Source: an uncultured Akkermansia sp.
GTDB taxonomy: Bacteria > Bacteroidota > Bacteroidia > Flavobacteriales_D > Crocinitomicaceae
DNA length: 64,000 nucleotides
Assembly (NCBI GenBank): GCA_964593935.1
Contig: CAZQKN010000007.1
Span: 74,004-138,003, forward strand
Direction: 5' to 3'
Part shown: piece by piece, positions 1 through 64,000 of the stretch
Numbering within the stretch: position 1 is the first letter of the stretch
How the letters are laid out: each line of letters begins with the position of its first letter
Position numbers and translations under genes: made by a program
The notes under the pieces: generated by a model
Databases searched by the model: none
What the model was told of the DNA's origin: nothing
Seen by the model: the letters and a program-made list of their open reading frames with translations, nothing else

Positions 1-455
1 GGGATCTTCCAAAAGTTGGAGACAAGGCACCAGATTTCGAACTTAAAAAAGCTGATCTTTCAGCTACCACTTTATCCGATTACCAGGGTCAGTCTTTGAT
101 CCTGAATATTTTTCCTAGCATAGACACAGCAACATGTGCAGCTTCAGTTAGAGAGTTCAACAAGCGAGCTGCTGGACTACCAAACACCAAAGTACTTTGT
201 GTGTCACGAGATCTTCCTTTTGCGCAAAAAAGGTTCTGTGGAGCTGAAGGAATCGAAAACGTGTTGACAGCATCAGATTTTGCAAACGGAGAATTCGGAA
301 AGAATTATGGCCTTGAATTACAGAACGGGCCTCTTGAGGCATTACATGCAAGAGCGGTTGTTGTAGTAGATGCTAATGGCATTGTTAAACATACGGAACT
401 CGTTTCAGAGATCGCGGATGAACCAAACTATGACGCAGCACTTGCAGCGATCTAA
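1..455 (+). CDS. tpx: thiol peroxidase (Tpx-type peroxiredoxin), 5' end cut by window edge
   Basis: The reading frame is open from base 3 (DLPKVGDKAPDFEL...). It has the Tpx motifs PSIDTATC and SRDLPFAQKRFC. Stop is TAA at 453-455. Confidence 0.9.
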   Translation, partial: DLPKVGDKAPDFELKKADLSATTLSDYQGQSLILNIFPSIDTATCAASVREFNKRAAGLPNTKVLCVSRDLPFAQKRFCGAEGIENVLTASDFANGEFGKNYGLELQNGPLEALHARAVVVVDANGIVKHTELVSEIADEPNYDAALAAI

Positions 456-477
456 TACAACAAATTATTCCTAAAAC

Positions 478-508
478 AAAAAAAACCGACTATTCAGTCG
501 GTTTTTTT
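478..508. terminator. bidirectional rho-independent terminator between convergent tpx and accC
   Basis: Stem AACCGAC (484-490), loop TATTCA, stem GTCGGTT (497-503). An A-run lies upstream and a T-run downstream. Confidence 0.7.
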
Positions 509-528
509 GTTTGTATCTACTTAATCAA

Positions 529-1863
529 CTAGAATTCAAATGTATCCATAAACTTGGTTGTGAAGTTTCCTTTACGGAAATCAGGATCGTCCATTAATTT
601 CTGATGGAATGGGATCGTTGTTTTAATTCCCTCGATGATGTACTCATCCAAAGCGCGTTTCATTTTAAGGATTGCTTCCTCGCGCGTCTGAGCAACAACG
701 ATCAACTTACCGATCATTGAGTCGTAATTCGGTGGAATTGTATATCCTGCGTATGCATGCGTATCGATGCGCACTCCATGTCCACCCGGTGAATGGTATG
801 AAGTGATCTTACCAGGAGACGGACGGAAGTCAGCATATGGATCTTCCGCATTGATACGACACTGGATCGCATGCAGATGAGGATAATAATTCTTACCTGA
901 GATCTTTTCCCCTGCAGCGATCTTGATCTGCTCCTTGATCAGGTCATAATCAATTACTTCTTCTGTGATCGTATGCTCAACCTGAATTCTCGTATTCATT
1001 TCCATGAAATAGAAGTCACGATGCTTGTCTACAAGGAACTCAACGGTACCAACACCTTCGTATTTCACCGCTTTAGCAGCTTTGATCGCAGCTTCACCCA
1101 TGCGCTCACGTAACTCCTCTGTCATAAAAGGCGATGGTGTTTCTTCCACCAACTTCTGATGACGTCGCTGGATCGAACAATCTCGTTCCGACAAGTGACA
1201 TGCGTTACCATATTGGTCTCCCGCAATCTGTATTTCAATGTGACGTGGTTCTTCGATGTACTTCTCCATGTAGATCCCGTCGTTTCCAAAGGCAGCACCA
1301 GCTTCCTGACGTGCGGAATCCCATGCAGCCTCAAGATCTTCCTCTTTCCACACTATACGCATACCTTTTCCACCACCACCAGCGGTAGCTTTAAGGATCA
1401 CAGGGTATTTAACAACCAATGCTGTCTTGCGTGCGTCTTCAAGATCTTTCAATAATCCTTTAGAACCGGGAATACATGGCACTCCCGCTTTGATCATCGT
1501 AGCTTTCGCTGTAGCTTTATCACCCATTCCGGCGATCTGTTCAGGTAATGCTCCAATGAACTTGATCCCATGCTCCTGACAAACCTTCGAGAACTTTTCG
1601 TTTTCAGAAAGGAATCCATATCCCGGATGGATGGCATCCGCATTGGTGATCTCAGCAGCAGCAATAATATTCGGAATTGATAGATAAGACAGCTTTGAAA
1701 CAGCCGGACCGATACATACTGCCTCGTCAGCAAAACGTACCGGTAATGAATCTTTATCCGCAGTAGAGTAAACCGCTACGGTTTTAATTCCCATCTCCTT
1801 ACAGGTACGAATAACACGTAACGCGATCTCTCCCCTGTTGGCGATCAATATTTTTTTGAACAT
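529..1863 (-). CDS. accC: acetyl-CoA carboxylase biotin carboxylase subunit
   Basis: 444 aa, starting [26 protein letters not shown]. The ATP-grasp region and the full length are typical of AccC. Confidence 0.97.
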
Positions 1864-1875
1864 AATTTACAGTTT

Positions 1876-1910
1876 AGAATTCAGGACTCAGAATTCAGAA
1901 TTAACGAATA
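1876..1910. repeat. 7-bp-periodic tandem repeat in the accB-accC spacer
   Basis: Units are AGAATTC AGGACTC AGAATTC AGAATTA ACGAATA, read directly from the sequence. It contains two EcoRI-type GAATTC palindromes. Confidence 0.6.
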
Positions 1911-1912
1911 AA

Positions 1913-2401
1913 TTAAGCCGGCTCAACAAGGAACAACGGCTGATCGTACTCAACTGGTGATGCGTCATCAACCAATACTTTAACGATCTTTCCTGAAACT
2001 TCTGATTCGATCTCGTTGAACAACTTCATGGCTTCGATGATACAAAGTGTACTTCCCTTGCTGATCGTATCACCTACGTTAGCAAAAGGTGCTTTGTCCG
2101 GCCCTGAAGCACGGTAGAACGTCCCGATCATCGGCGACTTAACCGTGATCAGTTTTGAATCATCTGCAGGAGCTTCAGCTGCAGGTGCGGGTGCAGCTGC
2201 AACAGGTGCAGGCGCAGGGGCAGCTGCTACGGGTGCAACAGGTAAAGCTGCAGGAGCTGTGGCCTGAACAATTATAGGCTGATCTGCCTTCTTTGATTCC
2301 GCTTTTATCGTGATCTTGAAATCCTTTCTTTCGATCTCTACTTCTGTAACCCCTGATTTTGCAACAAACTTGATCAGGTCTTGAATTTCATTCAGATTCA
2401 T
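1913..2401 (-). CDS. accB: acetyl-CoA carboxylase biotin carboxyl carrier protein
   Basis: 162 aa with an Ala/Pro-rich linker and the C-terminal biotinyl-lysine motif EAMKLFNEIE. Confidence 0.95.
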   Translation of the reverse strand: MNLNEIQDLIKFVAKSGVTEVEIERKDFKITIKAESKKADQPIIVQATAPAALPVAPVAAAPAPAPVAAAPAPAAEAPADDSKLITVKSPMIGTFYRASGPDKAPFANVGDTISKGSTLCIIEAMKLFNEIESEVSGKIVKVLVDDASPVEYDQPLFLVEPA

Positions 2402-2440
2402 ATTTTTCGATTTTATCGTGTAAAAATAATTCTTTTCGAT

Positions 2441-3424
2441 TTAGTAAGCCCATTTCAAATAAACGGCCCCCCAGGTAAACCCACCACCAAAAGCTGACAA
2501 AATTAATGTATCACCTTTTTTCAACTGGCTTTCATAATCCCACAGACACAAGGGAAGAGTACCTGCAGTGGTGTTCCCATATTTCTGAATGTTGATCATC
2601 ACTTTTTCTTTTGACAATCCCATTCGATCTGCTGTTGCATCAATAATGCGCAAATTAGCCTGATGAGGAACAAGCCAATCGACATCCTCGCTTGTCAAAT
2701 TGTTCTTCTCCATGATCTCAGCTGAAACCTCAGCCATGTTCGTCACGGCAAATTTGAAAACTTGTTTTCCTTCCTGTTTTACATAGTGAAGACGCTCTTC
2801 TACAGTCTGATGAGATGGTGGCATTGCAGATCCACCAGCTGGCTGAATAAGGTATTCTCTTCCAGAACCATCGCTTCGGAGGATGAAGTCCATGACTCCA
2901 AGTCCTTCCTCATTTGGCTCCAACAAAACAACACCTGCACCGTCACCAAAAATTACACACGTTGCTCTGTCCTCGTAATCAAGGATAGCTGACATTTTAT
3001 CCACACCGATCACTAATACCTTCTTGTGTCGACCAGTTTCAATGAACTGTGCTCCGGTTGCCAATGCATATATGAACCCTGAACATGCAGCTGTGAGGTC
3101 ATAGCCCCAGGCATTTTTCATTCCAACCTTGTCACATACTACATTGGCAGTACTTGGAAAATGATAATCTGCTGTAACTGTTCCAACGATCACCAATTCG
3201 ATATCAAGGGGGTCAATGCCTTTTTTCTCGAGTAGCTGACGAACCGCTTCCGCAGCCATGTCCGATGCAGCCCCCTCCTTCATGATCCGTCTTTCCTTGA
3301 TCCCTGTTCGAGTGGTGATCCACTCATCTGTAGTATCAACGATCTTAGCCAGATCATCATTGGTCATCACATGTTCGGGCACATAACCCTGAACTCCCGT
3401 GATCGCTGCTGTTATCTTTCCCAT
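2441..3424 (-). CDS. fabH: beta-ketoacyl-ACP synthase III
   Basis: Has the active-site Cys motif TAACSGF, HQANLRI and GNTTAGT. I prefer the ATG at 3424 ([11 protein letters not shown]...), which lies 1 nt after the plsX stop. An alternative ATG is at 3442. Confidence 0.93.
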
Positions 3425-3425
3425 A

Positions 3426-4364
3426 TCAATTAAATGCTTCATTCACACGCATTGCCAGACCTGATTTAGCCACTTCATAGGCGTGTTTGATCATATTTTT
3501 CACGGCAATATCATTGGAGATTCCGTGACCAATTATCACGTTACCTTTCACACCTAAAATTGGTGTCCCGCCGTAGTTTTCGTAGTTAAAACGATCGAAA
3601 TACTCATCACGAATACCTCTTTTCCGCATAAGCGTATAAATACCCTCTGCCTCTTTCAATACAACATTTCCGGTAAAACCATCACATACGATCACGTCTG
3701 CCTTACCTAAAAAGATGTCCCGACCTTCCAAATTACCAATAAAATTGATCTCATCTGACTCTGCCATCAATTTATGAGCGGCCAAGGTCAAAAGGTTGCC
3801 TTTGGTTTCTTCTTCACCAATATTCAAAAGGGCAATTCTCGGTTTCTCTACTCCATACACATGATTGGCGTACAGCGCACCCAAAACTGCAAACTGATAC
3901 AAGACATCTGCCTTGCAATCAGCATTGGAGCCTACGTCCAACAGTATCGTTTTAGACCCGTCAATAGCCGGAAGGGTTGAGGTGATACAAGGTCTGATTA
4001 TACCAGGGATGGTGTTGATCTTATAGATCGATCCCACCAACATTGCCCCGGTGTTACCGGTTGAAGCAAAGGCCTGAATCTCCTTGGCAGCCAACAGATC
4101 AAAACCGACAGAGATACTGCTGTTTGGTTTCTGTGGTATAGCCCGGGTTGGGTGATCATGCATGGTGATCACATCCGGTGCGTGAACGATCTCGTATTCA
4201 CCAGGATTCTCCCCCAACAAAGAAAGGCCACTAGAGATCTGATCCCTGTCGCCTAACAATACTAGCTGTACGTCTGTTGGAAGTTCTTTCCTGGCAAGAA
4301 CTGCACCTGCAACATTTGCGTCCGGTGCGAAATCTCCACCCAGTATATCAATTCCAATCTTCAT
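3426..4364 (-). CDS. plsX: phosphate acyltransferase PlsX
   Basis: 312 aa, starting [14 protein letters not shown], with a full-length PlsX-like sequence. It sits in the conserved rpmF-plsX-fabH order. Confidence 0.95.
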
Positions 4365-4389
4365 GAAGAAGAATTAGCGTTGAACAGTA

Positions 4390-4581
4390 TTAAACTGCTA
4401 CTTCTTTTTCTGCAACAACTTTCCCTTTGTAGTAAAGTTTACCTTCATGCCAGTATGCATGGTGGAAAAGGTGCGGTTGACCTGTCGTAGGACAAGTAGC
4501 GATGTTCTTCGCAACGGCCTTTACGTGAGTTCTTCTCTTGTCACGTCTCGTTCTCGATATTTTTCGCTTAGGATGTGCCAT
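4390..4581 (-). CDS. rpmF: 50S ribosomal protein L32
   Basis: 63 aa, starting [17 protein letters not shown]. Confidence 0.95.
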
Positions 4582-4604
4582 TTTACTTTATTTATCGTGT
4601 TCTA

Positions 4605-5204
4605 TTAATTCAAATTTTTCAATGCGGACCAACGGGGATCTATCGGATCATCATCGTCATCATCCTCTTCCTCATCGTCCCAGTCATCATCGTCCCAGTC
4701 ATCTTCATCCCAATCTTCATCGTCCAGATCTTCATCATCCTCTTCCGATTGGGTTGTGCCCGAATATTCTTTTAACAAGGCGATCATCTCTTCATTACAC
4801 TCCCCTTTCGGATGGATCACTCGCGTCGGAAGTGATACCGTGATGAATTCATAGATGTTATCGCGTAAATCGATCTCGTAAGCATCAGGGTGAAGTACAA
4901 CCAGTGACTCGTCGAATTCAGGCTCATTGCCGAACTTGAAGATCAACTGATAACTTCCCTTGACAGGTACTTCGATCGGATCATTACAACGGTCGCAACT
5001 TGTATTTACAACACCTTCGATCGTAAACTGACCAATAAGCATTGTCTCTTTCTTTTCCAGGGTCAAATGCACCTGAACGTTGCCACTGTGTATGATCGAA
5101 TATTCGATCTCTTCAAAGAACTTATCTGTTATTTCGAATTCAAAATCATGGAAACCTGGCTTTAGGCCAATAAACGGTATCACATATGTTCTTTTCGACT
5201 TCAA
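4605..5204 (-). CDS. YceD/DUF177 family protein with a long acidic Trp-containing insertion
   Basis: It lies directly upstream of rpmF, as yceD does. It has a CDRCNDP Cys motif and a C-terminal DPRWSALKNL motif. The start is TTG at 5204, with no in-frame ATG nearby. The tail reads EEDDEDLDDEDWDEDDWDDDDWDDEEEDDDDDD. Confidence 0.8.
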   Translation of the reverse strand: MKSKRTYVIPFIGLKPGFHDFEFEITDKFFEEIEYSIIHSGNVQVHLTLEKKETMLIGQFTIEGVVNTSCDRCNDPIEVPVKGSYQLIFKFGNEPEFDESLVVLHPDAYEIDLRDNIYEFITVSLPTRVIHPKGECNEEMIALLKEYSGTTQSEEDDEDLDDEDWDEDDWDDDDWDDEEEDDDDDDPIDPRWSALKNLN

Positions 5205-5289
5205 AACGCCAGAAAATCGGAGGGCAAAGGTAACACTTTTAACGAAACCCTGTTAATATCCTCCATTTTTTTCATATTAATTATTCATT

Positions 5290-6390
5290 TTACTCTATCT
5301 CACTTCCGGAACGCTTGCGTTCTTTCGGTGAGATCTGTAATGAATTGGCCGATATTTCTCTATATCTCTTTCTGTCCCGGAAAACATCCATCGCTACATA
5401 CATTGCACTGCGGAACGACTGTTCTGATGCTTTGTCCTGACCGGCAATATCAAATGCTGTCCCATGATCTGGTGATGTTCTGACGATCGGAAGTCCCGCT
5501 GTATAATTCACCCCTTCTTCGAAGGCCAGTGCTTTGAAAGCCGACAGACCTTGATCATGATACATGGCTAGAACTCCGTCAAATTGTGAGCGAGCAGCAG
5601 AACCAAAGAAACCATCAGCAGGGTAAGGACCGAATGCCAAGATGTCCTCATTGCGAGCTGCATTGATCGCCGGAGCGATGATCTCCTGCTCTTCGGTTCC
5701 CATTTTTCCGTTCTCCCCTGCATGTGGGTTCAATCCCAAAACTGCAATCCGTGGACGAACGATCCCGAAATCCTTTTTCAAACAGTTCTCGAACATTTTA
5801 ATCTTAGCCAACACCTTTTCTCGTGTGATGGTCGCACTGACATCCTTTAATGCAATATGACTTGTCACCAGAGCCACTCTTAAAGAGGACGAAACCATCA
5901 CCATCAGCGCTTCAGCTTCACCGGCAAGATCAGCCAGGTATTCCGTATGACCTGGGAATTTAAAACCGGATCGGTTCATTGCATCTTTTGAAATAGGCGC
6001 TGTAACCAAAACATCGATCTTACCTGATCCAAGATCTTGTGTGGCTTGCTCCAGAGATAGAAACGCACATTTCCCTCCCGTTTCAGATACCTGTCCAGGC
6101 TCAATGGTCACCTCATCGTTCCATACATTGACAACATTGACTTTTCTGATGATCGCTTCATCTGCAGATTTGATCGACTGATAGTTGAAGTCGTTGTCAT
6201 TGAACATCTTCTTATAGAAAGAGAAAACCTTTCCGGAACCGTAAATTATCGGTGTACAATCAAGCAGGATACGAGGATCCTTAAGCGCCTTCATGATCAC
6301 CTCAGGACCGATCCCGTTGATGTCACCGATCGAAATACCGATCTTAACAGGGTTTGGATTACCGAGTTCCTTTTCCTTCTCTTTTTCCAT
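5290..6390 (-). CDS. pdxA: 4-hydroxythreonine-4-phosphate dehydrogenase
   Basis: 366 aa with motifs GDINGIGPEV, GHTEYLA and PDHGTAFDIAG. Its start overlaps the pepA stop by 1 nt. Confidence 0.9.
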   Translation of the reverse strand: MEKEKEKELGNPNPVKIGISIGDINGIGPEVIMKALKDPRILLDCTPIIYGSGKVFSFYKKMFNDNDFNYQSIKSADEAIIRKVNVVNVWNDEVTIEPGQVSETGGKCAFLSLEQATQDLGSGKIDVLVTAPISKDAMNRSGFKFPGHTEYLADLAGEAEALMVMVSSSLRVALVTSHIALKDVSATITREKVLAKIKMFENCLKKDFGIVRPRIAVLGLNPHAGENGKMGTEEQEIIAPAINAARNEDILAFGPYPADGFFGSAARSQFDGVLAMYHDQGLSAFKALAFEEGVNYTAGLPIVRTSPDHGTAFDIAGQDKASEQSFRSAMYVAMDVFRDRKRYREISANSLQISPKERKRSGSEIE

Positions 6391-7784
6391 TATTTCAACT
6401 TTTTCATAAAGTTATAAAGCATTCTGACACCTGTTCCGGTACCTCCCTGACCTTTGTAATCTTCTTTCGCATCGAGCCATGAAGGGCCGGCGATATCCAG
6501 GTGTATGTATGGGTATTTCGTAAAATGTTCGAGGAACTTCCCTGCAGTGATCATTCCGGCATTTGGTCCACCGAGATTTTTAAGGTCAGCGATCTTCGAT
6601 TTCATTTCTTCAGCATACTCATCCCAAAAAGGCAATCTGACGATACGTTCATGTGTTCGCTCACCTGATCGCTCAAGTTGCTGAAAAACCTTATCGTCCG
6701 CATTTCCCATCGCAACAGTTGCCTTTGTTCCGATCGCACGAACTGCTGCACCTGTAAGTGTAGCTACGCTGATCATCATCTCCGGTTTGTACTTGGAACC
6801 ATAAGCGAGTGCGTCTGCAAGGATCATTCTTCCTTCTGCATCTGTATTTAGCACCTCCACGGTTGTTCCGTCAAACATCGTGATAACATCACCTGGAGTA
6901 TAGGCATTCTGTCCGGGACGGTTGTCCGTCGCAGGGATCAAACCGATAACATGAACCTTCAATCCTTGCAAGGCTGCCAGGTAAATAGCTCCTGCAACAC
7001 CTGCCGCTCCGGCCATGTCACTTTTCATGACGTCCATAGAACCTGGCGTAGGTTTTAAACTTAAGCCTCCCGTATCATACACCACTCCCTTTCCTACAAG
7101 TACAATTGGTTTTTTATTGACTGCCTTTGCCGGCTTGTATTCCATGATGGTAAAGGTCGGCGGATCGATCGAACCTTTATTAACAGCAAGTAATCCACCC
7201 ATTTTAAGGGACTCGATCTGCGTTTTTCCAAGTGTCTGAACGCTAATTCCCGCTTCGGCACTGATAGTACTGATCTCCTCTGCCAGTTGTTCTGCATTCA
7301 AAAAAGAAACCGGTTCATTCACCATATTCCTTGCCCAGAAAACGGCTTTGGTGGTATTTGTCAGCTCCTGAAGCTGTTTCTTCGTAACGCTGGACGGCAA
7401 ATAGATCTTTTCCAGCTTTAGCGACTCTTTTTCTGCATTTTTACGGTACTTCAAAAAGCGATAAGAAGATAATAAGATCCCTTCCGTGAGACTCTCGATT
7501 GCATTAGCCTCTCCCTCGATGTAAAGTTCTGTCACCTTCGGATTAACAGCGTCCATCACTTTTGATCCTGCGATGCGCAAACTTTCATCTTTCTGATCTC
7601 CTTTAACGAGGAAGATGAATCCGTTTGCGGTCTTCAGATAATCGAAAGTTTCTTCTCCCGAACGAAAATTCCTAAGGTATTCGGTCAATTCCTCAGTGAG
7701 AAAAGAGTAGGTCTGTTCTTTTTTTCCGGTGATGATCACCAGATTATTTCCTAATTGTCCTGAATGTGAATGGAGCTGGATCAT
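6390..7784 (-). CDS. pepA: leucyl aminopeptidase (M17 family)
   Basis: 464 aa with the M17 signature NTDAEGRMILADAL. Confidence 0.92.
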   Translation of the reverse strand: MIQLHSHSGQLGNNLVIITGKKEQTYSFLTEELTEYLRNFRSGEETFDYLKTANGFIFLVKGDQKDESLRIAGSKVMDAVNPKVTELYIEGEANAIESLTEGILLSSYRFLKYRKNAEKESLKLEKIYLPSSVTKKQLQELTNTTKAVFWARNMVNEPVSFLNAEQLAEEISTISAEAGISVQTLGKTQIESLKMGGLLAVNKGSIDPPTFTIMEYKPAKAVNKKPIVLVGKGVVYDTGGLSLKPTPGSMDVMKSDMAGAAGVAGAIYLAALQGLKVHVIGLIPATDNRPGQNAYTPGDVITMFDGTTVEVLNTDAEGRMILADALAYGSKYKPEMMISVATLTGAAVRAIGTKATVAMGNADDKVFQQLERSGERTHERIVRLPFWDEYAEEMKSKIADLKNLGGPNAGMITAGKFLEHFTKYPYIHLDIAGPSWLDAKEDYKGQGGTGTGVRMLYNFMKKLK

Positions 7785-7833
7785 GGTTCTGTCCTTTGAA
7801 GTTCAAAGGTACAAACAATATGACAATGCGGGT

Positions 7834-10800
7834 CTATTCTCCCTCTTCCATTTCTACTTCTTCAATTACCTCTTCCGAACTTTCAGCATTCTCGTCATCA
7901 AAATTGTTGAGATTAACGTCATAGAATTCCTTGTTCAGCGCCTTGCCCATGCGGTAATTCGTGATCACAATATCGAGCAATTTCTCACGGTATCTAATCT
8001 CTTCCTCCAAATTGGGCAAGTTAGGATTCAAGCAGATATCACCAAGATATTTTGTTTTGGAAAGGTCTCCGGCTAACCAACGACCATTGCGTTTTCCAAG
8101 AACATACTCTCCTACCTGATTGAGCTTCCCGTAGGGATCATAGAATTTCCACACCCCTACAGGCAATCCATTTTCCATCTTTCCTTCGTTCATGAGTACA
8201 CCATTGTCGTAGTAATTTTTTACGTAACCGTTGAAAAGTCCCAAAGAATCATGTGCCTGCCAGATGGTCATCAGCTGTCTGATCTCATAATGATCGGTAT
8301 GTGAACAATCGTACTTCTCAAACTTTTCAATGATGTAACTCTCACTCAGTTTCTGACCCTTAGCGTTAAAATCGGTGAGGACACCTTTCGATTTGAATTT
8401 GATCGTGTCCTGAACGGTAATTACAGTGTCTGAGTAGTCTACTTCATATAACATTTCACCGTCATAATTGTAATATTTCCAGCAACCGGTCTTTTTCCCG
8501 AACGACAAGCTTCCATCCCGTGCCACTGTATCATTCGGATAGTATTTTGTCATATGGTAAGTGATCCCTCTTTTCTCGATCAAACTTGGTCGACCATAAT
8601 AAGGTCGCTGCAGTGCCTCTGTTCCGATTCCCATTTGATACAACATCCTATCAAGGGACTGTGTGGACGTAATGTCTTTAGGACGGAAAGTAATAGAATC
8701 TCTCCAATCGAAAAGATAGCGTACACTCAACTCATTTTCTTCCCAGATCTTTTCTTCCACCGGAAAAGAATACTGGAACTTCACGTAATGGTATTTCACG
8801 CCTAGCGAATCGAATGCCTCGTAATCATCAATCGGTTCACCGTTCAGGAAAAATCCTCTTTTTGCCAGTTTACCATTGGTATGGTATGAACGTGATTCAC
8901 CTTGCAGTAAGCCATCCTGAAAGTTCAATTCAAAAAGCAATAAGGAATCCTTTTTGGGCAGCGTGAGATAGGTTCGGATATACCCATCCAACGCGCCGAA
9001 TTCGTAACTCAGGTCGGTGTGAGCAAAGCTGTTGCGTTCGAAAGCCTTTCCATGTTTAGCTCCATCCACGTAATTCTCTTCCAGAAGCGTTTGACCAACC
9101 CAGTTATACACAATGTACTTACCTTGTTGAATTCCATTCTTGTATTCCGTTTCAGAAGCTAAATAGAAGGTTCTCTTGGAAGGAACAGTATCGTAAACAC
9201 GACCGTAACCTCTTGGTCTCGGATTAGCATAATCGTATTGCCTCACCGTTCCATGTATCTCTCCATTCAGATAGGGAATCTCTACGATCACCTGTCCGTC
9301 GGAGTCCTTCACTTTCCATAACCCCTGAGGCTTCCCTCCAACAAATGCACCTTCGATCCTGTCCGCTCCGGCACCGCCATTTCTTCTGCCAAGACGTGAA
9401 GGTCCTTCCATTTCGAAGTGAAAATCGTTGTAAGGATACTCCACATATGGCCGCACAAATCCACCAATCAAATTACTGAAAATGCTTCCTCCGAAATCCT
9501 CATCTGTTTCAGAAGCATCGATCAATCCAAGTAAAAGATCATTTCTGCACTTACACTTGTTTCTGTATCTCCTGATGTCCTTTTCAAGCTTCGAAGTTTG
9601 CGAATATGAACGAGGGAGATCCAAGGAAATACTCCCTGAAGAGGTTTTCAGGTCAAAGGAAGATTTGTTGAAACGAATATCGATCTTACCACTGAAAGGC
9701 ACATCCTTGCGGAAAAGCATCTGATCCTGAGTGGTTTCAAAATACTCATCGTATTGATTTACGTGCAACTGAGGGATAGTATCCGGCTCATAATATTCGA
9801 GAAATGAAGCCGATGTTTTAGTCTCAACCCGAAGATCACCGGCCCTGTAGACCGTTGAACCTGTCCAGCTTTGATAATCTTCCCCGAAAATGATCTCGGT
9901 TTCCAGCGGATTTGTCCCTTTCACGGAAACAAAGTTGAACTGCAGCTTGCGGTCTTCCGGCACAAAACTTCTGGAATACAACAAAGAGGTATCCATTTTA
10001 TACCAAGACCTGAAAAGGATAAGTGAATCCTTCAATTCGTTTTTCAGGGTGTCGACCTTGTCATAGAAAAAGTACTTCTCGTCAGGATTGTCGGAAACCT
10101 GAAGCCCATCGATAGTAATGAATCTCATTTTTTGCGGCTCAAAATCAACCCTTTTGAACACACCTATTGAATCGAAGATCAATCGCTTGTACAAGCTTCC
10201 CGTGTAATCGTACACACTTTGTACATAATGCGCCGAATCCTCATTGAATATAATTATATCGTAAGGTTTTCCGTTATCCCAAAAGATAGTGTCCTCACTT
10301 TGCAATTGTCCGTCTCCGAAAACGTAGCGCATCATGAGTTTTCCGTTAGGATAATATTTCTCATAGATACCGCGATAAGCAAATTTAACCCCAAGACTAT
10401 CTATCAATTTGGCATAAGGTATTTGCTCACCTGTCAAATAATCGTATTTCTTTCTGCCATACGTACTTCCTCCTCCTTCTTCTCTGTAATACTCTTCTTC
10501 CTCCTCGAAATACTCTTCTTCCATCAATTCCTCAGAAGCGTAATCCTCGGACCCTTCGTAGCTACTGATCTTTTCTTCTTCCATATCAAGATCGGATTCA
10601 ACAGGATATGCAAGTGAATAGAGCTTGTTAAAGTTGAAGGTCGGTTCGTACTTGGCATCAAAGTCATATTGGTTCGGTGCACCGTAGTAATACCTTTCTG
10701 AGAAAAGCTTGTAACGAATAAGTGCCTTTTTGACAACCGTATCTTTTTCCGCCAGAGTATATCGTAGCGTCACTACATCATTGTTTCTGATCCTTTTTCG

Positions 10801-11664
10801 CTTTGATCCAAGTCCTTCATACCTGATCTCCCTATGGACCCATTCTCCACTCGGTTTGTTTTCGTGAAAATATCCCTGCATGATCGGATACTTCGAATTC
10901 ATGGAATAAGAGTAAGCACCTTCTTTCAAACCATTTTTGAACTGAAAAGTTTCATGAATTGTATCCATGGCCGGAACACCCTTTGCAATAAATTCCTTGG
11001 CCGATCTTTGATTCATTCGGTTTTCTGCCTTGATCACGGTAAAACGCCAGTCCCCAACTTTTAATCCTTTGTGGAAATAACCCATTTTCGCAGTATCTCC
11101 TGCCGGATTGAACCATATCGCTTCACCTTCGAGCATATTGTCCTTCAAGTTGAAATAACCCGCTACCCTATCAGGGATCCTCTCTGCACGCCCATCGGGT
11201 TGAATATGGACAATGGTGTCGAAATACTGGACATAAAGTCCATCAGGAACCTTATCCAACAACGGAATAATATCCTTATCCATGGAATACTTCGACTGGA
11301 TCAGCAGGTAAGGATTTGATCGAATAGCATTACGCATCTTTCGCTTCCTCATGTATTTAGTGGTTCGCACCTCGCGCCTCATGCTTCGGCGTTTCATTTC
11401 CGACATGTATTCACGGTAACCTTCCTTGCTGTAATTGTCCCCAAAAAATGATTTATACCACTGTTTTAATGCAATATGATTTGGCCTCATGTGCTTAAGA
11501 GCCATAAAATACGCGTTATTGTAGCTAACCGGAATCCTGAAGGGGTATACCAACACCTCACGACCATTTATTGTGTCCTTGATCACTTTTTGTGCATTGG
11601 CTGACTCAGAGGTCAAGAACCCACAAAAAAACAGCAGGAGCACGAGGGTAAACTTTTTACTCAT
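7834..11664 (-). CDS. very large secreted MORN-variant (YwqK-like) repeat protein
   Basis: Signal peptide MSKKFTLVLLLFFCGFLTSESANA. It has many degenerate repeats, e.g. YYPNGKLMMRYVFGDGQL, YHTNGKLAKRGFFLNGEP and YYDNGVLMNEGKMENGLPVGVWKFYDPYGKL. There is a basic patch and several acidic stretches. I prefer the ATG at 11664 over the TTG at 11679. Confidence 0.85.
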   Translation of the reverse strand: MSKKFTLVLLLFFCGFLTSESANAQKVIKDTINGREVLVYPFRIPVSYNNAYFMALKHMRPNHIALKQWYKSFFGDNYSKEGYREYMSEMKRRSMRREVRTTKYMRKRKMRNAIRSNPYLLIQSKYSMDKDIIPLLDKVPDGLYVQYFDTIVHIQPDGRAERIPDRVAGYFNLKDNMLEGEAIWFNPAGDTAKMGYFHKGLKVGDWRFTVIKAENRMNQRSAKEFIAKGVPAMDTIHETFQFKNGLKEGAYSYSMNSKYPIMQGYFHENKPSGEWVHREIRYEGLGSKRKRIRNNDVVTLRYTLAEKDTVVKKALIRYKLFSERYYYGAPNQYDFDAKYEPTFNFNKLYSLAYPVESDLDMEEEKISSYEGSEDYASEELMEEEYFEEEEEYYREEGGGSTYGRKKYDYLTGEQIPYAKLIDSLGVKFAYRGIYEKYYPNGKLMMRYVFGDGQLQSEDTIFWDNGKPYDIIIFNEDSAHYVQSVYDYTGSLYKRLIFDSIGVFKRVDFEPQKMRFITIDGLQVSDNPDEKYFFYDKVDTLKNELKDSLILFRSWYKMDTSLLYSRSFVPEDRKLQFNFVSVKGTNPLETEIIFGEDYQSWTGSTVYRAGDLRVETKTSASFLEYYEPDTIPQLHVNQYDEYFETTQDQMLFRKDVPFSGKIDIRFNKSSFDLKTSSGSISLDLPRSYSQTSKLEKDIRRYRNKCKCRNDLLLGLIDASETDEDFGGSIFSNLIGGFVRPYVEYPYNDFHFEMEGPSRLGRRNGGAGADRIEGAFVGGKPQGLWKVKDSDGQVIVEIPYLNGEIHGTVRQYDYANPRPRGYGRVYDTVPSKRTFYLASETEYKNGIQQGKYIVYNWVGQTLLEENYVDGAKHGKAFERNSFAHTDLSYEFGALDGYIRTYLTLPKKDSLLLFELNFQDGLLQGESRSYHTNGKLAKRGFFLNGEPIDDYEAFDSLGVKYHYVKFQYSFPVEEKIWEENELSVRYLFDWRDSITFRPKDITSTQSLDRMLYQMGIGTEALQRPYYGRPSLIEKRGITYHMTKYYPNDTVARDGSLSFGKKTGCWKYYNYDGEMLYEVDYSDTVITVQDTIKFKSKGVLTDFNAKGQKLSESYIIEKFEKYDCSHTDHYEIRQLMTIWQAHDSLGLFNGYVKNYYDNGVLMNEGKMENGLPVGVWKFYDPYGKLNQVGEYVLGKRNGRWLAGDLSKTKYLGDICLNPNLPNLEEEIRYREKLLDIVITNYRMGKALNKEFYDVNLNNFDDENAESSEEVIEEVEMEEGE

Positions 11665-12631
11665 AGAATTGATAATCAAATTTTTCTTTTAAAACGGTCA
11701 CTTGTTTGCCCTCAGGAGCTGACTTTTTTCGAACAATGCCTTTAGGTAGGCTTGTGCTCTTCCAATGAAAATGTGTCATAATGCGGGTCAAGTATATTTT
11801 GTCAGTAAACGTCGAATCGACAAATCCGGTACACTTTCCCTCTTGATTATAGAACATTGTTCGAACAATCTCAAACGGGTACTCTTTCCTTCTTATTGTG
11901 TCCACCCTTCCGCTATTGGAAGAATAATGGAATTCATGAACATTGCTTTCATGAACCTTATTACGAACAAAATACCTTTTCCCGGGACGTCGGGCACTTC
12001 CCAACACGATCTGCTCATCTGACAAGGGCTTTAGGATAGTGTCCACCGAAAAAGGTCCCCAAAATTTTGGATCCCTGATGTAAGAGAGGTGTTGTCCACT
12101 TACAACATCCTTATACCTTATGGAATTGGCACCGTAGTACAATGGCACATGGATCCGATAAGTTTGCAGATACTCCTTTTGCAAACTCTTACCCTTAGAT
12201 GTTCTATCCTGCAATTCGCGGTAACCATTTCGATCCCGATGCTTTGCATAAACGAAACTTCGGCTATCTATGACCTGATCATCGTAATAGAAATTGACAC
12301 GGAAAGAATCTATCTCACCTTTTAAATCGAAATGATAATAGCGGATCTCTCTCAATTCATCCACTTCGCTCAGCCGATCTGAAGTGTCTCCACTTGTCAC
12401 AACGTATATACTTCGTATTACTGTTTTGATCTTTTCGGAGCGCACAACCGAATCATTGAACCATACAGGAAATGAAATATTGTTCTCTGATTCTGTGAGA
12501 TATAATTGTAGTTCAAGTAGACCGACCTGAAACTGATCCTTATCCGGATGCGAGGAAGAAGAAACCTTATCCTGTTTACACCCGAAAAGAACCAAGAGAA
12601 GAACTAAATTCGAACTGAAGAATCTCCACAT
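11657..12631 (-). CDS. hypothetical lipoprotein
   Basis: 324 aa with a lipobox-type signal (LLVLFGC). I recognise no family. Its stop overlaps the downstream MORN gene start (ATGAGTAA). Confidence 0.75.
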   Translation of the reverse strand: MWRFFSSNLVLLLVLFGCKQDKVSSSSHPDKDQFQVGLLELQLYLTESENNISFPVWFNDSVVRSEKIKTVIRSIYVVTSGDTSDRLSEVDELREIRYYHFDLKGEIDSFRVNFYYDDQVIDSRSFVYAKHRDRNGYRELQDRTSKGKSLQKEYLQTYRIHVPLYYGANSIRYKDVVSGQHLSYIRDPKFWGPFSVDTILKPLSDEQIVLGSARRPGKRYFVRNKVHESNVHEFHYSSNSGRVDTIRRKEYPFEIVRTMFYNQEGKCTGFVDSTFTDKIYLTRIMTHFHWKSTSLPKGIVRKKSAPEGKQVTVLKEKFDYQFYE

Positions 12632-12698
12632 AGACGGTTAAATTAGCAAAATCCTGAGTTGACTCAAAAAAAAGATGGACAAGGGCCTCTTTTTGCCT

Positions 12699-12706
12699 TA
12701 ATTTTG
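12699..12706 (+). promoter_or_regulatory. candidate Bacteroidota -7 promoter box TAATTTTG for ygiQ
   Basis: Exact match to TAnnTTTG, only 4 nt upstream of the ATG at 12711. Confidence 0.45.
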
Positions 12707-12710
12707 CAGC

Positions 12711-14606
12711 ATGTCAGAAAGACCGATCACCGATTGGCTTCCTCTAACCATGAAGGAAGTTGAAAAACGAGGATGGGACGAGATCGATGTGATCATCGTC
12801 TCCGGTGATGCCTATGTGGATCACCCATCCTTTGGAACAGCCGTTATTGGCAGGATCATGGAAGACGAAGGATTCCGTGTTGCCATTATCGCCCAACCCA
12901 ACTGGAAAGATGATCTTCGGGATTTCAAAAAGTTCGGAAAGCCAAAATACTTTTTCGGGGTCACGGCAGGTTGCATGGATTCCATGGTGAATCATTACAC
13001 AGCGAATAAACGACTGCGTTCCACGGATGCGTACACTCCTGGTGGCGTTGCGGGATTTCGTCCGGATTATGCGACCACGGTCTACACAAAGATCCTGAAA
13101 GAACTTTACCCGGATGTACCGGTACTCATCGGGGGAATTGAAGCTTCTTTGCGAAGAGTTACGCATTATGATTACTGGAAGGATCAACTCATGCCTTCCA
13201 TTTTGGTCGATTCAGGTGCGGATCTTTTGGTTTATGGTATGGGAGACCAGCCTTTGCGTGACATGCTGAAACTGGTAAAAAAAGGTGTTCCCTTCACCAA
13301 TTTGAGAACCTTGAATCAGGTAGCTTTCTTACAGGATGCAAAGGAGGAACTTCCCAAGAACAAGAAATGGGAAACCGTTGAACTGGCGAGTCACGAAGAA
13401 TGTTTATCGGATAAGATCAAATACGCCGCAAACTTCAAGATCGTTGAAGTAGAATCGAATAAATGGCAGGCAGATCGAATCATCCAAAGGGTTGGAGAAG
13501 AAGTTCTGGTGATCAACCCGCCATACAAAACAATGACCGAAGAAGAGATCGACCGTTCTTTCGATCTGCCATATACGCGTTTACCTCATCCGAAGTACAA
13601 GAAACGTGGAACGATCCCGGCATACGAAATGATCCGTTTTTCGGTCAATATGCATCGTGGATGTTTTGGTGGATGCAGTTTCTGTACTATCTCCGCTCAC
13701 CAGGGGAAATTCATTGCCTCGAGAAGTGAGAAATCGATCCTTCAGGAAGTAGAAGAAGTGGTAAATCATCCGGATTTCAGAGGTTATATCTCAGATCTGG
13801 GTGGTCCTTCAGCTAACATGTACAAGATGAAGGGCAAGGATGAATCCATCTGTGCAAAATGTTCTTCTCCAAGTTGCATTCATCCGGTGATCTGCTCAAA
13901 TCTGGACACCTCTCACAAACCGATGACAGAACTTTATCGCAAAGTGGATGCTCATCCAAAAGTGAAAAAAGCCTTCGTAGGTTCGGGAATTCGCTATGAC
14001 CTGCTGGTGGACGATTTCAACAAGAACAATGAAGACGGCAACCACGATGAATACATCGAACAGGTGATCACCCGCCATGTCAGTGGGAGATTAAAGGTTG
14101 CTCCTGAACATACTTCCGATGCGACTTTGCGTGTAATGCGTAAGCCATCCTTCAAGTACTTCCATAAGTTCAAGGAGAAATACGACAAAATATCCGAAAA
14201 ACATGGATTAAAACAGCAATTGATCCCTTACTTCATTTCTTCTCATCCGGGATGTGAAGAGGAAGATATGGCCAACCTTGCTGCAGAAACGAAAGATATG
14301 GGATTCCAGCTGGAACAGGTGCAGGATTTCACACCAACACCGATGACTGTTGCCGAAGTAATTTATTACACCGGAGTCCATCCGTATACCCTAAAACCGA
14401 TCAAAACGGTCAAGGACAAACAGGAAAAACTGGATCAAAACCGCTTCTTCTTCTGGTACAAGAAAGAAAATCAGGACTGGATCCGAAAAAAATTGACCAA
14501 AGCGAAGCGTCCGGACTTAATCGATAAACTACTGGGGGATCAAGGCAAGAAAGAGGAGAAAAAGGTACCTAAATGGCTGGAAGAGAGAAGGAAAAGAGGA
14601 AAATAA
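12711..14606 (+). CDS. ygiQ: YgiQ family (UPF0313) radical SAM protein
   Basis: 631 aa with the radical SAM cluster motif CFGGCSFC and a Lys-rich C-terminus. The architecture is YgiQ-like. Confidence 0.9.
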   Translation: MSERPITDWLPLTMKEVEKRGWDEIDVIIVSGDAYVDHPSFGTAVIGRIMEDEGFRVAIIAQPNWKDDLRDFKKFGKPKYFFGVTAGCMDSMVNHYTANKRLRSTDAYTPGGVAGFRPDYATTVYTKILKELYPDVPVLIGGIEASLRRVTHYDYWKDQLMPSILVDSGADLLVYGMGDQPLRDMLKLVKKGVPFTNLRTLNQVAFLQDAKEELPKNKKWETVELASHEECLSDKIKYAANFKIVEVESNKWQADRIIQRVGEEVLVINPPYKTMTEEEIDRSFDLPYTRLPHPKYKKRGTIPAYEMIRFSVNMHRGCFGGCSFCTISAHQGKFIASRSEKSILQEVEEVVNHPDFRGYISDLGGPSANMYKMKGKDESICAKCSSPSCIHPVICSNLDTSHKPMTELYRKVDAHPKVKKAFVGSGIRYDLLVDDFNKNNEDGNHDEYIEQVITRHVSGRLKVAPEHTSDATLRVMRKPSFKYFHKFKEKYDKISEKHGLKQQLIPYFISSHPGCEEEDMANLAAETKDMGFQLEQVQDFTPTPMTVAEVIYYTGVHPYTLKPIKTVKDKQEKLDQNRFFFWYKKENQDWIRKKLTKAKRPDLIDKLLGDQGKKEEKKVPKWLEERRKRGK

Positions 14607-14660
14607 ACTTGACTCAAGCTTCTCCTTTTCCTAATTTTACGGCTCTTAACCTCATACTGA

Positions 14661-17612
14661 ATGAAACGATTTTCATTACTTCTGCCGGCATTCTTCGTTG
14701 TGCTGAATTCGTTGGCCCAGATCAATTTCCAAGCGGCCTATCAAAACCATCCTGATCTTCCGCACGGTATTCTTGAAGCGGTATCTTTCACACAGACCAG
14801 AATGCAGGAGATCGGTGCAGACACCCAAGTTTCTTGTTCAGGAATGCCACTTCCATACGGTATAATGGGCCTATTCGAAAATGGCGCATCCTACTTCAAG
14901 GAGAATGGAAAACTGGTTGCCACATTTAGCGGTATTTCGGTAGAAGATCAAAAATCGAGTGTTTCCATACAGATCGAGGCTTATGCCAAGGCATTTAGTG
15001 TGATCTACTCTCAAGAGAAAAGAGCCAATCTTCCTCGTTCGAAAGGAGAGAATATCTACCGAACACTTTGTAGACTTTCAGAGATCCCTGACTCGGGTAC
15101 AGTGAATTTATTTGCTAGAGATGCTCAGGTTTTTGAGATCATGCGCTTCATGAACGATTCAGATAAAGCGCAGACGTATAATTTTGGTGTTCACCATTTC
15201 GATCTTCCAGCCATTTTTGGCAAGAACAACTACAAAGTATTGAGTGCAGGTCATGTCAATGTCTCTTCAGATGGAATAGAAAACGAATTGAGAGATAAAT
15301 ATTCATTCAATCAGGCTAAATCCATCCAATACCCACCTGCCATCTGGAATCCTGCTCCAACATGTAACTACAGTTCGCGAAATGGTATTGCCGTATCTGC
15401 CATAACCATACACACGATTCAGGGAACTTACGCCGGAGCCATTTCGTGGTCACAGAACTGTAATTCCAATGTTTCCTATCACTACGTCATCAGAAGCTCA
15501 GACGGACAGGTCACACAGATGGTCGACGAAGCCAACAAAGCATGGCACGTAGGTTCTGAGAATCCTTACACGATCGGATACGAGCACGAAGGTTATGTGG
15601 ACAATCCTGTCTGGTACACCGAGGCGATGTACAATTCATCAGCTGACCTTAGTCGCGATGTGATCAACAGCGGATACGGTATTCCGGGCCTTCGTACCTA
15701 TTACGGAGCTTCTTCGGCTTCTATTCAGGTATTGGGAGGCTGTACAAAGATCAAGGGCCATCAACATTACCCGAATCAGACGCATACCGATCCGGGTATC
15801 AACTGGAACTGGGAAAAATATTACAGACTGATCAATAATAACCCAAACATTCAGACGATCACAACAGCTTCAGGAAATTTCTACGATTCAGGTGGTTCCG
15901 CCGGAAGTTACACCGATGACGAGCGCTTGTTGTGGCTGTTCCAACCGGCAAATGCAAATTCTGTAACCCTCAATTTCAGTTCTTTCAATGTTGAGTCCGG
16001 TTATGATCGTTTATTCATTTACGACGGAAGCACAGTTAATGCACCACTTATCGGCTCTTATACAGGAAACAATTCACCTGGGACAGTTAGCTCAAGTAGT
16101 GGTAGTTTATTGGTGGAATTTCGTTCAGATTGCGGAACGGTAGCCACCGGTTGGGCCGCAGCATTCAGCAGTACCAGCAGCGATGATCAGGCACCAACAA
16201 CGGCAATTTCTGCAAATGGCGATTGGCAAACCAATGATTTCACGGTCAATTTCACTGATGCAGACAATATTGGCGTTGTGGGTAGATATTACCTTGTTGC
16301 CGACAGAGATCCATCGAACGGCAAATGGTCATCAAATGGCGAACATGGATTCTGCAATGAACTGTTTGGGCTGGATGCAGCACTATGGACAGATGTTACA
16401 GGAGATTATACCTTCAACAACGGCACTTTGACGTTTTCGGATATCGCTCAACAAAACTCAAACACTTTCTACAGTGTAAACCAAGATAATTCCACGGCTT
16501 TTCTTTACGAGTGGAATCAAACGATTAGCTCCACTTCAACAAATCAAAGAGCCGGACTGCATTTCTTCTGTGACGATCCAACGCTTCCCAACAGAGGTAA
16601 CTCGTATTTTGTGTTTTTCAGGGAAACCGAACAAAAGGCTCAGATCTACAAGGTGACAGATGACGTTTTTTCGATGAAAACGAACGACAACTGCGTTGTT
16701 ACAGCCAATGTGAATTACACTTATCGAGTTACATACAACCCACAATCGGGATGGATTAAGGTATACGTTGGCAACCAGTTGGTAACGCAGTGGCAGGACA
16801 TAGAACCATTGCAATCCGGTAACAGCATTTCACTGAGAACTGGCGGTTGTTCGGCAACATTTGACAATATTCGTGTCTTCCGTTCGAGAGGAACTTCAGC
16901 TAACATCAGCATTGGCAATAATGCCATGATCCGATATCAAAGTGAAGGCGCAATCGCAAGTGGAGCTGCGCGATCTATGGCTGTTGACGAGATCGGCAAC
17001 TGGTCGGAAGGTGTAAGTGAGGTTTTCCTCATCGATTGGACGGCTCCTGTCCTGACCTTTTTAAATGACGGAAATGGAAACGATATCGACACCAACTACA
17101 GCACAACCCTTGAAGCGAACTGGTTAGCCGACGATATTCATTCCGGAATAGGGAATTATGAGGTTGCGATTGGTTTGCTGCCTTCCTTGAACAATGTGCT
17201 CAATTGGACGGATGTTTCCCTTGATGAAGCTTTTTCACATGTTCTTACATCACCGGTATACGATCAGGTTTACCACATTTCCCTAAGAATTAAGAATAGT
17301 GCGGATCTTGAAGCTCTTTATGTATCTGATGGCCAACGACTCGTTGATCCGAATGACACAAGCTTGTTGGTCAATGAAAGTGCTCTTCAGGATCTTAATG
17401 TCTTTCCGAATCCTGTACAAACAGAATTTTATCTGAATGAAGTAGCATCAGGAGCACAACTTTTCCTCTATGATACACAGGGTAAACTGGTATTGGAAAA
17501 ACCTTCCTATGATCTGAAGTCTGTTGATGTGAGCTACTTGAGTCAGGGAGTTTACCAACTTGTAATTCGAAAGGGAAACAGTTTCGTAGTGAGGAAATTA
17601 TTGAAGGAATAG
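14661..17612 (+). CDS. secreted N-acetylmuramoyl-L-alanine amidase (Amidase_2/PGRP-like) with CUB-like and lectin-like domains and a T9SS C-terminal sorting domain
   Basis: Has a signal peptide. The amidase_2 core is YHYVIRSSDGQVTQMVDEANKAWHVG...GYEHEG. The CUB-like segment is GNFYDSGG...YDRLFIYDGSTVNAPLIGSYTG...LLVEFRSD...GWAAAF. The T9SS tail is LNVFPNPVQTEFYL...GVYQLVIRKGNSF. Confidence 0.85.
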   Translation: MKRFSLLLPAFFVVLNSLAQINFQAAYQNHPDLPHGILEAVSFTQTRMQEIGADTQVSCSGMPLPYGIMGLFENGASYFKENGKLVATFSGISVEDQKSSVSIQIEAYAKAFSVIYSQEKRANLPRSKGENIYRTLCRLSEIPDSGTVNLFARDAQVFEIMRFMNDSDKAQTYNFGVHHFDLPAIFGKNNYKVLSAGHVNVSSDGIENELRDKYSFNQAKSIQYPPAIWNPAPTCNYSSRNGIAVSAITIHTIQGTYAGAISWSQNCNSNVSYHYVIRSSDGQVTQMVDEANKAWHVGSENPYTIGYEHEGYVDNPVWYTEAMYNSSADLSRDVINSGYGIPGLRTYYGASSASIQVLGGCTKIKGHQHYPNQTHTDPGINWNWEKYYRLINNNPNIQTITTASGNFYDSGGSAGSYTDDERLLWLFQPANANSVTLNFSSFNVESGYDRLFIYDGSTVNAPLIGSYTGNNSPGTVSSSSGSLLVEFRSDCGTVATGWAAAFSSTSSDDQAPTTAISANGDWQTNDFTVNFTDADNIGVVGRYYLVADRDPSNGKWSSNGEHGFCNELFGLDAALWTDVTGDYTFNNGTLTFSDIAQQNSNTFYSVNQDNSTAFLYEWNQTISSTSTNQRAGLHFFCDDPTLPNRGNSYFVFFRETEQKAQIYKVTDDVFSMKTNDNCVVTANVNYTYRVTYNPQSGWIKVYVGNQLVTQWQDIEPLQSGNSISLRTGGCSATFDNIRVFRSRGTSANISIGNNAMIRYQSEGAIASGAARSMAVDEIGNWSEGVSEVFLIDWTAPVLTFLNDGNGNDIDTNYSTTLEANWLADDIHSGIGNYEVAIGLLPSLNNVLNWTDVSLDEAFSHVLTSPVYDQVYHISLRIKNSADLEALYVSDGQRLVDPNDTSLLVNESALQDLNVFPNPVQTEFYLNEVASGAQLFLYDTQGKLVLEKPSYDLKSVDVSYLSQGVYQLVIRKGNSFVVRKLLKE

Positions 17613-17641
17613 AAGTCTATAAACAACCATTTACAGACATG

Positions 17642-17669
17642 AAAAAAGGGAGCCCGAAAGCTCCCTTTT
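17642..17669. terminator. bidirectional rho-independent terminator between convergent amidase gene and rplY
   Basis: GGGAGC (17648-17653), loop CCGAAA, GCTCCC (17660-17665). It is flanked by an A-run and a T-run. Confidence 0.75.
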
Positions 17670-17689
17670 CTAATTTCAATGATCGAAGA

Positions 17690-18280
17690 TTATGCTTCTT
17701 CTTCCTCCTCGTCATCAGCGTCTGCACCCTTAACCGCTCCACGAGCCATTTTAACGGATACAACCACTGCATTTGCAGGATCAAGGAACTTTACTCCATC
17801 GATCGCGATATCCTTCACACGGATAGCGTGACCAATACGAAGCTTCGAAATGTCAAGTGTGATCGCATCTGGAAGGTCTTTCGCCAAACCTACACATGTT
17901 AGGTTACGGAAAACCTGCTGAAGACGACCTCCGGCCATTACACCTCGAGAAGAACCTGTCAAACGTACAGGAAGACCAACCTTGATCGGCTTCTTATCTG
18001 TTGTCTGAAGGAAATCCACGTGCATGATAGTGTCCTTAACAGGATGCTGCTGAAGCTCACGTACGATCGCTGTAGCTTTCTTTCCTTCGATGTCAAGTTC
18101 TACCTGATAAACTTCTGGTGAGAAGATGATCTTTTCAAGATCTACTCGCTTTACTGCGAAGTGAGTCTGCTCACCTGTACCGTAAAGCACACAAGGAACC
18201 AACCCGGCATTTCTAACTGCCGCAGCGTCCTTCTTCCCTACGTTCGTTCTAGACGAACCGCTCAATTGTGCTGTTTTCAT
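17690..18280 (-). CDS. rplY: 50S ribosomal protein L25 / general stress protein Ctc
   Basis: 196 aa, the two-domain Ctc form, with an acidic C-terminal tail. It is adjacent to prs, as in many bacteria. Confidence 0.92.
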   Translation of the reverse strand: MKTAQLSGSSRTNVGKKDAAAVRNAGLVPCVLYGTGEQTHFAVKRVDLEKIIFSPEVYQVELDIEGKKATAIVRELQQHPVKDTIMHVDFLQTTDKKPIKVGLPVRLTGSSRGVMAGGRLQQVFRNLTCVGLAKDLPDAITLDISKLRIGHAIRVKDIAIDGVKFLDPANAVVVSVKMARGAVKGADADDEEEEEA

Positions 18281-18290
18281 TTATATGAAT

Positions 18291-19226
18291 TTAAGAAATT
18301 ACAAAGTGTGAACTGATGGATTGGTTGTTGACCAGTCTGCGGATTACATCTGCAAACAGATCAGAAACCGTCAGTACACGGATCTTATCGCTCTGCTGTC
18401 GCAGAGGAATAGTGTCCGTAACGATCAATTCCGTCAGTTTTGAATTTTCAATTCGCTCGAATGCCGGACCGGAAAGTACCGCATGGGTACAGAAGGCACG
18501 AACACTCTTCGCTCCCTTTTCCATGAAAAGGTCAGCTGCTTTGGTAAGCGTACCTGCAGTATCGCACATGTCGTCGATCAGGATCACGTCCTTTCCTTCC
18601 ACATCACCGATAACGGTCATTTCAGCTACTTCATTAGCCTGTTTGCGTTGCTTGTGACAAATAGCAAGACCTGTATTCAACTTCTTCGCATACGAGTTGG
18701 CTCTTTTCGCTCCACCTGCATCAGGCGCCGCCATGATCAAATTGCCATTGTCGAGTTTCTCCAGTTCTGAGAGGAACAAGGTAGAAGCATATAAATGGTC
18801 AACAGGAACTTCGAAGAATCCCTGGATCTGATCCGCATGAAGGTCCATTGTGATCAAACGATTCACTCCGGCAGCCATGAGCATGTTAGCAACCAGTTTC
18901 GCTCCGATAGCCACTCTTGGCTTGTCCTTGCGGTCCTGACGTGCAAAACCAAAGTAAGGAATAACGGCTACGATCTTTCTGGCTGAAGCTCTTTTCGCTG
19001 CATCGACCATCAAAAGCAATTCGAAAAGATTTTCACTTGGTGGCATCGTTGACTGAACGATAAATACATCCTGACCTCGAACCGTTTCTTCGAATGAAGG
19101 CTGGAACTCGCCATCGCTGAATTCCAACACTTTAACATCTCCGAGCTTCACACCATAGCTTTTCGCTATCTGCTCCGCAAGATGTAAAGAGGCTCTACCG
19201 GAAAATATTTTTACACCAACTGACAT
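18291..19226 (-). CDS. prs: ribose-phosphate pyrophosphokinase
   Basis: Starts MSVGVKIFSGRASLHLAEQIA at the ATG at 19226. It has DLHADQIQGFF and the PRPP-binding loop VILIDDMCDTAGT. The ORF-track extension to 19346 runs through intergenic repeats and is rejected. Confidence 0.93.
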   Translation of the reverse strand: MSVGVKIFSGRASLHLAEQIAKSYGVKLGDVKVLEFSDGEFQPSFEETVRGQDVFIVQSTMPPSENLFELLLMVDAAKRASARKIVAVIPYFGFARQDRKDKPRVAIGAKLVANMLMAAGVNRLITMDLHADQIQGFFEVPVDHLYASTLFLSELEKLDNGNLIMAAPDAGGAKRANSYAKKLNTGLAICHKQRKQANEVAEMTVIGDVEGKDVILIDDMCDTAGTLTKAADLFMEKGAKSVRAFCTHAVLSGPAFERIENSKLTELIVTDTIPLRQQSDKIRVLTVSDLFADVIRRLVNNQSISSHFVIS

Positions 19227-19246
19227 AACACCGCAAATTGAGGGCG

Positions 19247-19254
19247 CAAAGTTA
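19247..19254 (-). promoter_or_regulatory. candidate -7 box TAACTTTG for prs
   Basis: Plus strand reads CAAAGTTA. It matches TAnnTTTG on the minus strand, 20 nt upstream of the prs ATG. Confidence 0.35.
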
Positions 19255-19293
19255 AACAAAATATGGAAAAATGAATACGCAGAGGGGAAAAAT

Positions 19294-19438
19294 GAACAGA
19301 GCAAAGAGCAAAGACTTTTGATCGTACGATGTATTTCGATCTTCAAAGGTTGATTTGAATTTTATTATCAGACCCAAGAAATTCAATTATTTGAAAAATC
19401 CGTCCTTGTTCTTTGTTCTTTGCTCTTTGTTCCTTGAT
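19294..19438. repeat. inverted heptad-repeat arms (hairpin-type intergenic element) between prs and the SRAP gene
   Basis: The left arm is GAACAG AGCAAAG AGCAAAG AC (19294-19315). The right arm is CCTTGTT CTTTGTT CTTTGCT CTTTGTT CCTTGAT (19404-19438). The arms share a 13-nt perfect complementary run, TCTTTGCTCTTTG. A nested inverted repeat TTGAATTT/AAATTCAA lies between them. Confidence 0.6.
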
Positions 19439-19461
19439 CAAAAAAATCCTACCTTCATCCC

Positions 19462-20172
19462 ATGTGCTACAGTAATTCATCCACATCAACCAATGTCCAG
19501 CTGGTTCAGCGCTACAATAAGAAAGCACCTGAAATCCTGGATGCTGAACCCGTGTTCTTCGTATCGGGTTTTACCTTTCCGAAATGGCGGATCATCACTT
19601 CAGCACAGGAGATCAAAAGTATGAGATGGGGTTTGATCCCCAATTGGTTCACTGGTACAGATTGGAAAGAGATCGCTTCAATCACCTTGAATTCACGAAT
19701 AGAAACCGCAGATGAAAAAGCCAGTTTTCGTCATCTGATCGACCGACAACGCTGCATAGTCCCTTCCACCGGGTTTTTTGAATGGAAACACCTGGGAAAA
19801 GAAAAGATTCCCTATTTCATTCACCCTACGACGGACCAAGTGTTTTCAATGGCAGGGCTTCACGATCAATGGATAGACCCTGTAAAGGGAGAGGTGATTC
19901 AATCATTCACCATTCTGACTTGCGATGCCAATCCTTTGATGAGGGAGATCCACAATACAAAGTTTCGAATGCCGGTGATCCTAACGAGTGAAATGGAAAA
20001 CGATTGGTTAAGTGGGCAACTTGAACACAAAGAGCTGGAAGTCCCGTTCTCACAAGATCTGATGGCAGCACACGAAATTTCGAAAAAGATCATTTCTTCA
20101 CCGTTGGCAAATTCAGCAGAGGTGATCAAACCATTTGACAACGGTATTTATGAGCAGGGAAGTTTGTTCTGA
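19462..20172 (+). CDS. SOS response-associated peptidase (SRAP/YedK, DUF159)
   Basis: 236 aa starting MC... (catalytic Cys2), with an SRAP-like sequence throughout (FFEW, TILT, HNRMPVIL-like FRMPVIL). Confidence 0.85.
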   Translation: MCYSNSSTSTNVQLVQRYNKKAPEILDAEPVFFVSGFTFPKWRIITSAQEIKSMRWGLIPNWFTGTDWKEIASITLNSRIETADEKASFRHLIDRQRCIVPSTGFFEWKHLGKEKIPYFIHPTTDQVFSMAGLHDQWIDPVKGEVIQSFTILTCDANPLMREIHNTKFRMPVILTSEMENDWLSGQLEHKELEVPFSQDLMAAHEISKKIISSPLANSAEVIKPFDNGIYEQGSLF

Positions 20173-20745
20173 TCAGTTTCGCTGAAATATTTTACCCTCA
20201 TTTTTCTCCTTGCGTTTCCATTCGAATTCACGGTCATTGATCAGAACAAAACGCAGACTAACGAAAAGCCCATTCGTTTCAAACTTGCTTTCCTCAGGAA
20301 GAGGAGTAAGGAAATGATATCCGGTCTGAAGGTGAAATTGCCAAACTTTATAGCCTATTGTCGGAACAATACCAACCCTAGTATTGTCAAAATCGGTTCG
20401 AATACAAATATTCCCTCCCCAGGTGAGACCGACTCTGCTGCCGCGATACCAGTAGCCGATGTCGTAACCAAGAACTTTGTATTTGAAATTGTAGTTGAAC
20501 CCTCCATGAAGGGCATGAGTCTTTTTGCTGGTCAGTCGGATCTGTGACCACTGCCTTTCCACCCCAAACTCGGCTATGAGATACTTCCCCTGCTGTAATC
20601 CAAAATAAGGACCGGTTTGTTTAAGCTCCAGTTCCGTTCGTCGTTTGAAGGGATTGGGCAACCTTTTCTCCTCAACCTGGCTATGACCGTAAGAAGTAAG
20701 AAGACACAAAACAACAACACTAATTCTTCTCCACATATTCGTCAT
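20173..20745 (-). CDS. hypothetical secreted beta-rich protein
   Basis: 190 aa with signal peptide WRRISVVVLCLLTSYGHSQ and an alternating Gly/aromatic-rich sequence. I recognise no family. Its start overlaps the cvpA 3' end. Confidence 0.7.
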   Translation of the reverse strand: MTNMWRRISVVVLCLLTSYGHSQVEEKRLPNPFKRRTELELKQTGPYFGLQQGKYLIAEFGVERQWSQIRLTSKKTHALHGGFNYNFKYKVLGYDIGYWYRGSRVGLTWGGNICIRTDFDNTRVGIVPTIGYKVWQFHLQTGYHFLTPLPEESKFETNGLFVSLRFVLINDREFEWKRKEKNEGKIFQRN

Positions 20746-21361
20746 GCACCCTTTTCAATTCAACAGCATCCTGAGCATCGATCCCCAGGCTATCTGCAAC
20801 TTCCTTGGCTCGAATTATTTGTTCTACGGTCAAGCCGGTACTGTCGCTTTCCTGTTTAAACGCATTCTGAATGAAAATCGTACTTTCTGCCAAACCGGGA
20901 ACTGTACTTGTTGAGATGGCTTTAACCGGCTGGTACATCAGAGAACCCTCTTTCTTGTCTTTCGGAAAAAAATCTCCCTTTTCATCGTACGACTCCACAA
21001 GCACAATGATCACACTGAGAATGTAAAGCATTTTCAATACCGCAAAGAAAACACCGAAGAATTTATCCAATGGAGATAGGTTAACTACCCTGACCATTCG
21101 CTGGATCATCACTCCCGCGAAATAGACCATAGCTCCGATCCCAAGAAAAATGATCGTAAAACAGATCGTCGGTGCGTAAGGAGAGTCCCAGCTGAATACT
21201 TCCTTCAATTTCAAAGCGATAAAATCAGAAAAGTGTATTCCGGCATATAAACCAACGAATAAGGCCAGCAAGGTGAATACCTCTATGATCAGCCCGTGTT
21301 TAAAGCCTTTATAACCCGCATAGATCAGCGGAACGATCAACAAAACATCTATGAAGTTCAT
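20720..21361 (-). CDS. cvpA: CvpA family membrane protein
   Basis: Starts MNFIDVLLIVPLIYAGYKGFKHGLI, with four predicted TM segments. I prefer the ATG at 21361 over the TTG at 21379. Confidence 0.85.
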   Translation of the reverse strand: MNFIDVLLIVPLIYAGYKGFKHGLIIEVFTLLALFVGLYAGIHFSDFIALKLKEVFSWDSPYAPTICFTIIFLGIGAMVYFAGVMIQRMVRVVNLSPLDKFFGVFFAVLKMLYILSVIIVLVESYDEKGDFFPKDKKEGSLMYQPVKAISTSTVPGLAESTIFIQNAFKQESDSTGLTVEQIIRAKEVADSLGIDAQDAVELKRVHDEYVEKN

Positions 21362-21435
21362 GTACCGAAAGTAGAACAAAAAAGGGCCTCCCGAAATTGG
21401 AAGACCCTCTATTTCTTAACGAAGGATTGTTAACC

Positions 21436-22062
21436 TTACTTGCAATCTTTCTTCAATGTGGTTGAAAATGAAAGATCCACTTCAGACCATAATTTTGATT
21501 TTCCATCTGCTCCGGTATGCAGATCCTTACAGATCGTGTTCAGGGCATCGATACCTTTTGTAGCATCCCAATTAGCAACATCAATTGAAGCCGTGAAGCT
21601 GAAGGTATCTCCATCCAGGGTATAGTCACCAACTACCTCCTTTGTGATCGAATTCATCGTTAACGACATGGTAGCCTTTCCGTTATCGCTCAATGATTTG
21701 ATCTTACCGGTGATCTCAGGTGTAGCAACAGTTTGGAAAAAGTAAGTTGCGATCTTCCCGTTTCGCTCTTCGTTTTGTGTCTCAACAGAATTCGTTTCGA
21801 TCTTTACCGACATAGACTCGATCATTTTCTTCGCATCTTCTGCTCCGGATAATGCATCGATCTTTATGACATTGAAAGTTCCTTTAACAGGTGCTTTTTC
21901 GGTGAATTTGAAAGCTGTCCATTCAAGTACGGTTGAGCTTTCATCATAGGAATAAGTGCATGCAGGAGCTTTCGCTTCAGCCTTTTCCTCAGAGGAACCG
22001 GAACACGCACCGAACGTTAGAACAGTTGCAGCAGACAGAATGTAAAACCACGCTTTTTTCAT
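21436..22062 (-). CDS. YceI-like lipoprotein
   Basis: Lipoprotein signal MKKAWFYILSAATVLTFGAC. The segment LEWTAFKFTEKAPVKGTFN resembles the YceI N-terminal strand pattern. I prefer the ATG at 22062 over the TTG at 22080. Confidence 0.65.
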   Translation of the reverse strand: MKKAWFYILSAATVLTFGACSGSSEEKAEAKAPACTYSYDESSTVLEWTAFKFTEKAPVKGTFNVIKIDALSGAEDAKKMIESMSVKIETNSVETQNEERNGKIATYFFQTVATPEITGKIKSLSDNGKATMSLTMNSITKEVVGDYTLDGDTFSFTASIDVANWDATKGIDALNTICKDLHTGADGKSKLWSEVDLSFSTTLKKDCK

Positions 22063-22152
22063 GAGATGAATTTTTTTCAAACTTACATAAAAAACACCTT
22101 TAAAGATGATTTGTTCTAAAAGGAAAACATATCCAAACTGCGTTTAATAGCG

Positions 22153-22160
22153 TATTTTTG
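22153..22160 (+). promoter_or_regulatory. candidate -7 box TATTTTTG
   Basis: Matches TAnnTTTG, 4 nt upstream of the ATG at 22165. Confidence 0.4.
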
Positions 22161-22164
22161 CATC

Positions 22165-22527
22165 ATGGATTACGAAATTGAAATACGGTTCCAAAAATTG
22201 AAAAGTTTTCTCGAAGAGAAATTCGGTGAAGGCATGGATGTTCAGGCTATTCTTTTCCTGATCGGGGTAAATGAACTCGGAACAGGTCAAACTGAATTTA
22301 CGAAAAGCGAAAAAACCGACCTTTTTCACATAGCGATCTGCACCCTGCTCGAACCATACGGCTATTACGAGTTCGTTGGGAATGACGATGACAACTGGCC
22401 TCACTTCAAACTGATCAAAAATCTTCCCCCTCTGAACCATCAGGAGCAGCAATACCTGATGAAAGAAGCGATGCTGGAATACTTCATCAAAAACGCTTAC
22501 TACGAAGAAGGAACAATTACGACCTGA
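22165..22527 (+). CDS. hypothetical protein
   Basis: 120-aa ORF with no overlap to other genes. It has no signal peptide and I recognise no family. Confidence 0.7.
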   Translation: MDYEIEIRFQKLKSFLEEKFGEGMDVQAILFLIGVNELGTGQTEFTKSEKTDLFHIAICTLLEPYGYYEFVGNDDDNWPHFKLIKNLPPLNHQEQQYLMKEAMLEYFIKNAYYEEGTITT

Positions 22528-22563
22528 AAAAACTATCTTTGTTCTTCTTGAATTTCAAACACT

Positions 22564-23895
22564 ATGGAGATACTCATTAAAGCAGCTCAGCTGATTCTAT
22601 CACTTTCGATCATTGTTGTCCTCCACGAGTTCGGGCATTTCATTCCTGCTAGGATCTTTAAAACACGTGTCGAGAAATTCTACTTGTTCTTCAACCCTTG
22701 GTTCTCTCTTTTCAAAAAGAAGATCGGTGAGACAGAATGGGGATTGGGTTGGCTACCTCTTGGTGGATATGTAAAGATCGCCGGGATGGTTGACGAATCC
22801 ATGGACAAAGAACAATTGGCAAAGCCGGCTCAACCATGGGAATTCCGTTCAAAACCTGCATGGCAGCGTTTGATCATCATGATCGGTGGTGTCACTGTGA
22901 ACTTAATTCTGGGAATGATCATCTACGTCGGTGTCATGTATACCTACGGTGAAGAGAAGATATACACTAAAGAATTGAAAAGCGGACTTTCTGTACATCC
23001 CTATTTGTCCAAATACGGAATCGTTTCGGGAGACAATATTCTAAAAGTAGAAGGAAAGGAAGTCGACCACATCAGCCAGATCAGTGCGGGTATACTTTTG
23101 CGAGACGCCAGAAAACTGACAGTTCAGCATGCTGATGGGTCTTCTGAAGAGATCGTGCTTCCGGAAGGGATTGATTATGAATTGTTCCAGAACGGTGCAT
23201 TTCCTGCGGTTGGACTCAGACATCAATCCACAGTTGTGGACACCGTTATGCCTGAAACGCCTGCAATGAAAGCCGGTCTTCAGAAAGGGGATCAGATCCT
23301 CAGTATCAATGGGCATGCGATCGAATTTTATGACGAGATCCAGCGCCGACTTTTTGAAATGAAGGGTAAAAAGGCAGAACTTGTGCTCAAAAGAGGTGAA
23401 GATACGCTTACGGTAACTTCTAAAGTCAAGCCTGAGGGAACCATTGGATTTGCCGTAAAAACGACGGAACTTGAGGATAAAGGTGCCATTCGACAAGAAT
23501 ACTATTCATTTGGGCAAAGCATCGGGATAGGTATCAACCGCGGTGTAACGACACTGAGCGATTACGTCGGACAGTTGAAGTTCCTTTTCACGAAAAAAGG
23601 TGCTTCCTCGATCGGTGGATTTGGAACCATTGGAAACATGTTCCCTCCGGTTTGGAACTGGCAGGCGTTCTGGTTGACAACCGCTTTCATCTCAATCATT
23701 CTGGCATTCATGAACATTTTGCCGATCCCGGCACTTGATGGAGGCCATGTTGTATTCCTGATCTATGAGATGGTTACAGGTCGTGAGGCTCCGCAGAAAG
23801 TCCTTGAATATGCTCAATACATTGGGTTCATCCTTCTTTTGGGGTTGATCTTGTATGCCAACCTGAACGACATCATTCGAGCAATTTTCGGTTAA
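22564..23895 (+). CDS. rseP: RIP metalloprotease RseP (M50 site-2 protease)
   Basis: Has the HEFGH zinc motif, a PDZ segment and the NILPIPALDGG motif. Confidence 0.93.
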   Translation: MEILIKAAQLILSLSIIVVLHEFGHFIPARIFKTRVEKFYLFFNPWFSLFKKKIGETEWGLGWLPLGGYVKIAGMVDESMDKEQLAKPAQPWEFRSKPAWQRLIIMIGGVTVNLILGMIIYVGVMYTYGEEKIYTKELKSGLSVHPYLSKYGIVSGDNILKVEGKEVDHISQISAGILLRDARKLTVQHADGSSEEIVLPEGIDYELFQNGAFPAVGLRHQSTVVDTVMPETPAMKAGLQKGDQILSINGHAIEFYDEIQRRLFEMKGKKAELVLKRGEDTLTVTSKVKPEGTIGFAVKTTELEDKGAIRQEYYSFGQSIGIGINRGVTTLSDYVGQLKFLFTKKGASSIGGFGTIGNMFPPVWNWQAFWLTTAFISIILAFMNILPIPALDGGHVVFLIYEMVTGREAPQKVLEYAQYIGFILLLGLILYANLNDIIRAIFG

Positions 23896-24008
23896 GCCTA
23901 TACTCATACATGTATTTCAGCCACAGGACCATTATATTCAACCAATAATGGAATCCGTGTGAAAGAATTTAAACAGATTGCATTAATTTTAAACCTAAAA
24001 TACTGAAT

Positions 24009-24686
24009 ATGAAAAAAATACTGTTAATACTGAGTCTTATTCTGACAACAGGTGCAGCAATAGCACAAACAGAGGGCCATATTTCTTACAAGATCGATGC
24101 AACAACAGACAATCCGGACATGCAAATGGCAATCGGAATGTTGCAAGGTTCTACGATGGACATTTATTTCAAGGATAAAGCTACACGATCTGAAATGAAA
24201 ATGGGGTCTATGATGACCGTTACTACGATCACAAATGAATCCACGAACGAAATGCTTATGCTCATGAGTGGAATGATGGGTAACAATGCCATAAAATCTC
24301 CTTTGGAGCAACCGGAAGATGTTGCAGACAGTGCAGACGTTACAGAGGCAGAAGTGACACTTATCGATGAAACCAAAGAGATCGAAGGATATGTGTGTAA
24401 GAAAGCGATCGTTACTTCTGAGGACGGATTAGAATCCGTTTTCTGGTATACAGATCAAATAGACGTTTCAACAAAAGGCCAGCGTTATTTAAACAGCAAG
24501 ATCCCCGGGTTTCCAATGCAATTCGAAATAAACAATCGAGGATTGAAAATGACCATCACGGTTGTTGAAGTAGATAAAAAACTGGACAAAAAGAAAAGCA
24601 GTAGCTTATTCAATATGGAAATTCCACAAGGTTATACCGAAATGAGTATGGACGACCTTCAGAACATGGGTGGAATGGGGATGTAA
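24009..24686 (+). CDS. hypothetical secreted Met-rich protein
   Basis: 225 aa with signal peptide MKKILLILSLILTTGAAIAQ and a terminator downstream. The family is uncertain. Confidence 0.75.
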   Translation: MKKILLILSLILTTGAAIAQTEGHISYKIDATTDNPDMQMAIGMLQGSTMDIYFKDKATRSEMKMGSMMTVTTITNESTNEMLMLMSGMMGNNAIKSPLEQPEDVADSADVTEAEVTLIDETKEIEGYVCKKAIVTSEDGLESVFWYTDQIDVSTKGQRYLNSKIPGFPMQFEINNRGLKMTITVVEVDKKLDKKKSSSLFNMEIPQGYTEMSMDDLQNMGGMGM

Positions 24687-24704
24687 TTCCATTATGACAA
24701 TGTT

Positions 24705-24731
24705 AAAACCCGCCTTAGAGCGGGTTTTTTT
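24705..24731 (+). terminator. rho-independent terminator
   Basis: CCCGC (24709-24713), loop CTTAGA, GCGGG (24720-24724), followed by T7. Confidence 0.75.
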
Positions 24732-24799
24732 ATGACATGAAAGATTCCCTGTATATCGTGATCGAGAAAATCCCATTAACTGGGAAATTGAACTTTTAT

Positions 24800-26353
24800 T
24801 TACCTCAACTTCATTACCTTCTTCGTTCTGAAGCCAGATGATTTAGCCACCTTCACAAGGTATTGACCAGGCTGCAGTCCAGACATGTCCATAGGAATAT
24901 GATGAGTGTCCTGAGACATTTCCTTATCACACACCAATAGAACAGATCTTCCATTGAGATCAAATAACTCAACACTTACACGCTCATTTTGTGTTGAAAC
25001 TTTAATCGTTGCGTTGTTTACGGCCGGGTTAGGATAAACCATGATACCGTCTTGTTCAAATTCTTGTTCTGCCACACTAAGGTTACATGCTCCTAACACA
25101 TCGATATAACTTACAGGTTGCTCAAACAACGGTTGGATTTCCGCAGGATCGACCTGAAACCAATCTTTCAAAATGGAGGCATAAACGTCCCTGAAATCAT
25201 ATTGCATAGGAATTCCTGCCTGGTTCACGATCTGATCACCTATCTGAGGATTATCTCCAATAACACCGCTGTTGATACAGCTGCCAAATAAGAAAATTGG
25301 AGCGGCATCACCATGATCTGTTCCCAAACTTGCATTTGAAGCGATCTGTCGACCGAATTCTGAAAATGTCATACCTGCTACCCTATGTTCGATTCCCAAC
25401 AAGCCAAGATCATCCTGAAATGCATGAATTGCATCAGATAAGGTCTTCAACAAATTGGCATGCATTCCTGTTGTGGTTGAAGAATCAGAAGTCACCTGAG
25501 CATCATGTGTATCGAAACCATTTATGTTGAGGATATATACTTTCGATTGTAAACCGCCGGAGATCATTTGGGCAACATACCTCAACTGGACAGCGATCGG
25601 ATTGTTATCGTCATACAATGTTGACAAAGTATTTCCGGCATCTGCAGCGGCATTGATCTCAGAACCGTATTGATTGGTCTGATTCAGGATCGTTGTAATG
25701 TACTCCATGTGAGCACCGAAGTAGGTGCCATCGTCAGTGGCTGTATTTCCATTGACATTGGTTGGAGTAAACGGATTGGCCACAGCATGCGAAAAGTTGG
25801 CCATTAAGCCCTGACATGTTGCTGAAACCTCATACCCCATAGAGATCGCAAACGGATGCGGATAATCCTCATTGGGATAACCATTCGGATAATCTGTACA
25901 AACACTATCGAAGCGACGGCCCAACCATCCCCTTGTTTCTTCAACTTCAAGTGAACCGGAGGTCCAGATGTCCATAGAGCGGAAGTGTGAACGGTTTTGT
26001 TCGGGATATCCTACATTCTGTATGATGGATAACTTCCCTGTATCGAACATCGATTTCATTCCTGACATTACCGGGTGAAACCCGATCTCTGTCGTTACTG
26101 GAAGGATCTGACTCTCAGGAATAATGATATTCTGACGCTGGATCACCAAATTATCGTACTGATCTATTGGAATGACCGTATTCAAACCATCATTTCCTCC
26201 ATTAAGGCGGATAATGACCAAAACTCTGTCCTCCGCCACTTTTGCATAGGAAAAGAGCTTTTTGGAGATCGCCTGGAACTTAATATCCTTTAGAACGAAT
26301 GGCGCCGCAACAGATGCAAGCGAAACATTCTTGATAAAATTTCTTCTTTTCAT
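24800..26353 (-). CDS. DUF1501 (sulfatase-fold-like) protein with Tat signal and T9SS C-terminal sorting domain
   Basis: The N-terminus MKRRNFIKNVSLASVAAPF is a twin-arginine motif. The body is DUF1501-like (GGNDGLNTVIP, GTDHG). The C-terminus is VYPNPAVNNATIKV...GQYLVKVAKSSGF. Confidence 0.85.
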   Translation of the reverse strand: MKRRNFIKNVSLASVAAPFVLKDIKFQAISKKLFSYAKVAEDRVLVIIRLNGGNDGLNTVIPIDQYDNLVIQRQNIIIPESQILPVTTEIGFHPVMSGMKSMFDTGKLSIIQNVGYPEQNRSHFRSMDIWTSGSLEVEETRGWLGRRFDSVCTDYPNGYPNEDYPHPFAISMGYEVSATCQGLMANFSHAVANPFTPTNVNGNTATDDGTYFGAHMEYITTILNQTNQYGSEINAAADAGNTLSTLYDDNNPIAVQLRYVAQMISGGLQSKVYILNINGFDTHDAQVTSDSSTTTGMHANLLKTLSDAIHAFQDDLGLLGIEHRVAGMTFSEFGRQIASNASLGTDHGDAAPIFLFGSCINSGVIGDNPQIGDQIVNQAGIPMQYDFRDVYASILKDWFQVDPAEIQPLFEQPVSYIDVLGACNLSVAEQEFEQDGIMVYPNPAVNNATIKVSTQNERVSVELFDLNGRSVLLVCDKEMSQDTHHIPMDMSGLQPGQYLVKVAKSSGFRTKKVMKLR

Positions 26354-26367
26354 GGTCGCTTAAATCA

Positions 26368-27987
26368 TCAGATGGTTTGGAACTGAGGCATTCGCATGAT
26401 ATTGTACAGTACTTGCTCAACCCTTTGCTTCACAGGGTTGTAGAATGTAGGATTCGTCGGATCGGCAAGGTATTCATTGTACTGAAGTGTCCATTCGAAA
26501 TCAGGCAATCCGTTTGTCAGGATCAATTTCAACTGTAACTTCTGTGCAGCACTTATTGGTTTTGGACAAAGTACTTCACACATATCGCTTATCACAAGAA
26601 CCGGATCTGAAGGCTCACTCAATCCATTAAGAAATCCAAGTGCATTCACCTTAAAATTGTTCGTTCCTGAAGGTATACCAGTGAATAACGTTATTGCAAA
26701 GGCTATATCGAAACGTGTTTTAATGGTCGTTGAATTGATCCACAACTGCGAAAATGCCGGGGCCTGATAATACGCTGTCCAACCGGCAACGCTTGGTGGT
26801 GTTGCATAAGCCTGACCCATAGTCTCCGCAAGCCAGTAGAAGGCCAGATACATATCAGAATTTCCTGCCAGACCATAATTCGGAACGGAAGAAGTTGCGT
26901 TGAAAATCCCAAAGATCATTTCCAGCGGAGACCGTATCAAAGATCCTCTCAGACTGACATCATAGAAGTGCTCACTTTTGAACAGTTGCTGAAGAACCGG
27001 AAGAATTTCGTAATTATTATCGATCATCGTCTGCGCCATGACCGGAATAATTGTGTTCTTAACCTCGTCAGTCAGATCATAATTCACAAAATAGCGATAC
27101 AGTTTGGTACAAATATGGGTTGCTACCTGCGGCTGCTGAAAGATCACGTCAATGTAATTCGCATACTCGACAGCACCTGCTTGAGTGATAACAGCGTTAT
27201 CAAAGTGATAAGACAGTTGTTTACTAAGCTGATTATGAAGGATCGGTGTGAATGTCGCTACCGGTGATGTCATTGTATCACTGCGCAAGCCCTCGACCAA
27301 ATAACCTGTGAGGATCTTCGCTCCTGCTGCCACATCATCTTCTGTGTAATTGGAATAATCTCCTGGACCGATCTGGGGCCCTTTTCCGATCGTGAATAGC
27401 TCAAGAAGTTCCCTTGCATAGTTTTCATTCGGACTGAATACTGAGTTTGTGGCTCCGTTCAGGAACAATAGCATGCAGGGATCGATCGTTACGTCCTTGA
27501 TCAATTGCTTCACATTACCCAATGCGTGTGTTCGAAGAAGCATCAGATAATTGTAGGTAGCTCTTGAATCACTAGCAGCTGTAACACCAAAATGATTGTG
27601 CCAGAATAAACACATCTTTTCCGCAATCGACATAGGCTCAGTGTTCAGACGCTTCATCATCCACGCACCAAGAGACTTTATCCTCGCCGTCTCCGTGGCT
27701 TGATTGGCCGCAACATCAGTTGGGTAAACTGAATTCACCCAAGTCGTGCCAAAGGCTGATACACTTTCGGCAGGATCATATGTCAAGGGCTGATCGGTTG
27801 ATGGGATCTGCAGCACAGCATTTACAGTATTGTTCATTCCCTGAGCCACCGCATCAAGGATCTGTTGGTTGGTCGGACCAAACATTGTTCTCTTCAGGAA
27901 ATGACCGGCTTCATACTTGGTCCATGGACCTGTATAGGGGTTCATGCTAAGAGATACAGGGGTTTCAATCGATTCTTCGGGAAACAT
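26368..27987 (-). CDS. DUF1800 family protein
   Basis: It is the usual partner directly upstream of DUF1501 genes. I prefer the ATG at 27987 (MFPEESIETPV) over the TTG at 28008. No obvious signal peptide. Confidence 0.8.
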   Translation of the reverse strand: MFPEESIETPVSLSMNPYTGPWTKYEAGHFLKRTMFGPTNQQILDAVAQGMNNTVNAVLQIPSTDQPLTYDPAESVSAFGTTWVNSVYPTDVAANQATETARIKSLGAWMMKRLNTEPMSIAEKMCLFWHNHFGVTAASDSRATYNYLMLLRTHALGNVKQLIKDVTIDPCMLLFLNGATNSVFSPNENYARELLELFTIGKGPQIGPGDYSNYTEDDVAAGAKILTGYLVEGLRSDTMTSPVATFTPILHNQLSKQLSYHFDNAVITQAGAVEYANYIDVIFQQPQVATHICTKLYRYFVNYDLTDEVKNTIIPVMAQTMIDNNYEILPVLQQLFKSEHFYDVSLRGSLIRSPLEMIFGIFNATSSVPNYGLAGNSDMYLAFYWLAETMGQAYATPPSVAGWTAYYQAPAFSQLWINSTTIKTRFDIAFAITLFTGIPSGTNNFKVNALGFLNGLSEPSDPVLVISDMCEVLCPKPISAAQKLQLKLILTNGLPDFEWTLQYNEYLADPTNPTFYNPVKQRVEQVLYNIMRMPQFQTI

Positions 27988-28055
27988 GTAGCAGTGATTT
28001 TGAAGCAAATTACAAAAGAAAACTTTTCTTTACTCAGTTTCGAATCGTTAAATTG

Positions 28056-28985
28056 TCAATTATCTGTTAAAAAACGGATGTTTCGCTTGAGGCCCTCATA
28101 ACCCGGTCGTAAAACGGGGGATCTCTTAAACAGCTCCGAAAAAATATCTTCCGTCAACTCCACCCATTCCTGCTGGTTCAAGCCCAGAAGATCAGTATTG
28201 GGTTCAAGTCTTTTTTCTTTGTGTGGCCTTGAAAAGCGATTCCAGGGACAAACATCCTGACAGATATCACAACCAAAAGCCCAGTTCTCCATCTTACCCT
28301 TGAATTCGGAAGGAATGATCTGATCTTTAAGTTCAATTGTGATGTAAGAGATGCATTTTGAACCATCAACGACATAGGGTTCGACGATAGCCTGGGTTGG
28401 ACAAGCGTCAAGACAACGGGTGCATGTGCCACAATAATCCTTAATGGGGCCATCCGGTTCCAGTTCAAGATCAAGTATTAATTCGGCAATAAAAAAGAAA
28501 GAACCGTGCTTGGGGTGGATAAGATTAGTATGCTTCCCGATCCACCCTGCTCCACTGCGCTTGGCCCATGCTTTGTCCATAACCGGGGCTGAATCTACGA
28601 AAACTCGTCCCCCTACTTCACCAATCTCGTCCTGTATCCATCGAAAGAACTCAAACAGTTTATCTTTTATTACGAAGTGGTAATCCTCCCCGTATGCATA
28701 TTTTGAAATCTTGGGGGCTAAAGGATCTGACTGTTCTTGTTCCGGATAATAGTTCAGCAATAAGGAAACAACCGATTTTGCGCCCGGAACCAATAAACGC
28801 GGATCTAAGCGCTTATCGAAATGATTCTCCATGTAGGCCATTTTGCCGTTGTAGGAACGCTTTAACCATTCCTCCAGATGCAAGGCCTCATCTTCGAGAA
28901 AATCTGCCTTTGAAATGCCACAGAAAAAGAAACCCAGATCCCTGGATTTTTGTTTGATCAAAAGGGTATTTCGTCCAATAGACAT
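28056..28985 (-). CDS. queG: epoxyqueuosine reductase
   Basis: 309 aa with two 4Fe-4S motifs, [12 protein letters not shown] and CDICQDVCP. Confidence 0.9.
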
Positions 28986-28986
28986 C

Positions 28987-30012
28987 CTAGAACAATCCTC
29001 CCTGTGTCCATCCGAGATCTTTACCCAAATGCTTATAGGCCTTTTCGGTCACTTTGCGCCCTCGGGTAGTACGCATTAAAAATCCTTCCTGGATCAGAAA
29101 AGGTTCATAAACCTCCTCCAACGTTCCGGCATTCTCACCGATCGCTGTCGCTATGGTGGTCAGACCAACGGGTCCTCCGTTGAATTTGTCGATCAGGATC
29201 TTTAATATCCTCAAATCCATCTCGTCCAGCCCACTTGAATCAACGTTCAATGCCTTTAAGGCAAATTCAGTAATGTCAGCATCGATCACTCCTTTACCCT
29301 TTATCTGAGCAAAATCCCTAACTCTGCGTAAAAGTGCATTGGCGATTCTCGGGGTTCCTCGACTTCTTGAAGCGATCTTGTACGCCGCATCCTCGTCGAT
29401 TGGAATATTGAGCAAGCTCGACGAACGTTCAACGATCATGGTCAAAACTTCAGCATTGTAGTACTCCAATCTTGAATTTATACCAAAGCGCGCTCGCAGC
29501 GGTGAAGTGAGCAAACCGGAACGTGTAGTTGCACCTATAAGAGTGAATGGATTCAAACCGATCTGTACACTTCTTGCATTTGCTCCACTATCGATTAGAA
29601 TGTCAATGGCGTAATCTTCCATTGCTGAATAAAGGTATTCCTCAACAACAGGACTCAAACGGTGGATCTCATCAATAAAAAGAACATCTCCTTCGCCCAG
29701 ATTTGTCAATAAACCAGCAAGATCACCCGGTTTATCCAGAACTGGCCCACTGGTGACTTTAAAACCAACACCCAATTCGTTGGCGATGATATTGGCAAGC
29801 GTTGTTTTTCCTAGTCCCGGAGGTCCATGAAGAAGAACATGATCAAGTGGTTCATTTCTTAGTCTTGCGGCTTTAATAAACACCTCAAGATTTTCTACAA
29901 CACCGGGCTGACCTACAAAATCATCTAAATTCCGAGGACGCAGCACTTTGTCATAGTCCTGGTCCGAACTACTACCTACTTCTTTTCTGTAATCAAATGA
30001 ATCTTCTTCCAC
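28987..30012 (-). CDS. ruvB: Holliday junction branch migration helicase RuvB
   Basis: Has Walker [10 protein letters not shown], Walker B FIDEIH and a full-length RuvB-like sequence. The start codon is GTG. Confidence 0.95.
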
Positions 30013-30035
30013 GATCGGTATTTACACAAAAATAC

Positions 30036-30067
30036 AAAAGCCCGCTGTCATGTAACAACGGGCTTTT
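30036..30067 (-). terminator. rho-independent terminator after the cytochrome oxidase genes
   Basis: Perfect 9-bp stem AAAAGCCCG (30036-30044) / CGGGCTTTT (30059-30067) with a 14-nt loop. A T-rich tract follows on the minus strand. Confidence 0.65.
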
Positions 30068-30086
30068 TAAATATTATGAACAGCTC

Positions 30087-31907
30087 TTAGTGCTCTTCTT
30101 CGCCTTCAGCTAATGGAACTGTCTGTGGAATGAAATCAACATCCGATCCTGGCTTAGAATAGTCGTAAGGCCATCTGTGTACTGTAGGCAATTCTCCAGG
30201 CCAGTTACCATGAATGTGTTCCACAGGTGTTGTCCATTCCAATGTATTCGAGTTCCAAGGATTCAATGGTGCCTTAGGACCTCTGTAAATACTGTAGAAG
30301 AAGTTGAACAAGAACAAGATCTGACCCAATGCCGCTATGATTGCGAACACTGTAATGATCTGGTTCAAGTCCATCATCATATTCAACGAATTCTGATCAA
30401 ATTCTCCGTACACCGTGTAATCATAGTAACGACGTGGCGCTCCAGCTATTCCCACAAAGTGCATTGGGAAGAATACTCCGTATGCTCCAACGATAGTGAT
30501 CCAAAAGTGAGCGTATCCTAAACGGGTATTCATCATTTTTCCGTACATCTTAGGGAACCAGTGGTAAACACCACCAAACATTCCAAATACAGCCGACATA
30601 CCCATTACAATATGGAAGTGTGCAACTACGAAATACGTATCGTGTACTGCGATATCCAAAGCAGAGTCAGCAAGAATGATCCCTGTTACACCACCCGTGA
30701 TGAACGTAGAAACAAGTCCTACAGCAAATAGCATCGCCGGAGTGAAGACCAAAGAACCTTTCCACAGAGTTGTCAAGTAGTTGAACACCTTCACCGCTGA
30801 TGGAATCGCGATCAACAAGGTAGTGAACACGAAAACTGATCCAAGGAATGGATTCATACCTGTAACGAACATATGGTGACCCCAAACGATAAACGATAGG
30901 AAACCAATCGCAAGGATCGAACCGATCATCGCACGGTAACCGAAGATAGGTTTTCTTGAGTTTGTTGAGATGATCTCTGATGACAAACCAAGCGCCGGAA
31001 GAAGTACGATATATACTTCAGGGTGTCCAAGGAACCAGAACAAGTGCTGGAACAAGATCGGCGAACCACCATGGTTCGTAAGCATTTCACCACCTACAAT
31101 GATATCCGAAAGATAGAAAGAGGTACCAGCCAATCGGTCCATGATCAACAACAATGCCGCTGAAAGAAGAACCGGGAAAGAAAGTACACCTAGGATCGCA
31201 GTAACGAAGAACGCCCAGATTGTTAGCGGCATTCTTGTCATGCTCATTCCTTTTGTACGTAAGTTAAGTACGGTTACGATATAGTTCAATGATCCAATCA
31301 AAGATGAAGCAATGAAGATCGCCATGGAGAACAACCAAAGGGTCATACCAAGACCTGAACCCGAAACTGCTTGTGGTAGTGCAGAAAGTGGAGGATATAC
31401 TGTCCAACCAGCCATTGCAGGACCTGATTCAACGAAAAGAGAGACAAGCATTAATACGGAGGATATGAGAAACATCCAATAGGATAACATATTCAGAAAA
31501 CCACTCGCCATATCACGAGCCCCTAGTTGAAGAGGGATCAACAAGTTCGAAAATGTCCCTGACAATCCTCCTGTCAACAAGAAGAACACCATGATCGTTC
31601 CGTGGATCGTTACCAACCCAAGATACATGTCTTCCTTCAATACACCTCCCGGTGCCCATGTCTCACCAAGGAAAAAACTCAAAAAGTCAGAGCTCTCACC
31701 TGGCCAAGCCAACTGGATACGAAAAAGGATAGAAAGGATCATCGCCACAACTCCCATGAAAACAGCCGTCATAAGGAACTGTTTTCCGATCATTTTGTGA
31801 TCCTGGCTGAAGATATACTTCGATACGAAACTTTCTTCATGATGTCCGTGATCATGATGACCATGTGAATCGTGATGTCCGTGTGCTTCGTGCGCTACTG
31901 CCGCCAT
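30087..31907 (-). CDS. ctaD: cytochrome c oxidase subunit I
   Basis: 606 aa with HPEVYIVLLPA and VWGHHMFVTG. The N-terminus is His-rich: MAAVAHEAHGHHDSHGHHDHGHHEE. Confidence 0.96.
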   Translation of the reverse strand: MAAVAHEAHGHHDSHGHHDHGHHEESFVSKYIFSQDHKMIGKQFLMTAVFMGVVAMILSILFRIQLAWPGESSDFLSFFLGETWAPGGVLKEDMYLGLVTIHGTIMVFFLLTGGLSGTFSNLLIPLQLGARDMASGFLNMLSYWMFLISSVLMLVSLFVESGPAMAGWTVYPPLSALPQAVSGSGLGMTLWLFSMAIFIASSLIGSLNYIVTVLNLRTKGMSMTRMPLTIWAFFVTAILGVLSFPVLLSAALLLIMDRLAGTSFYLSDIIVGGEMLTNHGGSPILFQHLFWFLGHPEVYIVLLPALGLSSEIISTNSRKPIFGYRAMIGSILAIGFLSFIVWGHHMFVTGMNPFLGSVFVFTTLLIAIPSAVKVFNYLTTLWKGSLVFTPAMLFAVGLVSTFITGGVTGIILADSALDIAVHDTYFVVAHFHIVMGMSAVFGMFGGVYHWFPKMYGKMMNTRLGYAHFWITIVGAYGVFFPMHFVGIAGAPRRYYDYTVYGEFDQNSLNMMMDLNQIITVFAIIAALGQILFLFNFFYSIYRGPKAPLNPWNSNTLEWTTPVEHIHGNWPGELPTVHRWPYDYSKPGSDVDFIPQTVPLAEGEEEH

Positions 31908-31936
31908 TTTATCTCTGTTTAGTTAATTATTCTCTA

Positions 31937-33178
31937 TTAATTTGCTGCAACTGCCAATGTATCAGCTGCTGGTTCTGCTGCAGGTGCCGGAGCAGCTGCT
32001 GACGCAAAGTAAGCATCCTTGAATGTCTGCTTCTTCTTATTTGTCATCCAAGTCTTGTACTCCGTCTCTGAAAGAACTACTACCATCATTTTCATCTTAT
32101 AGTGAGCCCCTCCACAGATCTTGTTGCACATCAAAACATAATTGAACTTGTCATTGTTCATTTTTTGACGCATATCAACCGTTGTAACATCAGGAGTAAA
32201 CTTGAAACGAGTGGTCATACCAGGAACTGTGTTCATCTGAGCACGGAAGTGAGGGAAGAACGCAGAGTGAATAACATCCTTGGAACGGAAGTTAAATTCG
32301 TACTCCTTATTCACACATAAATAAAGTGTATCCTTCTGGATGATGTCGTCCCAAGCAGCTGCATCGATCTTTTTATCGTGACGTTCACGCATCTGATACA
32401 ACAAACGGATCAATCTTTCTTTTCTGGAAAGATCATCCTCCATTTTCTCACGATCCTCAGGGATCAACATGATGTGATCGTCATTCAACTTTGATTCCAA
32501 AGCTTTAATTCCGGTTGGACCATTTTCCATTGCCCAGATAGCACTGTCGATGGTATTTTCAGTAATAAGGGCTAATTCGTTATTATCAAGGGTCAGTTTA
32601 TAATCAAAACGCCCAAGTTTATTGTCCTCACCTGAGTATCGAGCTGTCCAGTCAAATTGCTTTGAAAACAATTCCACTCTGATAGCTTCTTCACTTGCAG
32701 ATCCTGTTTGTTCATTCCAACTCTTTAGACCCAGGATAATAATCACAGCAAGAACACAGGCTGGAACAACGGTCCAAAGCATTTCTAATTTATTATTATG
32801 AGGATAATAAAACGCTTTTACTCCGGGTTTTCTAACATACTTAAATGCAAATCCAAAAAGAAGGGTATTTGTTAAAAAGAACACCGCCGTAATTATGACC
32901 ATATTCAAGTCAAACAACCAATCCGTTTCTTTACCATGAATCGATGCCGCCTCACCTCGTCCCGTCCATCCATAAACCAGCATAAGATATATGAACGACG
33001 CATAGAACAAGATCATGAACACCAGTAACAAGCGCGCATTCAGATTATTGTCTCTGTTGCTGATCTCATGTTCACCACGATTTCTCAGTTTTGAAGATAA
33101 TTCATACACTCTCACTAATTGAGCAAGGGCGATAACTCCAAGAACTATTACTACTAAAAAGATCAATTTTCCAGCCAT
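31937..33178 (-). CDS. cytochrome c oxidase subunit II
   Basis: 413 aa with TM helices and a CuA-type motif H...CNKICGGAHYKM. Confidence 0.9.
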   Translation of the reverse strand: MAGKLIFLVVIVLGVIALAQLVRVYELSSKLRNRGEHEISNRDNNLNARLLLVFMILFYASFIYLMLVYGWTGRGEAASIHGKETDWLFDLNMVIITAVFFLTNTLLFGFAFKYVRKPGVKAFYYPHNNKLEMLWTVVPACVLAVIIILGLKSWNEQTGSASEEAIRVELFSKQFDWTARYSGEDNKLGRFDYKLTLDNNELALITENTIDSAIWAMENGPTGIKALESKLNDDHIMLIPEDREKMEDDLSRKERLIRLLYQMRERHDKKIDAAAWDDIIQKDTLYLCVNKEYEFNFRSKDVIHSAFFPHFRAQMNTVPGMTTRFKFTPDVTTVDMRQKMNNDKFNYVLMCNKICGGAHYKMKMMVVVLSETEYKTWMTNKKKQTFKDAYFASAAAPAPAAEPAADTLAVAAN

Positions 33179-33210
33179 CTCTTTTTATTTTCCGGTAATT
33201 TTAATTCAGT

Positions 33211-34413
33211 TTAAATTTCGTGGTGCAAACTTTCGTCAAGGAAAGGATGGTTCACAGGTGATAAAGGTGCCTTTGTCAGATTATTAAGTACAATACGGAT
33301 AAATGCTCCGCAGATCATAACCACCATTCCGATCTCAAGGAAACCTATTTTAGCATTTGCTCCAAGAGAACCTGCTGAGATCATAATGTATGCATCCAAC
33401 CAGTGTCCGATCAAAATAACGATACCAACTAAGGTAAGGATACCAGCATTTCTCTTCGCATCTCTGGACATCAAAATCAGCATCGGGAATGCAAAATTGA
33501 TAAGGAACATAGAGAAATACATAACCTTAAAGTTTTCAATTCTCATCATGTAGTAAACTACTTCTTCACCAATATTCGAATACCAGATCAACATGAACTG
33601 TGAGAACCACAGGTAAGACCAAAGGAAAGAAATAGCAAAAGTCCACTTTCCAAGATCGTGAATATGAGAATCATTCACTTTAGGAAGATAGCCCAACTTT
33701 TTAAGGTATAGGGTAAGCAAAACCATTACTACCATCGCTGAAACCCACATTCCTGAGAACACATACCATCCGAATAATGTAGAGAACCAGTGCACATCGA
33801 TAGACATGATCCAGTCCCAAGATGAGGTGGAGCTGAATACCGCAAAGAAAACAAGGAACAAGGCACCTTTCTTATAATTTGTGAAGTGTAAGTCTGTTCC
33901 ACCAACCTTATCTTCTTCCAAAGAACGCTTTCTGAAGCCCATCCAGAAGATGTAGTAAACAGCCATGTAAACAACTGTTCTGATCCAGAAGAACACTTCA
34001 TTAAGGTATGCTCTCTTCCCAACGATCAACTCATCATAATGATGATTTCCTTCTGTGTAAGTTGCAGGATCCATCCATGTATAGATATGAGCTCCATGCA
34101 TAAAAGTGATCGTTAACAACGTTACAAGCATAAGGGCAATACCATAAGGTAGAAAACCTGCGACAGCCTCAATAATTCTCTTCACTGATGCATACCACCC
34201 TGTTTCAGTAGCATACTGCAGTGCAAGAAAGAACAAGGCTCCTAATGCGATAGCAAAAAAGAAGAAACTGTTGATCAAACCGTTGGTCAGCAATCTGGTA
34301 CCAAAGTGATGATCACCCATCCCCGTGATCACACCGATCACAGTGAATAACAGACCAACAACCATAAGGGCCAGTGTTACGGTCTTCGCTCTATTTGAAA
34401 TTGAGAATTCCAT
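33211..34413 (-). CDS. actF: alternative complex III membrane subunit ActF (quinol:cytochrome c oxidoreductase quinone-binding subunit 2)
   Basis: 400-aa polytopic membrane protein in the conserved position after actE. Confidence 0.85.
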   Translation of the reverse strand: MEFSISNRAKTVTLALMVVGLLFTVIGVITGMGDHHFGTRLLTNGLINSFFFFAIALGALFFLALQYATETGWYASVKRIIEAVAGFLPYGIALMLVTLLTITFMHGAHIYTWMDPATYTEGNHHYDELIVGKRAYLNEVFFWIRTVVYMAVYYIFWMGFRKRSLEEDKVGGTDLHFTNYKKGALFLVFFAVFSSTSSWDWIMSIDVHWFSTLFGWYVFSGMWVSAMVVMVLLTLYLKKLGYLPKVNDSHIHDLGKWTFAISFLWSYLWFSQFMLIWYSNIGEEVVYYMMRIENFKVMYFSMFLINFAFPMLILMSRDAKRNAGILTLVGIVILIGHWLDAYIMISAGSLGANAKIGFLEIGMVVMICGAFIRIVLNNLTKAPLSPVNHPFLDESLHHEI

Positions 34414-34433
34414 TTTCGTAGTTATTCAGATTA

Positions 34434-35171
34434 TTACTTATTCACTTTAAGGGTATCAGCTACCATAGGAGCCGCTGCGCCAGAAGCATCAAACTTACCG
34501 TAATCAGCATTCTGGAACTTTCGCACATAATGTACAAGTGTCCAGATCTCCTTCTTGTTCAACTGTGATGAGTGAGAACCCATTGCTCCTTTTCCATAAT
34601 AGATAGAGTAGAACATTTGTCCATCTGACAAAGTTGCACGGTCTGCATAAGCAGGTACACCGGCATACGCCCCACTTGCTACCATCGGGCCATTTCCATC
34701 ACCCTTTTCACCGTGACAGTGCTGACACATTGATGTATATAAAGTCTTACCTGTCTTGAACATTTCCTCAGCATTTTCAGCTGTCAACTTCAATGGATTG
34801 ACATCGTTCACTGCCGCTGCATATTCATCCGCCGCTGTAAGATCTGCTCCATAAAGACCATGTGTCTCACGGAATGCCGCATTAGCCTTACGGAAATAAG
34901 GCAACATTAGCGCCACAGTTGACGAATCTGATCCATAGAACGGAACTGTACCTGCAGGCGGAACCAAAGCTGATATTCTGGTCTTGAATTCTGCATTTTC
35001 ACGGCCTCTTATTTCGCCGTAATCAACATAAGGCTCGATCGCCGGTGAACGATACATATCAGGCATGTACTCCAATCCTGAACTGTCTGCATCAGCAGCA
35101 CAAGATCCCAAGATCAGTGTCGAAACGGCAACTACTGCCAAACTTGCTATTGCCTTGAATTTAATTTTCAT
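34434..35171 (-). CDS. actE: alternative complex III monohaem cytochrome c lipoprotein ActE
   Basis: Has a lipobox (LILGSC) and a single CQHCHG haem motif. Confidence 0.88.
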   Translation of the reverse strand: MKIKFKAIASLAVVAVSTLILGSCAADADSSGLEYMPDMYRSPAIEPYVDYGEIRGRENAEFKTRISALVPPAGTVPFYGSDSSTVALMLPYFRKANAAFRETHGLYGADLTAADEYAAAVNDVNPLKLTAENAEEMFKTGKTLYTSMCQHCHGEKGDGNGPMVASGAYAGVPAYADRATLSDGQMFYSIYYGKGAMGSHSSQLNKKEIWTLVHYVRKFQNADYGKFDASGAAAPMVADTLKVNK

Positions 35172-35224
35172 CTGTCTATCAGTTTATTTTGTCAGACGGA
35201 GCACTAAGGGTGCTACTTGGCAAA

Positions 35225-35761
35225 TTATTTAATTTCTTTTTGGTCCAGTTCAATCATTCCTGTGTCCTTCAACATTCCTTCAAGTTCCTCAGCTGTGAAC
35301 TTGTGATTGTCAGAAAGTCGGATCTCCATTACGAATTTATCATCCGTAGTACGAGGGTCCGGGTTCTGAGCAGGCATTCCAGGAAGTGTTTTGTTTCTCA
35401 ACAAATAGGTGATCGCCATACCGTGAGCTGCACACAATACCGTGAACTCGAATGTGATCGGAATGAATGCAAGAATATTGTCCAGATACGAGAAGTTAGG
35501 CTTACCTCCAATGTTCATTGGCCAGTCAACCACCATGAAATAACGCATACCTATTGTTGCAAGCGTCAATCCTGTTAAACCATAGAGAAAAGCCATGATT
35601 CCCAAGCGAGTATTCTTTACTCCAATGATCGGATCGATCCCGTGGATCGGGAATGGAGAAAATACTTCAGAGATCTTAACTCCTTTTGATACCAACTTCT
35701 TTGCGCCGTCCTTCAGCACATCGTCGTCATCGTACATTGCATATATTACTTTGTCTGCCAT
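35225..35761 (-). CDS. actD: alternative complex III subunit ActD (DUF3341)
   Basis: 178 aa with two TM helices, in the conserved operon position. Confidence 0.85.
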   Translation of the reverse strand: MADKVIYAMYDDDDVLKDGAKKLVSKGVKISEVFSPFPIHGIDPIIGVKNTRLGIMAFLYGLTGLTLATIGMRYFMVVDWPMNIGGKPNFSYLDNILAFIPITFEFTVLCAAHGMAITYLLRNKTLPGMPAQNPDPRTTDDKFVMEIRLSDNHKFTAEELEGMLKDTGMIELDQKEIK

Positions 35762-35781
35762 GTCGTAAGTTGTTATTGGGA

Positions 35782-37179
35782 TTAATGACTTTCGTTATGG
35801 TGTCCGTGATCCGGAGCGTTCTTATATGACTCACCTGAGGACTTCAGGATCGTTTTAACTTCATTCAATGCCAGAACAGGGAAGAAGCGTGCGAACAAAA
35901 GGAAGAATACAAAGAACAATCCGATTGTACCAAGATACACCCCAATATCTATGTGACTTGGATAATGCATACTCCATGAAGATGGCAAATAATCTCTGTG
36001 TAGAGATGTCACAATGATCACGTAACGCTCAAACCACATACCTATGTTCACAACGATCGAGATAATAAATGTAAAGAGTAAACTTCTTCTCAATGGTCGG
36101 AACCACATCAACTGCGGAGAAATCACGTTGCAGGTCATCATCGCCCAGTATGCCCACCAGTATGGACCAGTTGCACGGTTGATGAATGCGTATGCTTCGT
36201 ATTCCACTCCTGAGTACCAAGAGATGAACAATTCCGTAATGTAAGCTGTACCAACGATAGAACCTGTAACCATGATGACAATATTCATGTACTCCACGTG
36301 CTTCGTGTGAATGTATGCCTCAAGATTCATCGCTTTTCTCATGATCAACATAAGCGTCTGTACCATCGCAAATCCAGAGAACACGGCTCCCGCAACGAAG
36401 TATGGAGGGAAGATTGTCGTGTGCCATCCTGGAATTACAGATGTAGCGAAGTCAAATGATACGATAGAGTGAACCGAGAATACAAGTGGTGTTGCCAAAC
36501 CGGCCAAAACCAAAGACACCAATTCAAAACGATTCCAGTGCTTGGCACGCCCAGACCATCCAAAGGATAGTATTCCGTACATTTTCCTAGCCAAAGGCTT
36601 CTTAGCTCGGTCGCGAATCGTCGCAAAGTCAGGAATCAAACCAATGTACCAGAATACAAGGGAAACTGATAAATAAGTAGAGATCGCAAATACGTCCCAA
36701 AGAAGTGGTGAGTTGAAGTTAACCCAAAGTGAACCGAACTGGTTCGGCAAAGGTAGAACCCAATATCCTAACCAAAGACGACCCATGTGGATCAGTGGGA
36801 ACAATCCCGCCATAAATACGGCAAAGATCGTCATCGCCTCTGCTGAACGGTTGATCGCCATTCTCCACTTCTGACGGAACAAAAGAAGTACCGCTGAGAT
36901 AAGTGTACCGGCGTGACCAATACCTACCCACCATACGAAGTTGGTGATATCCCATGCCCATCCAATGGTCTTGTTCAATCCCCAAACCCCTACTCCGGTT
37001 CCAAGAAGGTACAGGATACTTCCCACACCATAAAGTCCTATGATGAGTGCTATCCCAAAGAGAATATACCACATCTTCGGTGCCTTGTCCTCTATCGGCT
37101 TACAAACATCTTCTGTGATGTCATGATAGGTCTTATGACCTAAGATGAGGGGCTCTCTAATTGCTGCTTCCTTATGCAT
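35782..37179 (-). CDS. actC: alternative complex III NrfD/PsrC-like membrane subunit ActC
   Basis: 465-aa polytopic NrfD-like protein. The C-terminus is [10 protein letters not shown]. Confidence 0.9.
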
Positions 37180-37198
37180 TACAACTCGATTTTATCAA

Positions 37199-40100
37199 TT
37201 AATGATGACTTTTCTTTTCTTCTCCATGACCTTCAGCACCATGATGTGCTTCAACAGCCTGAAGTAACTCAAGAGCTTCGTTCTTCTCGTTACGAACCTT
37301 TACCTTGAACCAAACATTCGGTTTAACACCGATCTCCTCAAGTGCCTGGTAAGAACGGCTGCTGTCTGAGCTCTTACGTATCATAGATTCCTTATCGTTC
37401 CAGTCTCCTACGATGATCGCATTTGTAGGACACGCATCCGCACATGCAGTCGTATAATCTCCATCAACAACCGGACGACCTTCTTTCTTAGCTGTCAACT
37501 TACCTGCCTGTATACGCTGAACACAGAATGAACACTTCTCCATTACACCTCGTGTACGAACTGTAACATCCGGGTTCAATACCATTCTTCCAAGATCATC
37601 CTGTGCAGGATTGATCTCAGTGAACTTCTTGTATGACGGATAGTTGAACCAGTTGAATCGACGAACCTTGTACGGACAGTTATTCGCACAGTAACGAGTA
37701 CCGATACATCTGTTGTACGTCATTTGGTTCAATCCTTCATTACTGTGTGTTGTTGCCGCAACCGGACAAACCGTTTCACACGGAGCGTGGTTACAGTGAT
37801 GACACATCATTGGCATGTGAACAACCTTTGGATTAACCGCTGCTACTTCAGCTGCATGATATTCGAACTCATCTGTTCGTGTACCAATAGTTGCTTCTAC
37901 ATCAGATGCAAAGTAACGGTCAATTCTCAACCAATGCATTTCACGACCACGTCTAACTTCGTCCTTACCAACAACAGGAACGTTGTTTTCAGACTGACAA
38001 GCGATCAAACATGATCCACAACCAATACAAGAAGACAGGTCAACTGTCATCCCCCATCGGTGTCCAATATTTTCAACCGGATGAGCATCCCAAAGGTCAA
38101 ATTCACCTACAGGCGCTTTAACGTGATTTCCGTGCTCATCAAGCTTCTGCAACATGTGTGCAGGATTGTATGCTTCTTTCTCTCCTTTCTTGAAGATGTC
38201 AAGTGTAGTCTCACGAACAACTGAGTGGCGACCCATTACAGTGTGGTGGATCTGCGTCGCCGCGATCGGATAAACACCGTCTACTTTCGTCATCGAACCA
38301 ACAGCTTCAAAAGCAAGCGTACCGTTCACAACATTTACAAACGGGAATGCATTAGCTCCAATTGGCGCCGGATTTCCGTTCTCAGTCGTTTCATGACCAC
38401 CGTATTCTTTTGTTTTGAAAGCAGCCTTACCAATGTTCTCACCGTTCGCTCCTCGACCGTATCCCAAAGCGATACCAACTGTCTTAAGGGCTTGACCCGG
38501 CAATGGATAAACAGGTAGGGTTACCTCGTTATTTCCAACTTTCACAGTTGCCATATTCAATCCATTCTCCTGATCAAATGTGGTAACATATCCTGCTTCC
38601 AGCATCTCTACAGGATTCATGGTGATATAGTTGTCCCATGTAGCCTTCGTCATTGGATCCGGCATCTCCTGTAACCAAGGATTGTTAGCCTGAAGACCTG
38701 TTCCGATTGCTGCTTTCTGGTACATCACCACTTCCAACTCACCACCTTTTGGCAACTGAGAAGAAAGTCCGCTCATCGCAGCGTCATTAAATGCAACTTC
38801 TGTCGCAGGAATTACAGTGTCATCAACACAACCGTTGTGAACCGCCATATTCCAATACGTATGGAAATCTGCATATTTCGTCTGACCAGGGAATCCATGT
38901 GTCTCCCAAGTCTTTTTGATGTAATCGTATGCTACCTTTGAATCTTTGCCACCACGACTCGCCTTTCCTGCCCAAACCAAAACAGATTCAATAGAAGATG
39001 CTGTATTGAACAGAGGTCGAATTGTTGGCTGACCTACAGCATAATGGCTAGCCTTTGGATTGTAATCATTCCAACTTTCCAAAGCATGATGATCAGGACA
39101 GATCAAAGAACATCTGGAGGCCGTTTCATCTGCATGTGTAGAGATGGCAACCGAAGTCTTGATCTTGGAAAGTGCCTCACCTAGTGATTTTCCTTTTGGA
39201 TGAGTGTAAACCGGATTGACACCCATGAAGATCACAACATCAGAGGCCTTACCAGCGATAACTGCATCAACGAATTTATTCATTTGATCGTCATTCGACT
39301 GATAAAGATTTACTGTATTGTCAAGTGATATAGTTTTTCCGTAGTTACCAAGAACTGCGTTCAGTTTATTGGTGAGGATCTGAACCGCTTTGTTGTTTGA
39401 TCCGCAAACAACAATCGATTCACCCTTAGAATCCTTCAACGATTTGATCGCCTCATCAGCAACTGCCTGAGCCTCCTTAGAAAGTGAGGTAGATACTCCC
39501 GAGTTAACACCAAATCCCTTCAAAATATATGAAAGAACGTTTGCTTGCTCAGAAGGCTTGATCATTCCACGATAATCTGCGTTCGATCCACTTACGGACA
39601 TTACAGACTCAAATTGGAAATGCTTAGACATCCATTCACCTTCAGGATTTCTATTTAGCCCGTACTGTGTTGCAAACTGAGTTGGCAACAACCATGTCTG
39701 CAAGAAATCTGCTCCTACACTTACGATGGTTTTGGCTTTGCTGAAGTCATAATCAGGCAACACCTTTTTTCCGAAAGAAGCCTCATTCGCAAGACGCATA
39801 CCAGCATAGGACACAGCGTCATACTGGATGTGCTCAAGCTTTCCTTCGCCTAATACGGCAGAAAGCTCTGAGATCGCCATACTCATTGAAGGGCTGATGA
39901 TCGAATTGGATACAAGCGTCACCTTGGAAGCAGACTTCAGAGCTGCCTTGACAGCATCATCAGCCGCTGACCAGGTAATTTCTTCTCCTTTCTTAGTCGG
40001 ATTCTGCAAACGTGCCGAATCATACAATCCAAGAACAGACGCGATGATCTGAGCATTTACACCTCCTCCGGTGAAACCGAAATCCTTGTTACCCTTAATG

Positions 40101-40453
40101 TAAATTGGACGACCTTCACGTGTCTTTACCAAAATACTCGCATATGAAACACCGTCATAGTATGTCGAAGCATACCAAGTCGGCATACCAGGGATCACAT
40201 CCTCAGGTTTATTTACGTAAGGGATAGCCTTTGTAACCGGAGCCTCACACGCAGCAACTGATGCAGCAGCTACACTGAAACCCAAAAATTTAAGGAAATC
40301 TCTTCGTGCAGTTGAAGTTTCCTTCAGGTTCTCGTCACCAAGGAACTCGTCAACGGTAACTTCCGCTGGAAACTCCTGATCTCTCGATTTCAGGAATTCC
40401 GGAGTCTCTTGCAATTCATCGAGACCCTTCCAGTATTTTCTTGTCATTCCCAT
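37199..40453 (-). CDS. actB: alternative complex III subunit ActB (fused molybdopterin-oxidoreductase-like and 4Fe-4S ferredoxin-like domains)
   Basis: 1084 aa with Tat-like signal ARRDFLKFLGFSVAAASVAA. Fe-S motifs are CIGCGSCLIAC, CHHCNHAPCETVCP and CIGTRYCANNCP. Confidence 0.93.
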   Translation of the reverse strand: MGMTRKYWKGLDELQETPEFLKSRDQEFPAEVTVDEFLGDENLKETSTARRDFLKFLGFSVAAASVAACEAPVTKAIPYVNKPEDVIPGMPTWYASTYYDGVSYASILVKTREGRPIYIKGNKDFGFTGGGVNAQIIASVLGLYDSARLQNPTKKGEEITWSAADDAVKAALKSASKVTLVSNSIISPSMSMAISELSAVLGEGKLEHIQYDAVSYAGMRLANEASFGKKVLPDYDFSKAKTIVSVGADFLQTWLLPTQFATQYGLNRNPEGEWMSKHFQFESVMSVSGSNADYRGMIKPSEQANVLSYILKGFGVNSGVSTSLSKEAQAVADEAIKSLKDSKGESIVVCGSNNKAVQILTNKLNAVLGNYGKTISLDNTVNLYQSNDDQMNKFVDAVIAGKASDVVIFMGVNPVYTHPKGKSLGEALSKIKTSVAISTHADETASRCSLICPDHHALESWNDYNPKASHYAVGQPTIRPLFNTASSIESVLVWAGKASRGGKDSKVAYDYIKKTWETHGFPGQTKYADFHTYWNMAVHNGCVDDTVIPATEVAFNDAAMSGLSSQLPKGGELEVVMYQKAAIGTGLQANNPWLQEMPDPMTKATWDNYITMNPVEMLEAGYVTTFDQENGLNMATVKVGNNEVTLPVYPLPGQALKTVGIALGYGRGANGENIGKAAFKTKEYGGHETTENGNPAPIGANAFPFVNVVNGTLAFEAVGSMTKVDGVYPIAATQIHHTVMGRHSVVRETTLDIFKKGEKEAYNPAHMLQKLDEHGNHVKAPVGEFDLWDAHPVENIGHRWGMTVDLSSCIGCGSCLIACQSENNVPVVGKDEVRRGREMHWLRIDRYFASDVEATIGTRTDEFEYHAAEVAAVNPKVVHMPMMCHHCNHAPCETVCPVAATTHSNEGLNQMTYNRCIGTRYCANNCPYKVRRFNWFNYPSYKKFTEINPAQDDLGRMVLNPDVTVRTRGVMEKCSFCVQRIQAGKLTAKKEGRPVVDGDYTTACADACPTNAIIVGDWNDKESMIRKSSDSSRSYQALEEIGVKPNVWFKVKVRNEKNEALELLQAVEAHHGAEGHGEEKKSHH

Positions 40454-40483
40454 ATGCTTATTTCGACTTCTTCTATTAAATAA

Positions 40484-41839
40484 TTAGTAGTGGCACTTCG
40501 CACATTCCCAACCACCAAGCTCACTAACCGTAACCTTACCGTCCTTCAGATACTTACCGTACAAAGTTTTGTCATTGTTCAGTAATCGCTTGTGGATTTC
40601 ATTGTAATAACCATCGTTCTTAGAATCGATTGAACCAGTAGAGATCTCTTTCTCTCCGTGACATTCAATACACCAACCCATTGTCAATGTAGGCTTTGTC
40701 AACACCACGTTCCCTTCGATCTTGTTCAATTCTTCAACCGGCCAAACTTTCTGCGTTTCTTTCTGCTTGGTCATGTCTCCGTGGCACTGCTTACAATCAA
40801 TTCCACCAACAGTTACGTGCTGAGCGTGGTTGAAGTAAACGTGATCAGGAAGAACGTGAACCTTGTTCCAAACGATCGGCTTAGTTTTTCCTGTATACTT
40901 ACCTGCGCCTTCCGGATCCCAACCAGCTGCTTCGTATATCTTTGCTATCTGCTCCTGCTGTTCAGGTGTACGACCGTTCACCTGCTTGTGACAGTTCATA
41001 CATACGTTCACTGAAGGGATACCAGCCGTCTTCGACTTAGTAACCGAACTGTGACAATATTTACAATCGATACCGTTGATACCGGCGTGAACCGAGTGAG
41101 GGAATGCGATAGGCTGTGAAGGTTGATAGTTTTCCACCACGCCAATGCTACCAAGAGCAAGGAAAAGCGAAACAACTACACCAATAACTACTACCAAAGT
41201 CCCCAAACCAACATACAATCTGTTCTTCCACGCCCAAGCCTTAAGCTCCTCAGCGTAGGTCAAACTGTCGTTAACTTCTTCACCGTTCGCCTCAGCTGCA
41301 GCAAAGCTCAATTGACGACGAACTCCCCCAACTGCCAGGATCACAGTAATGAAAATGATACCCAGAATGATCCAGATCCATTTGTTTGAACCTTCTTCTT
41401 CCACTACATCTCCAGCAGGAGTAGCAGTACCATCACCACCGTCAGCAGCAGCTGTAGCTGGATCTGGTTGTGAATCAACCCAGTCAAGGATCGCATCGAT
41501 CTCTTCTTTCTTCAATTCAGGGAAGGCACTCATTGCCGTTGGCGAATATGCTACTATTGTTGCAGCATATGGATCATTGGCCGCAGCCGTCTGCCAGTTG
41601 TTTACCCACTGATAGATCGATCCTTCCTTCGCGCCGCCGTCAGCCCATTTCTGACGAACCTGAAATAGCTTTGGTCCAGTTCCGTTCTTGTGCGGCTGGT
41701 GACAGCTTGCACATTTCGCCTTAAAGAGAGCATCACCCTGAGCGTGCGTAGTAAATGTTCCCGCAAAGAAGACAAGCATCAACGCGCTGAAACACCAATT
41801 TGATAAATTTCTAAACATCTGACTTCTAGATATTTTCAT
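40484..41839 (-). CDS. actA: alternative complex III multihaem cytochrome c ActA with an extra N-terminal monohaem domain
   Basis: Has six CxxCH motifs: CASCH, CKYCH, CMNCH, CKQCH, CIECH and CAKCH. A TM segment separates the first haem domain from the pentahaem part. Confidence 0.9.
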   Translation of the reverse strand: MKISRSQMFRNLSNWCFSALMLVFFAGTFTTHAQGDALFKAKCASCHQPHKNGTGPKLFQVRQKWADGGAKEGSIYQWVNNWQTAAANDPYAATIVAYSPTAMSAFPELKKEEIDAILDWVDSQPDPATAAADGGDGTATPAGDVVEEEGSNKWIWIILGIIFITVILAVGGVRRQLSFAAAEANGEEVNDSLTYAEELKAWAWKNRLYVGLGTLVVVIGVVVSLFLALGSIGVVENYQPSQPIAFPHSVHAGINGIDCKYCHSSVTKSKTAGIPSVNVCMNCHKQVNGRTPEQQEQIAKIYEAAGWDPEGAGKYTGKTKPIVWNKVHVLPDHVYFNHAQHVTVGGIDCKQCHGDMTKQKETQKVWPVEELNKIEGNVVLTKPTLTMGWCIECHGEKEISTGSIDSKNDGYYNEIHKRLLNNDKTLYGKYLKDGKVTVSELGGWECAKCHY

Positions 41840-41886
41840 GTAAAAAACTGTAAGTCTTACTCAAAAAAAACACTTTTTGACGGAAG

Positions 41887-41894
41887 CAAATTTA
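41887..41894 (-). promoter_or_regulatory. candidate -7 box TAAATTTG for the ACIII/cox operon
   Basis: Plus strand reads CAAATTTA. It matches TAnnTTTG, 47 nt upstream of the actA ATG. Confidence 0.4.
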
Positions 41895-42075
41895 GAAGAA
41901 ACCTAGTATTGCGTGACAGTTTTATGACAAATTTCAGCTGTGTTAAGTCAATTTAAATTCATTCTAAATAAGGCCGACTATTGCCTTGTTTCTGATTGCT
42001 ACCTATTTAACTCACAATTTGACACACACCAAGCAGACTTTAAATATCGGCACAGTGTTTGACCGGAAGTTTTCC

Positions 42076-42083
42076 TAAATTTG
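42076..42083 (+). promoter_or_regulatory. candidate -7 box TAAATTTG for the SPOR-domain gene
   Basis: Matches TAnnTTTG, 18 nt upstream of the ATG at 42102. Confidence 0.4.
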
Positions 42084-42101
42084 TCCAACAACATTTTCAA
42101 T

Positions 42102-42497
42102 ATGAATAGAATTTTGATTTTAGTGCTTTCCTTGTTTACACTGCCTGTTCTGGCGCAGAATGGAAACGTGGAAATCATTAAAGACGATCGAATAGATATC
42201 CTAGTGAAGCAGAAAGGGGCCATCATCCCACCGGCTACTTCACCACAGATCAGCGGATTCAGGGTTCAACTTGTTTTTGATTCGAATAAAAAATTGATCG
42301 ACGAAGCCCGTTCAAGGTTCGTATCAAGTTATCCTAAAATTGTCACTTATATCACGTACAACGCTCCAAACTTTGTCTTGAAGATCGGTGATTTCAGAAC
42401 CAAACAGGAAGCAGATAAAGTGAAAGACGGCTTGATGAGGGATTTTCCAACTTGCTTCGTGGTAAAGGAAATGATCAACCTACCGAGGATCGACTGA
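42102..42497 (+). CDS. SPOR domain-containing protein
   Basis: Signal peptide MNRILILVLSLFTLPVLAQ. The SPOR-like segment is GFRVQLVFDSNKK...IGDFRTKQEADKVK. I prefer the ATG at 42102 because the TTG at 42081 lies inside the predicted -7 box. Confidence 0.8.
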   Translation: MNRILILVLSLFTLPVLAQNGNVEIIKDDRIDILVKQKGAIIPPATSPQISGFRVQLVFDSNKKLIDEARSRFVSSYPKIVTYITYNAPNFVLKIGDFRTKQEADKVKDGLMRDFPTCFVVKEMINLPRID

Positions 42498-42523
42498 TAG
42501 ATCGCTTGAAAATTTCAGAAGGA

Positions 42524-42925
42524 ATGTCAGATCAGCAATTTGGTAAGGAATATAAGCTTTGCTCGAAGAAGTTGATCGATGACGTGTTCAACAACGGTTC
42601 AACAGTGAAACAGTTTCCAATAAGATTACTTTTCATTGAAATTCCGGAAATTCACCAGATAAAAACCCAATTTCAGATCGTTTTTGCAGTTCCCAAGAAA
42701 CGGTTTCGAGCTGCCAACGATAGGAACTATATTAAACGGATGCTCAGAGAGGCCTTTCGAAAGAACAAAGCTGAACTGGAAGAACAACTCAAGATCAAGA
42801 ATAAAAAACTGGCACTTTTTCTGATCTATTCTGAAAAAGAAATTCTGGAATATTCCGTTCTTGAAAAAAAGACTTTGAAACTTATACAACAACTCACCAT
42901 ATCTTTGGATCATGACAAGAATTAA
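42524..42925 (+). CDS. rnpA: ribonuclease P protein component
   Basis: Basic 133-aa protein (FGKEYKLCSKKLIDDVF...RNYIKRMLREAFRKNK). The ATG is at 42524. The ORF-track start at 42452 overlaps the SPOR gene. Confidence 0.8.
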   Translation: MSDQQFGKEYKLCSKKLIDDVFNNGSTVKQFPIRLLFIEIPEIHQIKTQFQIVFAVPKKRFRAANDRNYIKRMLREAFRKNKAELEEQLKIKNKKLALFLIYSEKEILEYSVLEKKTLKLIQQLTISLDHDKN

Positions 42926-44552
42926 TCGATCATTTTTAGCAACGGCTTTTATTTTGCTTTTTGCATTTGGTTCCAATGCACAATCAAACGGATTCGAAGT
43001 ACTCAAAAGCCTTGAACTAATGGACCAGATCTATCAGCATCTGGAAATGTACTACGTCGATGAACCTCAACCAGGAAAAATATCCAAGGCCGGGATAGAT
43101 GCGATGTTGAAAGAACTGGACCCTTACACCGTATATTATCATGAAGCCAATATTGAGGATTACCGCTTGATGACCACCGGACAGTACGGTGGGATCGGTG
43201 CCCTGATCCGTAAGATAGGTGAACACACATTCATTGCTGAACCATACGAAGGAAATCCAGCTCATTCAGCTGGTTTAAGAGCGGGAGACAAGATCATATC
43301 GATAGATGGGAAATCAATGAAAGGTTTGGCTTCTGATGAAGTATCCTCTTCTTTGAAAGGTCCGAAAGGAACAACGATCAAGATCGAGGTGGAACGCGAA
43401 AAAGAAGGGATCAAAACCATCTCTGTAACGAGGGATGAGATCAAATTACCGGATGTACCTTATTCCGGCATGATCAACTCTTCAACAGGGTATATTAAAC
43501 TGAACTCTTTCACCCAAACAGCAGCATCAGATGTTAAAACGGCTTTTAACCAATTAAAGGAACAGGGAATGAAAGAACTCGTGCTGGATTTGCGAGGAAA
43601 CGGCGGTGGTCTGTTAATTGAAGCGGTAAAGATCGTTAACATGTTCGTTAAGAAAGGTGAAACAGTCGTAACTACAAAAGGAAGGGTTGCGGAAGAAAAT
43701 CGCGTTTACAAAACCCTCGAAAACCCACTTGACCTTGAAATTCCATTGGTGATCCTGATAGATGAGGGATCTGCTTCGGCAAGTGAGATCGTGGCAGGAA
43801 GCATTCAGGACCTCGACCGAGGAGTGGTCGTCGGTGAAACATCTTTTGGAAAGGGACTGGTACAGCGAACTTACGACCTGAAATACGGATCTAAGGTAAA
43901 ATTGACCATAGCAAAATACTACACACCATCCGGACGCTGTGTTCAACGACTAGAGTATTATGACAAAGAAGAAGGCGCACGTCCAAAAGAAGTTCCGGAT
44001 TCTTTATTAAAAGTGTTCAAAACAGTCAATGGCAGAGATGTGATCGATGGAAGAGGAATCGAACCGGATGTCAAGGTGGAACAGAAAGAGTTGAGCAGAA
44101 TGACTGCTACTATCTACTCCAAAAACTTCATTTTTGATTACGCCACTAAATTCGCGGCCGAAAATCCAAGTATTGCTGAGGCGGGTAAATTCAGCATGAC
44201 CGAGGAACAATTCAATGCTTTTCGAGATTACGTTTTAAAACAAGACTTCTCTTATACGACCGCATCCGAAGAGATCTTGAAGAAAATGAAGGAAACAGCA
44301 GTTGAGGAAGGCTATTTCGAGGAAAGCTCAGCCGAGTACGAAGCGTTACTTTCTAAAGTTCACCCTTCGAAAGAAAGAGATCTTGAAAAATTCCGATCGG
44401 AGATCCAGCAGTTGCTGGAAAATGAGATCATTTCTCGCTACTATTTCCAGAAAGGACGTGCAGTAGACGCCTTTAGAAATGATCCGGTATTGAAAAAAGG
44501 AATTGAGATCCTTACAAATAAGAATGAGTACAATACTATTTTGAAGAAATAG
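42912..44552 (+). CDS. S41 family C-terminal processing peptidase
   Basis: 546 aa with a signal peptide, a PDZ segment (GLRAGDKIISIDGKSM), the catalytic region GSASASEI and the Lys motif TIAKYYTPSGR. Confidence 0.9.
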   Translation: MTRINRSFLATAFILLFAFGSNAQSNGFEVLKSLELMDQIYQHLEMYYVDEPQPGKISKAGIDAMLKELDPYTVYYHEANIEDYRLMTTGQYGGIGALIRKIGEHTFIAEPYEGNPAHSAGLRAGDKIISIDGKSMKGLASDEVSSSLKGPKGTTIKIEVEREKEGIKTISVTRDEIKLPDVPYSGMINSSTGYIKLNSFTQTAASDVKTAFNQLKEQGMKELVLDLRGNGGGLLIEAVKIVNMFVKKGETVVTTKGRVAEENRVYKTLENPLDLEIPLVILIDEGSASASEIVAGSIQDLDRGVVVGETSFGKGLVQRTYDLKYGSKVKLTIAKYYTPSGRCVQRLEYYDKEEGARPKEVPDSLLKVFKTVNGRDVIDGRGIEPDVKVEQKELSRMTATIYSKNFIFDYATKFAAENPSIAEAGKFSMTEEQFNAFRDYVLKQDFSYTTASEEILKKMKETAVEEGYFEESSAEYEALLSKVHPSKERDLEKFRSEIQQLLENEIISRYYFQKGRAVDAFRNDPVLKKGIEILTNKNEYNTILKK

Positions 44553-44580
44553 TCGTTTAGCTTTTTTAAACTACTCATAC

Positions 44581-46113
44581 ATGAACTATCGGAACCTTGG
44601 AAACAAGGTACATACTTCTGTACATTTTCTGGCAATAGCAGGAATAGCCGTGGGTTTACCATTCAGCAAAGCGGTAATGTCGATCGGTATGATGCTTGGT
44701 GTCCTGAATCTCTTCATAGAAGCCAATTTCAGCGTTTATTGGAACAAACTGAAAGAAAACAAAGCTTTCTACCTGATCGCGTCACTTTTCCTGATCCACA
44801 TCGTCGCACTATTGTGGACTTCAGACTGGGACTATGCACTTAATGACCTTCGAGTAAAACTTCCTCTGCTCGTTATACCGGTCATCTTATTTTCAAAACC
44901 AATAGATACGGTAAAAGAAAGAGATCTCATACTACATCTTTTTCTGATCTCTTTATTAAGCACCTCATTATACAATTATCTTGCATATCAAGGAGTGATA
45001 GGCAACTATTCCTACAACGATATCCGCGGATTGTCCTTGTTTGGTTCGCATATACGCTACGGAATTCTCATTGCTTTTGGTGCAATGATCAGTTTATGGT
45101 ATGTGTTGATCAGGTCCTCATTTAAAGCTTTTCATTTAGTCGTTTTCCTTTGGTTGGCATATTACACTTATTACAGTCAGATCATTTCTGGAATGCTTGC
45201 ACTGCTTACAGGAATTGTTGCCGTAATTTTTCTCATCCTTCACGAACGTAAACGCATTTGGGCCTATGTTTTTGCCATCACCATCATTTGTTTACCGCTA
45301 ATTGGAGGCTTCTTCTTTCTGAAGGAAAACAATACAAAAAAAGAACAAGTTGATATCAGTGAACTACCCGAGCGAACTGCAGAAGGAAACCCTTACGTTC
45401 ACAGCACCGTGGAGCAAAGAGATACCAAGGGGAATTATCTTTTTATTAATTTGTGTGAGGAGGAGCTTCGCAGGGAATGGAATAAAGTCTCTACGATAGA
45501 TTACGACAGCCTCGATATCAAAGGGCAGAAAGTGAGCTTTACCTTGATCCGATACATGACTTCCCTAGGACTCATGAAAGATGCCCAAGGTTTTCAGCAC
45601 CTTAAAGAAGACGACCTTCGTAAGATCGAAAATGGAATTGCCGAATATGGTGAAGGCAAATCAGGGTTGATCGGGCGACTTACGGGAATTCAATTTCAAC
45701 TTCAAGGGAAAGATGATCCAAACGGATACTCGCTGTTGCAAAGACTGGAATACTGGAAAACAGGAATGCACATCCTGAAAGAAAACTGGCTCATTGGTGT
45801 TGGCACGGGAGATGTTCAAAAAGCCTTCGATGATCAGTACGAACGTGATCGATCACCACTATATCCTGAAAACCGATTGAGAGCACACAACTCCTACCTT
45901 ACCTTCTGGATCACATTTGGAGTAGCAGGATTCTTACTTTTTTTATTCCTGATCTTTTCTTATTTGAAAGATCACATAAGTCTGAAGAAAACTCCGGCAT
46001 TCATATTCATGATGATAGCTGCAGCAACTTTTTTATTGGAGGACACCTTGGAAACTCAAACGGGTGTAACATTCTTTGCCTTCTTCTACTCCTTCTTCAA
46101 GAAGGACGACTAA
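44581..46113 (+). CDS. O-antigen ligase (Wzy_C) family membrane protein
   Basis: 510-aa polytopic protein with a large loop and the motif RAHNSYLTFWITFGVAG. Confidence 0.8.
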   Translation: MNYRNLGNKVHTSVHFLAIAGIAVGLPFSKAVMSIGMMLGVLNLFIEANFSVYWNKLKENKAFYLIASLFLIHIVALLWTSDWDYALNDLRVKLPLLVIPVILFSKPIDTVKERDLILHLFLISLLSTSLYNYLAYQGVIGNYSYNDIRGLSLFGSHIRYGILIAFGAMISLWYVLIRSSFKAFHLVVFLWLAYYTYYSQIISGMLALLTGIVAVIFLILHERKRIWAYVFAITIICLPLIGGFFFLKENNTKKEQVDISELPERTAEGNPYVHSTVEQRDTKGNYLFINLCEEELRREWNKVSTIDYDSLDIKGQKVSFTLIRYMTSLGLMKDAQGFQHLKEDDLRKIENGIAEYGEGKSGLIGRLTGIQFQLQGKDDPNGYSLLQRLEYWKTGMHILKENWLIGVGTGDVQKAFDDQYERDRSPLYPENRLRAHNSYLTFWITFGVAGFLLFLFLIFSYLKDHISLKKTPAFIFMMIAAATFLLEDTLETQTGVTFFAFFYSFFKKDD

Positions 46114-46118
46114 GTCGT

Positions 46119-48281
46119 TTACTGACTCTTAAAGATGCTCTTGACTTCTTTTCCGATCTGACTGATCTTCTCCATACCCAAGGAGATCGCATTGGAATCA
46201 AAATCTTCGTACTTGGAAAACACTGAATCGACTATCTTTTGTGAAGGGTAAATGATGATGGTATCGTTTTCCGGGAAGGCTTTTTCCAGTTTAGCCGGCA
46301 TATTATCAATTGCAGGGGTGTATGAAACGCCTCCTTTGCGAGCTGCACAACAGACGATAAGATCATTCTCGTTCTTTCGCTCATTCACAAGGAAGAAGTC
46401 GTCAATATCATCCAGCTGAACAAGTTTGGTATTTCCCTCATATTTGTTGAATTCAGCGATCTTTTCCCAACGCTCGAATGTTGTTTCCTTTCCATACATA
46501 TCGATATGCAAGCCCAATTCCTTGGCCAACCTCAAAATTCTCTCCGCCCACATAACAAAACTGGATTCCACCTCAGCAAATTCGGGACATATCAGAATAA
46601 TCCGTTTATAGATCAACGCGGCCCGGTCCATCTGACAGAAAAAGATCATTTTATCGCACACATCCATCAAGTGATCGCGATCATCTCCTACGATCCTTTT
46701 GATCAGATTCATTTTCCTGTTGTCATTCAACACTACAATGTCAGCTACCAGTTCTTTTGAAACCCTGGCAACACCGGAGGAAAAATTATGATCGATCGTT
46801 GCCATTGCATTTACCTTGGCGTCAGCACCGGAAAAATGCTTAACGATCTCATCAAGGTAACGTCTGGCTCCCCGGATCATTCGTTCTGCCACCTCATCAT
46901 TGGGCAAAACACTTACCACCGATATTGGATTGATCACTTTCTTGTCCGTTATCATTAAGGAAAAATCCAGCAACCGTTCATTTCCTCTCAGATCGTTGAT
47001 CGCAAGCATCAGGTGCTGATTGCGAAGTTTTGTTTCCTGAATCTCATCCCCCTCCTTACCGGCCAATTCGATCAACATGCGCTTACCTGCGTTCTCCGCC
47101 ACAAAAGAAGATACCATACACGTAATAAGGATAAGAACTATGGTTCCGTTTACGATCTGAATACTCAGGATCCCACTCTCATAACCAACCATTATGATTG
47201 CCAATGTCGCCGCCGCGTGTGCAGTACTCAATCCAAAGATCAACTGCCTTTCCGTTGAAGTCATTCGAAAGATCCATTGAGTAAGAAGCGCTGCTGTCCA
47301 TTTGCTGAAGATCGCAAAAGTGGTCAGCACACCGGCAATGATCAGCGACCAAGTACCGTCGAACAATACTCGATAATTGACCACCATTCCCACATAGATG
47401 AGGAAGAAGGGAATGAAAAGAGTGTTCCCGATAAATTCGATCCTGTTCATCAAAGTAGTACTGTGGGGAATCAGTTTATTGAGAACCAACCCTGCAGTAA
47501 ATGCCCCAATAATATGTTCCACCCCGGCAACTTCAGCAAGAAAAGCTGCGAAAAAAACAACCGAAAGGACAAAGATGTATTGAGCGGTGCTTTCACTTTC
47601 CAGTTTGCTGAAAAACCACTTCGCAACACGTGGAATAAAGAAGAACATGATCAACGAAAAGATGATCAGGGAGGTGATCAAACTTAACCAGAATCCACCA
47701 TCAAGACTTCCTCTCGCAGAACTTGAAATGATGGCCAAAATGATGAGAACCGCAGTATCTGTTAAAATCGTTCCCCCAATAGCCAAAGCAACTGAGGTAT
47801 GCTTCGTTAATCCAAATTTGGAAACGATCGGATAGGCAACAAGGGTGTGCGTGGCAAACATACTTGCTGTAAGCAAAGCAGCCGTAGAATTCATATTGAG
47901 TACATACAAACAAAGCGGATATCCTAAGGCAATAGGAATAAAGAAGGTCAGTGCCCCAAAAACAACACTTTTTCGAAGATATTTCCTGAATTCATTGAGG
48001 TCCAGTTCAAGACCGGCGATAAACATGATGTAAAGCAGTCCGATCGTAGAGAATAATTTGATCGATCCTTCAGACTCCATGGTTTTCATTCCAATCAAAC
48101 CTAGCCCATGTGGGCCGACGATCACTCCGGAAATGATCAGCCCGATAATTGCCGGTACCCTGACCTTGCGCAATAAGATCGGAGTGAGCAGAATGATGAA
48201 GAGCAAAATGGAAAAAACAAGTACAGGATTGCGCAATGGCAATTGAAATTCTTCAAATAAATGATGAAAAAAATCCTCCAT
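46119..48281 (-). CDS. cation:proton antiporter (CPA2-like) with a large cytoplasmic C-terminal USP-like region
   Basis: The N-terminal half is a polytopic Na/H-exchanger-like domain. The soluble C-terminal part is about 320 aa. I prefer the ATG at 48281 (MEDFFHHLFEEF). Confidence 0.85.
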   Translation of the reverse strand: MEDFFHHLFEEFQLPLRNPVLVFSILLFIILLTPILLRKVRVPAIIGLIISGVIVGPHGLGLIGMKTMESEGSIKLFSTIGLLYIMFIAGLELDLNEFRKYLRKSVVFGALTFFIPIALGYPLCLYVLNMNSTAALLTASMFATHTLVAYPIVSKFGLTKHTSVALAIGGTILTDTAVLIILAIISSSARGSLDGGFWLSLITSLIIFSLIMFFFIPRVAKWFFSKLESESTAQYIFVLSVVFFAAFLAEVAGVEHIIGAFTAGLVLNKLIPHSTTLMNRIEFIGNTLFIPFFLIYVGMVVNYRVLFDGTWSLIIAGVLTTFAIFSKWTAALLTQWIFRMTSTERQLIFGLSTAHAAATLAIIMVGYESGILSIQIVNGTIVLILITCMVSSFVAENAGKRMLIELAGKEGDEIQETKLRNQHLMLAINDLRGNERLLDFSLMITDKKVINPISVVSVLPNDEVAERMIRGARRYLDEIVKHFSGADAKVNAMATIDHNFSSGVARVSKELVADIVVLNDNRKMNLIKRIVGDDRDHLMDVCDKMIFFCQMDRAALIYKRIILICPEFAEVESSFVMWAERILRLAKELGLHIDMYGKETTFERWEKIAEFNKYEGNTKLVQLDDIDDFFLVNERKNENDLIVCCAARKGGVSYTPAIDNMPAKLEKAFPENDTIIIYPSQKIVDSVFSKYEDFDSNAISLGMEKISQIGKEVKSIFKSQ

Positions 48282-48364
48282 GTGGGGTTTTAATGGAACC
48301 AAAGATACGAGTTTGCGTATGGGTAGAACACATCTGTTGAAAATCACTTAACAGATATAATGGT

Positions 48365-48372
48365 TACTTTTG
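48365..48372 (+). promoter_or_regulatory. candidate -7 box TACTTTTG for mgtE
   Basis: Matches TAnnTTTG, 16 nt upstream of the ATG at 48389. Confidence 0.4.
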
Positions 48373-48388
48373 CAAAAAACTAAGATAA

Positions 48389-49741
48389 ATGCGGTTTGAG
48401 CTCACCAAAGAATTCCTGGAAGAACTCCGTTCCCGAATAGCGGAACAGGATATTCCATGGATAAAAGAGCACATTATTGACCTGCATTTTGCAGACATTG
48501 CCGAGATCCTGGACAAACTTTCCAACGATGAGGCAAGATTTGTCTATTTCCAGCTGGACGAAGAGGTACAGGCAGATGTACTGATGGAACTGGAAGAAGA
48601 GGTCAGGGATCGCTTCCTTGCTTCACTTTCCTCAAAAGAGATCGCCGATCAGCTTGAAAACCTGGATTCGGATGATGCCGCTGACATCCTTGGGGAACTT
48701 TCCGACGATAAGATCCAAGAAGTCATCTCTCAGATGGAAGATGACGAAGCCGCTGAAGACATCGTCGACCTCTTGAATTATGACGAGGATACAGCGGGAG
48801 GTTTGATGCAGAAGGAATTCCTGAAGGCTCGGATCGACTGGCCTGTGAACCGTTGTTTGGTTGAATTACGTCGCCAGGCCGAAGACGTCGAACACGTCTA
48901 CACCATATATGTGGTGGATGAACTCAACAAACTGGTCGGATTCCTCTCTCTGAAGAGACTCTTGTTCGCCAGTCCGAAAACAAAGATCATCGACCTTTAT
49001 CAGGATAAGAATGTGATCTCTGTCAAAACAACCGACAGTAGCGAGGAAGTCGCTAAGGTGATGGAGAAATACGACCTTCTTGCCGTGCCGGTTGTCGATT
49101 TCCAAAATAAATTAGTGGGAAGGATCACCTTTGATGACGTGGTCGATGTGATCAAGGAAGAGGCGGATAAAGACTTCCAGTTAGCGACGGGTATATCTGA
49201 AAAAGTTGAATCCAATGCCAGCATATGGAGAATTTCACGCGCACGACTGCCATGGCTGCTCATTGGGATGCTGGGAGGAATTCTTGGTGCACAGGTTATT
49301 TCGGGATTTGAGGGCGGAATTGCTCAGGTCCCTGCACTGGCATTTTTTATTCCGTTGATCACCGCAATGGGAGGAAATGTGGGTGTTCAATCCTCGGCGA
49401 TCGTAGTACAATCCCTTGCTCGGGGTAACGATCTTTTCTCTTCCATCGTTTCTAAGCTGGTGAAAGAAGGTCTGGTTGCAATCGTAAACGGAATATTGCT
49501 CTCGGTACTCATCTTTGGAATTGCCTACCTTTTTGATAACGCCACTTTGGGATTTGTAGTAAGTATCTCACTGTTCACAGTAATCATCTTTGCCGCAATT
49601 TTCGGAACACTTATCCCACTGATCCTGGATAAATACAATATCGACCCCGCACTTGCAACCGGTCCGTTCATTACCACGCTCAATGATGTACTCGGTCTGT
49701 TCATCTATTTCACAATAGGAATGCTTCTTTATCATATTTAA
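48389..49741 (+). CDS. mgtE: magnesium transporter MgtE
   Basis: 450 aa with an acidic N-domain, a CBS pair and a TM domain containing GGNVGVQS. Confidence 0.95.
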   Translation: MRFELTKEFLEELRSRIAEQDIPWIKEHIIDLHFADIAEILDKLSNDEARFVYFQLDEEVQADVLMELEEEVRDRFLASLSSKEIADQLENLDSDDAADILGELSDDKIQEVISQMEDDEAAEDIVDLLNYDEDTAGGLMQKEFLKARIDWPVNRCLVELRRQAEDVEHVYTIYVVDELNKLVGFLSLKRLLFASPKTKIIDLYQDKNVISVKTTDSSEEVAKVMEKYDLLAVPVVDFQNKLVGRITFDDVVDVIKEEADKDFQLATGISEKVESNASIWRISRARLPWLLIGMLGGILGAQVISGFEGGIAQVPALAFFIPLITAMGGNVGVQSSAIVVQSLARGNDLFSSIVSKLVKEGLVAIVNGILLSVLIFGIAYLFDNATLGFVVSISLFTVIIFAAIFGTLIPLILDKYNIDPALATGPFITTLNDVLGLFIYFTIGMLLYHI

Positions 49742-49754
49742 GAGAATTGAGCAT

Positions 49755-49838
49755 GGAACATAGACCGCTTCGCTGATGGATGATTGGCTTTATATCAAGT
49801 TCTATCCATGTTCCAGGCTCCAGGCTCCATGTTCTTAA
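49755..49838. repeat. dispersed intergenic hairpin element, copy 1 (23-nt core plus heptad array)
   Basis: The core GGAACATAGACCGCTTCGCTGAT (49755-49777) is identical to 59620-59642. The right arm is ATCCATG TTCCAGG CTCCAGG CTCCATG TTCTTAA (49804-49838). The arm sequences GGAACAT / ATGTTCC are complementary. Confidence 0.65.
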
Positions 49839-49858
49839 AAAATTCCTATCTTCCCTTC

Positions 49859-50800
49859 ATGAAAGTCGTTTTTCTGGATTCCGTACATCCCATTCTGGCG
49901 GAGAGACTTGCCGCACATGGCTACTCCATTTTTGATGCAACAGGATTTACCAAGGAACAGTGTCTTGCAGCCTTGTCCGATGCTGAAGGTATAGTCATTC
50001 GTTCGCGTTTTACTATGAATGAGGAATTCCTGCAATTCGCACCCAATCTTAAATGGATTGCACGATCGGGCGCAGGAATGGAGAATATCGATGAGCGTTA
50101 CTGTAAAAAAAGAGGGATTACTCTGTACAATGCTCCGGAAGGAAACAGAAATGCTGTAGGGGAACATGCCTTGGGCATGCTACTCTCACTCATGAACAAG
50201 CTGCATACGGCAGACAGAGAAGTACGATCCGGGAAATGGGACAGAGAGGGAAATCGTGGAGTTGAACTGGACGGCAAAACGGTCGGTATAATCGGCTATG
50301 GGAATAATGGTAGCGCCTTTGCAAAAAAACTGCGGGGATTTCACGTGAAATTGATGGCCTACGACAAATACAAAAAAGGCTTCGGCGATCATTTTGTTAT
50401 GGAATGCACCCTGAATGCGATCATGAAGAATGCTGATGTGATCTCTTTGCATATTCCGCAAAACAAGGATACGATTTGGATGATCAACGATGCTTTTTTC
50501 AATAAATTACAGAAACCTGTATGGTTCCTTAATTTGTCAAGAGGAAAGATCGTTGAAACAGCAGCCCTGGTCAATGCATTGAAAAACGGAAAAGTGCTGG
50601 GTGCAGGACTCGATGTGCTGGAATATGAGAAAAGTAGCTTCGAATCTTTCTTCGAACAAAAATTACCTTCAGATTTTGAATATTTGTTGAATGCTGAAAA
50701 TGTGATCTTGTCTCCACATGTCGGTGGTTGGACACAGGAAAGCTACTTTAAACTCAGTAATGTACTTGCGAATAAGATCCTAGGGGATATATGCGAATGA
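49859..50800 (+). CDS. D-isomer-specific 2-hydroxyacid dehydrogenase (SerA-like)
   Basis: The ATG at 49859 gives MKVVFLDSVHP. It has the NAD motif GIIGYGNNG, the RGKIV...LDVLEYE...SPHVGGWT catalytic pattern. The ORF-track start at 49784 translates the repeat element. Confidence 0.88.
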   Translation: MKVVFLDSVHPILAERLAAHGYSIFDATGFTKEQCLAALSDAEGIVIRSRFTMNEEFLQFAPNLKWIARSGAGMENIDERYCKKRGITLYNAPEGNRNAVGEHALGMLLSLMNKLHTADREVRSGKWDREGNRGVELDGKTVGIIGYGNNGSAFAKKLRGFHVKLMAYDKYKKGFGDHFVMECTLNAIMKNADVISLHIPQNKDTIWMINDAFFNKLQKPVWFLNLSRGKIVETAALVNALKNGKVLGAGLDVLEYEKSSFESFFEQKLPSDFEYLLNAENVILSPHVGGWTQESYFKLSNVLANKILGDICE

Positions 50801-50818
50801 TTTTGATTTGTAAATTGA

Positions 50819-51788
50819 TTATTTATTAATCCCGACATTCAATCCGAAAGCTGCATAAAAATTCTTAAAGTTGCCTGATGAACTTGTTTTAAACAAAAGG
50901 CCAGGACGTGATCCGAATTCGAGGCGAAGGCCCAAACCAATTAAATTTACCCAATCTGCATCAACGATAAAACGGTACCCAAAATTTCGAGTCGCGGGTT
51001 TTTCTACTAATTTAAATGTAGATCCGCCATATTCAGGTTTATCAATTAAACTGTTCTCAACATTTACTACAGGCATCCATAGGGCTTCAACAAAAACATC
51101 AACCTTGTTTCGTACAGATTTTTTACCATATGCCTCTCCAGTCTCAGAGTTCCGTGCGTTGATAACAAAATTTTGTGACATGCTGATATGAACTTCGCCA
51201 GATAAGCGAGTACCAGAAAAATTACGTTCCATAATTAAGGGAATTGTATGATTTTCCGCTCAAATCAACGATACTGAACAGGGTGTCATATTTTTGATTT
51301 TCCCTGAAACTATTTAAATAATATCCTGCACTTGCTGTTACTCCAACTTTTCTAAGCGTTGTGGCAGGAGCCATTATGTATGTTTCGTTTGTTATGGTAT
51401 AGTAACCAATATTCGAACTCGTCCTTTTCAACGAGACTTTTACATCCTCCTTTTGTTCCTTAGATTGAAAGAAGAAACTTCCACGACCACAAAAATTTTG
51501 GGGATTTTTTTGAATTAAATTCATTGTTTGCTTTTGGACATTATCCCATTTTTGTTGGGTTTTTTGAAATTCACCCGAAATCGTTATTCGTTTACCCAAA
51601 TTGAAAGATCCATTGAAATAGTAACCTGAACGGTTATTGCCAGAACTGTAATCCCCATCCATAATGACTCCACCTTTAAAATGAACAGACATCTGAGGGT
51701 TATCCTTTAAAACCTCATAGTTAATTTTTTGACACAATGCGTTAGTAATTTACGCAAACATTAAAGCAGTTAAACTATATTTTTTCAT
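50819..51788 (-). pseudogene. disrupted paralog of the 52794-53648 secreted protein (in-frame TAA plus frameshift)
   Basis: The ATG at 51788 encodes MKKYSLTALMFA, then TAA (51750-51752), then the same frame continues ITNALCQKINYEVLKDNP. The frame switches at 51222-51232 (..SLNYGT* / MERNFSGTR..). The paralog reads straight through both points (QYKVLKNDP; DDNYGNSFRSFG). Confidence 0.7.
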
Positions 51789-51803
51789 GTCATACTTTTT
51801 TAA

Positions 51804-51811
51804 CAAAACTA
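51804..51811 (-). promoter_or_regulatory. candidate -7 box TAGTTTTG of the pseudogene promoter
   Basis: Plus strand reads CAAAACTA. It is 15 nt upstream of the ATG at 51788 and exactly 20 nt from the operator arm. Confidence 0.45.
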
Positions 51812-51831
51812 TACTGGTGCGATTCTGCTGG

Positions 51832-51853
51832 AAATACGCAATACTGTGTAATT
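51832..51853. promoter_or_regulatory. degenerate copy of the palindromic operator
   Basis: AAATACGCA-ATAC-TGTGTAATT. The promoter-proximal arm is perfect. The distal arm matches 7/9. Confidence 0.4.
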
Positions 51854-51989
51854 ACACAATAAACTTTATAACCGGACTAGCTGTTTTTTAGAAAAATAAA
51901 ATCTTAAACTCTTCGAAACGATTTTGAGTATGCCTCTCTGAAAGAAACTTTTCAGAAGAATTCATTAAGGGGGCGAAACCAATATACTG

Positions 51990-52790
51990 TCAGTTATTCT
52001 TATCCAACATGAATCTAAAACCCAAGAACAAATCCATGCGCTTACCGGAGGAAGGGATTGGACCACGATTATTTATCCAGCTGTAATGGCTACACGCATA
52101 GAGTCCCCACTTCGACTGCAGTTCTAATTTTACATTTGCAAAATCCGGATCCGGATAAAAAGCATTAGGCTGATAGGCATCTTCCACATTGATCGGCCGC
52201 GCATAAGTGAATCCATACCCGCCGGATAGTTCGGCTTGCAAAAAATCGGAAAGAACGAAATTGACCATTAAATGTGGCCCGACCGTCAGATACCAACCCT
52301 GCGGATTCAGTGTGAATTGTCCATTCAATGAGTCAACAGTATACCTGGCGGCGTACAGATAATCCGTATGTGAAACTCCTATGGAATACTGTATTCGTCC
52401 ATTGGGTTTGTTCAGATTCACATCCAGATCGATCTGAGCGAGTAATGTGCCTAAATACGTGTTTTCCTCAACATAGATATCCTTTTCTCCCTTTGTGACA
52501 GATCGGAGGAGACTAACAAGATCTCCTATACTTTTGTTGTTGATGTTCAATCGAATCCCTCCCCTATCCGTATCAACCCTCTTATAATTGAAATCAAAGG
52601 ATAACGCATTGACCGTGTGTCTTTCCGGATATGGAGCCACCTTGTTTCGCAACATACTGAGTGTCGGATTAAAACCAAGATAGGATTCGTTTGCTCCGTA
52701 ACGTTCTCCCAAATAGGTGAATGATTCAACACTCGTTTGTGATTGCGCTGTAATACTCAAAAGGATCAGAAATACAAAGCACACCCTCAT
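51990..52790 (-). CDS. hypothetical secreted beta-rich protein
   Basis: 266 aa with signal peptide MRVCFVFLILLSITAQSQ. It starts 3 nt after the upstream gene's stop, so it is probably co-transcribed. I recognise no family. Confidence 0.75.
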   Translation of the reverse strand: MRVCFVFLILLSITAQSQTSVESFTYLGERYGANESYLGFNPTLSMLRNKVAPYPERHTVNALSFDFNYKRVDTDRGGIRLNINNKSIGDLVSLLRSVTKGEKDIYVEENTYLGTLLAQIDLDVNLNKPNGRIQYSIGVSHTDYLYAARYTVDSLNGQFTLNPQGWYLTVGPHLMVNFVLSDFLQAELSGGYGFTYARPINVEDAYQPNAFYPDPDFANVKLELQSKWGLYACSHYSWINNRGPIPSSGKRMDLFLGFRFMLDKNN

Positions 52791-52793
52791 TGA

Positions 52794-53648
52794 TCAGCGT
52801 TTCAAGATTGAAATCCCGATACCAGCTGACAAATTCCATCCCTGATGTGGTCTGTATCCAAAACTTGCCGTACCGCTTATACCGAATTTCTTTCCGGTAA
52901 ACTCTTTCCTTTCAACCTGATACAAACGGTACCCGAAACGAAAACCAAATGGCTGTGATTTATGCTTTTCGCTCACACCTGTTTCAATGCTTTTGAAGGT
53001 GTTAACAGGAAGAACGAGGACATCAAAGAATACATCACTACCAAAAGATCTGAAACTATTCCCATAATTGTCGTCATATATAACGATGTTGGTGATCTTC
53101 CTCGACAGGATCCCGGCATAGAAACCGATACTTGTGTGCGCAAGAAGATTATCCGTCTCCGTAAATTCGAATGCGCTTCGCTTAAAGATTGCACCACCCT
53201 GGATCCCCAACTTTTTGCGCAACGTTGCAGGGACAGACAACGATTTCGTCATCGTATAGGTTGTGTTACCAACAGATTTGTCTTTTGAATCCAGAACAAC
53301 ATCCACCGTTCTGTTGAAGGTGTTATCGGTAAGAAAGAGTTGAATTCCGGCATTGACATCTAAATTACCCGGAAACTGTTTGTTCAGTAATCTTCCCAAT
53401 ACCATGTAACTCTTATTGATCTGATAAGCCACATTCAGATTGTTTGTGAGCTTTGAGTATCCGAAAAGTCCGATGTTCAGCGACAGATTATCGACAAATT
53501 TTGTGTTGACATCCATGTTCATGAATTCGAGGTTCAGGGAATTTTTCGGCTCGGCCGGATCGTTCTTTAGGACCTTGTATTGGATCAGGTCCTGACTGAA
53601 CAGGTAGCTTGCAGAAAGCATTAAAATGGTAGACAGTGCTGTTTTCAT
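52794..53648 (-). CDS. hypothetical secreted beta-rich (outer-membrane-like) protein, intact paralog of the pseudogene
   Basis: 284 aa with signal peptide MKTALSTILMLSASYLFSQ. It shares QYKVLKNDP, PATLRKKLG, NYGNSF and FGFRFGY blocks with the 50819-51788 reading frames. Confidence 0.78.
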   Translation of the reverse strand: MKTALSTILMLSASYLFSQDLIQYKVLKNDPAEPKNSLNLEFMNMDVNTKFVDNLSLNIGLFGYSKLTNNLNVAYQINKSYMVLGRLLNKQFPGNLDVNAGIQLFLTDNTFNRTVDVVLDSKDKSVGNTTYTMTKSLSVPATLRKKLGIQGGAIFKRSAFEFTETDNLLAHTSIGFYAGILSRKITNIVIYDDNYGNSFRSFGSDVFFDVLVLPVNTFKSIETGVSEKHKSQPFGFRFGYRLYQVERKEFTGKKFGISGTASFGYRPHQGWNLSAGIGISILKR

Positions 53649-53670
53649 TTTTAAAGTTTTAATTACACTG

Positions 53671-53678
53671 CAAAGGTC
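53671..53678 (-). promoter_or_regulatory. candidate -7 box GACCTTTG (7/8 match)
   Basis: Plus strand reads CAAAGGTC. It is 22 nt upstream of the ATG at 53648 and exactly 20 nt from the operator arm. Confidence 0.4.
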
Positions 53679-53698
53679 AGTTGTTGCCGGTCATTGTG

Positions 53699-53720
53699 AA
53701 ATACGCAACCTTGCGTATAT
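53699..53720. promoter_or_regulatory. palindromic operator copy 2
   Basis: AAATACGCA-ACCT-TGCGTATAT. The arms match 8/9. The core ATACGCAA-CC-TTGCGTAT is a perfect inverted repeat. Confidence 0.55.
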
Positions 53721-53825
53721 TTAAGTACGATGTACTGAACATAAGATCAAATCAGGGTTTTTAAAGACCATCTTTCATTTTGATTTTCAATGTATCAAGC
53801 CTCAACAGGTGAAATAATGAATTTC

Positions 53826-53870
53826 GAAAACAAAAGAGCCGTCATGAGATGAACATCTCTTTACGGCTTT
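53826..53870 (-). terminator. rho-independent terminator after the BNR/T9SS gene
   Basis: On the minus strand: AGCCGT aaa GAGATG tt CATCTC atg ACGGCT, followed by CTTTTGTTTTC. Confidence 0.6.
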
Positions 53871-53914
53871 GGATCGTAATTCGACTAATATAACAGTCCT
53901 GTATGCGTCTTTGC

Positions 53915-55147
53915 TTATTCAACAATTACTTTACTCAGACTTGTGTTTCCACTGTTTGTAATGATCTCAAGGTAATAACACCCCGTTGAAAGTTCCCCTA
54001 ATTGTATTGTATGTTCTTTAACATTATCAAGTTTGTCACAGAACAATACTCTACACGAATGATCCATAATCCGCAGCGAGATCATCGGGTCAGTAGATTC
54101 CAGATTTAAAAGGTCATTCGCAGGGTTGGGAAACGCCTTCACATCGAAATTTTTTAATTCGGATAATGCATTAAAATCTCCTTTCCGATAAACTCCTTCT
54201 CCTGGAACACTTATATCAAATGCATAGAAAACATAACCATTATATTCTGTGATCTCAGCTTCATTTAAGGCTTGAGGAAGGTCACCGGTGATGTTTGTCC
54301 AGTTAGCACCTTCGTTAGAGGAGACAAAAAGGCTGTCTATTTCACCAAATACTCCAAAGGCGTTTTTCATGTAAATATTTCCTGAAACCGAATTTCGATA
54401 GACGAGCTTTGGTTTAATCCCCCAAAATGGAGGGGTTGTAATTGTTGTCCAACTATTCCCTTGATCTGTACTTTTATATCTTCCAGTGGATTGATCCATG
54501 TAATAGAGGTCCGTCCCCAAACGAAACAATTGATACCCTGCAAGATGACTGGTTGAAATCCCTGTATTTGATTGTACCCAAGTGTCTCCATAGTCATCGG
54601 ATACATAAACCCCACCATTTATGGTGCATGCCAAAAGACGATTGCCAATAGACTCTAACTTCTCAACATTGAGTACCGTAAGTCCATTATTTATTTGGAT
54701 CCAGTTTGTCCCTCCATCAGAGGATCGGTAAACTCCTGAATTTGTTGTGTAACAATAGAGCTTATCGGATAAGGCATAAAAGCCGTCAACCACAGAACTT
54801 TGTGGTCCTCCAACTGCCACTTGCCAGGTTGCCCCATCATCTTCAGTGTAATAGACATCGTTAGAAATTACATTAAGACCAAAGAATAACCGGTTACCAT
54901 AGGAAAAAGTTGAAACAGGAAGGCCAAAAGCCACCGGTGGAGCAATTTCCGACCAATTGTTACCGTAATCATCACTGGTGTACAATTTATAGCCCCCCAA
55001 TGTACCCGTATACATTTTCCCATTATGTCCGGATATTGTTAAAACACCAAATGAAAGATCTTGTATACCATTATTTACCTGCGACCATTGGCTAAAACAT
55101 AAATTACCCAAGAGTAGAGCACTTGCAGAAAAAAATATCTTTTTCAT
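53915..55147 (-). CDS. BNR/Asp-box repeat beta-propeller protein with T9SS C-terminal sorting domain
   Basis: Has a signal peptide and six S/TxDxGxxW boxes: SDDYGNNW, TEDDGATW, SSDGGTNW, SDDYGDTW, STDQGNSW and SSNEGANW. The tail is VKAFPNPANDLLNL...GCYYLEIITNSG. Confidence 0.88.
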   Translation of the reverse strand: MKKIFFSASALLLGNLCFSQWSQVNNGIQDLSFGVLTISGHNGKMYTGTLGGYKLYTSDDYGNNWSEIAPPVAFGLPVSTFSYGNRLFFGLNVISNDVYYTEDDGATWQVAVGGPQSSVVDGFYALSDKLYCYTTNSGVYRSSDGGTNWIQINNGLTVLNVEKLESIGNRLLACTINGGVYVSDDYGDTWVQSNTGISTSHLAGYQLFRLGTDLYYMDQSTGRYKSTDQGNSWTTITTPPFWGIKPKLVYRNSVSGNIYMKNAFGVFGEIDSLFVSSNEGANWTNITGDLPQALNEAEITEYNGYVFYAFDISVPGEGVYRKGDFNALSELKNFDVKAFPNPANDLLNLESTDPMISLRIMDHSCRVLFCDKLDNVKEHTIQLGELSTGCYYLEIITNSGNTSLSKVIVE

Positions 55148-55195
55148 ATTTTGCTTGATTAAATTTTTAACTTTTCACTTTAGAATTACTCCGGA

Positions 55196-55203
55196 CAAAA
55201 TTA
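55196..55203 (-). promoter_or_regulatory. candidate -7 box TAATTTTG for the BNR/T9SS gene
   Basis: Plus strand reads CAAAATTA. It is 48 nt upstream of the ATG at 55147 and exactly 20 nt from the operator arm. Confidence 0.5.
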
Positions 55204-55223
55204 CCGTTGCATCCATTGATGCG

Positions 55224-55245
55224 AAATACGCAGTGTTGCGTATTT
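55224..55245. promoter_or_regulatory. palindromic operator copy 1 (perfect), shared by the divergent promoters
   Basis: AAATACGCA-GTGT-TGCGTATTT with perfect 9-bp arms. It is centred between two TAATTTTG boxes. Confidence 0.6.
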
Positions 55246-55265
55246 TAAAGGCGGTGGATACCGAT

Positions 55266-55273
55266 TAATTTTG
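55266..55273 (+). promoter_or_regulatory. candidate -7 box TAATTTTG for the response regulator / kinase operon
   Basis: It is 13 nt upstream of the ATG at 55287 and exactly 20 nt from the operator arm. Confidence 0.5.
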
Positions 55274-55286
55274 TCAAAAAATTGAT

Positions 55287-55934
55287 ATGATCCAAGTTGC
55301 TATCGTTGAGGATATAACGCGAATTGCTGAGGCTTTAAAAGCTAAGATCCTACTTTCACCTGATTTCAAATTGAAATTCACTGCGGCAAATGGGGAGGAA
55401 ATGATCAGGTTATTGGAGCGTGACCACAATGTGGATGTGATAATCATGGATATTAACATGCCGGTAATGAATGGTATAGAAGCCACAACTCAGATCACGA
55501 CCCGCTGGCCTCAGATCAAGATCCTTATGTCTTCTGTTTTCGATGATGAACAAAACCTGTTCGACGCTATGATGGCCGGAGCTTGCGGTTATTTGCTGAA
55601 GGATGAGGTCCCACAGAAGATCCACCGCTCAATTTTTGAAGCTTTGGAAGGTGGAATGCCAATGAGCGCAATGATCGCCAAAAAGGCCTTGCAGCTTATT
55701 CGCAGGTCTTCCCCATCAGTCAATTCACTGGACCAAATCGATTATCAACTGACCGAAAGAGAAGTGCAAGTGCTTGAACAGTTATCTAAGGGCCTGAGCT
55801 ATGAGCAAATTGCGGATAATTTATTTATCAGTTATGGTACAGTGCGAAAACATGTAGAGAATATCTACCGAAAGTTGGAAGTTAATAATCGAACGGGAGC
55901 ATTGGATAAAGGTAAAAAAGGAGGAATAATTTAA
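55287..55934 (+). CDS. NarL/FixJ-family response regulator (receiver + LuxR-type HTH)
   Basis: Receiver residues are E8/D9, D55 (IIMDINMP) and K (GYLLKD). The HTH region is LTEREVQVLEQLSKGLSYEQIADNLFISYGTVRKHVENIYRKL. Confidence 0.93.
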   Translation: MIQVAIVEDITRIAEALKAKILLSPDFKLKFTAANGEEMIRLLERDHNVDVIIMDINMPVMNGIEATTQITTRWPQIKILMSSVFDDEQNLFDAMMAGACGYLLKDEVPQKIHRSIFEALEGGMPMSAMIAKKALQLIRRSSPSVNSLDQIDYQLTEREVQVLEQLSKGLSYEQIADNLFISYGTVRKHVENIYRKLEVNNRTGALDKGKKGGII

Positions 55935-55936
55935 GT

Positions 55937-57664
55937 ATGCGTTTAAGTTTTTGGATCGTTTTTGTCAGAAGCAGGATGAAGAAAAGTGCTTTAGTAGCCA
56001 TTATTTTACTGCTAGTTCCTGTTTGTACAATTAGCCAAAACAGAAAACAGATCGACTCATTGAACCATCTTCCTTTCGAACAAAAAGTAAATGATCCCGG
56101 TAATTTGGTTCAAACTTATCTGACCTGTGCGGCACAGGCAAAAAAAACCGGCTACACCTTCGGAGAAATGGAAGCTTACGAGAACGTTAGCTTACTCTAT
56201 TATTACCTCGGAAAATATGATCTTGAGCTCCAATATGCGCTGCGCTCCATTGCCGGTTACAAGAGAATGGGGAAAATAGATAAGCTTGCGCGGTCGTACG
56301 GAGAATTGGGTTATCGCATGAAACGTCGTGATCTCAACAATGCGGTTTATTACATGCGAAAAAGCCTTCAATTGGCCGAGTCAAAAGGTTACGAAAGAAT
56401 TCTCATGGGGCTGTATGATAATTATGGCGTTCTTAAAGAAATGCAGCTTGACTATGACAGTGCTTACATCTATTATACCCGTGGACACGAATTAAAGCGA
56501 AAATACAAAGACCGATCGGGCCTGCCGTACAGCCTAAATAATTTGGGAGGCCTGATGGTACTTCAGGATAAACTAGATCAGGCGAAACCGTATTTTGAAG
56601 AGGCTTTGCAGCTAAGACTCAAACTGCGCGATACACTTGGGGTTTGTGAAACCTTTTTGATACTCTCTGATATTTACATTGCTGAAAGTGATCCCAATTC
56701 AGCAAGGAGTAATTTAGATTTTGTGATTGAGTATGCCGGCAAGAAAGAACTGTATTTTCTTTTGTCCTCGGCATACCAAAAACGAGCCAAATTAAACGAA
56801 CAAGAGGGTAAACTCAAGGATGCCTTGTTTGATGAACGAAATGGTATTCGCTTCAAGGATAGTCTTGCCAATGAATCGATGCGCAATAAGCTGGCTGAGC
56901 TTCAAGTTCAGTTCGAAACACAGGAAAAAGAATACGAATTGCTCAATGAACGCCTAATAACCAACAGCTTCAGAAACTGGTTATGGGTGCTTGGATTAAC
57001 GGTAGTGGTGGTTTTACTTTCTGCGCTTACTATCCAATTCAGAAGGACATCAGAAAAGCGTCGTCTGGAATTGCAAAATTTAAAGGACCTTGAATTTGAA
57101 CGAATGCGCATTTCCCGCGACCTGCATGACAATATTGGGGCCGAGCTAACGCTCATTACATCTAAACTTGATATCAAAGCTGCAACAACGAACAAACCCG
57201 AAGACCAATCTGAACTGAGCGATCTTGCAACACTGAGCAGAGGTGCTTCTGTTCTTTTGAGAGAAACGATCTGGTCGATCCGACAGGATGCGATCAAAAA
57301 AGCGGAGCTGCTCGAAAAAATAGAACAGTTTGCAATGAAGCGATCTCATGACAAACTCAAAATCAATTCTGAAATAGAATGTGATGGATCACAAAAAATT
57401 GCTCCGGCAAATGCATTACATCTCTACAGGATAGCACAGGAGGCGATAAACAACTCCATTAAATATTCAAAAGCAACGGAAGTGACTGTAAAGTTCAGTG
57501 AGAACAGTTTTACAGTTTCGGACAATGGAGAAGGGTTTGACCTTGAGAATTATACACCGGGATACGGAGTTCAAAACATGAAGCAAAGGACAGAGGAAAT
57601 GGGTGCCGATTTCGAAATCAAATCAGATCCATCGGGTACGTCTATTCAGATATTGAATTACTGA
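55937..57664 (+). CDS. sensor histidine kinase with extracytoplasmic TPR-like domain (HisKA_3 + HATPase_c)
   Basis: Has a signal/TM segment, TPR-like repeats of about 300 aa, and a second TM (WLWVLGLTVVVVLLSALTI). The H-box is RISRDLHDNIGAEL, the N box NNSIKYS, and the G boxes DNGEGF and GYGVQNM. An alternative ATG is at 55976. Confidence 0.9.
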   Translation: MRLSFWIVFVRSRMKKSALVAIILLLVPVCTISQNRKQIDSLNHLPFEQKVNDPGNLVQTYLTCAAQAKKTGYTFGEMEAYENVSLLYYYLGKYDLELQYALRSIAGYKRMGKIDKLARSYGELGYRMKRRDLNNAVYYMRKSLQLAESKGYERILMGLYDNYGVLKEMQLDYDSAYIYYTRGHELKRKYKDRSGLPYSLNNLGGLMVLQDKLDQAKPYFEEALQLRLKLRDTLGVCETFLILSDIYIAESDPNSARSNLDFVIEYAGKKELYFLLSSAYQKRAKLNEQEGKLKDALFDERNGIRFKDSLANESMRNKLAELQVQFETQEKEYELLNERLITNSFRNWLWVLGLTVVVVLLSALTIQFRRTSEKRRLELQNLKDLEFERMRISRDLHDNIGAELTLITSKLDIKAATTNKPEDQSELSDLATLSRGASVLLRETIWSIRQDAIKKAELLEKIEQFAMKRSHDKLKINSEIECDGSQKIAPANALHLYRIAQEAINNSIKYSKATEVTVKFSENSFTVSDNGEGFDLENYTPGYGVQNMKQRTEEMGADFEIKSDPSGTSIQILNY

Positions 57665-58518
57665 TGGAACGTTCTTATACGCAATAAATTCCCGTAATAG
57701 AGATCTTTACCTGTCGTGGTTTTCATCCACAGTTCCTTCACTTCGATCTGACGTCCTTCGCAATACATTTCCGCCAGCCAACTAATCATGTCGTTATCCA
57801 GCGTCGGAGAATACGTATTCATGATCAGAAATGCGTCGTCATCCAGCAGTTCTGCGGCAGAAGCCATCAATTCATCGATCTTTTCCTCAAGGATCCATTT
57901 TTCGCCTTTGGCGCCGTGCCCGTATGCGGGAGGATCCATGATGATCCCTTTGTATTTGTTTCCTCTTTTTTGTTCGCGCTGAGCAAATTTTAAAGCATCT
58001 TCCAACACCCATTTGATGTTGAGTAGTCTACTCTCCTCCATGTTGGATTTTGCCCAGGTGATCAATTGTTTAACGGAGTCCACATGAACGGTTTCCGCGC
58101 CCGTATAACGGGCAACACACGATGCAGCACCGGTATAGGCGAACAAATTGAGGAAGCGGTCCTCAGAAGTGATCTTTTCACTAATGAGATCCCAGTTAAT
58201 GCGCTGCTCGGGGAATAATCCCAAATGTTTGAACTTGGTTAATTCCAATCGGAAACGCAACTTCTGATAAGTGATCACCCACTCTCTCGGAGCATCCTTC
58301 TTCAATTGCTTCCACACTCCAGATTGACCACCTTTTGGGATGAACTCCCAATGCGACATCTTAGACCATTCGGAAAAAGGGATCTCCGATTTGAAATAAG
58401 CCTGTAACTCCGGTCGGATGGTAATGATCTTACCCCATCGTTCGAGTTTTTTACCTCCACCGGCATCGATCAGTTCATAATCTTCCCAGCCTTGAGTAAA
58501 AACACGTTCCGCTGCCAT
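57658..58518 (-). CDS. class I SAM-dependent methyltransferase (RlmI/COG1092-like C-terminal domain type)
   Basis: 286 aa with FLNLFAYTGAASCVA (SAM motif I) and IIMDPPAYG (motif IV). Confidence 0.85.
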   Translation of the reverse strand: MAAERVFTQGWEDYELIDAGGGKKLERWGKIITIRPELQAYFKSEIPFSEWSKMSHWEFIPKGGQSGVWKQLKKDAPREWVITYQKLRFRLELTKFKHLGLFPEQRINWDLISEKITSEDRFLNLFAYTGAASCVARYTGAETVHVDSVKQLITWAKSNMEESRLLNIKWVLEDALKFAQREQKRGNKYKGIIMDPPAYGHGAKGEKWILEEKIDELMASAAELLDDDAFLIMNTYSPTLDNDMISWLAEMYCEGRQIEVKELWMKTTTGKDLYYGNLLRIRTFHQ

Positions 58519-58525
58519 AGATAAT

Positions 58526-59101
58526 TTATCTCATGCGTGGCTTGCGACCACCCATCATCTGCGCCATGCGCATCTGGTTTTTCGAAGGTGCCATTTTCAA
58601 CTGACCAAGCATCATGTTGATCTGCTCCTTCATCATTCCGGTATTGTCCAGTTTCTTTGCCTCGGCCAACAGTTTTTCAGCTTCCGCTTTGCGACCACTT
58701 TGTGCACATATTCCTGCAAGGTGCATTCTGGCAACGGCATTGTCCTGACCGGTCCTCAATCCGATGGACATCGCCTGACGCAACATTTGCTCTGTACGTG
58801 CGAATCCAAGTTCCTGCGTGTTGAGCACTGCCTGAAGGAAGATAACATAAGCGTGCTGACCCTTTGGAAGGAACTGAGGATGCGTGATCTTGTTGATGTG
58901 ATATTTTGCTTTTTCCGTATTGCCTAATCTCATCTGATTCAAGGCAAGGATCATACGCTCGTTTCGGAAGAATGTTAAAACGACAATTGCCAGCGGAATG
59001 ATCATGGTCAATCCCCAGCCCCAGTGGCCGGTTGCAAATAAAAGTACAGTAGATGTAAGAACACCGGCTGCGATAAGAATACGTAGAATAAATCCAATCA
59101 T
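58526..59101 (-). CDS. hypothetical membrane protein with TPR-like soluble region
   Basis: 191 aa with two N-terminal TM helices and a basic Met-rich tail. Its start overlaps the RidA stop (ATGA). Confidence 0.7.
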   Translation of the reverse strand: MIGFILRILIAAGVLTSTVLLFATGHWGWGLTMIIPLAIVVLTFFRNERMILALNQMRLGNTEKAKYHINKITHPQFLPKGQHAYVIFLQAVLNTQELGFARTEQMLRQAMSIGLRTGQDNAVARMHLAGICAQSGRKAEAEKLLAEAKKLDNTGMMKEQINMMLGQLKMAPSKNQMRMAQMMGGRKPRMR

Positions 59102-59535
59102 GAGTTAATTGTTGCGATACATTTTAGTTCAATGGCGATCGGCGTTGGTAGCGAATTGATCTCAACGGTCGTGCGACATGGCTGATTATCTTTGAAATAT
59201 TCAGCATATATGCGGTTGTACGTGTGGAAATCACGCTTCATATTCACCAGAAAAACCGTAACATCCACCAGCTGATCCCATCCGGATCCCGATTCTTCCA
59301 GGATCACCTTCACATTGTCAAAAACACTTCGGCATTGCGCCTCAAAATCAAACTCGATAAAGTTTCCGTTCTTATCCAGTTTTAATCCGGGAACACCTGA
59401 ATCCGTATCATCAGAACCCGCCACACGCGGACCAACACCTGAAAGGAACAGTAGATTGCCAACCTTTCTCGCATGCGGATACAAACCAACCGGTTTTGGT
59501 GCCTTAGAAGTGGAAATTCTGGATTGATCTTCCAT
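59098..59535 (-). CDS. RidA/YjgF family protein
   Basis: The ATG at 59535 gives MEDQSRISTSKAPKPVGLYPHARKV. The C-terminus is RTTVEINSLPTPIAIELKCIA. The ORF-track start at 59607 is rejected. Confidence 0.85.
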   Translation of the reverse strand: MEDQSRISTSKAPKPVGLYPHARKVGNLLFLSGVGPRVAGSDDTDSGVPGLKLDKNGNFIEFDFEAQCRSVFDNVKVILEESGSGWDQLVDVTVFLVNMKRDFHTYNRIYAEYFKDNQPCRTTVEINSLPTPIAIELKCIATINS

Positions 59536-59550
59536 GTGTAATTTTTTTTG

Positions 59551-59558
59551 CAAATATA
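59551..59558 (-). promoter_or_regulatory. candidate -7 box TATATTTG for the RidA operon
   Basis: Plus strand reads CAAATATA, 15 nt upstream of the ATG at 59535. Confidence 0.4.
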
Positions 59559-59619
59559 GTTCTAAAAATGTGAATCCCCCTAATTCCCTGTACTGATCAC
59601 TCATCAATCTATGCTAAAA

Positions 59620-59731
59620 GGAACATAGACCGCTTCGCTGATAGAATATAGCTCGCTCCGCCAATGGACATGACTTGCACAAATTGCATTGTCCGTGTTC
59701 TATGCTCCATGTTCTATGCTCCATGCTCTCT
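59620..59731. repeat. dispersed intergenic hairpin element, copy 2 (23-nt core plus 14-bp tandem/heptad array)
   Basis: The core GGAACATAGACCGCTTCGCTGAT (59620-59642) is identical to 49755-49777. The right arm is GTTCTAT GCTCCAT GTTCTAT GCTCCAT GCTCTCT (59697-59731). CTATGCTCC pairs with the core's GGAACATAG at 8/9 positions. Confidence 0.65.
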
Positions 59732-59781
59732 ACAAATCACTTAAAAAATTTATGGTATTGTTTTTGAAAAGAACAATCGCC

Positions 59782-59789
59782 TAAATTTG
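59782..59789 (+). promoter_or_regulatory. candidate -7 box TAAATTTG
   Basis: Matches TAnnTTTG, 4 nt upstream of the ATG at 59794. Confidence 0.45.
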
Positions 59790-59793
59790 TCTT

Positions 59794-60471
59794 ATGAAGA
59801 TTTTTTACGTATCCCTGATAGGATTTCTGCTTTTGACACTGACGTCATGCATTGAGATCATTGACGATATCACTATTAACAATGATGGAAGTGGAACATT
59901 CAAGTATACGGTCAATTTAAGTGCCAGTAAAGTAAAGATCAATTCGATCCTGGCCTTGGACAGCTTGGAAGGACAGCGCGTTCCCTCCAAAGACGAGATT
60001 CTGAACCGAATGGAATCTATTTCAAAAAAACTCGCTTCCAAACCAGGTATTTCGAACGTAGATATCGAAACGGATATGACGAACTTCGTCTTTAAGATCA
60101 AGTGCGACTTCAGTTCAATAAATGCCTTGCAAACTGCCGTAAAGGACATCATCCGTGAAGAAAGCAATGACAAAAGTCTGAAGGAACTGGAGCACAGCTG
60201 GTTGTCGTGGGACGGAAATAAATTGGTCCGTTCGATCCCGGATGTAACATTGGAAAGGATCAAGAATTTGAAACAGGAAGACGCTGAACTGCTCCGACAG
60301 GGAAATTACACCTCCATCACAAGATTTGAGCGTCCGGTAGATCGTTTCGAAAATCCAAATGCAAAACTTGCAGGCAACAAATTGGCTGTAATGATCAAAA
60401 CAAATCCCTATCTGCTGACGCAGAATTACAATTTGCTGGAAAACACAATTTATCTTACTCCAAACAAGTAA
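59794..60471 (+). CDS. hypothetical lipoprotein
   Basis: 225 aa with a lipobox (LLLTLTSC). I recognise no family. Confidence 0.75.
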   Translation: MKIFYVSLIGFLLLTLTSCIEIIDDITINNDGSGTFKYTVNLSASKVKINSILALDSLEGQRVPSKDEILNRMESISKKLASKPGISNVDIETDMTNFVFKIKCDFSSINALQTAVKDIIREESNDKSLKELEHSWLSWDGNKLVRSIPDVTLERIKNLKQEDAELLRQGNYTSITRFERPVDRFENPNAKLAGNKLAVMIKTNPYLLTQNYNLLENTIYLTPNK

Positions 60472-60523
60472 AAGGTGCATTAATTTTGATAATTTCGCAC
60501 TGTATACAAATGTGTTCCATCGG

Positions 60524-62356
60524 ATGAAGATTTTTTTTTCAGGGCTACTTATTTTATTGTCGATCAATGCTTTCGGACAAAACTCTCAAAGCCTAATCCC
60601 CAAAGATGCGGTAACCGTCTTCAGCCTGAACAATATTCAATTGCTTCAAAAAATTTCTCTGGATGACCTGGTTCGCTATGAGTTCATGGCCGAAGTACAG
60701 CAGGAATTGTTTGATGGATCGACTTCCGGAAAAACACTTAAGGATTCAGGGATCGACTTCGATCAAAAACTAAATGTTTTCTTCGGAAAAGGGAGTGAAT
60801 ACGAGATCTCTGGTTTTACGTTGGGACTTAAGAACAAAGCTGAATTCTTCTCCGTTTTCGACGACTTCGAAAAAGCAGAATCACCTTACTCGGGCACAGA
60901 CATGTACGTGTCTTTTTTCAATAACCTCATCATCAAAGGCAACAGTGCCTTATTGATCAGAGTTGATCCAACTATGGAACGTATCGACGAGATCACCGAC
61001 TCGATCTGGTATTCCAGAGGTTATGAGAGCCCTTGGAATGAGAATTATTATGAAGAGGAAAGTTACTATGATGAAACCGGAGAAGACGAGGTATTCGAAG
61101 AAGTTGAACTTGAGCCGATCAACGAAATGGACCCGAATCAAAAGAACTATTTTGAGCTTCGTGACAGCGTATTGGCCGTATATCAGCGAGTATATTTCAA
61201 TAAGGTTTGTGACGAACTGTTGAACAACAACGTAAACCTCCTACAGTTCGATCTTCGCTTTGCACAACAGCTGGAACATGCCTCCGAAGGGGTTTTTTAC
61301 CTTGACAATTCAAGGAGTTTGCAGAAAGCCCAGAACCTGTGGTACATACAAACGATGTTTCCTTCATTATATCAGGATATTCGTGAATTGTACACTGGCA
61401 ACGTGATTCTGGGTGATCTTTTCTTAAAGGATGATGCCGTAGAATTTCATGTTGAAGCACAGTATGGAGAGGATCTGGGTTCGATCTATCAACGAATGAA
61501 TCAAACCAAGTTCGACAAGAATATTCTGAAGTACATTCACAAGGAAAACACAGCGTATTTCACATACAATGTCAATTTGAGAGAAGCATATGAACAGGCT
61601 TACAAGGTAATCTTACCCCTTCTGAGTGATGAGAAAAGTGTGCAGATCTCATACAACCTTTTACTGCTCGAGCTTCTCAATGAATTTGTAAACAAGGACG
61701 CTTTATTCTCTACCTATAAAGGGACCATGTTCGGCACCTTTAATGGTATCAAGAAGATCAAAACACGCAAAATCGAATTCACTTACGACGAAGAAACGTT
61801 CGAATACCAAGAAAGAGAGATCGAAGCGGAGGAGGACATGCCGGTATTCACTCTAGGATTTTCAACCGAAAGAGGCGACATCCCGGAAAAAGTTTTGAAG
61901 CATCTTTCCCGTCTGACATCCCGATTCAAGAACATGGGAGATTACTGGATCTATGAGGAAGCCATTCTGGATGCTGCACCTCTTTATATGATCCACAAAA
62001 ATGGGATGTTCATCTTTACAAATGATGCTGATCTGGCTAAAAAGTACTCTTCAGGTTATGGAAAGCAGTCCATTTCCAAGAAGATGGCAAAAAGAGCACG
62101 AAAAAGCGGTTTCATGTACAGCTACATCGATCTTGCCAATACCATCGAGAAATTCCCGCGCGACTTTTTTAATGCGGAACAGAACGAGATCCTTGATGCC
62201 ATGCGAGGAAAAACAGGTACAATGGAATTGACTTCTTCAGAAACCTCAAAAGAGAAGACCAACTTCAAATTGGTATACAATTTCGGAGGTCAGTACGAGA
62301 ATTCCGGCAAATACCTGTTGGACCTGATCAACAGTGTTTACGTGATCACGAAATAA
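60524..62356 (+). CDS. hypothetical secreted protein (DUF4836-like by eye)
   Basis: The ATG at 60524 gives signal peptide MKIFFSGLLILLSINAFGQ. The GTG at 60512 is less likely. It has an acidic Tyr/Glu-rich insert. Confidence 0.75.
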   Translation: MKIFFSGLLILLSINAFGQNSQSLIPKDAVTVFSLNNIQLLQKISLDDLVRYEFMAEVQQELFDGSTSGKTLKDSGIDFDQKLNVFFGKGSEYEISGFTLGLKNKAEFFSVFDDFEKAESPYSGTDMYVSFFNNLIIKGNSALLIRVDPTMERIDEITDSIWYSRGYESPWNENYYEEESYYDETGEDEVFEEVELEPINEMDPNQKNYFELRDSVLAVYQRVYFNKVCDELLNNNVNLLQFDLRFAQQLEHASEGVFYLDNSRSLQKAQNLWYIQTMFPSLYQDIRELYTGNVILGDLFLKDDAVEFHVEAQYGEDLGSIYQRMNQTKFDKNILKYIHKENTAYFTYNVNLREAYEQAYKVILPLLSDEKSVQISYNLLLLELLNEFVNKDALFSTYKGTMFGTFNGIKKIKTRKIEFTYDEETFEYQEREIEAEEDMPVFTLGFSTERGDIPEKVLKHLSRLTSRFKNMGDYWIYEEAILDAAPLYMIHKNGMFIFTNDADLAKKYSSGYGKQSISKKMAKRARKSGFMYSYIDLANTIEKFPRDFFNAEQNEILDAMRGKTGTMELTSSETSKEKTNFKLVYNFGGQYENSGKYLLDLINSVYVITK

Positions 62357-62365
62357 TCTTCTGCT

Positions 62366-63694
62366 ATGTACAAGAAGATTACGCTGATTGTAGTGCTTGC
62401 ATTCGCATTAGCCGCATTTCTGATCCTCAGACCTTACATTTTTCGTAAAGAGGCGCCTCCACGAATTGAAGACCGACTCCCTGAAGCTGACTTTATTGGT
62501 CGAGCTTATCTACTCGATGTAGCAAGGGAAACAAGTGCTATGCTGTATTACAATAAGATCCCTTCAAGGGATTTTTTCACGCAGGAATTCATTTTGGGAC
62601 AAGCCAAGATCTACGGATTGAATCTTCAGCAACCGGTGTATTTTTTCGCTAACGAAGGGGGTGACTGGGGAGCTTTGATCCAAGTAAGTGACAGCAGTAA
62701 AATCCGCCAGGGGATCGATCGTCTGAAACAGATAATTGACATTACTGATACGACCCTACAAAGCGGTACCGTTTACCGTTATGAAAAGGAGGACGGATAT
62801 CTCTATTACGACAAGAGTTATATGCTCATATACAAGGGCAAGGAATTCAAAAAGATCTATCAGCGTGTGAATTTTTGCAAGAATGGGGATATCACACCTG
62901 TGTGGAGATCTTTCCTCCGAAGCAAACAGTTCAAGGATGAAAAACTGGTCATCTATTCCAACTGGAATAAATTAAAAGAAAACGGAATACAAACCGCTAT
63001 CTTCGCTCATGACAGCGATTCCATCAGTTTCTCGTTAAAAGCCTATCTTAAGAATAAGCGCCCTTTCAGTTTCTCGCAAAAATCTGCCGGTAAGAACCTT
63101 ATCTCGGGAGATTACACCAATAAAATGCTCAACATTCACCTGGATATTTCACAATTCCGAAACGAAAAGGAAGACCCACTGTACCAGTTACTGGTCGATA
63201 TGGGAAAAAAGATCAGCTTTCCAACGACTGAATTCCTCAACGCATGGGAAGGAGACCTTTCTTTCAGACAAGGTGGATATCAGTTGATCAAGGAGACCTA
63301 TATCGAATCAGAGTTAGATGAGGATTTTAATGTCACTGAAGTTCGCAAAGAACGTGAAGTTAAAGTTCCGGGATTTTCGATCCTTTTCTCTGTTAACGCA
63401 AAAGGCCCAGCATTCATTCAACGCCTTATTGCAAAGGGAATTCTTACAAGTGAAGAAGAAAAATACCGATTCCTTTATTCTCCTCCCCTGCACATGAAGC
63501 GTATGAAGGACTACTATATCTTCCATTCCGGGGAATATACACCAAGAACTGAATTTCATGCGAAGAATGAAGCCATTTGGACACAAAGAGGTACCAGGAT
63601 CGAGTTCAAACTCGACAGTCTGGGTAAACAAGAAGCTTTCGGTAGTATTTACATCCCGGTTCAAAGGATCATTTCCAGAAATCGTTTCTTCTGA
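62366..63694 (+). CDS. hypothetical membrane-anchored/secreted protein, probable distant paralog of the preceding gene
   Basis: 442 aa with an N-terminal TM/signal segment (ITLIVVLAFALAAFLIL). Its block order resembles the 60524-62356 product. Confidence 0.72.
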   Translation: MYKKITLIVVLAFALAAFLILRPYIFRKEAPPRIEDRLPEADFIGRAYLLDVARETSAMLYYNKIPSRDFFTQEFILGQAKIYGLNLQQPVYFFANEGGDWGALIQVSDSSKIRQGIDRLKQIIDITDTTLQSGTVYRYEKEDGYLYYDKSYMLIYKGKEFKKIYQRVNFCKNGDITPVWRSFLRSKQFKDEKLVIYSNWNKLKENGIQTAIFAHDSDSISFSLKAYLKNKRPFSFSQKSAGKNLISGDYTNKMLNIHLDISQFRNEKEDPLYQLLVDMGKKISFPTTEFLNAWEGDLSFRQGGYQLIKETYIESELDEDFNVTEVRKEREVKVPGFSILFSVNAKGPAFIQRLIAKGILTSEEEKYRFLYSPPLHMKRMKDYYIFHSGEYTPRTEFHAKNEAIWTQRGTRIEFKLDSLGKQEAFGSIYIPVQRIISRNRFF

Positions 63695-63848
63695 GCGAGA
63701 TAACAAAAGCTTAATATTCCTATTTCCTTTTGAAACTGAACATTTCACTGGTCCATCGTTCTTCCTAACATTTGAATGTAAATAACTACGCCACTAAAAA
63801 AAGCAGTACGGCCAATAATTCAACTATCTTGAATTCAAAATCTGACCC

Positions 63849-64000
63849 ATGGCTAAAAAGCAAAAGATCTTCGTTCTGGACACCTCGGTTCTGCTACACG
63901 ACCATCAGTCCATTACCAACTTTCAGAAGAATGACGTAGCAATTCCGATCACCGTCCTAGAGGAATTGGATAAGTTTAAGATTGGGAACGATACGAAGAA
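63849..64000 (+). CDS. PhoH-like ATPase with N-terminal PIN domain, 3' end cut by window edge
   Basis: [44 protein letters not shown] is typical of the PIN domain of YlaK/PhoH-like proteins. Confidence 0.8.

What the first reader, a model, noticed from the sequence alone, without database searches (positions are those of the whole stretch)
51804..55273. Shared 22-bp palindrome at a fixed 20-nt distance from -7 boxes defines a candidate regulon of an adjacent LuxR-type two-component system
There are three copies of one inverted repeat:
- 55224-55245: AAATACGCA-gtgt-TGCGTATTT (9/9).
- 53699-53720: AAATACGCA-acct-TGCGTATAT (8/9).
- 51832-51853: AAATACGCA-atac-TGTGTAATT (7/9).
They precede the BNR/T9SS gene (ATG 55147), the two-gene unit 53648-51990, and the pseudogene (ATG 51788). 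The first copy also precedes the divergent response regulator (ATG 55287).
In all four promoters, exactly 20 nt separate the proximal 9-mer arm from an octamer matching the Bacteroidota -7 consensus TAnnTTTG. The octamers are TAATTTTG twice, TAGTTTTG, and GACCTTTG. None of the four 20-nt spacers contains a TTG -33 element.
This geometry puts the dyad centre at roughly -41 to -45, the classic class II activator position. NarL/FixJ-type regulators bind inverted repeats as dimers.
Inference: the neighbouring response regulator and TPR sensor kinase autoregulate and also control this small set of secreted or outer-membrane proteins. The signal and the physiological role are unknown.
Basis: partly seen in the sequence, partly recalled or inferred. 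Interest (0 to 1): 0.72.

Follow-up and report, generated by a model that had tools for sequence, protein, structure and literature searches.

The report
Conserved operator of a Bacteroidota two-component system
A 22-bp palindrome repeated three times next to a sensor-kinase/regulator gene pair is very probably that regulator's DNA docking site, and the same site, at the same 20-base distance from the promoter box, recurs with this regulator family across the phylum Bacteroidota, in front of genes for cell-surface proteins.

Summary
Three copies of AAATACGCA-N4-TGCGTATTT lie within 3.4 kb (0.01 expected in 64 kb). All four flanking promoters have a -7-type octamer exactly 20 nt from the proximal arm.

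Three independent comparisons support the interpretation.
- Loci fetched through regulator orthologs (61-86% identity) keep the palindrome even where the neighbouring genes differ.
Of 58 Bacteroidota sites with enough context, 31 lie within 400 bp of a regulator homolog, against 0 in other phyla. The TTTG box core sits at the 19-20-nt offset in 52 of 138 Bacteroidota flanks, against 2 of 100 elsewhere.
- All 8 loci fetched through the main target family carry the operator at 20 nt.

Arm deviations are never compensated (0 of 83), so this is a protein site and not an RNA hairpin.

One refinement: the proximal arm's last bases occupy the -33 element position. When the arms differ, the TTG-ending arm faces the promoter (16 to 0).

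Most likely mechanism: the phosphorylated NarL-type regulator binds as a dimer centred at about -43.5 and activates its own operon and genes for outer-membrane or secreted proteins. Repression is not excluded. I found no description of it in the held literature. It is a new member of a known kind.

The parts
55224..55245 (.). Operator O1: perfect 9-4-9 palindrome AAATACGCAgtgtTGCGTATTT, shared by the divergent RR-HK and BNR promoters. Its centre lies at about -43.5 from both predicted transcription starts.
   Evidence: Orthologous sites occupy the same intergenic position in L001, L036, L042, L046, L129 and L130.
55266..55273 (+). -7 box TAATTTTG of the RR-HK operon promoter, 20 nt from O1. 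Predicted TSS about 55278, giving a 9-nt leader.
   Evidence: Box position -12 to -5 per PMC9723704. RR promoters with the same layout occur in 18 loci.
55196..55203 (-). -7 box TAATTTTG (minus strand) of the BNR gene promoter, 20 nt from O1. Predicted TSS about 55191.
   Evidence: The same arrangement is seen in L001, L042 and L046.
55287..55934 (+). NarL/FixJ-type response regulator (215 aa) with phospho-acceptor D55. It is the presumed operator-binding protein.
   Evidence: Pfam Response_reg 1.8e-22 and GerE 1.2e-18. Closest solved structures are VraR, NarL and DevR. The recognition helix stays 76-100% identical across orders.
55937..57664 (+). Sensor histidine kinase: signal or anchor segment (aa 14-36), about 310-aa extracytoplasmic TPR domain, TM helix at 345-369, then cytoplasmic HisKA_3 and HATPase_c. 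The real start is probably M14 (55976).
   Evidence: Weak resemblance to P. gingivalis FimS (NCBIfam 56 bits against a cutoff of 600).
53915..55147 (-). Target 1: secreted BNR/Sortilin-type beta-propeller protein with a T9SS C-terminal sorting domain (410 aa).
   Evidence: The same family lies downstream of operators in 7 loci, including Bacteroidales and Paludibacter.
53826..53869 (-). Hairpin plus U-run after the BNR gene. It is a probable intrinsic terminator that separates the BNR unit from the U284-U266 unit.
   Evidence: MFE -26.3 kcal/mol, z = -3.5.
53699..53720 (.). Operator O2: AAATACGCAacctTGCGTATAT. The promoter-proximal arm is perfect; the distal arm has 1 mismatch.
   Evidence: Orthologous sites lie upstream of U284-family genes in 21 loci.
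53671..53678 (-). -7-like box GACCTTTG (minus strand) of the U284-U266 promoter, 20 nt from O2. Its first base is non-consensus, as in all 21 U284-type promoters seen.
52794..53648 (-). Target 2a: U284, a signal-peptide protein of a small uncharacterised family (N-terminal xINYKxxxDxP motif), predicted to be an outer-membrane beta-barrel.
   Evidence: No Pfam or NCBIfam hit. 184 clusters among 1.84 billion representatives. AF2 model pLDDT 72.5, pTM 0.67. Every listed PDB match is an outer-membrane beta-barrel, with low TM-scores of 0.14-0.35.
51990..52790 (-). Target 2b: U266, a second signal-peptide protein co-transcribed with U284, predicted to be an outer-membrane beta-barrel.
   Evidence: AF2 model pLDDT 66.7, pTM 0.67. 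The top PDB matches are outer-membrane barrels such as Pla, OmpW, OpcA and FadL. The pair is conserved next to the RR in L001, L007, L008, L013, L029, L042 and L078.
51832..51853 (.). Operator O3: AAATACGCAatacTGTGTAATT. The proximal arm is perfect; the distal arm is decayed (7/9).
51804..51811 (-). -7 box TAGTTTTG (minus strand) of the pseudogene promoter, 20 nt from O3.
   Evidence: Intact orthologs in L005, L053 and L088 have operator, 20 nt, then TAnTTTTG.
50819..51788 (-). Target 3: pseudogene of the 322-aa subtype of the U284 family, with a stop at codon 13 and a frameshift near 51222-51232.
   Evidence: 72% identity over the full length to the intact L005 9011-9976 protein.

Best explanation
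The 22-bp dyad is the operator of the adjacent NarL/FixJ-type response regulator. Its core is ATACGCA-N4-TGCGTAT, with half-site centres 11 bp apart, so both lie on one face of the helix.

Proposed mechanism:
1. The membrane kinase senses an unknown periplasmic ligand through its ~310-aa TPR ectodomain and phosphorylates D55 of the regulator.
2. The regulator dimer binds the dyad. The dyad lies exactly 20 nt upstream of the sigma-A -7 box, so it is centred at about -43.5. Its promoter-proximal half-site covers -41 to -33, which includes the -33 element position.
3. From there the dimer most likely recruits or stabilises RNA polymerase, as in class II activation.
4. This switches on its own operon (positive feedback) and a small set of envelope genes.

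In this genome the envelope genes are a T9SS-secreted BNR beta-propeller, a pair of predicted outer-membrane beta-barrels, and a now-dead third barrel gene. One palindrome (O1) serves two divergent promoters symmetrically.

Status of each step:
- Shown by sequence and comparison: the site, its spacing, and its co-occurrence with the regulator and the targets.
- Inferred: that this regulator binds the site, that phosphorylation controls binding, that the effect is activation, and the positions of the transcription starts.
For: Operator-regulator link
- Not chance: 3 sites against 0.01 expected, all within 3.4 kb beside the RR gene. No further composite promoters above background in 64 kb.
- The site travels with the RR. 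Orthologs at 86, 74, 72, 65 and 61% identity all keep it even where the neighbours differ. L003 has an unrelated 578-aa divergent gene. L005 has three sites before three co-directional genes. L007 and L008 have two tandem sites, one per divergent promoter.
Of 58 Bacteroidota sites with enough context, 31 lie within 400 bp of an RR homolog (26-91% identity; 38% or more outside the Flavobacteriaceae subgroup of side finding 1). None does in other phyla.
- Reciprocal test: 8 of 8 loci fetched through the U284 family have the operator upstream at 20 nt.
- The RR recognition helix ISYGTVRKHxENIYRKL stays 76-100% identical where the receiver domain falls to 38-44%.
- Arm deviations: 0 compensated, 7 wobble, 76 pair-breaking.

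Promoter geometry
- The TTTG box core lies at offset 24 in 43 Bacteroidota flanks and at offset 23 in 9, of 138, against about 1 per other offset. In other phyla it is 2 of 100.
- When the arms differ, the TTG-ending arm faces the promoter (16 to 0, p = 3e-5).

Evidence for activation
- The phasing is strict.
- U284-type promoters have a non-consensus first box base in 21 of 21 loci.
- The related Flavobacteriaceae sRNA promoters all carry TAnnTTTA.
- The nearest studied analogue, FimR, is an activator that binds promoters directly (PMC1974823).
Against: - There is no experimental datum: no binding assay, no mapped TSS and no expression data for any member.
- The fixed spacing could be imposed by sigma-A alone. 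The arm end doubles as the -33 element, so the -33/-7 spacing requirement would fix it, and then it says nothing about the sign of regulation. A site covering -33 is also where a repressor could sit.
- Many RR promoters have consensus TAnnTTTG boxes, and 27 of 64 promoters have TTG at the arm end. Some of these could therefore be active without an activator.
- One ortholog (L009, 63% identity) has only a degenerate site with 5 mismatches.
Confidence: 0.68

Rival explanations
1. Same operator and same regulator, but the regulator represses. Its dimer occupies -54 to -33 and blocks sigma-A region 4 from the -33 element, so the signal turns the envelope genes and the TCS operon off or on by release. 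The fixed 20-nt spacing then reflects only the -33/-7 spacing, because the arm end is itself the -33 element.
For: - The proximal arm covers the -33 position.
- The arm facing the promoter is selected to end in TTG, a sigma contact (16 to 0).
- Many RR promoters carry consensus TAnnTTTG boxes and could fire unaided.
- NarL-family regulators are known to repress at some promoters (general knowledge).
Against: - A repressor has no need for a single invariant position in 60+ promoters across several orders. Operators over the -7 box or the start site would work equally well, yet none is seen.
- Target promoters are systematically sub-consensus: first box base non-T in 21 of 21 U284-type promoters, and TAnnTTTA in 8 of 8 sRNA promoters. 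That fits activator dependence and is not what a derepressible strong promoter would look like.
- Positive autoregulation is the commoner design for two-component systems, and FimR is an activator.
Confidence: 0.22
2. The palindrome is bound by a different transcription factor encoded elsewhere. Its proximity to the response-regulator gene would then arise because that gene is one of the factor's targets.
For: No binding data exist. 27 of 58 Bacteroidota sites with enough context have no RR homolog within 400 bp.
Against: - Sites adjoin RR homologs across several orders and changing gene contexts (31 of 58 against 0 in other phyla).
- The RR's recognition helix is selectively conserved.
- A dyad with half-sites one helical turn apart suits a GerE-type HTH dimer.
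- No other regulator gene recurs in these loci.
- Distal sites are expected for any regulon.
Confidence: 0.06
3. The palindrome acts as an RNA hairpin: an intrinsic terminator or a leader structure. In loci ordered HK-RR-palindrome it follows a stop codon and precedes a T-run.
For: - The 9-bp stem folds at -9 to -11 kcal/mol for the perfect copy.
- In Flavobacterium and Cytophagales loci it lies 8-40 nt after the RR stop codon and is followed by T's.
Against: - 0 compensatory changes against 76 pair-breaking ones in 51 imperfect sites.
- The sequence itself is conserved across a phylum, and the stem pairing is not maintained when it varies.
- In this window all three copies lie upstream of the predicted starts, in promoter regions. 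O1 lies between two divergent genes, where no terminator is needed.
- The distance to the -7 box is fixed.
Confidence: 0.02
4. The three copies are a chance occurrence or a dispersed repeat (REP or MITE-like) with no regulatory role.
For: None beyond their being short repeats.
Against: - 0.01 expected against 3 observed.
- The flanks are unrelated. Only the 22 bp and the box are shared (one search shows no conservation in the spacer).
- The copies are conserved at orthologous promoters down to 40% protein identity.
Confidence: 0.01

Closest known systems
FimS/FimR of Porphyromonas gingivalis (Bacteroidota)
   Same: - The kinase has a large periplasmic multi-TPR sensor domain between an N-terminal membrane segment and a TM helix, and its signal is unknown (PMC11053733).
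- The regulator is a positive regulator that binds target promoters directly and controls cell-surface structures (PMC1974823).
- The kinase here matches the NCBIfam FimS model over residues 118-520 (E = 1.9e-15).
   Different: - It is not an ortholog: 56 bits against the 600-bit equivalog cutoff.
- The papers read define no consensus operator for FimR.
- FimR's targets are fimbrial genes. Here they are beta-barrel, BNR/T9SS and PD40-OmpA proteins.
- I could not test whether P. gingivalis carries this dyad.
DosR/DevR of Mycobacterium tuberculosis (recalled from established literature, not re-read here)
   Same: - A NarL-family regulator. DevR is among the closest solved structures (3c3w, E = 6e-19).
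- It binds about 20-bp palindromes as a dimer.
- The promoter-proximal site overlaps the -35 region.
- It activates its own operon and divergent target genes.
   Different: - Different phylum, sigma factor and promoter grammar.
- A different, GC-rich box sequence.
- Cytoplasmic GAF/haem sensor kinases rather than a periplasmic TPR sensor.
NarL 7-2-7 heptamer sites of Escherichia coli (recalled)
   Same: - The best NCBIfam match of the regulator is NarL (E = 6e-34, below cutoff).
- A HisKA_3-type partner kinase.
- Inverted heptamer half-sites bound by a GerE-type HTH dimer.
   Different: - 7-4-7 spacing (ATACGCA-N4-TGCGTAT) rather than 7-2-7 TACYYMT.
- A single fixed position relative to the promoter, unlike the varied NarL site arrangements.
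- Not an ortholog: 117 bits against a cutoff of 250.
Class II CRP/FNR-type promoters, including a single shared site for divergent promoters (malX-malI; recalled)
   Same: - A 22-bp dyad overlaps the upstream promoter element and is centred just beyond -40.
- One dyad serves two divergent promoters symmetrically. Here the predicted starts are 87 bp apart and the centre is at -43.5 from each.
   Different: - A different activator fold (GerE HTH response regulator rather than CRP).
- A Bacteroidota sigma-A -33/-7 promoter rather than -35/-10.
- Centre at -43.5 rather than -41.5.
- Contact with polymerase is untested.

Membership tests
NarL/FixJ (LuxR-type) response regulators | N-terminal receiver domain with a conserved phospho-acceptor aspartate | tested here: met
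   Pfam Response_reg E = 1.8e-22 over residues 4-116. D55 lies in the motif IIMDINMP and is invariant in 13 aligned orthologs. The acidic pair E8-D9 is present.
NarL/FixJ (LuxR-type) response regulators | C-terminal GerE/LuxR-type four-helix HTH domain | tested here: met
   Pfam GerE E = 1.2e-18 over residues 154-206. Full-length matches to the VraR, NarL, DevR and DesR structures.
NarL/FixJ (LuxR-type) response regulators | Cognate kinase of the HisKA_3 (NarX/UhpB/LiaS-like) class encoded alongside | tested here: met
   The HK starts 3 nt after the RR stop codon. HisKA_3 E = 2.2e-10 and HATPase_c E = 3.9e-10.
NarL/FixJ (LuxR-type) response regulators | Binds inverted-repeat DNA as a phosphorylation-dependent dimer | not testable with these tools
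   Only indirect support: dyad symmetry, half-site centres 11 bp apart, co-occurrence with the gene and a conserved recognition helix.
NarL or FimS/FimR orthologs (specific equivalogs) | Score above the curated equivalog cutoff | tested here: not met
   NarL 117 bits against 250. FimS 56 bits against 600. The system works like these but is a separate family.
Bacteroidota sigma-A promoter | TAnnTTTG box at -12 to -5, with a weaker TTTG/TTG element near -33 | tested here: met
   Three of the four boxes match TAnnTTTG. The fourth is GACCTTTG. The proximal arm supplies TTT at the -33 position. In 64 related promoters A (57/64) and TTTG (required for selection) define the box, and the arm end is TTG in 27. 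Geometry per PMC9723704 and PMC7366714. Transcription starts are not mapped.
Class II activator-dependent promoter | Activator site overlaps the upstream promoter element at a fixed helical phase just upstream of -40 | tested here: inconclusive
   The position is -43.5 relative to predicted, not mapped, starts. The phasing is strict (43 flanks at 20 nt and 9 at 19 nt, of 138). The same overlap is compatible with repression.
Class II activator-dependent promoter | Direct activator contact with sigma region 4 or the alpha subunit, and activator-dependent transcription | not testable with these tools
   This needs in vitro transcription or genetics.
Intrinsic terminator / structured RNA | Stem pairing maintained by compensatory substitutions | tested here: not met
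   0 compensated, 7 wobble and 76 broken among arm deviations in 51 imperfect sites.

The most novel reading that the evidence does not exclude
The TPR-kinase/NarL-type regulator pair and its ATACGCA-N4-TGCGTAT operator would be an ancient, phylum-wide envelope-remodelling circuit of Bacteroidota with a hard-wired class II promoter module (dyad, 20 nt, -7 box). It would control a previously unrecognised pair of outer-membrane beta-barrels and T9SS cargo. In Flavobacteriaceae it would have been rewired to drive conserved small RNAs, giving a Gac/Rsm-like cascade in a phylum where both transcription activation geometry and sRNA regulation are poorly understood.
Probability: 0.3. Interest if true: 0.75.

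Novelty: new member of a known kind. Interest (0 to 1): 0.55.

Why it matters
**Why the gap matters.** Gene regulation in Bacteroidota is far less mapped than in Proteobacteria or Firmicutes. The phylum uses an unusual primary sigma factor with -33/-7 promoters. Very few activator-promoter geometries are defined for it. TPR-sensor kinases of the FimS type still have no known signal.

**What this finding provides.**
- A precise and testable operator.
- A strict spacing rule that says where the regulator must sit relative to sigma-A.
- A conserved target set of secreted and outer-membrane proteins of unknown function.

**How it can be used.**
- It lets regulon members be predicted in hundreds of genomes, including cultured Flavobacterium, Pedobacter/Mucilaginibacter, Pelobium and Mariniflexile strains.
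- It offers a clean model promoter for studying transcription activation in this phylum.
- It links two orphan beta-barrel families, and candidate small RNAs in Flavobacteriaceae, to a signalling pathway.

It does not reveal a new kind of mechanism.

Tried and rejected
- **Literature searches** for the operator string and for a Bacteroidota TPR-kinase/LuxR regulator operator returned only primer noise or unrelated papers. The held library lacks many subscription journals, so 'undescribed' is provisional.
- **FimR operator:** the papers read give no consensus.
- **Sigma-70 promoter and terminator scan** of the region was uninformative (18 promoter-like sites against 19 expected; 6 terminator-like against 5.5). 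That is expected for a Bacteroidota genome.
- **Broad U284 alignment (A3)** was too divergent for the search for related loci. A closer one (A4) worked.
- **Word-based homology search** for U284 and U266 found only close relatives, so the structure models rest on shallow alignments. They support only the fold class (outer-membrane beta-barrel), with TM-scores of 0.45 or less.
- **Terminator after U266:** none found (z = +0.76).
- **RNA-hairpin reading:** rejected.
- **Further weak sites in the window:** none above background.

Full report
**Observation.** The pattern AAATACGCA-N4-TGCGTATTT has three matches in the 64-kb window at up to 3 mismatches, against 0.01 expected. No further match appears at up to 4 mismatches. 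All three lie within 3.4 kb, beside a response-regulator gene. Each of the four flanking promoters has an octamer of the Bacteroidota -7 type exactly 20 nt from the nearer arm. That octamer class occurs at only 0.00063 per position in the window.

**Genes.**
- 55287-55934 encodes a NarL/FixJ-type response regulator (receiver plus GerE HTH, D55).
- 55937-57664 encodes a kinase with an N-terminal membrane segment, a ~310-aa extracytoplasmic TPR region, one TM helix, and cytoplasmic HisKA_3 and ATPase domains.
- 53915-55147 (minus strand) encodes a BNR/Sortilin beta-propeller with a T9SS sorting domain.
- 52794-53648 and 51990-52790 (minus strand) encode two signal-peptide proteins, U284 and U266, with no family match.
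- 50819-51788 (minus strand) is a pseudogene with a stop at codon 13 and a frameshift. It is 72% identical to an intact 322-aa ortholog.
- A hairpin plus U-run after the BNR gene separates it from the U284-U266 unit, so each unit needs its own promoter.

**Test 1, anchored on the regulator.** Orthologs at 61-86% identity were located in metagenome assemblies and scanned.
- L001 (86%) has the same synteny and both sites.
- L003 (74%) has different neighbours but keeps the dyad between the regulator gene and an unrelated divergent gene.
- L005 (72%) has three dyads in front of three consecutive genes upstream of the regulator gene.
- L007 and L008 (65% and 61%) have two tandem dyads in the divergent region. 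Each lies exactly 20 nt from its own box.
- L009 (63%) has only a degenerate copy, again 20 nt from a box-like octamer.

So the site follows the regulator and is independent of the neighbouring genes.

**Test 2, anchored on the site.** I scanned 185,579 reference genomes for the near-perfect dyad. Of these, 67 are Bacteroidota from at least five orders. The remainder look like scattered chance hits.
- Of 58 Bacteroidota sites with enough context, 31 lie within 400 bp of a homolog of this regulator. None of the sites in other phyla does.
- In Bacteroidota the TTTG core of the box lies at offset 24 in 43 flanks and at offset 23 in 9, of 138, against about one per other offset. In other phyla it is 2 of 100, which is background.

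The 20-nt rule is therefore phylum-wide.

**Test 3, anchored on the target.** Loci were fetched from metagenomes through the U284 family alone. All 8 that include upstream DNA carry the dyad 20 nt from a box in front of the U284-like gene. Most also have a further dyad after U266 in front of a third gene.

**Nature of the site.**
- Among 51 imperfect sites, deviations from the consensus arms are never compensated: 0 compensated, 7 wobble, 76 pair-breaking. Each half-site is therefore conserved as sequence, as expected for protein recognition and not for an RNA stem.
- The strongest core is ATACGCA-N4-TGCGTAT. The half-site centres are 11 bp apart.
- The regulator's recognition helix, ISYGTVRKHxENIYRKL, stays 76-100% identical in orthologs whose receiver domains are only 38-44% identical.

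**Promoter geometry.**
- The sigma-A box spans -12 to -5 (PMC9723704). The proximal arm therefore spans -41 to -33 and the dyad centre is at -43.5. For O1 this holds for both divergent promoters, whose predicted starts are 87 bp apart.
- The 20-nt spacer has no conserved base.
- However, the arm's last three bases occupy the -33 element position. Among sites whose two arms differ, the arm ending in TTG is the one facing the promoter (16 to 0, p = 3e-5). The operator and the -33 element are therefore fused.
- In the window all four proximal arms are perfect. The mismatches are confined to the distal arms.

**Regulon.** Genes downstream of dyad-plus-box promoters cluster as follows:
- the regulator gene itself (18 loci, with ATG 4-25 nt after the box in 17 of them);
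- the U284 family, including the window's pseudogene (17 loci);
- BNR/Sortilin T9SS proteins (7);
- PD40+OmpA proteins (5);
- FGE-sulfatase-like proteins in Flavobacterium (4);
- assorted singletons, most with an N-terminal signal peptide and several with a T9SS sorting domain.

U284 and U266 give all-beta AF2 models (pTM 0.67). The top structural matches of both are outer-membrane barrels, but with low TM-scores, so only the fold class is supported. The U284 family is small, with 184 clusters at 50% identity among 1.84 billion representatives.

**Mechanism.** The best reading is that the phosphorylated regulator dimer binds at -43.5 and activates transcription in class II fashion, with positive autoregulation. 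Four things support activation:
- the strict phasing;
- the systematically sub-consensus boxes of target promoters, with the first base non-T in 21 of 21 U284-type promoters and TAnnTTTA in 8 of 8 related sRNA promoters;
- the general habit of two-component systems to autoregulate positively;
- the activator role of FimR.

The main caveat is that a site fused to the -33 element would show fixed spacing whatever its sign, and it could equally occlude sigma. I put repression at about 0.2.

**Comparison with known systems.**
- The proteins are ordinary members of the NarL/FixJ and HisKA_3 classes. They are not orthologs of NarL or FimS/FimR, since their scores fall far below the curated cutoffs.
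- Functionally the system resembles FimS/FimR (periplasmic TPR sensing, direct activation of surface-structure genes) and DosR (palindrome overlapping the upstream promoter element, autoregulation, divergent targets).
- I found no description of this operator in the held literature. That library is incomplete.

**Verdict.** The finding extends from one locus to a phylum-wide operator/promoter module. It is a new, well-defined member of a familiar kind of system and does not represent a new kind. Its value lies in making an unstudied signalling family and its orphan envelope targets directly testable.

Noticed in passing
L025:2462-2700 (Confluentibacter sediminis); also L033, L034, L043, L045, L054, L106, L108: In eight Flavobacteriaceae genomes a perfect copy of the same palindrome lies just after a more distant LuxR-type response-regulator gene (26-30% identity). 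It is exactly 20 nt upstream of a TAnnTTTA box. About 5 nt after the box begins a conserved ~70-nt unit, GCTATTAATTAGTTCTTAGGGAGAAT..., which ends in a hairpin plus T-run whose stem shows 4 compensatory pairs. It has no ORF and no Rfam match. Four genomes carry a second tandem copy. This is a candidate regulator-driven small RNA, with logic like GacA and RsmY/Z.
   Followed up: partly
window 50819-51853: The third target is a decaying gene, with a stop at codon 13 and a frameshift near 51222-51232. It belongs to the 322-aa subtype, which is intact in L005, L053 and L088. Its operator keeps a perfect proximal arm, but the distal arm has decayed to 7/9. In the close relative L001 the gene is absent altogether.
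   Followed up: yes
window 51990-53648; L007:8135-9859; L008:8133-9847: The U284+U266 gene pair is the most constant companion of this two-component system. Both proteins are predicted outer-membrane beta-barrels with no Pfam or NCBIfam family. U284-type promoters never begin their box with T (G or C in 21 of 21 loci), whereas the 322-aa-subtype promoters have TAnTTTTG.
   Followed up: partly
L007:9910-9958 and L008:9910-9958: More distant relatives use two tandem operators 5 nt apart (centres 27 bp apart), one per divergent promoter. The window instead has a single shared palindrome. The regulator-side copy is a distinct variant, AAATACGTAtattGTCGTATKG.
   Followed up: partly
window 55937-55976: The kinase ORF as listed begins 3 nt after the regulator's stop codon. 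Its first 13 codons precede a typical signal or anchor sequence (MKKSALVAIILLLVPVC...), so the true start is probably M14 at 55976.
   Followed up: no
L025:15-2461: In Confluentibacter the regulator upstream of the candidate sRNA is preceded by a CHAT-domain protein and a retropepsin-like aspartyl protease, with no histidine kinase next to it. It may be an orphan regulator with a different input.
   Followed up: no
window 53826-53869 (minus strand): There is a strong hairpin plus U-run terminator after the BNR/T9SS gene (z = -3.5). No comparable terminator follows U266.
   Followed up: yes
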